Shown: positions 1 through 32,000, numbered from the stretch's first letter. The stretch: 32,000 nucleotides of DNA from Formosa sp. Hel1_33_131 (GCF_001735745.1 NZ_CP017260.1:2310001-2342000); one strand, 5' to 3'. The notes: a model not told the origin generated them from the sequence alone. Numbers and translations are program-made.

Positions 1-2427
1 CCTAAAAATTTCAACTTAACTTTTAGATCCCCCAACATCCGATTGGAAGATTTTTTTGCAAGCAAAATTGAAGTACAACTCGTCAATGACAACCCTTTGT
101 TTAATTCCTATATTGAGGTTGACAGTCTGGCGACTCCTTATTATAATGCATCAGAATTTAGTTTGATTAATGTAACCTTAAATGATACGCTCTATGTTAA
201 ATCGGAGTTTAAAGGCGGTAAAAATTCGTTAGATGCCTTTGATCTAAATCTGTACTACACCATTGATGAAAACAATAAATCGGTTGTTGGTCTCAAGAAG
301 TCGAATGCTAATTTTAAAAAGACCCCGTGGCTCATAAATGGGGCGCAAAACAAGCAAAACAAAATTATATTTGACAGATCTTTTGAGGAGATTATTGTCG
401 ATAACATAAACATGTCTTACGACAATGAAGACATTCTTTTAAATGCTGCTATTCAGGGGAGTCAAAATAAGGATATCAATCTTGATTTCACGAATGTTGA
501 TTTAGCCAAAGTAACCCCTACAATCAAAAATTTAAAACTCGGGGGTAATCTGAATGGGCAATTAAACATAAGCCAACTAGAAAGCGTCTATCTACCAAAA
601 TCTAGTTTGACTATTGATAATTTGGAAGTTAATGAATTTAATTTAGGATCCTTCAAAGCGGACATTCAAGGCAATCAATCGTTGACCAATTATGATGTCA
701 ATGTATCTTTAAAAGAGGGCGATTTGGAATCGTTATCAGTCGTTGGTTCTTTGGATGTGTCTGGAGAAAATTCAGAGCTCAATCTAGACATCTACTTTAA
801 TAAATTTATTTTAAATCCCTTAAACCCTTTTGGAGATGGGGTGATTACTAAAATTCGTGGCGACGTTTCGGGAATTGCAAACGTTAGTGGTCGTCTAGAA
901 AAACCTCAAATTGAAGGGGTCTTAAGACTCAATAATGGAGGACTAGCGATTCCATATCTGAATGTAGATTATGGCTTTCAAAATAATACAATTGTTAATT
1001 TAAAGGAGCAACGTTTTATTTTTGATAAAGCGTTAATGCTCGATGTCGACTATGAATCTCAAGCGTCTCTAAATGGAAGCATCAGTCATATTAATTTTTC
1101 AAATTGGGCTTTAGATCTTCATATAGATTCGGACCGTTTATTGGTGCTAAACACGGATTTACAAGACGAATCGATCTATTATGGAACTGCTTTTGTAGAT
1201 GGAACGATTGATGTTTCAGGTCCTACAGACCAATTATTTATTGAAGCGAATGTGACTACATCTGAAGGAACGATCTTTAAAATCCCTTTAAGTGACAATG
1301 AAATTTTAGCAGAAAAATCCTACATTCATTTTTTGAGTCCTGAGGAAAAATCGAATCAAAACAGTGGTCAAGCCTTAGTAGTGGATGATATTTCGGGAGT
1401 TGAGATGGAGTTTAATATGGATATAAACGATAATGCCGAAATTGAAATTGTACTCGATAAAGAAACGGGAAGTTCCATTATGGGGCGTGGAAATGGAAGT
1501 ATGTTGGCACAAATAAATACGAAAGGGAAGTTTCAAATGTTTGGAGATTTTATTGTGCTCTCAGGGATTTATAACTTCGCATTTGGGCAAATTATACAAA
1601 AACAATTCAAAGTGGTGAAAGATGGTACACTTGCTTGGAATGGGAACCCTCTGAGTGCCGAAATAAATATCAAAGCCCTTTACGATGGCATTAGCGTCAA
1701 TCCTTCCACATTATTAGATAACCCAATTAATCAAAGCATTCCAACAGAGGTTGAAATTCATTTAACAGGAGAATTAGAGCAACCCGATTTAAACTTTGAC
1801 ATACGATTTCCAAATATCAATTCCACTTTAAATAGTGAGTTAGCCGATCGATTACGCGATAAAGATAAACGTGAATTCCAGGCTTTATCGCTATTGGCAA
1901 CGGGGTCTTTTAGAAGCGAACTGACTTTGGATTCACAAGATGCTTTTGGGCTCGTTTCAGATGGTGTGACCAATATGTTGAACGATTTGTTTTCGGATGA
2001 TGATAATAAAGTCAAATTAGGAATTGATGTCGATTTAGGGGAAACCACTCCTGAGTATGAAACCGACAGTCGGGTAGGGGTCACAATCTCTACAAAGTTG
2101 AGTGATAATATACTTATCAACGGAAAGGTTGGAGTGCCCGTTGGTGGTGTGAGTGAAACCACGGTGGCAGGTGATTTTGAGGTAGAAGTTTTACTGAATG
2201 AAGATCGTACACTGTCTCTTAAATTTTTCAATAGAGAAAACAGCATTCAAAATTTTGGAGAACAAATTGGATATACCCAAGGGGTTGGTATTTCTTATAA
2301 TATTGAATTTGATACCCTAAGGGAATTGTTTGAGGAATTGTTTAAAAATAAAAATAAACAATCCAAACCCGAAAATATCATAGAAGAGCCTGATTCAGGA
2401 CTTCCTAATTATATCGATTTCAAGTAA
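1..2427 (+). CDS. tamB: TamB-like translocation/assembly module protein, C-terminal part (5' end outside window)
   Basis: The frame of ORF 43..2427 stays open back to base 1, with no stop in codons 1-42. The TTG at 43 is therefore probably internal. The protein is long, beta-rich and Asn/Asp/Gly-rich. Its C-terminus (KLSDNILINGKVGVPVGG...LSLKFFNRENS...GVGISYNIEFD) is typical of DUF490/TamB. Confidence 0.7.
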   Translation, partial: PKNFNLTFRSPNIRLEDFFASKIEVQLVNDNPLFNSYIEVDSLATPYYNASEFSLINVTLNDTLYVKSEFKGGKNSLDAFDLNLYYTIDENNKSVVGLKKSNANFKKTPWLINGAQNKQNKIIFDRSFEEIIVDNINMSYDNEDILLNAAIQGSQNKDINLDFTNVDLAKVTPTIKNLKLGGNLNGQLNISQLESVYLPKSSLTIDNLEVNEFNLGSFKADIQGNQSLTNYDVNVSLKEGDLESLSVVGSLDVSGENSELNLDIYFNKFILNPLNPFGDGVITKIRGDVSGIANVSGRLEKPQIEGVLRLNNGGLAIPYLNVDYGFQNNTIVNLKEQRFIFDKALMLDVDYESQASLNGSISHINFSNWALDLHIDSDRLLVLNTDLQDESIYYGTAFVDGTIDVSGPTDQLFIEANVTTSEGTIFKIPLSDNEILAEKSYIHFLSPEEKSNQNSGQALVVDDISGVEMEFNMDINDNAEIEIVLDKETGSSIMGRGNGSMLAQINTKGKFQMFGDFIVLSGIYNFAFGQIIQKQFKVVKDGTLAWNGNPLSAEINIKALYDGISVNPSTLLDNPINQSIPTEVEIHLTGELEQPDLNFDIRFPNINSTLNSELADRLRDKDKREFQALSLLATGSFRSELTLDSQDAFGLVSDGVTNMLNDLFSDDDNKVKLGIDVDLGETTPEYETDSRVGVTISTKLSDNILINGKVGVPVGGVSETTVAGDFEVEVLLNEDRTLSLKFFNRENSIQNFGEQIGYTQGVGISYNIEFDTLRELFEELFKNKNKQSKPENIIEEPDSGLPNYIDFK

Positions 2428-2587
2428 ATCAGCCCATCAAAACCTACTAATAATTAATTTTTTGGCTTTAAAATCAAATAGTTATTAACGAAAACGTTTG
2501 AATTTAAAGAAGAAAAGAAAATTGACTCCTACTTACGTTTTTTTAACTTATAAGTTTATTAATTTTACAACATAAACCATTACAACT

Positions 2588-3574
2588 ATGGAAAATCAGA
2601 TAAAAAAAATTGGTGTATTAACTTCCGGAGGCGATGCCCCTGGGATGAATGCAGCCATACGATCTGTTGCACGTGCCTGTGCCTATCACAACATTGAATG
2701 TGTTGGGATTTACAGAGGCTATGAAGGAATGATAGAAGGTGACTTTAAATCTTTAAATGCACGAAGTGTAAACCATATCATTAACAAAGGAGGTACTTTT
2801 TTAAAGTCTGCGCGTTCTGAAGAATTCAGAACAAAAGAAGGCCGTAAAAAGGCGTATGACCAACTTCAAAAAGAACAAATTGATGCCTTGGTATTAATTG
2901 GTGGAGATGGAACGTTTACGGGTGGTATGATTTTTAATGAAGAATTCAACTTCCCTATTATAGGGATTCCGGGTACTATTGATAACGATATTGTTGGAAC
3001 CAACTATACACTAGGATACGATACAGCACTTAATACTGCGGTAGAAGCAATTGATAAAATTCGAGACACTGCCAGTTCGCATAGACGCTTGTTTTTTGTG
3101 GAGGTTATGGGGCGCGATGTGGGTCATATTGCTTTAAATGCAGGAGTTGGTTCTGGAGCCGAAGAAATTTTGGTCCCTGAGGAAGATTTAGGACTGGATC
3201 GTCTTTTAGAATCTTTAGAAAAAAGTAGACATACAGGGAAATCGTCTAGTATAGTTGTGGTTGCTGAAGGAGATAAAACAGGTAAAAATGTTTTTGAACT
3301 AAGAGATTATGTTGAAGAAAATTTAGAAGGTTACGACGTTCGTGTGTCTGTTTTAGGGCACATGCAACGTGGAGGGTCACCATCCTGTTTCGATAGAGTA
3401 TTGGCCTGTAGAATGGGCGTCAAAGCCGTGGAGTCTTTATTGGAAGGTAAATTCAATTACATGGTTGGGACTGTCAACAATAAATTAGAATTATATCCTA
3501 TTGACAAAGCAGTCAAAGGACATTCAACAATAGATGCTGAGCTTTTAAGAGTTTCAGATATCATGAGTATTTAA
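2588..3574 (+). CDS. pfkA: ATP-dependent 6-phosphofructokinase
   Basis: 328 aa. Contains IGVLTSGGDAPGMNAAIR, LVLIGGDGT, GIPGTIDNDI and MGRDVGHIAL, the classic PfkA motifs. Confidence 0.95.
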   Translation: MENQIKKIGVLTSGGDAPGMNAAIRSVARACAYHNIECVGIYRGYEGMIEGDFKSLNARSVNHIINKGGTFLKSARSEEFRTKEGRKKAYDQLQKEQIDALVLIGGDGTFTGGMIFNEEFNFPIIGIPGTIDNDIVGTNYTLGYDTALNTAVEAIDKIRDTASSHRRLFFVEVMGRDVGHIALNAGVGSGAEEILVPEEDLGLDRLLESLEKSRHTGKSSSIVVVAEGDKTGKNVFELRDYVEENLEGYDVRVSVLGHMQRGGSPSCFDRVLACRMGVKAVESLLEGKFNYMVGTVNNKLELYPIDKAVKGHSTIDAELLRVSDIMSI

Positions 3575-3589
3575 TAACGAATTAATTAA

Positions 3590-4603
<1,014 letters not shown>

Positions 4604-4617
4604 TTTACATAATTTCT

Positions 4618-4748
4618 AAAAAAGAGGATGTCCGAAGAGTAGGAAATCTGTCATTCTGAACCTGCCTGACGGTAGGCAGTTTTATTTCAGAATCTGAAAC
4701 AAGTTCAGATTGACAAAACAAAGTCTTTTTAGACATCCTCTTTTTTTT
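4618..4748. repeat. Composite nested-hairpin REP/MITE-like element that probably also acts as the gap terminator
   Basis: The outer stem is a perfect 15-bp inverted repeat, AAAAAAGAGGATGTC (4618-4632) / GACATCCTCTTTTTT (4732-4746), followed by a T-run. Inner hairpins are ATTCTGAA...TTCAGAAT, CTGCCT-GACGGT-AGGCAG and AATCTGAA-acaag-TTCAGATT. Sequence modules recur at 20846-20975. Confidence 0.6.
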
Positions 4749-4760
4749 AATATTTAGAAT

Positions 4761-5633
4761 ATGATTTTTATAATAGACAGTGGTTCTACAAAATGTGATT
4801 GGATTGCAATAGACTCAGAAACTGGCGCCCCTCTTTTTGAAAAGCAACGTACCAAAGGTTTAAATCCAGCCATTATTTCTGATACAGATGCATTTAATGT
4901 CATCAAGGCAAACGCTATAATTTATGAAAATAAATTAAAAGTTTCTCACATCTATTTTTATGGCGCTGGCTGTGGTACTGAAAAACCAAGCAAGATGCTT
5001 AAAGATGTATTAGAGTCTATTTTTTTAAATGCTGAAGTTGTGGTAGAAGAAGATACCTATGCCGCTATTTATGCAACTGTTGGTGTGGCACACCGTCCCG
5101 CAGTGGTTTGTATTTTAGGAACAGGTTCTAACTGCACCTATTACGATGGTGAAAAAGTTGATCAAAGAGTCACATCACTTGGATATTCAATAATGGACGA
5201 TGCTTCGGGTAATTATTTTGGAAGAAAACTGTTAAGAGATTATTATTTTAATCACATGCCACACGATTTGAAGCTCGTCTTCAAAACACGTTACAATGTC
5301 AATGAAGATGTAATTAAAAATAACCTTTACAAAAAACCGAATCCTAATGCTTATTTAGCAACGTTTGCTGAATTTATGATTCTTAATAAAGAATCTGATT
5401 ATATCCAAAAGGTTATCAAGCAAGGGCTTCGTGAATTTGTAGAAAACATGATTCTACAATACGCGGAAGAAATCAAAACAGTTCCTGTTCACTTTGCAGG
5501 TTCGATTGCTTATTTTACTAAAGACGAAATCAAAGCAGTGGCTCAAGAATACGGATTTACTGTCGGTAATTTTGAAAGACGTCCAATTGAAGGCTTGGTG
5601 AGTTACCATGCAGAAATTGCCAAAAGCTCTTAG
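4761..5633 (+). CDS. BadF/BadG/BcrA/BcrD-type ATPase, N-acetylglucosamine-kinase-like
   Basis: 290 aa. The N-terminal IIDSGSTKCDW phosphate-1 motif and the ILGTGSN motif are typical of ASKHA sugar-kinase-like proteins. It lies just downstream of pfkA-gap. Confidence 0.7.
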   Translation: MIFIIDSGSTKCDWIAIDSETGAPLFEKQRTKGLNPAIISDTDAFNVIKANAIIYENKLKVSHIYFYGAGCGTEKPSKMLKDVLESIFLNAEVVVEEDTYAAIYATVGVAHRPAVVCILGTGSNCTYYDGEKVDQRVTSLGYSIMDDASGNYFGRKLLRDYYFNHMPHDLKLVFKTRYNVNEDVIKNNLYKKPNPNAYLATFAEFMILNKESDYIQKVIKQGLREFVENMILQYAEEIKTVPVHFAGSIAYFTKDEIKAVAQEYGFTVGNFERRPIEGLVSYHAEIAKSS

Positions 5634-5637
5634 GTAA

Positions 5638-6018
5638 TTATTTTATAGCAATCACACTAATTTCTACATTCACAAACTTCGGTAAGTTTGCCACTTCCAC
5701 AGTTTCTCTGGCAGGAGCAGTAGCCTCATTAAAATACTGTGCATAAACGGCATTTATCGCTCCGAAAGAATTCATATCAGATATAAATATAGACGCCTTA
5801 ATGACATTTTCAAAAGTCATATTTGCGGCTTCCAAAACTGCTTTTAGGTTTTTCATAACCTGCGTGGTTTCTACCTCAATTGAATCCATTACCAATTCTC
5901 CCGTTTCTGGATGCAATGCAATTTGCCCTGAAGTATATAAAGTGTTCCCCACTAAAACAGCTTGACTGTAAGGGCCAATAGGCTGCGGTGCTTTGTCTGT
6001 AGTTATAATCGTTTTCAT
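5638..6018 (-). CDS. RidA/YjgF family reactive-intermediate deaminase
   Basis: 126 aa. The APQPIGPYSQAV...ARETVEVANLPKFVNVEI pattern is characteristic of YjgF/UK114/RidA. Confidence 0.85.
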   Translation of the reverse strand: MKTIITTDKAPQPIGPYSQAVLVGNTLYTSGQIALHPETGELVMDSIEVETTQVMKNLKAVLEAANMTFENVIKASIFISDMNSFGAINAVYAQYFNEATAPARETVEVANLPKFVNVEISVIAIK

Positions 6019-6028
6019 GTGTCTTTAT

Positions 6029-8725
6029 TTACAATTGCTTATCAGGTTGTTTTCGCTTTTCGTATTTGATATCTTTCAATATGCTGGATCTAATTCCAAT
6101 AAAGAAATTCCAAGAACTTCGATTGCTAAATGGAATCCAAGAAAAATTCATTCGCCAGCTTTCTAAATCCCGTTCAAAACGCAACTGTGTATATGTAAAA
6201 CCTTTATCCTTAAGGTCATATCCAGAAGACGCTCCGATACTCCATCGTGGCGACAGTTCTATATCTCCTGAAAACATCAACGAATGCGATGAAATCTCAC
6301 TCTGACGCCTCGTATTGCTGTAGTTAACAGCATAGGCAAGTCGTAAACTCCAAGGGAGTTTGTAATTGTAAAGATCCGTTGGTCCTACCTCTTCGGAGGT
6401 ATCCCTGTTATTTATCTGTTGGGCTGCAAAATCTTGCGATTTACCAAACATATCATCCGCACGTCCGCCACTTCGAATAGATTCATCTCTAGCTGCCGCA
6501 TCATTGTTGGAATCATCTCCTTCAAAAGAATCACTAGACAAACTATAGCTCATGGTCATGTTTGCACTGGATAAGCGGAATAAACTACCACCGTTGTTAA
6601 TATTGAACGTGTTGATTTTAGTGTTGTTATTATCTAAGGCATACGGATCTAAAGTTGCTCCAAAATTCAAACTCAATTTATTATCCAATAGCTGTGTTCC
6701 CCCCGAGACCCTTACAGGGCTCCAGTTCAATGAGTCGCCTGCAACATTATAATTTGTAGAGAAATTTAAGGAATTCAATAAAAACACCTTTTTTGCATCT
6801 GTGGCAGTCGTATCCCTGTCACGAACCTTTGCTTCCAAATTATTATTAAGTGATAACCCAACCGAGCTGGAAAAAACTTTCCCAGGCGTTCCACCTAGGG
6901 AACCTTCAAAACGTGTGTAATCGACTTGATCAGTCGTCACACCATCGGCACTTATGACTTCATAAGTTTCGTAATATTGATCAAATGCGGGATTGATATT
7001 ATAGCTAATTGAAGGCCGCATCACATGTCGTATGGCCTGTATTTTTTTATCTTTTCCAAAATCAAACATTCCATAAACGGTGGTTCCTATACTAGTGCTA
7101 AAATTATACGTTCTGAAAGCATCAAACCCTTTTAAGGGAGTTGTGACCACTTCCTCGGTTTCTGTATCATACGATTTATTGATTGTATTGAAGGTCCAGT
7201 TTTCTTTGTAATTAGTGCTGGCGCTCATACTAAAATGTTTAAAAACTTTAAAATTTGTACTCAAAGGAATAGAATGTTGAAACCCTGCTTTGGCTTCGTC
7301 AAACATTGCTCCTGTTAAAAATAAAGAATCTGTCGTTTGAATACTATTTTCTCCACGCACACTGTATTGTAAATTAATATTATGAATCGCCCCTTTTTTA
7401 CTCCCAGTTTTTGGTGCAAAGGGGTAAATTCTGTCGATACTTCCTTGAAATGTTGGCAAGGTCATATTGATGACTTTCGTATTTGTGTTTTGAGAGTGGG
7501 TTGCGGACAAGCTTATATTTACTTGTGGTTCTCCTTGAAATGTTTTGGAATAGGAAACAGAGGACGACAAAGAGTTATTTAAAAAATTTGAAGAATTGAG
7601 CTGATTTACAGATTCTTGAAAATAGGTACTAGAACCTAAGTTTACAGAAGCCGAAAACCGTGAATTTGGACTTGACTTTGAATCTTGACTTTGATTCCAT
7701 CGTAAATTATAGATGGTGCTTTTTGAGTAATCAGGAAATCCTCGTTCGCTATTTATAAGATTTTCATACCGAAAACTTAGAGAACCTCTAAATTTATAAC
7801 GCACGGCATAATTACTTTCAAGGCGAATTCCGTAACTCCCATTCGTATAGTAATCTCCAAGTGCTGCAAGGTCAAAATAATCACTGATCGCAAAATAATA
7901 CCCTCCATTTTGAAGGAAATAACCACGATCGCTTTGCTCTCCAAATGAAGGAAATAACACCCCCGAAGTTCGTGTTTGAGACAGTGGGAAAAAAGCAAAC
8001 GGCAATCCAATAGGAGTGGGGACATCTGCAATAAATAGATTGGTAAGTCCTGTAACTACTTTTTTACCAGGCACAATTTTCGCTTTTCGCAATAAAAAAT
8101 AATATTCTGGATTCTCTTCGTTTTCTGAAGTGGTGAATTTAGCACGCTTTACAAAATAGACAGAGTCATTTTCTTTTTTGGTCAAATTGGAAATAATACG
8201 TCCGCCTTGTTGTTCTGTTTTTGAATTCCAAATCAGTGCTTTTTTTGTTTTCATATTAAAAGCAATTGAATCGGGTTCCACAACATCACTCCCTTGTTTA
8301 AATACAGGATGTTGGCTATAATTCCCCATCGAATCTTTTAAACGTCCAGCATACACAATGTCTTTTCCGTAATCAATAACAATCACTCCCGCTTTGATAT
8401 CCATGTCTTTATATTGGATTTCAGCTTCGTTGTAAAGGTATATTTGTTGTGTTTTTTGATTGACAGAAGTATAGTCTTTGGCTTTATAGGTGACAATCGC
8501 TTCCAATAATTTCTTTGGTTTTGAGAGACTGTCATTGACAATAGAATCTGTTTCGATACGTTTTACTTCCTGAGTAGGAATCGAATCGTTTTTCACTTCC
8601 AACTCCTTAGAAGCAGGAATTTCAGTGGATGGTTTTGGGTTGGGAATATCCTGAGCCATGCCTACACTGTTAGTAAACACTGTAAAACTTAAAGAAAAAA
8701 CTAGTTGAAAGAATCTTGTTTTCAA
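6029..8725 (-). CDS. LptD/OstA-like outer-membrane LPS-assembly protein
   Basis: 898 aa with a signal peptide. An OstA-like N-terminal region (YKAKDYTS...IYLYNEAEIQYKDMDIKAGVIVIDY) precedes a long Ser/Asn/Tyr-rich beta-barrel-like region. Size and layout fit Flavobacteriia LptD homologues. Confidence 0.7.
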   Translation of the reverse strand: MKTRFFQLVFSLSFTVFTNSVGMAQDIPNPKPSTEIPASKELEVKNDSIPTQEVKRIETDSIVNDSLSKPKKLLEAIVTYKAKDYTSVNQKTQQIYLYNEAEIQYKDMDIKAGVIVIDYGKDIVYAGRLKDSMGNYSQHPVFKQGSDVVEPDSIAFNMKTKKALIWNSKTEQQGGRIISNLTKKENDSVYFVKRAKFTTSENEENPEYYFLLRKAKIVPGKKVVTGLTNLFIADVPTPIGLPFAFFPLSQTRTSGVLFPSFGEQSDRGYFLQNGGYYFAISDYFDLAALGDYYTNGSYGIRLESNYAVRYKFRGSLSFRYENLINSERGFPDYSKSTIYNLRWNQSQDSKSSPNSRFSASVNLGSSTYFQESVNQLNSSNFLNNSLSSSVSYSKTFQGEPQVNISLSATHSQNTNTKVINMTLPTFQGSIDRIYPFAPKTGSKKGAIHNINLQYSVRGENSIQTTDSLFLTGAMFDEAKAGFQHSIPLSTNFKVFKHFSMSASTNYKENWTFNTINKSYDTETEEVVTTPLKGFDAFRTYNFSTSIGTTVYGMFDFGKDKKIQAIRHVMRPSISYNINPAFDQYYETYEVISADGVTTDQVDYTRFEGSLGGTPGKVFSSSVGLSLNNNLEAKVRDRDTTATDAKKVFLLNSLNFSTNYNVAGDSLNWSPVRVSGGTQLLDNKLSLNFGATLDPYALDNNNTKINTFNINNGGSLFRLSSANMTMSYSLSSDSFEGDDSNNDAAARDESIRSGGRADDMFGKSQDFAAQQINNRDTSEEVGPTDLYNYKLPWSLRLAYAVNYSNTRRQSEISSHSLMFSGDIELSPRWSIGASSGYDLKDKGFTYTQLRFERDLESWRMNFSWIPFSNRSSWNFFIGIRSSILKDIKYEKRKQPDKQL

Positions 8726-8840
8726 TGCTTTTAAGAGTATTTTTGTATTATATGACTCGATTTTTGAAAAACCAAAGTTACGGATATTTTTTTTTGATTT
8801 TTATATTTTAACCATTCGATTCACAGGCAAATTAATCAAC

Positions 8841-9947
8841 ATGCATAAGCAAATAAAATTCTTTTTAGTATTCCTTTTATTTTTTGGAATATTCAAAGGG
8901 TACTCACAAACAAATAACAAACCCTTTATCGTTGTTTTAGACGCAGGCCACGGAGGTAAAGATCCGGGGAGACCCACTAAATTCGGGTATAAAGAAAAGG
9001 ATATTGCTTTAAAAATTGTGTTAAAAATAGGTGAAAATTTAGAAAAATATAAAAACGTAAAAGTCATCTACACTCGAAAAACGGATGTCTTTATAGAATT
9101 AAGGCAACGCGCAAAGATTGCCAATAAAGCCGATGCTGATTTATTTGTCTCCGTGCATTGCAACGCACACAACTCTCAGGCCTATGGTACCGAAACCTAT
9201 GTTTTGGGACTTGGTAGAAGCGAATCTAACTTTAGAGTTGCCAAGGAAGAAAATGAAGTTATTTTCTACGAAGATGACTATGAAACAAACTATGAAGGTT
9301 TTGATCCAAATTCCCCTGAAACCCTCATCGGGTTGACGCTTATGCAAGAAGATTATTTGGACCAAAGTATTCTGTTGGCTCGTAACATTCAAGACAACTT
9401 TACCAATAGATTAAAACGTAAAAACAGAGGCGTTAAACAAGCGGTTTTTTGGGTGTTACACAACACTTATATGCCAAGTGTTTTAATTGAAACAGGCTTT
9501 ATAACTAATAGAAGTGAAGGAGATTATTTAAACTCTGTTGTAGGAAATAACAATATCTCAAAAAGCATATCGGATGCTATCGTAGATTATAAATCTAATT
9601 TAAATACAGCAATATCGGTAGAGGAGATGGTTGAACCTCCGTTGACAACAGATGTACCTGATAAAATTCCCACATCTATAGATACATCCATAATATTTAA
9701 AGTTCAAATTGCGGCGGGCTCTAAAAAATTAGTCACCAAATCATATAATTTTAAAGGATTAAACCCTATTTCAAGAACCAAGTCTAAAAAAGTTTACCGT
9801 TACTTTTACGGCAATACTTCAAGTTATGAGGAAGTTCTTATGTTAAAAAATGAAGCAATTACCAAAGGATATAAAAGTGCTTATGTTGTAGCCTATAAAA
9901 ACGGTAAAAAGATAGCAGTTAAATCCGCCTTAAAATCTACGGAATAA
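8841..9947 (+). CDS. N-acetylmuramoyl-L-alanine amidase (Amidase_3) with a C-terminal SPOR-like domain
   Basis: 368 aa with a signal peptide. VVLDAGHGGKDPG and FVSVHCNA are Zn-ligand motifs. The C-terminal IFKVQIAAGSKK...YFYG...A.....K..GYKSAYVVAY resembles a SPOR repeat. Confidence 0.85.
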   Translation: MHKQIKFFLVFLLFFGIFKGYSQTNNKPFIVVLDAGHGGKDPGRPTKFGYKEKDIALKIVLKIGENLEKYKNVKVIYTRKTDVFIELRQRAKIANKADADLFVSVHCNAHNSQAYGTETYVLGLGRSESNFRVAKEENEVIFYEDDYETNYEGFDPNSPETLIGLTLMQEDYLDQSILLARNIQDNFTNRLKRKNRGVKQAVFWVLHNTYMPSVLIETGFITNRSEGDYLNSVVGNNNISKSISDAIVDYKSNLNTAISVEEMVEPPLTTDVPDKIPTSIDTSIIFKVQIAAGSKKLVTKSYNFKGLNPISRTKSKKVYRYFYGNTSSYEEVLMLKNEAITKGYKSAYVVAYKNGKKIAVKSALKSTE

Positions 9948-10003
9948 TAGACCCTATTATTTCAATATTATTCATAAATTTGTAAGAAGAAAAAACTATC
10001 ATA

Positions 10004-10966
10004 TTGAAATTATCTAAGGAAATTAAAACGGCTATTTTAGTCATCTCAGGAATATTACTTTTTGTATTTATTTTTTACTATTTAAAAGGTGAGAACATAC
10101 TTGATAACTCTAAAAAAATCACTGCAATTTATGACAATGTTGAAGGACTGGCGCCATCTGCTGCGGTTACCATTAATGGTCATAAAATAGGGAAAGTGCA
10201 ATCGATAGATTTTACAAACGATCGCTCTGGAAAATTAAACGTTAATATGCTTATTGACAGTGACTTCGAATTTTCAAAAAACAGTACAGCTCAACTTTAC
10301 GAAGCGGGTCTTATTGGTGGGAAAGCCATTGCAATCATTCCTGCATTTGATGGGGCACCATCCATAGAATCTGGAGACATTCTAAATTCTGATGTAAAAC
10401 CAGGACTCACGGATTTGGTCAATCAACGGTTGACACCATTGCAAGAAAAAATGGAAACCATGATGGTCAGTGCAGATTTATTATTGGTGAATCTCAACAC
10501 ACTTTTTGACACACAAACCAAAAATAACATAAAATCAAGCATCGCTGAACTAAGCACAACAATTGCCTCTTTCAAATCCACTTCTGAATCCTTGAACGGT
10601 TTAGTAGTTGATAATACATCAGCGATTGGAGAAACGATCACAAATTTCAATAAAATATCGGAGGATTTAACAACCCTAAGTACTTCATTGGCAGCGGCTG
10701 ATTTAGACACCATCATGGTAAATTTAAAGTCTACGATTTCTAGTTTCGATCAATTATTGACAAGTATCGAAAATGGAGAAGGATCAGTTGGAAAGCTCAT
10801 GAAAGATGATGCAGTCTATAACAACCTTGAAGGGGCGACCAAACAATTGGAAGAACTTTTAGAAGATATGAAGTTAAATCCGAAGCGTTATGTGCATTTT
10901 TCTCTATTTGGGAAAAAAGCCAAACAATACGATTCTGAAGGGAATGAAATAAAGACTAAAAAATAA
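10004..10966 (+). CDS. MlaD/MCE-domain protein
   Basis: 320 aa with a TTG start. It has one N-terminal TM helix, an MCE-like core (VEGLAPSAAVTINGHKIGKV) and a long helical C-terminus. It is the first gene of a tightly packed plus-strand block, 10004-14045. Confidence 0.7.
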   Translation: MKLSKEIKTAILVISGILLFVFIFYYLKGENILDNSKKITAIYDNVEGLAPSAAVTINGHKIGKVQSIDFTNDRSGKLNVNMLIDSDFEFSKNSTAQLYEAGLIGGKAIAIIPAFDGAPSIESGDILNSDVKPGLTDLVNQRLTPLQEKMETMMVSADLLLVNLNTLFDTQTKNNIKSSIAELSTTIASFKSTSESLNGLVVDNTSAIGETITNFNKISEDLTTLSTSLAAADLDTIMVNLKSTISSFDQLLTSIENGEGSVGKLMKDDAVYNNLEGATKQLEELLEDMKLNPKRYVHFSLFGKKAKQYDSEGNEIKTKK

Positions 10967-10980
10967 CAAAAATTAACCAA

Positions 10981-12273
10981 ATGAATTTTTTGCCAAATAT
11001 CATTTTTGCAATTATACTTGTTTTAGGTATTGGTTTTTTTGCTCGAAACATAAGCAAACTAAAACGCAATATCTTCCTTGGAAAAGATGTAGATGTGAAT
11101 GGCGATTCCAAAATTCGTTGGAAAAACATGGCACGAATCGCACTCGGACAAAGTAAAATGGTGCGCCGTCCAATTGCTGGAATTCTTCACATTGTTGTTT
11201 ATGTTGGTTTTGTTGTTATAAACATTGAAGTTTTAGAAATCATTATTGATGGTTTGTTTGGAACCCATCGAATTTTATCAGGAATTGGAAGTTTGTATGG
11301 CGTATTGATCGGGACTTTTGAAATTCTAGCAACATTGGTATTTGTAGCCGTCGTGATCTTTTGGTTTCGAAGAAATGTCGTGAAAATAAAACGCTTCCTG
11401 AGCTCCGAAATGAAAGGCTGGCCGAAGCTGGATGGAAACTTAATTCTCTATTTCGAGATTGTTTTGATGGGATTGTTTATCCTCATGAATGCGACGGATG
11501 TAGAATTTCAATCCATGAATTCCGGGAACGTGATCAGTCAATTTTTCGCCCCGATGTTTGAAGGGTATAATGTTGATTTAATTGAGCGCGTGGCTTGGTG
11601 GATGCACATTATTGGAATTTTGGTGTTCTTAAATTATTTATATTATTCTAAACATTTACACATCTTATTAGCCTTTCCAAACACCTATTTTGGCAGCGTA
11701 AAACCCAAAGGTCAATTTAACAATTTAGAAGCCGTTACTAACGAGGTGAAGTTAATGATGGATCCAAACATCGATCCTTTTGCAGCGACTGACGATGATG
11801 GTTCTGTTCCCGATAAATTTGGGGCTAGTGATGTTCAAGATTTAAATAAGATACAACTTTTAAATGCCTATACCTGTACAGAATGCGGACGTTGCACAAG
11901 TGAATGTCCCGCCAATCAAACAGGGAAAAAATTATCTCCCCGAAAAATAATGATGGATACACGGGATCGTTTGGTAGAAGTAGGCATTAATATAGACGCG
12001 AATAAAGGGGAATTTGTACCAGACGGAAAACAGCTTTTAGGTGATTATATTACCAATGAAGAATTGTGGGCCTGTACCAGCTGTAATGCTTGTGTAGAAG
12101 CCTGCCCCATAAGTATCGACCCCCTTTCAATTATTCTTGAAATGCGTCGCTATTTGGTCATGGAACAAAGTGCTGCTCCGATGGAGTTAAACACCATGAT
12201 GTCTAATATAGAAAACAATGGTGCCCCTTGGCCTTACAACCAAATGGACCGATTAAACTGGAAAAACGAATAA
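10981..12273 (+). CDS. Membrane-anchored (Fe-S)-binding protein: a multi-TM His-containing domain fused to a 2x[4Fe-4S] ferredoxin domain (DsrM/NarI-like plus HdrC/DsrK-N-like)
   Basis: 430 aa. About five hydrophobic helices carry conserved-looking His residues (ILHIVVY, WWMHIIG, KHLHILL). Two CxxCxxCxxxCP motifs follow (CTECGRCTSECP, CTSCNACVEACP). Confidence 0.75.
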   Translation: MNFLPNIIFAIILVLGIGFFARNISKLKRNIFLGKDVDVNGDSKIRWKNMARIALGQSKMVRRPIAGILHIVVYVGFVVINIEVLEIIIDGLFGTHRILSGIGSLYGVLIGTFEILATLVFVAVVIFWFRRNVVKIKRFLSSEMKGWPKLDGNLILYFEIVLMGLFILMNATDVEFQSMNSGNVISQFFAPMFEGYNVDLIERVAWWMHIIGILVFLNYLYYSKHLHILLAFPNTYFGSVKPKGQFNNLEAVTNEVKLMMDPNIDPFAATDDDGSVPDKFGASDVQDLNKIQLLNAYTCTECGRCTSECPANQTGKKLSPRKIMMDTRDRLVEVGINIDANKGEFVPDGKQLLGDYITNEELWACTSCNACVEACPISIDPLSIILEMRRYLVMEQSAAPMELNTMMSNIENNGAPWPYNQMDRLNWKNE

Positions 12274-12295
12274 AAAATATCAATAAAATAAACAC

Positions 12296-12742
12296 ATGAA
12301 AAGAGAAGAGGCAGACAAATTATTACACGAAAAAGTAGAAGCTGGTGAATTGATAAGCCCAGTACTTCCAGGAGGTGTAAAAAATTATTTAATAGACATT
12401 GACGGAACCATCACTGAAGATGTTCCCAATGAAGAACCAGAACGTATGGCAACTTGCTTGCCTTTTTTGGATGCTTTAAAGACGTGTAATGGTTGGTATG
12501 AAGAAGGGCATATGATTTGCTTTTTCACATCTCGAACGGAATCGCACAGAGAAGTCACTCAAAACTGGTTGAAGCAACACGGCTTCAATTACCACAGCCT
12601 TTTAATGGGCAAACCAAGAGGAGGAAATTACCATTGGATTGATAACCACTTAGTGAAAGCAACACGCTATAATGGTAAATTCACTGATTTAGTAGAAAAA
12701 GAAGTAACGATCGAAGTTTTTGACGATGGTCAACATGATTAA
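12296..12742 (+). CDS. Small HAD-superfamily phosphatase-like protein
   Basis: 148 aa. HAD motif I is DIDGTITED. Motif II is a Thr/Ser in FFTSR. A Lys (GKPRGG) and an acidic IDN stretch lie near the C-terminus. The gene sits between the two Fe-S genes with 22-nt and 10-nt spacers. Confidence 0.55.
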   Translation: MKREEADKLLHEKVEAGELISPVLPGGVKNYLIDIDGTITEDVPNEEPERMATCLPFLDALKTCNGWYEEGHMICFFTSRTESHREVTQNWLKQHGFNYHSLLMGKPRGGNYHWIDNHLVKATRYNGKFTDLVEKEVTIEVFDDGQHD

Positions 12743-12752
12743 TATTTAGAAA

Positions 12753-13541
12753 ATGAGCGATGTATTAAAAGTTCCTACAATGGCCGAATTTACGGCCCAA
12801 GGCAAACAACCTGAAGTTTTATTTTGGGTGGGTTGTGCAGGTAGTTTTGACGACCGTGCCAAAAAAATAACCAAAGCTTTTGTGAAATTATTACACAAGG
12901 CAGAGGTTGAATTTGCGGTATTAGGAACTGAAGAAAGCTGTACAGGCGACCCTGCCAAACGTGCTGGGAACGAATTTTTATTTCAAATGCAAGCAGTGAC
13001 CAATATCGAAGTATTGAATGCTTACGAGATTAAAAAAATTGTAACTGCTTGTCCTCATTGTTTTAATACACTCAAAAATGAATACCCTTCTTTGGGAGGC
13101 GATTATCAAGTGATGCATCACACTCAATTTCTCAAAAGCTTGTTAGATGAAGGCCGTTTGACGATTGAAGGTGGCAAGTTTAAAGGCAAACGCATTACAT
13201 TCCATGACCCCTGTTATTTAGGTCGTGGAAATGATGTGTATGAAGCCCCTCGTGACTTGATTAAAAAGTTAGATGCCGAACTTGTTGAAATGAAAAACTG
13301 TCGCAAAAAAGGACTGTGTTGTGGTGCTGGAGGTGCTCAGATGTTTAAAGATGCTGAACCAGGAGACAAAGAGGTTAACATCGAACGAACAGAACAGGCT
13401 ATGGAAGTCAAACCCGATATCATCGCGGCTGGCTGTCCGTTTTGTAATACGATGATGACGGATGGTGTTAAGAACAAAGTGGAAGGTCAGATAGAAGTCA
13501 TGGATGTGGCTGAACTGATTGCAAACGCTCAAGATTTATAA
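12753..13541 (+). CDS. (Fe-S)-binding protein with two CCG cysteine-rich domains (HdrB/HdrD-C/GlpC-like)
   Basis: 262 aa. Cys patterns WVGCAGS, CPHCFNTL, DPCYLGR, LCCGAGG and CPFCNTMM are typical of tandem CCG (DUF224) domains. Confidence 0.8.
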   Translation: MSDVLKVPTMAEFTAQGKQPEVLFWVGCAGSFDDRAKKITKAFVKLLHKAEVEFAVLGTEESCTGDPAKRAGNEFLFQMQAVTNIEVLNAYEIKKIVTACPHCFNTLKNEYPSLGGDYQVMHHTQFLKSLLDEGRLTIEGGKFKGKRITFHDPCYLGRGNDVYEAPRDLIKKLDAELVEMKNCRKKGLCCGAGGAQMFKDAEPGDKEVNIERTEQAMEVKPDIIAAGCPFCNTMMTDGVKNKVEGQIEVMDVAELIANAQDL

Positions 13542-13562
13542 AATAAAATATTCCTAAAAACA

Positions 13563-14045
13563 ATGCTTGTTAATTTTGATACCCTTCCTGAAACCGCTCG
13601 TATTTGGATCTACCAATGCAACCGCTCTTTCTCTGATGCTGAATTAGAAGAAATTTCTGAAAAATTAACCACTTTTTTAGAAGGTTGGACGGCGCATGGC
13701 GCCGACTTGCAATCGGGGTTTGAGATCAAATACAAACGTTTTATTGTGATTGCTTTAGATCAAGAAATGAATGCCGCAACCGGTTGTTCTATAGATGCCT
13801 CTGTGAAGTTTATTCAAGAACTTGAAACAGCGTATAAGGTTGATTTGATGGATAAGATGAATGTTTCCTACAAGCAAGGCGAGTACGTGGCTTATAAAAC
13901 GCTGACCGATTTTAAAAAGATGGCGAAAGATAAAGCGGTTTCTAAAAACACAATTGTATTTAATAACCTAGTAAATTCTAAGGCAGAATACTTAGAGTTT
14001 TGGGAAGTCCCTGCTTCTGAAAGCTGGCACAGTCGGTTTGTTTAA
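13563..14045 (+). CDS. Conserved hypothetical protein of unknown function
   Basis: 160-aa ORF with a clean start 21 nt after the preceding stop. It is the last gene of the plus-strand block. I recognise no catalytic motif. Confidence 0.55.
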   Translation: MLVNFDTLPETARIWIYQCNRSFSDAELEEISEKLTTFLEGWTAHGADLQSGFEIKYKRFIVIALDQEMNAATGCSIDASVKFIQELETAYKVDLMDKMNVSYKQGEYVAYKTLTDFKKMAKDKAVSKNTIVFNNLVNSKAEYLEFWEVPASESWHSRFV

Positions 14046-14047
14046 AA

Positions 14048-14602
14048 TTATTCAGTAGCCTCAAAGGGCAATTCATCTGGATTTTGATAATGCGCTAGTT
14101 CTAACTCCAATAAACTCTTTTTAACAGGGAGTCCACCCGCATAGCCCACTAATTTATTATTGGATCCAATCACTCTATGACAGGGAATTATAAGCGCGAG
14201 TGCATTGGCACCATTGGCAGTGGCCACAGCTCTTACGGATTTTTTATTTCCAATTTGTTTCGCTAATTCTAAATAGGATTTTGTGGTCCCATAAGGGATT
14301 GTTTGTAAAGCGTTCCAAACGCTGAACTGAAAGGGAGTTCCTACCATTTTAATTGGCAACGTAAATTCGTCTCGCGTTCCATTTAAGTAGGCTTTAACTT
14401 GTAACCTTGCAGCTCTCAAAAGAGGTGTTTCTTTCTCAAGATATACTGCGTTTAAGCCTGTTTGTATTCGCTTGTCAATACGCGTTCGCATTTTTCGGTA
14501 TCGGAAATCTAATATACAGATCTGATTTTCAAAACATCCAATGATCAACTCTCCAATAGTTGTTTTGTAGTATTTTATAAAAATGATGTTTTTTGGAGCC
14601 AT
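14048..14602 (-). CDS. ogt: Methylated-DNA--protein-cysteine methyltransferase
   Basis: 184 aa. Contains the active-site motif IPCHRVIG and the preceding TPFQFSVWNAL...IPYGTTKSY helix-turn-helix region. Confidence 0.9.
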   Translation of the reverse strand: MAPKNIIFIKYYKTTIGELIIGCFENQICILDFRYRKMRTRIDKRIQTGLNAVYLEKETPLLRAARLQVKAYLNGTRDEFTLPIKMVGTPFQFSVWNALQTIPYGTTKSYLELAKQIGNKKSVRAVATANGANALALIIPCHRVIGSNNKLVGYAGGLPVKKSLLELELAHYQNPDELPFEATE

Positions 14603-14609
14603 AGTTTAG

Positions 14610-15302
14610 TTAGTTAATAGAAAATCGTACCATCACTTCACTTTCAATTTTAATATCCGAAAACTCGATATCAATAGGGGCTTCTAATTTCATGTCAACA
14701 GCATACGCCATCCTCATTTGTCCATTTCTTGGGTTGTAAGAGTTAGTGTAATACTTATCTGAGATAAAAATTGCTTTTCCAAGCTGCTGTTCTAGGGGCG
14801 TGATCAATGCATTGGCTTGTGCCTTCGCTTTTAGTATTGCTTTTGAGCGTAAAATTAGTTTTAAGGCTTCGGTTTTTGAGTATTCTGTTTTGGTTAAGCG
14901 CACATTAGAAATGCCTTGTGCTTCTAAATGGATTAAGACCTGACTCGCTGTGAGTCCATCATAGACGACCAATTCATACGCTTTTGATTTGAGAACACTT
15001 TTCTTTTTTAAAAAGTATTTTTTATAGTTACTGGCGAGGTCTTCAATTTTTAATTGTTTTTTTAAATCGATGTTTAAGTTCTCTAAAACGTCAGCGAGCA
15101 GTTGCTCTTGAGATTCAACAGATGTTTTGTTGCGGTCTTCTTTTTCTTGAATTAAAATAGACAAATAAATACGATCAGGCTTTACCAATGAATCAACTTT
15201 AGCGGTTGTTTCTAAATAGGGTTGATCAATAAAATTTTTAGCTTGAGAGAATCCAACTAAAGTTGTAGCGACAAAGAATGCTACTGTAAGGTAATGTTTC
15301 AT
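14610..15302 (-). CDS. SIMPL (DUF541) domain periplasmic protein
   Basis: 230 aa with a signal peptide. Size and sequence pattern fit SIMPL/YggE-like proteins. It ends 7 nt upstream of ogt, so the two are probably co-transcribed. Confidence 0.6.
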   Translation of the reverse strand: MKHYLTVAFFVATTLVGFSQAKNFIDQPYLETTAKVDSLVKPDRIYLSILIQEKEDRNKTSVESQEQLLADVLENLNIDLKKQLKIEDLASNYKKYFLKKKSVLKSKAYELVVYDGLTASQVLIHLEAQGISNVRLTKTEYSKTEALKLILRSKAILKAKAQANALITPLEQQLGKAIFISDKYYTNSYNPRNGQMRMAYAVDMKLEAPIDIEFSDIKIESEVMVRFSIN

Positions 15303-15457
15303 TTCTTTGTTTTTTATTTTATGACTTCATTTAGTTAAATAGTTATAATTAGTTATAATAATAGCATCCCTCAAACAAAGGACATACCCAAAACAACCCT
15401 AACTAAAGGGGTCTTGGTTTACAGTAATAAAGTAAACTACTCTTGGTTTTATTGGTT

Positions 15458-15520
15458 TGAAGAATCAGATTTGGGGTCTAAGTCTCGCGTAAATTTAAGA
15501 AAATAAATGGGACTGCCAAA
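15458..15520 (-). promoter_or_regulatory. Promoter-leader cassette copy 1
   Basis: On the minus strand, TTTG (15520-15517) is followed by 19 nt and then TAAATTTA (15497-15490). Seven nt later comes the conserved leader GAGACTTAGACCCCAAATCTGATTCTTCA (15486-15458). It lies about 155 nt upstream of the SIMPL start. Homologous copies are at 17199-17262, 23411-23514 and 26704-26808. Confidence 0.55.
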
Positions 15521-15602
15521 AAATTTTAACACGAACGCGCTAGAATTTAACAAATTTGGGGGTGTTTTTCTTTTTACACAGGAGCCTCTCTGTTGTAATA
15601 TA

Positions 15603-16154
15603 TCACAATAGAATCCATCCCAAGTTAAAATTCAAGTACGGTTGAACTTTACCTCCTATCGGTTTGGAATAGCTATACACAATTCCAACTTCAAAACCAA
15701 AGTTTAGTTTTTTGATGTAGGTTCTTTGAAAACCATAAACCCCTCCAGTTTGAAATAAATCATTTACAACATTTATATTATTCTCAATAATAATTGCATT
15801 TGAACTGTTATAGGATGCTATTATTCCATAAAAATTAGCGGAATTATTAAATGTATTTTTTCCTTTTTCGAGTCTTCTTTCATAATTATAGTACTGTCGG
15901 AATGAAATTTCCGCTAAAGGGAAAAGGCCAATGTGACTTTTATTTGTTTTTATATTTGTTATGCTTCCAAGTTCAGTACCAATTTGTAAACTAAGAGTTG
16001 CATATTCTGAAATTCCGAATTCATAGTCTATATTAGGTGCAGGCAACAGATTTACTTTAAGCTGGTGTTTTTTGACTCCTTCTGAATTGTTTTGAGCGTT
16101 CAGCATAGATAAAGATAAAAGTAAAGCAAGTAGGAAGCTTAGATTTTTTTTCAT
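15603..16154 (-). CDS. Hypothetical secreted protein, possibly a small outer-membrane beta-barrel
   Basis: 183 aa with a signal peptide (LLALLLSLSMLNAQ). Alternating hydrophobic/polar beta-like segments are rich in Tyr, Gly and Asn. No specific family recognised. Confidence 0.5.
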   Translation of the reverse strand: MKKNLSFLLALLLSLSMLNAQNNSEGVKKHQLKVNLLPAPNIDYEFGISEYATLSLQIGTELGSITNIKTNKSHIGLFPLAEISFRQYYNYERRLEKGKNTFNNSANFYGIIASYNSSNAIIIENNINVVNDLFQTGGVYGFQRTYIKKLNFGFEVGIVYSYSKPIGGKVQPYLNFNLGWILL

Positions 16155-16231
16155 TTTTAAATTGTGTTTCAGTCAAATACGTTAAAATATTTATGTATGC
16201 AAAATAGGGGAATTAGTAGTTTTAACAACCC

Positions 16232-16951
16232 CTATTTCCCCTCCAACGCATTCTGAATGGAATTAGAAATTTGATGTCCAATTTCAGGAAAGCCTCCACT
16301 TACGTGGTCATAAAAATTACCATTTTTGTCAATGACTATGTTTGTTGGGTATGATGAGGTGTTAAATAAAGTACAGATTTCTTTTGCATCTGAAACAACA
16401 GGATATTGTAGTGGGTATTTTTCTAAAAAAGTAACGACTTTTTCTTTTTCATCAAAGGTAATGGATGCAAAAACAACTTCGGTATTGTTTTTATATGTTT
16501 TATAGACTTCATTTAATTCTGGAATCTCTGCAATACAGGGTTTACAGCTCACAAACCAAAAATTCAAAACCACTACTTTTCCTTTGGTGGTTTCAGAAGA
16601 AATTTCATTTCCATTTAGGTCTGTCATTTTAAAATTAGGTGCGGGTTTTCCAATGATATCGGTACTATTGGGTAGCATCGATGTTAGTCCCATCTCCTTT
16701 CTTTCTTCTTCAGTTGCTTTTCGCATTTGCATGTACAACAATTTTCCGTCTTTGTCTTTTACAGGATCCATGGACCACTCAGCTGAGTCCAACAGCTCCA
16801 TTAATTTGAGTACGTCAATTTTATTTCCTGCTTCATCTTTAATGAGTGTGTTCTCATCAATTGTAATAGGGTCATCTGTGGGTTCTTGTGAATATCCATT
16901 GTGATTCAAAAATAGTAACAAGGTAAGTGCGATAATAAGTGATCGTTTCAT
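16232..16951 (-). CDS. TlpA/redoxin-family thiol:disulfide oxidoreductase with an N-terminal extension
   Basis: 239 aa with a signal peptide. The thioredoxin-fold motif is VVVLNFWFVSCKPCIAEIPEL (CxxC = CKPC), with a downstream YPTNIVIDKNG. Confidence 0.8.
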   Translation of the reverse strand: MKRSLIIALTLLLFLNHNGYSQEPTDDPITIDENTLIKDEAGNKIDVLKLMELLDSAEWSMDPVKDKDGKLLYMQMRKATEEERKEMGLTSMLPNSTDIIGKPAPNFKMTDLNGNEISSETTKGKVVVLNFWFVSCKPCIAEIPELNEVYKTYKNNTEVVFASITFDEKEKVVTFLEKYPLQYPVVSDAKEICTLFNTSSYPTNIVIDKNGNFYDHVSGGFPEIGHQISNSIQNALEGK

Positions 16952-16976
16952 ATGATTGTATTTATTGTTTTTTAGT

Positions 16977-17012
16977 GGTCACACTTCGACTGCGCTCAGT
17001 GCAAGTATGGTA
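16977..17012. repeat. Short REP-like hairpin fragment
   Basis: ACTT-CG-ACTG-CGCT-CAGT-GC-AAGT (16983-17006) folds as 4+4 bp with a 2x2 internal mismatch. The tcgactgcgctcag core resembles hairpin repeats common in Bacteroidota intergenic DNA. It lies inside the long leader of the TlpA-like gene. Confidence 0.35.
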
Positions 17013-17198
17013 CATCCATTTTATCATTTTCTTGGGTATCAAGATTTAGATATGGATGGTTCATAGCTATTTTTTTAAAATGAATTAAAATCAACGGCAG
17101 CATTAAGTCCATCCTAATAGCTGCTAATTATAGAACCCTTAAATTAAATACTTATCAAACGAAGCTATATTTACAGTTACTTTTAAATATACAGTTTG

Positions 17199-17262
17199 TG
17201 AAGAATTAGATTTGGGGTCTAAGTCTGGCATAAATGTAAGAAAATAAATACATGCAGCCAAA
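17199..17262 (-). promoter_or_regulatory. Promoter-leader cassette copy 2
   Basis: On the minus strand, TTTG (17262-17259) is followed by 20 nt and then TACATTTA (17238-17231). Then comes the leader CAGACTTAGACCCCAAATCTAATTCTTCA (17227-17199). It lies about 250 nt upstream of the TlpA-like start. Confidence 0.55.
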
Positions 17263-17337
17263 TGAATTTAAATGCTAACACATTCATCGTCATTGGTTAT
17301 GATCAGAAACCTTGGTTTTTAATCTGCTTACTAAAAT

Positions 17338-17820
17338 TTAACAACAATTACTACTTGGAGTACAGCAAGGCTCCTCATTCAAATCGGATAATCTTACGTT
17401 TTGTTTTCCTTCCGGAACCCCACATTGGTCTTGTGCCAAGCAATTGGTTTGTTTTGAGGTGAGTAAAAAGTTTTTGCCATCAAAATCCAGTCCAAATTTC
17501 CCAATGGTTTCCGACCCTTCGATCTGTGATTGGTATTCGACCTCAATTTCTAAATTGTCTATTTTTAAAATTTTTTCAGAAAGTTCTATGATGTTTAGGA
17601 GTTTTTCGGGGTGCAGCCTGTGATCGTAATCGTTTGCATTCCAAAGTTGAAAGTTGGCGACTTCCTCATTGCGTACAACGCCTCCACAATCAATAAAGTG
17701 TTTGGTGATTTTTCCCACTTCTGTGACATGAAAGTGATTAGGAACCAATGTACCATTCGCCAATTGAAATCCGATTTTATCTAATTTTTTTAAAACTAAT
17801 TTAACTTCTGATAATTTCAT
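17338..17820 (-). CDS. DUF6428-family protein with a Cys-rich C-terminal tail
   Basis: 160 aa. The GTLVPNHFHVTEVGKITKHFIDCGG...FQLWNANDYDHRLHPEKL...IEVEYQ pattern is one I recognise as DUF6428. The tail is TNCLAQDQCGVP...EPCCTPSSNCC. Confidence 0.65.
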   Translation of the reverse strand: MKLSEVKLVLKKLDKIGFQLANGTLVPNHFHVTEVGKITKHFIDCGGVVRNEEVANFQLWNANDYDHRLHPEKLLNIIELSEKILKIDNLEIEVEYQSQIEGSETIGKFGLDFDGKNFLLTSKQTNCLAQDQCGVPEGKQNVRLSDLNEEPCCTPSSNCC

Positions 17821-17861
17821 AGAAATGTTTTTTTGGGTTACACGATTACTGTTATGAACTT

Positions 17862-17892
17862 TAAAAATACCTAAAACAGATTAAAAACCAAA
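17862..17892 (-). promoter_or_regulatory. Candidate promoter for the DUF6428 gene
   Basis: On the minus strand, TTTG (17892-17889) is followed by 19 nt and then TATTTTTA (17869-17862). It lies about 40 nt upstream of the ATG at 17820. Confidence 0.35.
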
Positions 17893-17916
17893 CAAAAAAA
17901 GGAACTAAAATCCTTT
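17893..17916 (-). terminator. Candidate rho-independent terminator after katG
   Basis: On the minus strand, AAAGGA-TTTTAGT-TCCTTT is followed by TTTTTG. The stem is only 6 bp and AT-rich, so this is weak. Confidence 0.35.
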
Positions 17917-18005
17917 GATTCTGTTTTACCCGAATGGACCTTCCTAAAACGAAATATAATTTAACTTTTCAGGAAGGAGTTTTCAGGTTTATAATATTGA
18001 TAAAT

Positions 18006-20260
<2,255 letters not shown>

Positions 20261-20311
20261 GCATTATAGATATTGTCAATGCTTCAATAAGTGTTTTGTT
20301 TTTGGTTATAA

Positions 20312-20788
20312 TTATTTTTTAATGCATACGGTTTGAAATTGTTCACAGATAAGGAGCATATCTTCTTTGGGATGTTCTCCTTTTTCACTCATTTCACGGG
20401 TGTAATAGTCCCAATGGACTTTGTTCCAATACGCTAAAGATTTGTCGCCTTCTCCTTCAATTTCAGCATATTCAGGGGTGATTTTATTAAAAGGCGTTTT
20501 TTCAATTTTCAGCACTTGAATGATGGCTTTCGCTATTCCTTCCCAATCGGTTACAATATAGAGGTCTCCAATTTTGGGCAGGGGATGCTTATTCGTTTCA
20601 AACCACCACATTGAAGTAGTCGTAGCTCGTTTTACACCCTCCACAACCCATTGTAAACATTCATTGGCATCTTTTTCATTATCACAGAAATGGTAAGATT
20701 CAGGAATGGGGGTGTTCTTAAATTTAGGGTTGCTAAGAATATAATAGTTCCATAGTTCGGATACTGAAGGGTGTAGTTTTTTGGTCAT
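20312..20788 (-). CDS. ASCH domain-containing protein
   Basis: 158 aa. The layout (FCDNEKDANECLQWVVEGVKRATTT...GDLYIVTDWEG.AKAII.V......F..IT.EYAEIEGEGD.SL.YW...H..YY) matches ASCH-family proteins as I recall them. Confidence 0.7.
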   Translation of the reverse strand: MTKKLHPSVSELWNYYILSNPKFKNTPIPESYHFCDNEKDANECLQWVVEGVKRATTTSMWWFETNKHPLPKIGDLYIVTDWEGIAKAIIQVLKIEKTPFNKITPEYAEIEGEGDKSLAYWNKVHWDYYTREMSEKGEHPKEDMLLICEQFQTVCIKK

Positions 20789-20845
20789 TTTTTAATAATT
20801 CATAATAATGTTACCAATTCAATAATAGGCTTTCTTAAACTAAGA

Positions 20846-20975
20846 AGTCTGTCATTCTGAATTTATTTCAGAATCTCAAAGTATTAAAATCATTAATTTT
20901 GAGAAGGTGAAACGAGCTTGTCTACCGACAGGCAGGTTCAGCTTGACAAGAAAAAAAATAGATAACCTCCTTTTA
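20846..20975. repeat. REP/MITE-like nested-hairpin element related to 4618-4748
   Basis: It shares TCTGTCATTCTGAA (20848-20861) and TTTATTTCAGAATCT (20862-20876) with 4647-4660 and 4681-4695. The 20-nt module at 20922-20941 is the reverse complement (19/20) of 4656-4675. The right end TAGATAACCTCC resembles TAGACATCCTC at 4730-4740. Confidence 0.6.
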
Positions 20976-21177
20976 GATAAATTTGAGGATTGATGACTGT
21001 TTTATGATTAGTGAGACATTGTCACACTTTTTGTTATTCTATAATCAAACCTTGAATTTGAACAATTTGTGCAATCACTAGTTCTGAATAGGTTTAATAC
21101 ATTAAAGTGAAAGAAATAGTTAGTGTTTTAATGAGTGTCATTTTTATTGATTTTGAATAGAGTTTTAAAGGGCATTC

Positions 21178-22077
21178 TTATTCTTTAACTTTTTTAAATA
21201 TTTTTTCTAATGTTGTCTTATATTCCGTGTATATCCAATATGAATCATTCCTTAAAATTGATTCAAGTAACAAATTGTTTTTTTCTTTTTTATATTTTTT
21301 CTTTCTAGATAAACAATAAGAATGATATAGAAGTGTTTCAATATATTTATTGATATAGTATTTTTTAAAACTTTCTTTTGGGTTTCTTTTGTCTGTGGTT
21401 ATTTTAAAATCCTTGAAGTTTAAATCTGAGTATCTATAATATTTCAAGCCATTATATTTAGGATATTTATCTATGTAGCTAAGTGCTTTTTTTAAGTTAG
21501 GTGGTTTAGGTACATTAATATAACCCCAAATCATAGTACCAAAGATTCTCATGCTTTTTAAAAAGAATATTCCTTTTTCAGTATCGTTATCTAGATTGTA
21601 GTCTTTCAATGTAAAATTAACATCAGACAAATCAAATGGCTTATTTTTATTACCAACAGCTGAGAATAGCATTCCATAATAACAAGAAACTAATTCATAA
21701 TAGTTTGTTTTTTCATTTTTAAGTGAATCTATAATTACAAAATTGTCTTCTGCTTCAGCTTCGTGCAAGTTCCAGTTAATTCCACGAATAATATATAAAT
21801 TTTTTAATGTAAGAGTGTCAGCTTTTTTTAAGAATTCTGTTGTTGTTAATTTATTGTTTGATGTAACGATTTCTGAGATAAATCTCTTAGCTTTTAAAAG
21901 CTCTTTAGAAGAAATTGAATTAATCTCCTCATAAGTATTAGTCGGAGGGTCACTTCTGAAATGAAAATTTTTATAAATTTTCGCTAATTTTACTAGTCCT
22001 TTTTCATAATCTGAGTGTTGACCCAAGATATTCTGTGAAAATGAGATTATTAAGATTAAAATGATTGTTTTTTTCAT
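21178..22077 (-). CDS. Hypothetical secreted protein
   Basis: The ORF track gives 21178..22125. The internal Met at 22077 begins a typical signal peptide (MKKTIILILIISFSQNILGQ), so I prefer that start. The protein is very Lys/Asn/Tyr/Ile-rich. No family recognised. Confidence 0.55.
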   Translation of the reverse strand: MKKTIILILIISFSQNILGQHSDYEKGLVKLAKIYKNFHFRSDPPTNTYEEINSISSKELLKAKRFISEIVTSNNKLTTTEFLKKADTLTLKNLYIIRGINWNLHEAEAEDNFVIIDSLKNEKTNYYELVSCYYGMLFSAVGNKNKPFDLSDVNFTLKDYNLDNDTEKGIFFLKSMRIFGTMIWGYINVPKPPNLKKALSYIDKYPKYNGLKYYRYSDLNFKDFKITTDKRNPKESFKKYYINKYIETLLYHSYCLSRKKKYKKEKNNLLLESILRNDSYWIYTEYKTTLEKIFKKVKE

Positions 22078-22208
22078 AGATATTTTATTTAAAAATTTAA
22101 AATCAGGGTATTGTACGTCTAACAACTTCGAAACTCAAAAAGTTTTCGAATATGTTGGATTCCTTTATACCTACTATTCCGTAAGGTCTCCAAACTTTGA
22201 CCCAAGAG

Positions 22209-23354
22209 CTATATTTTCGATCTTATATATTTCTCAAGCCTCCCTGCTTTTTTTAGTTTCACGAATTTTTCAATTTTTTTATTTTCTCCAATTTTACTTT
22301 TATTAAACAAATAAAATTCAATCACGCTTTCAGTACCTGTCAAGTTTGCTTTAAATTTGTTGAATTTTTTTGTTTCCAAAGTATATTTTGACCATCCTGC
22401 CATAAAAATCATTAAGCACTCTGAACAATCCAAATACGGAGTTATTTTTTCAGATAATTCGATTGACACATTTGGACTTCCCGACATCCACTGCATTAAA
22501 AATGCATTTGTTTCTTTTCTTTTTTCGGGATTAACATCAATGGGTGTTTCAAATAACCAATTATAATCTCTAATAACTTTTTGTTCATACTTAGCGTAAT
22601 CTTCTTTGGTCACTAAAGTAATTTCAGAGCTATCGGAATTATCGTCAAATAATTCACTCTCTAAGGCAGGATTTAAGTTTACTCCATTTTCTTTAGCTAA
22701 TAATAAATATTTTTTTGCTTCACTTTTATTGCCACTATGATAATTAATTAAACCCGTTAAATAATAACCTTCACTAAGATAATGTGAATTTGTTTCTTTA
22801 TAAATTTTAACTACTTTTAATGCGTTTTCCAAGGCCATTTCAAAGCTTAAATTCATCATATATGAATTTGCTAATCCAAAGAAGCCTTCAACATTATTTG
22901 GAGAAATCCTTAATATTTCTTTGTATTGCTTTATTGAATTAGCATATTTTTTTTGAATATCAAATACGACGGCTAAATTTTGATGAGCCATAATTCCATC
23001 CGGATAAAGCTCAATTGATTTTGAATAGTATTTGATAGCTTTGTCTAATTTTCCAATTCTTCTATAAACTCTTCCTAAATTGTCATAAGATTCTATAAAT
23101 TGAGAATCTTCTTTTATTGCTTTTAAATAAAATTTTTCAGCGTTAACAAAATCGTTCTTTTCTGAAAAATCAGAAGCCTTTTCAAAATATGATTTTGCTT
23201 TAAGTGATTTTGTGCCTTCGTACATTCCTGTAGATGTTGCTGTTATATTGTTTTTCACGCCGTCAGTAACTACAATATCTTTTTTTTTCTTTTGGGAATA
23301 ACATAATATTGCTAATCCCAAAAATCCTATTGATAAGATTGTTTTTTTATTCAT
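22209..23354 (-). CDS. Secreted TPR-repeat protein with an unknown C-terminal domain
   Basis: 381 aa with a signal peptide (LGLAILCYSQ). It has about five TPR-like repeats (e.g. AEKFYLKAIKEDSQFIESYDNLGRVY, KAIKYYSKSIELYPD). The C-terminal ~130 aa match no family I recognise. Confidence 0.65.
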   Translation of the reverse strand: MNKKTILSIGFLGLAILCYSQKKKKDIVVTDGVKNNITATSTGMYEGTKSLKAKSYFEKASDFSEKNDFVNAEKFYLKAIKEDSQFIESYDNLGRVYRRIGKLDKAIKYYSKSIELYPDGIMAHQNLAVVFDIQKKYANSIKQYKEILRISPNNVEGFFGLANSYMMNLSFEMALENALKVVKIYKETNSHYLSEGYYLTGLINYHSGNKSEAKKYLLLAKENGVNLNPALESELFDDNSDSSEITLVTKEDYAKYEQKVIRDYNWLFETPIDVNPEKRKETNAFLMQWMSGSPNVSIELSEKITPYLDCSECLMIFMAGWSKYTLETKKFNKFKANLTGTESVIEFYLFNKSKIGENKKIEKFVKLKKAGRLEKYIRSKI

Positions 23355-23410
23355 TTCGTATAAATTATGAACAACTCTGTCTAATACATAGAGATGCTCT
23401 GAGTTTAAAA

Positions 23411-23514
23411 TTCACAGAAATTTAATATCTTACTTTCGGTACTATCAATTTTGAAGAGTCAGATTTGAGGTCTAAGTCTGTGATAAAAGTAATGAAAAAA
23501 ATAAGACTTCCAAA
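23411..23514 (-). promoter_or_regulatory. Promoter-leader cassette copy 3 (extended form)
   Basis: On the minus strand, TTTG (23514-23511) is followed by 19 nt and then TACTTTTA (23491-23484). Then comes the leader CAGACTTAGACCTCAAATCTGACTCTTCA (23480-23452). A further 35-nt block at 23445-23411 is identical to 26738-26704. The block ends about 57 nt upstream of the TPR-protein start. Confidence 0.55.
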
Positions 23515-23624
23515 TATTTTTTACTGCTAAGCTGCTTAAATTTATCAGTTTAGGGAGTTGTTGGTTACACCTTTTTTTTATGGAAAGCGATTTATTTATC
23601 TATAAAAATTGTTGTCGGTGTTTG

Positions 23625-24056
23625 TTATCGTTTTGTTTTTCGTTCCGCTACGAAATTGTCGAGATACATAGTTTTAGCTACTGAACCCTCTATATAGTAC
23701 AGGCTAATTTCAGCTTGTTGGTTTTTACATTCAGCACCAATAGAGTCCTCTTTGAGAGGGATTTCTAAAATATAATTCCCTTTTTTGGTAATTTTTTCTG
23801 AGTAGCTTGCTGACAATTCTTTTTTGAGTAAATAAGAATTGACTTTATAGCATTTCCCTTTTTTAAATACAACGATACTATCAATCTTTATAGTTTTATC
23901 TGTATGTACAGAATAGTTTAAAACATAGTTTGTGTATGTTTTTTCAGATTGAAGACCTGGGTAAACAGTTTGCTTAATTTTAGATGTTAATTTTAAAGAA
24001 GAATTACAGCCTGAAAAAAGTAAAAGATAGAGTGTGAGAAACAAGGTAGCCTTCAT
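23625..24056 (-). CDS. Hypothetical small lipoprotein
   Basis: 143 aa with a lipobox-like signal peptide (LLLFSGC). The mature part looks beta-rich. No family recognised. Confidence 0.55.
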   Translation of the reverse strand: MKATLFLTLYLLLFSGCNSSLKLTSKIKQTVYPGLQSEKTYTNYVLNYSVHTDKTIKIDSIVVFKKGKCYKVNSYLLKKELSASYSEKITKKGNYILEIPLKEDSIGAECKNQQAEISLYYIEGSVAKTMYLDNFVAERKTKR

Positions 24057-24122
24057 GTGTTATTTAATAACGAATAGAAACTATTGAAGTCGTTTTCACT
24101 TCAATAATTTCTATGATAAGTT

Positions 24123-26636
24123 TTAATTTAAAATTATTTTTTTAGTAATACTTTTATTGTTGTTAGTGAATTTCACAAGATAAAGCCCCTTTGAGAAGGA
24201 AGCAAGATTTACGTTTTCTTCAATGGAATTGGTTTTAAGTTCTTTAACAACTGCTCCAATTACATTATAAATTAAGATGGTTGTTTCTCCAGTTAAATTA
24301 TTGAGTTTAATATTAAAACGCTTGTTTTTTGTTGGGTTTGGGTAAATACTTACTGCGTTTTCAGCTAATTGTTCTTTTTCTATATTTAAAGACGCCGCAT
24401 CTATTGGAGCTTCCCAAACACCTCTTCCAAAAGTAGCGACTCTTAACTTTTCAGTGGCATAATGAATTTCTAAATCGTAAACAATTACATTAGGTAGTCC
24501 AGTTCCTAATTTAACCCAGTCTCCAGCTGTATTCGTTCTGTAATACACTCCTAAATCTGTGGCTAAAAAAAGCTCTCCATCTGTACTAGCTGTTTTGTAT
24601 CGTATTTGGTGCGTTGGTATGTTTGGCAAAGAACCTGTAATATTAGTCCAATTAGCTCCACTATCTGTAGATTTATAAACTTTTCCAGTCTGATACCCTG
24701 AATATGCGATGTATACTTCGCTTGGATTCGTCGGGTGCACTTCTATACTTTTTACATTTCCTACTTGGGGTTTGGTAATTGCTGTCCATGATGTTCCGCC
24801 ATTAGCTGTTCTTTTTACTAGTCCATTTGTTCCTGAAACATATATGACATCAGCGTTTGAGGGTGCGATAGAAATATACTCTATTGATCCGACTCCAGAG
24901 CTTAAGTTCGTCCAAGAATCGCCTCTATTTGTAGATTTATAAATATCCCCAAACCCTCCAAAAATAGTAGTTGGAACTGTTGGGTGAATTTCTAATTCCC
25001 ATACAAACGGAGCTCCAGAAGGCGTTCCTACATTTTGTGAGTTAACAAACCCGTCCATAGTTCTGGACATTGATCCTGCTTGACTACACGTCCAAGCAAT
25101 AGTGGAGTTTGAATAATCCCACAAGCCTTCAACGCCATCGCTTCCTGGATTTGCTCCTGTAATTGTTCCTCCATCAAAAACAGCGATATCATTATCTTGT
25201 GCCCCCGCTATTAGTTTCCCAGCATTTTGAGGCGTTCCAGAAACATTATAATATTGTGCAATTGCTAATCCAGAAGATAAATCTGTCCATGGGGTGTTTA
25301 TAGATGCATCTCCTCTAAATATTCCTCCATCGTTAACTGAAAAAGCAGTATTGGTTCCGGGAATAAATTTCATATCATGATGGTCTGAATGTACGTAAAA
25401 ATAAGGATTTCCTTGTACCCAATACCCATCTAAATATTTTTCCCAAGTGGCCCCTCCGTCAGAAGATCTCCAGCCTTCTATGCCTCCAGCTAAAATTAAA
25501 TCCTTATTTAAAGGTGAAATTGCAAGTGTCATATCATAACCTCCTTGAGGATTATATCCTGAAATTGTAGAGATGGTTGTCCACGTTGATCCTTGATCAA
25601 TGGATTTTCTTAGAACTCCATTAGTATCTAAAGTTAATATCAAATCAGTATCGTTTGCTGTCAGTGCTAAGTCTAACCTGCTAGATGAAGGGCTTGATGC
25701 TAGAGACCAATTTGCACCATTATTAGTAGAGACATAAAATTTACCCCATATAGATGTTGCATATAAAACACTGTTACTTCCAATCTTATAGGCAATATCA
25801 TTGAAAGTAGCAGAACTTTCGGTAAACACATCGGTCCAAGTGGTACCCCCATCTGTTGTTCGTTTAATATTGTTTCTTGTGGTTGCGAAAACAGTATTTA
25901 CATTGTTTGGATCAATCAGTAATTTGCTTATAATATCATTTTGACCAAGAGTAAAAGCAAGACCTGTACTCGCCCAATCATCTCCGCCATTTGTAGATTT
26001 AAAAACTCCGATAGACCTATTATGTCTACCATCCCAATCACCAGTTGCTATGTACAAAATATTAGTATTTGTTGGGTTAATCACTATGTCTGAAACCCCA
26101 AGGTTTGCGAGATCGTCTCCTTTTGGTGTCCATGTTGTTCCTCCATTTATGGTTTTCCAGATACCGCCAGCAGGACTGCCAACATAAATTGTATTCACAT
26201 CAGTACCATTAAAAGCGATGGCATTAAGTCTGCCCATTCCTGGATAATAAGGGATAGAAGATGTCGGTAGTGTTGAAGGGCCAATTAAAGTCCAATTAAC
26301 GGAATTAACATTTCTGCCATTTAAACGTAAATTATTTTGACGTTGTTTTTCGTTTTTCCACGCATTATAAGTATGAGCTGCAGAAATAAATGAACCATCT
26401 GCTAGAATTCGATCTTTCCAAAAAGCAGCCCAACGATCAAATTGTTTGACTTGTTTTTTGCTTCTTCTGTCCGTTTGATTTCTTAGCGGAAGTAATCTCG
26501 CTTCATTCTCCGCTACAATATCATAATAGTTGGCACTTTCTTGTAATGATGAATTCCGCCAATCGTTGGTTTGTGCAATAGAATTATTAAAAAATAATAG
26601 TAAGCTTCCAAATAAAAATAGTAGTTGTTTTTTCAT
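24123..26636 (-). CDS. BNR/sortilin-like (VPS10-type) beta-propeller protein with a T9SS C-terminal sorting domain
   Basis: 837 aa with a signal peptide. It has at least seven S/T-x-D/N-x-G-x-T/S-W BNR motifs (STNGGDDW, TTDGGTTW, SIDQGSTW, SSDGGATW, STNRGDSW, TANGGTSW, STDSGANW). The C-terminal ~80 aa (IYPNPT...LYLVKF...KKIILN) look like a type-A T9SS CTD. Confidence 0.8.
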   Translation of the reverse strand: MKKQLLFLFGSLLLFFNNSIAQTNDWRNSSLQESANYYDIVAENEARLLPLRNQTDRRSKKQVKQFDRWAAFWKDRILADGSFISAAHTYNAWKNEKQRQNNLRLNGRNVNSVNWTLIGPSTLPTSSIPYYPGMGRLNAIAFNGTDVNTIYVGSPAGGIWKTINGGTTWTPKGDDLANLGVSDIVINPTNTNILYIATGDWDGRHNRSIGVFKSTNGGDDWASTGLAFTLGQNDIISKLLIDPNNVNTVFATTRNNIKRTTDGGTTWTDVFTESSATFNDIAYKIGSNSVLYATSIWGKFYVSTNNGANWSLASSPSSSRLDLALTANDTDLILTLDTNGVLRKSIDQGSTWTTISTISGYNPQGGYDMTLAISPLNKDLILAGGIEGWRSSDGGATWEKYLDGYWVQGNPYFYVHSDHHDMKFIPGTNTAFSVNDGGIFRGDASINTPWTDLSSGLAIAQYYNVSGTPQNAGKLIAGAQDNDIAVFDGGTITGANPGSDGVEGLWDYSNSTIAWTCSQAGSMSRTMDGFVNSQNVGTPSGAPFVWELEIHPTVPTTIFGGFGDIYKSTNRGDSWTNLSSGVGSIEYISIAPSNADVIYVSGTNGLVKRTANGGTSWTAITKPQVGNVKSIEVHPTNPSEVYIAYSGYQTGKVYKSTDSGANWTNITGSLPNIPTHQIRYKTASTDGELFLATDLGVYYRTNTAGDWVKLGTGLPNVIVYDLEIHYATEKLRVATFGRGVWEAPIDAASLNIEKEQLAENAVSIYPNPTKNKRFNIKLNNLTGETTILIYNVIGAVVKELKTNSIEENVNLASFSKGLYLVKFTNNNKSITKKIILN

Positions 26637-26703
26637 AATATGTTGCTTTAGTATAGGTTTAAAATTTAGTATTAAATAGATATCAGAATTTTTCTAATAA
26701 TCA

Positions 26704-26808
26704 TTCACAGAAATTTAATATCTTACTTTCGGTACTATAAAGTATTGAAGAGTCCTATTTGAGGTCTAAGTCTGTTATAAAAGTAATAAAATAAATGGAA
26801 CCGCCAAA
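26704..26808 (-). promoter_or_regulatory. Promoter-leader cassette copy 4 (extended form)
   Basis: On the minus strand, TTTG (26808-26805) is followed by 19 nt and then TACTTTTA (26785-26778). Then comes the leader CAGACTTAGACCTCAAATAGGACTCTTCA (26774-26746) and the 35-nt block at 26738-26704. It is upstream of the BNR/T9SS gene, in the divergent region shared with the GH3 gene. Confidence 0.55.
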
Positions 26809-26966
26809 TAAATCTTAAGGTTAACTTGTTTATATCTATTAATTTAGAGGGTTCGTATTTAGAAAAACAAATCACAAATACTAAATTGCTCTTAAAAACA
26901 TTCAGTGTTTCTATTAAAAATAGTAACTTGGTATTGGATTTAACTCCACTATTTTTAAAACCATTT

Positions 26967-29882
26967 ATGCGCCATTTTTTTACACTCTTTTGTTTTATTT
27001 TTTCGCTCTCACTTTTCGCTCAAGAATCGGCTTCTCCTTTGGACACTTCCGATGTAGAGCTGCAAAAAACATGGGTGGACAGTACTTACAATGCACTTAG
27101 CCTGAAAGAAAAAATTGGACAATTGTATATGGTGCAAGTATTTTCTAATCAAGATTTAGCCACCAAAAAAACGATTCTAAACCAAATTACTGCCAATCAT
27201 ATTGGAGGCGTTATCTATTCCAATGGAGGCCCCGTGCGACAAGCCCAACTAAATAATGAGCTACAAGCTGCTTCCAAAATTCCTTTGTTAGTTGGGATGG
27301 ATGCGGAGTGGGGACTGAGCATGCGTTTGGATTCTACCTATGCTTTTCCATGGAATATGACTTTGGGAGCTGTGAAAAATTTAGACCTCATACGTCAAAC
27401 CGGTGTTCAAATAGGAGAGCATTGCAAACGGATTGGCGTGCATTTTAACTTTGCCCCCGTAGTGGATATCAATACCAATCCCAAAAATCCAATCATTGGA
27501 AATCGCTCTTTTGGAGAAGAAAAAGAAGAAGTCACCAAACGTTCTTTAGCGTTTATGGAAGGGATGCAAAGCGTAGGCGTGTTGGCAAATGCCAAACATT
27601 TTCCGGGGCATGGCGATACCAGTTCCGATTCGCACAAGACACTTCCCACAATTAATTTCTCAGCCAAACGCATTGATTCCCTAGAATTATATCCTTACAA
27701 ACAACTCATTTCAAAAGGACTGTCGTCTGTGATGGTCGCCCATCTTAATGTGCCCAATCTCGATTCAAGACCCGAGTATCCATCCTCTTTATCCTATCCA
27801 ATTGTCACCGATTTACTAAAAGAAAAATTAGGATTTAAAGGTTTGATTTTTACCGATGCACTGAGTATGAAAGGCGCTTCTAATTTTAGCAGTCCCGGAG
27901 AAATAGATTTGCAAGCCTTTTTGGCTGGAAATGATGTGATGCTCATGTCTAATGATGTCACTCAAGGCATAGATGCTTTGCAGAAAGCCGTGGAATCGGG
28001 CGTTATTTCAGAAGAGCGTTTAGCCCATTCTGTCAAAAAAATATTAAGTGCCAAATACAAGGTTGGACTGCATCAATTTGAGCCCATCGATACCACCAAT
28101 TTAGGTGCCGATTTGAATCGCCAAAAAGACGATCTGTTGTATGGGGAATTGATGGAAAATGCAATCACGCTGGTTCAAAATAAGAAAGCTGTTTTGCCAC
28201 TCAAAAATTTAGAATTACACAAAATTGCCTATGTCAATATGGGCGATACCGATGCAAGCCCGTTTGTCAATACACTCAACAAATACACCCAAGTGGATGT
28301 CGTAAATGCCAAAAATTTAGATGCATTGATAACGTCTTTAAGTAACTACAACACCGTGATTGTTGGCTTTCATAAATCCAATGCAAACCCTTGGAAATCG
28401 TATCAATTTAGGGATAAGGAACTCGTGTGGCTTTATGAAATAGCACGCACCAACAACGTGATTTTAACCCTGTTTGCAAAACCGTATGCTTTGAATGATT
28501 TCAAGACGTTTGAAAACTTTGAAAGCATTCTGATGGCGTATCAAAACAGTCCGATTGCGCAGCAAAAAGCCGCTCAAATTATTTTTGGAGCCTTGCCGGC
28601 CAAAGGAATTTTGCCTGTGAGTTGTGGCATCAACTTTAAAGCAGGCGCTGGTTTACCAACCACTTCCTTAAATCGATTGACTTACGGATTGCCAGAATCG
28701 GTGGGGATGGATGCAACGCGCTTACAGAAAATTGATTCCATCGCGAACTATGCTATTTCGGAACAAATGACCCCAGGTATTCAATTGTTAGTGGCACGCA
28801 AAGGAAAAGTGATTTACGAAAAATCGTTTGGGTACCACACCTATAAAAAAGCATCTGAAGTAAAGTTTAATACCCTTTATGACGTGGCGTCTCTCACTAA
28901 AATATTAGCCACACTTCCCTTGCTTATGGAGTTGGTTGATTCAGGAGTGATTGGTTTAGATTCTACCTTAGGCGACTTATTGCCGTCCTATAAAAACACC
29001 AATAAAGAAGCCATTACAATTCAGGAGATGCTTTCTCATTTTGCACAACTAAAACCATGGATTCCATTTTATGTATCTACCTTAGACTCTGTTACTCAAA
29101 AACCAAACCCTAAGTTTTATAAAGTTAAACCTTCTAATAAATTTCCAATAAAAATAAACGAACAGTTATATCTACGAAAGGATTTTAGGGATAGTATTCA
29201 AAATCGAATCATCAATTCAGAATTGCTCGAAGAACAAGAATATCGTTACAGCGACTTACCTTATTATATTTTAAAATCAATTATAGAAAATCATTATAAT
29301 TTACCACTGGATGCATTGGTACAACAGCATTTTTATAAATCATTAGGGGCTAATTATACAACCTATAAACCGTTAGAGAAGTTTAGTAAATACCAGATCA
29401 CTCCCACAGAAATAGATGATTATTTTCGATATGATACCGTACATGGATATGTGCATGATATGGGTGCTGCAATGCAAGATGGTGTTGGTGGACACGCAGG
29501 TTTATTTAGTAATGCCAATGATGTTGCAAAACTGATGCAAATGTATCTTCAAGAAGGGGTTTATGGAAGGAAACGTTATTTCTCAACAGATACATTTAAG
29601 ACGTTTAATACCTGTCATTATTGCGATCAAGAAAACCGTCGCGGCATTGGATTTGATAAACCACAATTAGAAGACGAAGGCCCTACCTGTGGTTGTTTGT
29701 CGATGACGAGTTTTGGACATTCAGGATTTACGGGAACTTATGCATGGGCAGATCCAGAAGAAGAAATAGTTTATGTATTTTTGGCCAATAGAACGTTTCC
29801 GAAATCCGATCCGAATCGGCTTTCACAAGAAAACATTAGAACGGAAATACAACGTTTGATCTACGAATCAATTATAGAATAA
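26967..29882 (+). CDS. Glycoside hydrolase family 3 (NagZ-like beta-N-acetylhexosaminidase) fused to a serine beta-lactamase/PBP-like hydrolase
   Basis: The ORF track starts at 26826. The Met at 26967 begins a signal peptide (MRHFFTLFCFIFSLSLFAQ), and the upstream extension would overlap the cassette-4 region. The GH3 motifs are GMDAEWG and KHFPGHGDTSSDSH. The C-terminal half has SxxK (ASLTK), YSD and HSGFTG motifs of the class-C beta-lactamase/esterase fold. Confidence 0.85.
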   Translation: MRHFFTLFCFIFSLSLFAQESASPLDTSDVELQKTWVDSTYNALSLKEKIGQLYMVQVFSNQDLATKKTILNQITANHIGGVIYSNGGPVRQAQLNNELQAASKIPLLVGMDAEWGLSMRLDSTYAFPWNMTLGAVKNLDLIRQTGVQIGEHCKRIGVHFNFAPVVDINTNPKNPIIGNRSFGEEKEEVTKRSLAFMEGMQSVGVLANAKHFPGHGDTSSDSHKTLPTINFSAKRIDSLELYPYKQLISKGLSSVMVAHLNVPNLDSRPEYPSSLSYPIVTDLLKEKLGFKGLIFTDALSMKGASNFSSPGEIDLQAFLAGNDVMLMSNDVTQGIDALQKAVESGVISEERLAHSVKKILSAKYKVGLHQFEPIDTTNLGADLNRQKDDLLYGELMENAITLVQNKKAVLPLKNLELHKIAYVNMGDTDASPFVNTLNKYTQVDVVNAKNLDALITSLSNYNTVIVGFHKSNANPWKSYQFRDKELVWLYEIARTNNVILTLFAKPYALNDFKTFENFESILMAYQNSPIAQQKAAQIIFGALPAKGILPVSCGINFKAGAGLPTTSLNRLTYGLPESVGMDATRLQKIDSIANYAISEQMTPGIQLLVARKGKVIYEKSFGYHTYKKASEVKFNTLYDVASLTKILATLPLLMELVDSGVIGLDSTLGDLLPSYKNTNKEAITIQEMLSHFAQLKPWIPFYVSTLDSVTQKPNPKFYKVKPSNKFPIKINEQLYLRKDFRDSIQNRIINSELLEEQEYRYSDLPYYILKSIIENHYNLPLDALVQQHFYKSLGANYTTYKPLEKFSKYQITPTEIDDYFRYDTVHGYVHDMGAAMQDGVGGHAGLFSNANDVAKLMQMYLQEGVYGRKRYFSTDTFKTFNTCHYCDQENRRGIGFDKPQLEDEGPTCGCLSMTSFGHSGFTGTYAWADPEEEIVYVFLANRTFPKSDPNRLSQENIRTEIQRLIYESIIE

Positions 29883-29884
29883 TT

Positions 29885-31021
29885 ATGAATATAGGCATTG
29901 TGTGTTACCCAACCTTTGGAGGAAGTGGTGTTTTGGCAACCGAATTGGGTTTAGAATTATCTCGCAAAGGACATGAGATACATTTCATTACGTACAGTCA
30001 ACCTGTACGCTTGGAATTATTGAGTTCCAATGTACATTTTCACGAAGTCAACGTGCCAGAATACCCGCTGTTTCATTACCAGCCTTATGAGTTGGCGTTG
30101 TCAAGTAAACTAGTGGATATGGTCAAAGTTCATAAAATTGATGTTTTGCATGTGCACTACGCTATTCCGCATGCCTATGCCGCCTATATGGCTAAAAAAA
30201 TGCTTCACGAAGAAGGCATTGATGTCCCAATTGTTACTACTTTGCACGGCACCGATATTACCTTAGTAGGAAGCCATCCTTTTTATAAAACGGCGGTAAC
30301 GTTTAGCATCAATAAATCAGATGCGGTGACCTCTGTGTCTCAAAATTTAAAAGAAGATACCCAACGATTATTTAACACCAAAAAAGAGATTAAAGTCGTT
30401 CCGAATTTTATCGATATAGATAAATATAAAAACACTTATAAAGACTGTGATCGGGATCTTTTGGCACTTCCTGAGGAACGTGTGATTACCCATGTGAGTA
30501 ATTTTAGACCTGTCAAACGCATTGCAGATGTGATTGAAATTTTCTATAGAATTCAAAAAGAACTTCCTGCAAAATTAATGATGGTAGGCGAGGGGCCTGA
30601 GCGGAAGGAAGCCGAACTGCTTTGTGAAACGTACAAAATAGAAGATAAAGTTGTGTTTTTAGGCAACAGTAGTGAAGTGGATAAAATCTTGTGTTTTAGT
30701 GATTTATTTTTATTGCCCTCCCAAACGGAGAGTTTTGGATTGGCGGCTTTAGAAGCCATGGCTTCTGGAGTTCCTGTGATTTCAAGTAATTCTGGAGGCA
30801 TTCCAGAAGTGAACATTCAAGGGGTTTCTGGATTTTTAAGTCCCGTAGGTGCCATTGATGAAATGGCTCAAAACGCACTAAAAATTCTTAAAGAGGACGC
30901 TGTTTTAGATGTATTTAAAAAAGGGGCACAAGCCACGGCGACTAAATTTGATATTCACAAAATTGTTCCTTTTTACGAAGCTATTTATGAAGAAGCGCTC
31001 CAAAACTGCATTTCAATTTAA
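29885..31021 (+). CDS. bshA: N-acetyl-alpha-D-glucosaminyl L-malate synthase (bacillithiol biosynthesis GT4 glycosyltransferase)
   Basis: 378 aa. Contains the N-terminal GIVCYPTFGGSGVLATELG motif and the GT4 E-x7-E region SQTESFGLAALEAMASGVPVI. It starts 2 nt after the GH3 stop. Confidence 0.8.
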   Translation: MNIGIVCYPTFGGSGVLATELGLELSRKGHEIHFITYSQPVRLELLSSNVHFHEVNVPEYPLFHYQPYELALSSKLVDMVKVHKIDVLHVHYAIPHAYAAYMAKKMLHEEGIDVPIVTTLHGTDITLVGSHPFYKTAVTFSINKSDAVTSVSQNLKEDTQRLFNTKKEIKVVPNFIDIDKYKNTYKDCDRDLLALPEERVITHVSNFRPVKRIADVIEIFYRIQKELPAKLMMVGEGPERKEAELLCETYKIEDKVVFLGNSSEVDKILCFSDLFLLPSQTESFGLAALEAMASGVPVISSNSGGIPEVNIQGVSGFLSPVGAIDEMAQNALKILKEDAVLDVFKKGAQATATKFDIHKIVPFYEAIYEEALQNCISI

Positions 31022-31115
31022 TTCGTAAAAAGATTCGACACTTAGTAGCGTTGGAATTTTTGTTTTTATAATAATACAATTACTTTTACATTCTAAAAGA
31101 CTTAAGGACTAGTAT

Positions 31116-32000
31116 ATGGCAGGGAATGCATTTGGATCGATTTTTAAACTGACAACTTTTGGGGAATCTCATGGAACTGCTATTGGCGGTGTGATTGATG
31201 GATGCCCTGCGGGAATTACAATTAATTTTGAAGCGATTCAGCTTGAAATGGACCGTCGGAAACCCGGACAATCCAACATTGTGACCCAACGAAAAGAACC
31301 GGATACCGTTAAGTTTTTATCTGGAATTTTTGAAGGGATTACTACTGGTACACCTATTGGATTTATCATTGAAAATGCCAATCAAAAATCGAATGATTAT
31401 ACACATATAAAAGACGTGTTTCGTCCGAGTCATGCCGATTATACGTACACCGAAAAATACGGTCAACGCGATTATAGAGGTGGTGGACGCAGTTCGGCAA
31501 GAGAGACAGCCTGTCGCGTGGTGGCAGGAGCCATTGCAAAACAATTTCTCAAAACAATTGAAATAAACGCATATACGTCTTCTGTTGGAGACATAGCACT
31601 TAACAAATCTTATAAAGATTTAGATTTAGCCAATGCTGAAACAAACGACGTTCGTTGTCCAGATTCAGAAGTGGCTGCAGAAATGATTTCCAAAATAAAA
31701 GCCATTCGTAAAGAAGGTGATACTATTGGAGGCGTGATTTCTTGTGTGATAAAAAATGTACCCGTAGGCTTAGGGGAACCCGTGTTTGACCGTTTGCATG
31801 CACAGTTAGGAAAAGCGATGCTTTCCATTAATGCGGTGAAAGGATTTCAATACGGTAGTGGATTTGAAGGGACGCAACTCAAAGGAAGTCAGCATAACGA
31901 TGCTTTTAATGCTGATGGCTCTACCAAAACAAATTTATCGGGTGGCATTCAAGGCGGAATAAGTAATGGGATGGACATCTATTTTGATGTGGCTTTTAAG
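31116..32000 (+). CDS. aroC: Chorismate synthase (3' end outside window)
   Basis: This ORF is absent from the track because it has no stop within the window. ATG at 31116 gives [33 protein letters not shown]...[10 protein letters not shown]...[11 protein letters not shown], the classic AroC motifs. The frame stays open for 295 codons to base 32000. Confidence 0.9.

Follow-up and report, generated by a model that had tools for sequence, protein, structure and literature searches.

A promoter-plus-leader module with a near-invariant 28-nt predicted transcript start heads variable gene cassettes in Formosa-like marine Flavobacteriaceae

Four co-oriented copies of a promoter-plus-leader module were located in the window, the whole stretch of 32,000 nucleotides of Formosa sp. 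Hel1_33_131 that was analysed, and about 150 further copies were found in related contigs. We consider it probable (roughly 60%) that they form a lineage-specific, propagated module of Formosa-like marine Flavobacteriaceae that provides a shared 28-nt RNA handle, the cassettes behind it being shuffled by recombination. Each copy would act as a housekeeping-type Bacteroidetes promoter (-33 TTTG, -7 TAnnTTTA) giving a common 28-nt transcript start, and the module would have been duplicated or captured before many unrelated, mostly accessory genes, with recombination and gene conversion between repeats of 115-165 bp adding, deleting and swapping cassettes. The 28-mer would serve as a common 5' RNA handle, a weak stem-loop followed by a UUCA tail, which a putative trans-acting factor (protein or RNA) might read by its sequence, thus conferring a shared stability or regulatory input. 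Rather than a switch dedicated to secreted proteins, the module resembles a portable "expression head" for accessory genes that vary.

Both promoter reuse and multicopy families of small RNAs have precedents; one promoter with an invariant 5' end before more than 60 unrelated accessory gene families has not been described, nor have co-oriented arrays of such a module at strain-variable loci of abundant bloom-associated marine flavobacteria. If a specific factor reads the 28-nt handle, it would constitute a global control layer of the flexible genome in a phylum where little is understood of post-transcriptional regulation, and would offer a compact portable expression element for Flavobacteriia genetic tools. 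The exact sequence makes the proposal directly testable in cultured Formosa strains.

Four copies of the module in the window

The four copies (c1 to c4; Table 1) lie on the minus strand in the same orientation, where they had originally been predicted, as seen both in an alignment and in a search for AGACTTAGACCNCAAAT with no mismatches, which matched at 15469-15485, 17210-17226, 23463-23479 and 26757-26773. Tolerating up to three mismatches to this sequence gave no extra match anywhere in the window, and nhmmer profiles built from ~70 family members detected no fifth copy, in agreement with the claim that the motif is absent elsewhere in it. In 100 dinucleotide shuffles, four matches were never reached (mean 0.47). 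The alignment also reproduces the proposed layout of TTTG, a 19-20 nt spacer, TA(A/C)(A/T)TTTA, 4 nt and a 28/29-mer within which AGACTTAGACC is invariant; the consensus of the last part, after the 4 nt, is AGACTTAGACCYCAAAT(CTG/CTA/AGG)A(T/C)TCTTCA. The original prediction understated the state of c4, the 3' half of which is damaged (CTG to AGG, plus T22C). Homology between c1 and c2 spans -23 to +28, with 92% identity over 51 nt, and between c3 and c4 it spans -80 to +70, with 81% identity over 151 nt, while the remaining pairs are homologous from about -45/-53 to +29/+38 (76-80%). Whole leaders, from A1 to the ATG, measure 183, 275, 125 and 137 nt in c1 to c4, respectively. The classes of the genes behind the copies are also as claimed: SIMPL followed by ogt, an AhpC/TSA-redoxin, a TPR protein, and a Sortilin/BNR-like protein with a Por_Secre_tail (Pfam). 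The first downstream gene encodes a signal-peptide-like N-terminus in all four cases.

Table 1. Positions of the module copies, their leaders and the adjoining genes in the window
Feature	Position	Strand	Remarks
c1 28-mer	15458..15485	-	AGACTTAGACCCCAAATCTGATTCTTCA; predicted +1 = 15485, via the -7 box geometry of PMC9723704
c1 promoter	15490..15520	-	TTTG 15517-15520, 19-nt spacer, TAAATTTA 15490-15497; sequence read directly
c1 leader past 28-mer	15303..15457	-	AACCAAT, AGUAGU/AUUACU hairpin, ACCCC..GGGU hairpin then UGUUUU
c2 28-mer	17199..17226	-	AGACTTAGACCCCAAATCTAATTCTTCA; alignment, pattern match
c2 promoter	17231..17262	-	TTTG 17259-17262, 20-nt spacer, TACATTTA 17231-17238
c2 leader past 28-mer	16952..17198	-	'Group B' type; contigs L005, L011, L035 and others conserve it together with the redoxin gene
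c3 28-mer	23452..23479	-	AGACTTAGACCTCAAATCTGACTCTTCA; private T22C, common to c4
c3 promoter	23484..23559	-	TTTG 23511-23514, TACTTTTA 23484-23491; upstream block common with c4 to -80
c3 leader past 28-mer	23355..23451	-	'Group A' homology to ~+75 (..AAAGTAAGATATTAAATTTCTGTGAAT), then gene-specific
c4 28-mer	26746..26773	-	AGACTTAGACCTCAAATAGGACTCTTCA; damaged 3' half; alignment, pattern match
c4 promoter	26778..26853	-	TTTG 26805-26808, TACTTTTA 26778-26785; upstream conserved block ..AAGTTAACC..
c4 leader past 28-mer	26637..26745	-	Whole leader 137 nt
Genes behind c1	14048..15302	-	SIMPL/DUF541 14610-15302, ogt methyltransferase 14048-14602; Pfam
Genes behind c2	15603..16951	-	Secreted AhpC/TSA-redoxin 16232-16951, 183-aa DUF3575-like 15603-16154
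Genes behind c3	17338..23354	-	TPR protein 22209-23354, 315-aa ORF 21178-22125
Genes behind c3, continued		-	ASCH 20312-20788, KatG-type peroxidase 18006-20201, DUF6428 17338-17820
Genes behind c4	23625..26636	-	Sortilin/BNR-like T9SS cargo 24123-26636, 143-aa ORF 23625-24056
GH3/beta-lactamase gene	26826-29882	+	Divergent, in the conserved flank adjoining c4
Hypervariable co-oriented cassette array	15303..26745	-	Relatives: other cassette subsets, 1 to 4 module copies, same conserved flanks

Promoter and predicted start site

Bacteroidetes sigma-A promoters consist of a -33 TTTG and a -7 TAnnTTTG element, ~19-21 nt apart, and the flavobacterial -7 box occupies positions -12 to -5 (PMC9723704). 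The proposed fit to this housekeeping type holds for all four window copies, which read TTTG-N19/20-TAnnTTTA, the last base being A where the consensus has G. Among 71 non-redundant copies, TA at -12/-11 is 99-100% conserved, and TTTA at -8 to -5 does not vary among the 16 copies from the window and the genome scan, for which the search patterns omitted TTTA. All 12 genome matches obtained with a promoter-free pattern have TAnnTTTA 4 nt upstream. The -33 element varies at other loci (TTTG, TTTA, GTTG). Because the -7 box occupies -12 to -5, +1 is placed on the first A of AGACTTAGACC, a prediction from promoter geometry, and a start at this A would give every transcript the same first 28 nt.

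Conservation and predicted RNA structure

Conservation is strong from +2 to +28, with its onset at the predicted start and an abrupt end, the promoter spacer and the remaining leader being left to drift; the near-invariant 28-mer is far more constrained than its flanks, which are 60-80% identical. Because 18-20 of the 28 positions were fixed in the search patterns, apparent invariance is inflated there; at pattern-free positions, the information content is 0.2-1.0 bit from -4 to +1, 1.5-2.0 bit at +7, +8, +18-20, +22 and +25-28, dropping under 0.8 bit from +29 onwards. Since constraint rises at +1/+2 and the -7 box puts +1 on the first A, constraint seems to begin where the transcript begins. 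Beyond the 28-mer there is a looser leader (AACCAAU, AGUAAG.., a short hairpin), followed by 60-650 nt of gene-specific sequence, and the ends of the unit are fuzzy, from about -90/-45 to +28/+70/+110. The commonest class, 'group A' (67 copies), is conserved over ~110-170 nt and contains a U-run at ~+105-112, and an array subfamily carries an extra conserved upstream block, CCCT-AATTTRATAGAC..AGCARGTTAnC.

The first transcribed nucleotides are predicted to form a weak 5'-terminal stem-loop (pairs 1-25, 2-24, 3-23 and 5-21 to 9-17; loop CCYCAAA; tail UUCA) of marginal stability, -3.1 kcal/mol at 37 C and -8.2 at 10 C. At the free stem positions, those substitutions that spread (A1G, A7G, A9G, G20A) keep the pairing on the sense strand, and divergent copies replace A3-U23 by U3-A23 and C4/U22 by U4-A22. 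Covariation in this hairpin is weak, 81.1% of cells being paired versus 79.8% in shuffled data (reached by 14 of 500 shuffles; two double changes), while a hairpin further downstream in the group A leader, ACUGU..ACAG, does covary, with none of 500 shuffles reaching the observed pairing and nine double-change cells. No general long-range pairing was found in the leaders. Three stem pairs are lost in c4, the gene of which is intact.

Stabilising stem-loops at the 5' terminus, as in the E. coli ompA and the B. subtilis ermC/aprE leaders, need structure, not sequence. The module is comparable in its hairpin from the first transcribed nucleotide, a plausible shield against 5'-end-dependent decay, but its helix is weak and its loop and tail are invariant. 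A simple stabilising hairpin would not lead one to expect near-invariance of stem, loop and tail together. The search for a candidate factor binding the 28-mer found none.

The same positions may instead be read as DNA, +1 to +25 being an imperfect palindrome at which a dimeric repressor would block RNA polymerase, so that all copies would belong to one transcriptional regulon, with the -90 to -45 block as a second (activator) site. A 9-7-9 inverted repeat, AGAcTtAGA-N7-TCTgAtTCT, is readable from the sequence, and the 28-mer overlaps the predicted start site, a classic repressor position. The upstream block of the array subfamily and the oxidative-stress-type genes of the window array (KatG, redoxin, SIMPL) would also suit such an operator. 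However, the two arms are not identical, and the 7-bp spacer and the asymmetric TTCA tail are as invariant as they are; the spread changes, A to G and G to A, allow continued G-U pairing in the sense strand alone, and none turns T into C at a paired U; and conservation sets in at +1/+2 and does not straddle the promoter. Moreover, the cargo genes have no common function and the 28-mer is never found away from this one promoter family, which leaves an operator as an unlikely explanation.

Distribution, orientation and downstream genes

Database scans yielded ~150 further copies in 114 contigs, all of marine Formosa-like Flavobacteriaceae, the family tally being 138 copies plus 13 divergent ones; these counts are not independent, because many copies come from related strains. 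At least six copies occur within one MAG, and the 28-mer is conserved across different species-level MAGs. The element was detected in only 8 of 185,579 species-representative assemblies, and searches of the viral, phage and plasmid collections did not find the family.

None of the 138 copies lies inside an ORF. The next downstream gene shares the strand of the copy in 104 cases and lies on the opposite strand in 6 (background co-orientation of adjacent genes, 70%), its ORF starting 66-686 nt from the copy, while the upstream gene is same-strand in 61 cases and divergent in 58. The placement is not the one, random in orientation and position relative to genes, that the original prediction associated with a generic dispersed repeat. 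A repeat of this kind (MITE, REP or Correia-like), with no role of its own and similar through recent spread, would also be multi-copy, intergenic and confined to one lineage, as the few assemblies with the element indicate. Terminal inverted repeats and insertion in either orientation characterise Correia (NEMIS), ERIC and REPIN elements. The module is like them a short intergenic repeat that may supply promoters and be co-transcribed into mRNA leaders, but unlike them it has one gene-relative orientation (104 versus 6), and a 28-mer kept near-invariant between drifting flanks, in different species-level MAGs, goes beyond what recent spread alone can produce. The dispersed-repeat reading is largely refuted by the orientation and conservation data.

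The other option raised at the outset, a mobile or propagated promoter, is supported by the number of copies, their strand bias, their absence from ORFs and the position of the 28-mer, always 4 nt after TAnnTTTA. Putative mobile promoters were defined by an identity of 80% or more across 50 nt or more before non-paralogous genes of one genome; no known mobile element is linked to them, and post-transcriptional elements are present in some (Matus-Garcia, Nijveen and van Passel 2012; PMC3575422). In the window, c1/c2 (92%/51 nt) and c3/c4 (81%/151 nt) exceed this threshold before unrelated downstream genes. Unlike in those promoters, the best-conserved part of the module is the first 28 nt predicted to be transcribed, not the promoter, and the family is large (~150 copies), with co-oriented arrays at hypervariable chromosomal loci.

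The downstream genes belong to 63 unrelated families. They include the cytoplasmic TrpS (trpS), RecQ, HsdM, a type IIG restriction-modification enzyme and a RelA/SpoT-like protein, together with membrane proteins and T9SS cargo. Signal-peptide-like N-termini were recognized by a crude heuristic in 26 of 55 families, a modest enrichment over the 27% background. With such a variety of cargo, the suggestion of a small envelope or secreted-protein regulon therefore fails as a general rule.

The orientation bears as well on a further alternative, a paralogous family of FopS-like trans-acting sRNAs, in which the invariant 5' end would be a seed for target mRNAs and the link to the downstream gene would reflect read-through or coincidence. 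FopS of Bacteroides follows this logic: it has 12-15 copies per genome with canonical sigma-A(Bfr) promoters, an invariant ~21-nt 5' region and a divergent remainder, and its transcript of 65-70 nt, deposited in Rfam, consists of a single-stranded 5' seed with a Rho-independent terminator immediately behind it (PMC11697453). The module resembles FopS/GibS in its phylum, its many paralogous copies, its sigma-A-type promoters, its invariant 5' stretch and its restriction to one lineage. The extent of group A conservation and its U-run would also fit an sRNA, as would the 'empty' trpS-adjacent sites of contigs L010, L020, L041 and L079, where no ORF lies between a group A copy and trpS, a gene with a promoter of its own. 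In contrast to FopS/GibS, the module shows no sequence or covariance-model similarity to them, its 5' end is predicted to be paired and not single-stranded, no convincing terminator hairpin precedes the U-run, and 95% of copies are co-oriented with the downstream ORF, unexpected for independent sRNA genes. Moreover, complementary sites are not enriched in 810 kb, and cmscan gave no Rfam match for any copy even at E<=10, full-length group A units included, although FopS is deposited there; the suggested relation to Flavo-1 and other Rfam families was not borne out. An independent sRNA family is accordingly doubtful.

Cassette arrays and recombination

Near-identical strains differ by entire cassettes, and the copies are co-oriented in all 27 multi-copy contigs. 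Two contigs (L106 and L040) carry a single copy in place of the window's four, homology to the GH3 flank ends exactly at c4 +28 in eight contigs, and L035 is 99.5% identical to the window over 5.6 kb and then continues into a different cassette.

Such arrays recall integrons, and the 9-7-9 repeat could serve a tyrosine recombinase as the core site for cassette insertion and excision: its architecture is core-site-like with an invariant spacer, the arrays are co-oriented, conserved flanks enclose cassettes that some contigs have and others lack, and several breaks in homology lie precisely at +28. Nevertheless, a motif scan found one tyrosine-recombinase-like ORF in 810 kb around ~150 copies and none in the window, and no integrase linked to the module was found. 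Other cassette boundaries lie away from element copies, as at window position 20794, 6 nt before the ASCH start codon, or at the trpS locus, where insertions fall after ~+105-118, and breakpoints within leaders vary (+28, ~+70-75, ~+110). The same integron-like geometry follows, with no need for a dedicated enzyme, from Campbell-type homologous recombination between the 115-165 bp repeats, and a dedicated recombination site is very improbable.

Integron cassettes are mostly promoterless, with attC and its paired R''/L''-L'/R' core sites at the 3' end, and an IntI-type tyrosine recombinase lies next to them. The module arrays are similar in being co-oriented series of unrelated one- or two-gene cassettes with a repeated boundary element and a content that varies between close relatives, but differ in that the repeat is 5' and has its own promoter, no integrase is adjacent, attC-type structure is lacking and boundaries are imprecise. 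More speculatively, and in our opinion with rather low probability, the propagated module might be an address tag of the flexible genome, an integrase-free analogue of the integron, whereby any cassette landing behind a copy would gain a promoter and the 28-nt handle, a dedicated factor would license, stabilise or co-regulate the accessory set, and the repeat itself would be the recombination substrate that builds arrays.

Single nucleotides also bear on exchange between copies: T22C, private to c3 and c4 and common to both, does not occur in L021 despite 99.9% identity, a sign of gene conversion.

Anatomy and predicted transcript start of the module

As observed in its anatomy, distribution and cassette dynamics, the module is a propagated promoter-plus-leader confined to one lineage, and its predicted transcripts all open with an invariant stretch of 28 nt. 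The four minus-strand copies originally predicted (c1 to c4) are present, and the motif is absent from the rest of the window, where AGACTTAGACCNCAAAT gave no further match with three mismatches allowed; four matches were obtained in none of 100 shuffles of the window. Aligned, each copy is composed of TTTG, an A/T-rich spacer of 19–20 nt, TA(A/C)(A/T)TTTA, four variable nucleotides and the 28-nt block (28-mer). Pfam bears out the genes that had been assigned to the four copies. Similarity extends over −23 to +28 between c1 and c2 (92%), over −80 to +70 between c3 and c4 (81%), and over about −45/−53 to +29/+38 in the other pairs. In c4 the 3′ half of the 28-mer is damaged (CTG to AGG), with three predicted pairs broken. 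The substitution T22C, at position 22 of the 28-mer, is common to c3 and c4 yet absent from L021, a locus 99.9% identical to the c3 region that has T at this position, which suggests gene conversion between c3 and c4 within this genome.

Information content, computed only at positions left free by the search patterns, is 0.2–1.0 bit at −4 to +1, rises to 1.5–2.0 bit at +7, +8, +18–20, +22 and +25–28, and is below 0.8 bit from +29 on. Since the flavobacterial sigma-A box TAnnTTTG occupies −12 to −5 (PMC9723704), +1 is predicted at the first A of AGAC, i.e., the A of AGACUUAGACC, and the conserved block therefore starts where the predicted transcript starts. A search of public assemblies for evidence on transcript ends yielded metagenome contigs only, among them ERZ10646675 contig_17016 (368 kb). 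A sigma-54 or ECF promoter was rejected on inspection of the alignments, from which the required −24/−12 or ECF boxes are missing. A block at about −90 to −45 is also conserved in many copies and could be an activator site or a UP-like element; in the array subfamily, the block upstream of the −33 element reads CCCT-AATTTRATAGAC..AGCARGTTAnC...

Locations of the features discussed (window coordinates unless a locus handle, denoting a contig from the database scans, is given)
Feature	Location	Strand	Remarks
c1, AGACTTAGACCNCAAAT	15469-85	−	SIMPL, then ogt; leader 183 nt
c2, AGACTTAGACCNCAAAT	17210-26	−	AhpC/TSA-redoxin; leader 275 nt
c3, AGACTTAGACCNCAAAT	23463-79	−	TPR protein; leader 125 nt
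c4, AGACTTAGACCNCAAAT	26757-73	−	Sortilin/BNR-like protein with T9SS sorting tail; leader 137 nt
T22C	23458; 26752		c3; c4
Block upstream of −33 element	23515-23559; 26809-26853		array subfamily
Cassette array	15.3-26.7 kb
End of right-flank homology	26745/26746		last base of c4 28-mer
Segment matching L035	15145-20794		5.65 kb, 99.5% identical
ASCH, KatG-type catalase-peroxidase, DUF6428	17338-20788	−	conserved block
c3-TPR-315aa cassette	20789-23559
Cassette with LRR-like/T9SS-tail protein	L035 5650-6952		300 aa, own module copy
GH3/beta-lactamase-family fusion	26826-29882	+	1018 aa, GH3 N- and C-terminal domains
Tyrosine-recombinase-like ORF	L029 2077-3415	+	HMLRHSFATH..LLGH
Extended group A units	L010 846-1010; L006 3331-3480
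Extended group A unit	L016 1775-1610	−
Box CAGCGGTGTGCGTG	L003 7862-7880; L010 925-940		group A leaders

Distribution

A pattern built from the 28-mer alone, run against one genome for each of 185,579 species, returned 12 matches in 8 MAGs, all of them Formosa or unclassified Flavobacteriaceae except for one MAG labelled Rhodobacteraceae. TAnnTTTA lies 4 nt upstream in every one of these matches, even though it was outside the search pattern. The exceptional MAG carries the flavobacterial module on a 727-kb contig (L008, CALSPC010000003.1), whose trpS region is ~82% identical to Formosa loci; it is probably a mis-binned or mislabelled assembly. The metagenome scan yielded 102 stretches, all marine, and with profile searches of every locus the count rose to 138 copies and 13 divergent ones. 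Carriage by phages or plasmids was rejected, as IMG/VR (viral contigs), INPHARED (phage records) and PLSDB (plasmids) gave no match. The suggested Rfam match was not found either, for the element, the window or full-length group A units (the commonest leader class), at the gathering threshold and at E≤10. Motif strings in the full-text literature gave unrelated matches only (mouse primers and similar), and transcriptome papers on flavobacteria make no mention of such an element.

Position, direction and genes driven

None of the copies lies inside an ORF. Of the genes next downstream of a copy, 104 share its strand and 6 lie on the other, against a background of 70% co-oriented adjacent genes in these loci. 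On the upstream side, 61 copies have a same-strand neighbour and 58 a divergent one. The distance from copy to next same-strand ORF is 66–686 nt; the median 5′ UTR in Flavobacterium psychrophilum is 24 nt (PMC9723704). Position and direction thus match a promoter followed by a long leader and not a generic repeat, so the random orientation that had been named as evidence against a regulatory element is not what is found.

The first downstream ORFs belong to 63 unrelated families. Some encode T9SS cargo, lipoproteins or membrane proteins; others encode TrpS, RecQ, HsdM, a type IIG restriction-modification enzyme, a RelA/SpoT-like protein, a DUF262-type protein, or proteins with PAS or CBS domains. 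By a crude heuristic, signal-peptide-like N-termini show no more than a modest enrichment (26 of 55 families versus 27% of other ORFs). The envelope or secreted-protein regulon of the original prediction holds in the window and fails as a general rule; its second option, a mobile or propagated promoter element, is supported. By their pairwise identities, the copies qualify operationally as putative mobile promoters (PMC3575422).

Cassette arrays and turnover

All 27 contigs with at least two copies have them co-oriented, 0.5–7 kb apart, and the window contains one such array between conserved housekeeping flanks. The conserved flank divergent to c4 is a gene encoding a GH3/beta-lactamase-family fusion. 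The right-flank homology of eight contigs ends exactly at the c4 28-mer. The right flank is joined directly to SIMPL-ogt via a single copy in L106 and L040, and other cassette subsets are found in L011/L081, L101, L111 and L055. L035 follows the window until 6 nt short of the start codon of ASCH, on its upstream side, beyond which an LRR-like/T9SS-tail protein stands in place of the c3 cassette; this is a strain-level cassette replacement. The block of ASCH, KatG and DUF6428 is conserved in L011, L081, L055 and L035; L101 and L111 are without KatG, and there ASCH abuts DUF6428.

The remaining cassette boundaries do not coincide with copies of the element, and no linked integrase was found, the 810 kb of loci containing a single tyrosine-recombinase-like ORF. 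For these reasons turnover is attributed to homologous recombination between the 115–165 bp repeats, and we regard a recombination site at the 28-mer, despite the homology breaks that fall there, as very improbable. Campbell-type insertion necessarily gives direct repeats, so a dedicated recombinase is not needed. The geometry of the arrays is like that of integrons, from which the module differs in having no integrase and no attC structure and in that its repeat is not 3′. The tyrosine-recombinase-like ORF lies ~2.7 kb upstream of the L029 module copy.

The 28-mer and its proposed role in the RNA

A 5′-terminal hairpin can be folded from the 28-mer (pairs 1-25, 2-24, 3-23 and 5-21 to 9-17; loop CCYCAAA), but its stability is low: −3.1 kcal/mol at 37 °C, and −8.2 when folded at 10 °C. 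The formal pairing test was not significant (81.1% of cells paired versus 79.8% shuffled, with 14 of 500 shuffles reaching it and two double changes). The spread substitutions at free stem positions, A1G, A7G, A9G and G20A, are wobble-compatible on the sense strand, and no U to C change was seen at paired U positions, several of which were fixed by the search patterns. In divergent copies A3-U23 is replaced by U3-A23, and C4/U22 by U4-A22. This pattern favours RNA-level pairing, whether intramolecular or with an invariant partner, rather than a site in double-stranded DNA, and a DNA operator is judged unlikely. Because the loop and tail are as invariant as the stem, structure alone does not appear to be what is selected, and something presumably reads the sequence.

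Long-range pairing between the 28-mer and the leader that follows it looked convincing in c1, c2 and L076 and was rejected as a general feature (mean z −0.11; 3 of 57 instances below z = −2). Trans antisense partners or seed targets were likewise rejected, reverse-complement 10-mers being as frequent as expected by chance across 810 kb of surrounding sequence. An RNA handle is our best reading of the 28-mer, held with moderate confidence. Within the phylum, its nearest functional counterpart is the FopS family, with many sigma-A-driven paralogues and an invariant 5′ end (PMC11697453). The module fails the FopS covariance model, is linked to ORFs, has no terminator and has a 5′ end predicted to be paired, and a small-RNA family resembling FopS is also judged unlikely.

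The leader and group A units

Downstream of the 28-mer, most copies have a looser common leader, (U)UUUAACCAAU followed by AGUAAGAUAUUA and an ACUGU-loop-ACAG hairpin, which covaries (none of 500 shuffles reaches the observed pairing; double changes in nine cells). Group A comprises 67 copies and is conserved over ~110–170 nt; in c3 and c4 the group A head breaks off at about +75 and is joined to a gene-specific leader. At the locus adjoining trpS, group A is followed by variable genes, and "empty" sites (L010, L020, L041 and L079) have no ORF between unit and trpS. The module was rejected as a trpS leader, since a separate TAccTTTG promoter serves trpS and lies ~25 nt ahead of its ATG. Group A units, alone at such empty sites, may be independent, undescribed non-coding RNAs. 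An intrinsic terminator ending such a small RNA was rejected, no consistent hairpin being found before a U-run.

The unit reaches ~+170 in L010, L006, L016 and other trpS-adjoining loci. It has a conserved box rich in GU (GGUGUGCGUGUAUGCG) and a U-run, along with another hairpin that covaries: GCGCU-GAAUR-AGCGC, replaced in L006 by CGUU..AACG. The enterobacterial ops element, GGCGGTAGCGTG, is the RfaH recruitment site in leaders. Missing from all four window copies, the box CAGCGGTGTGCGTG is found in group A leaders of L003 and L010, and we take it to resemble the ops element.
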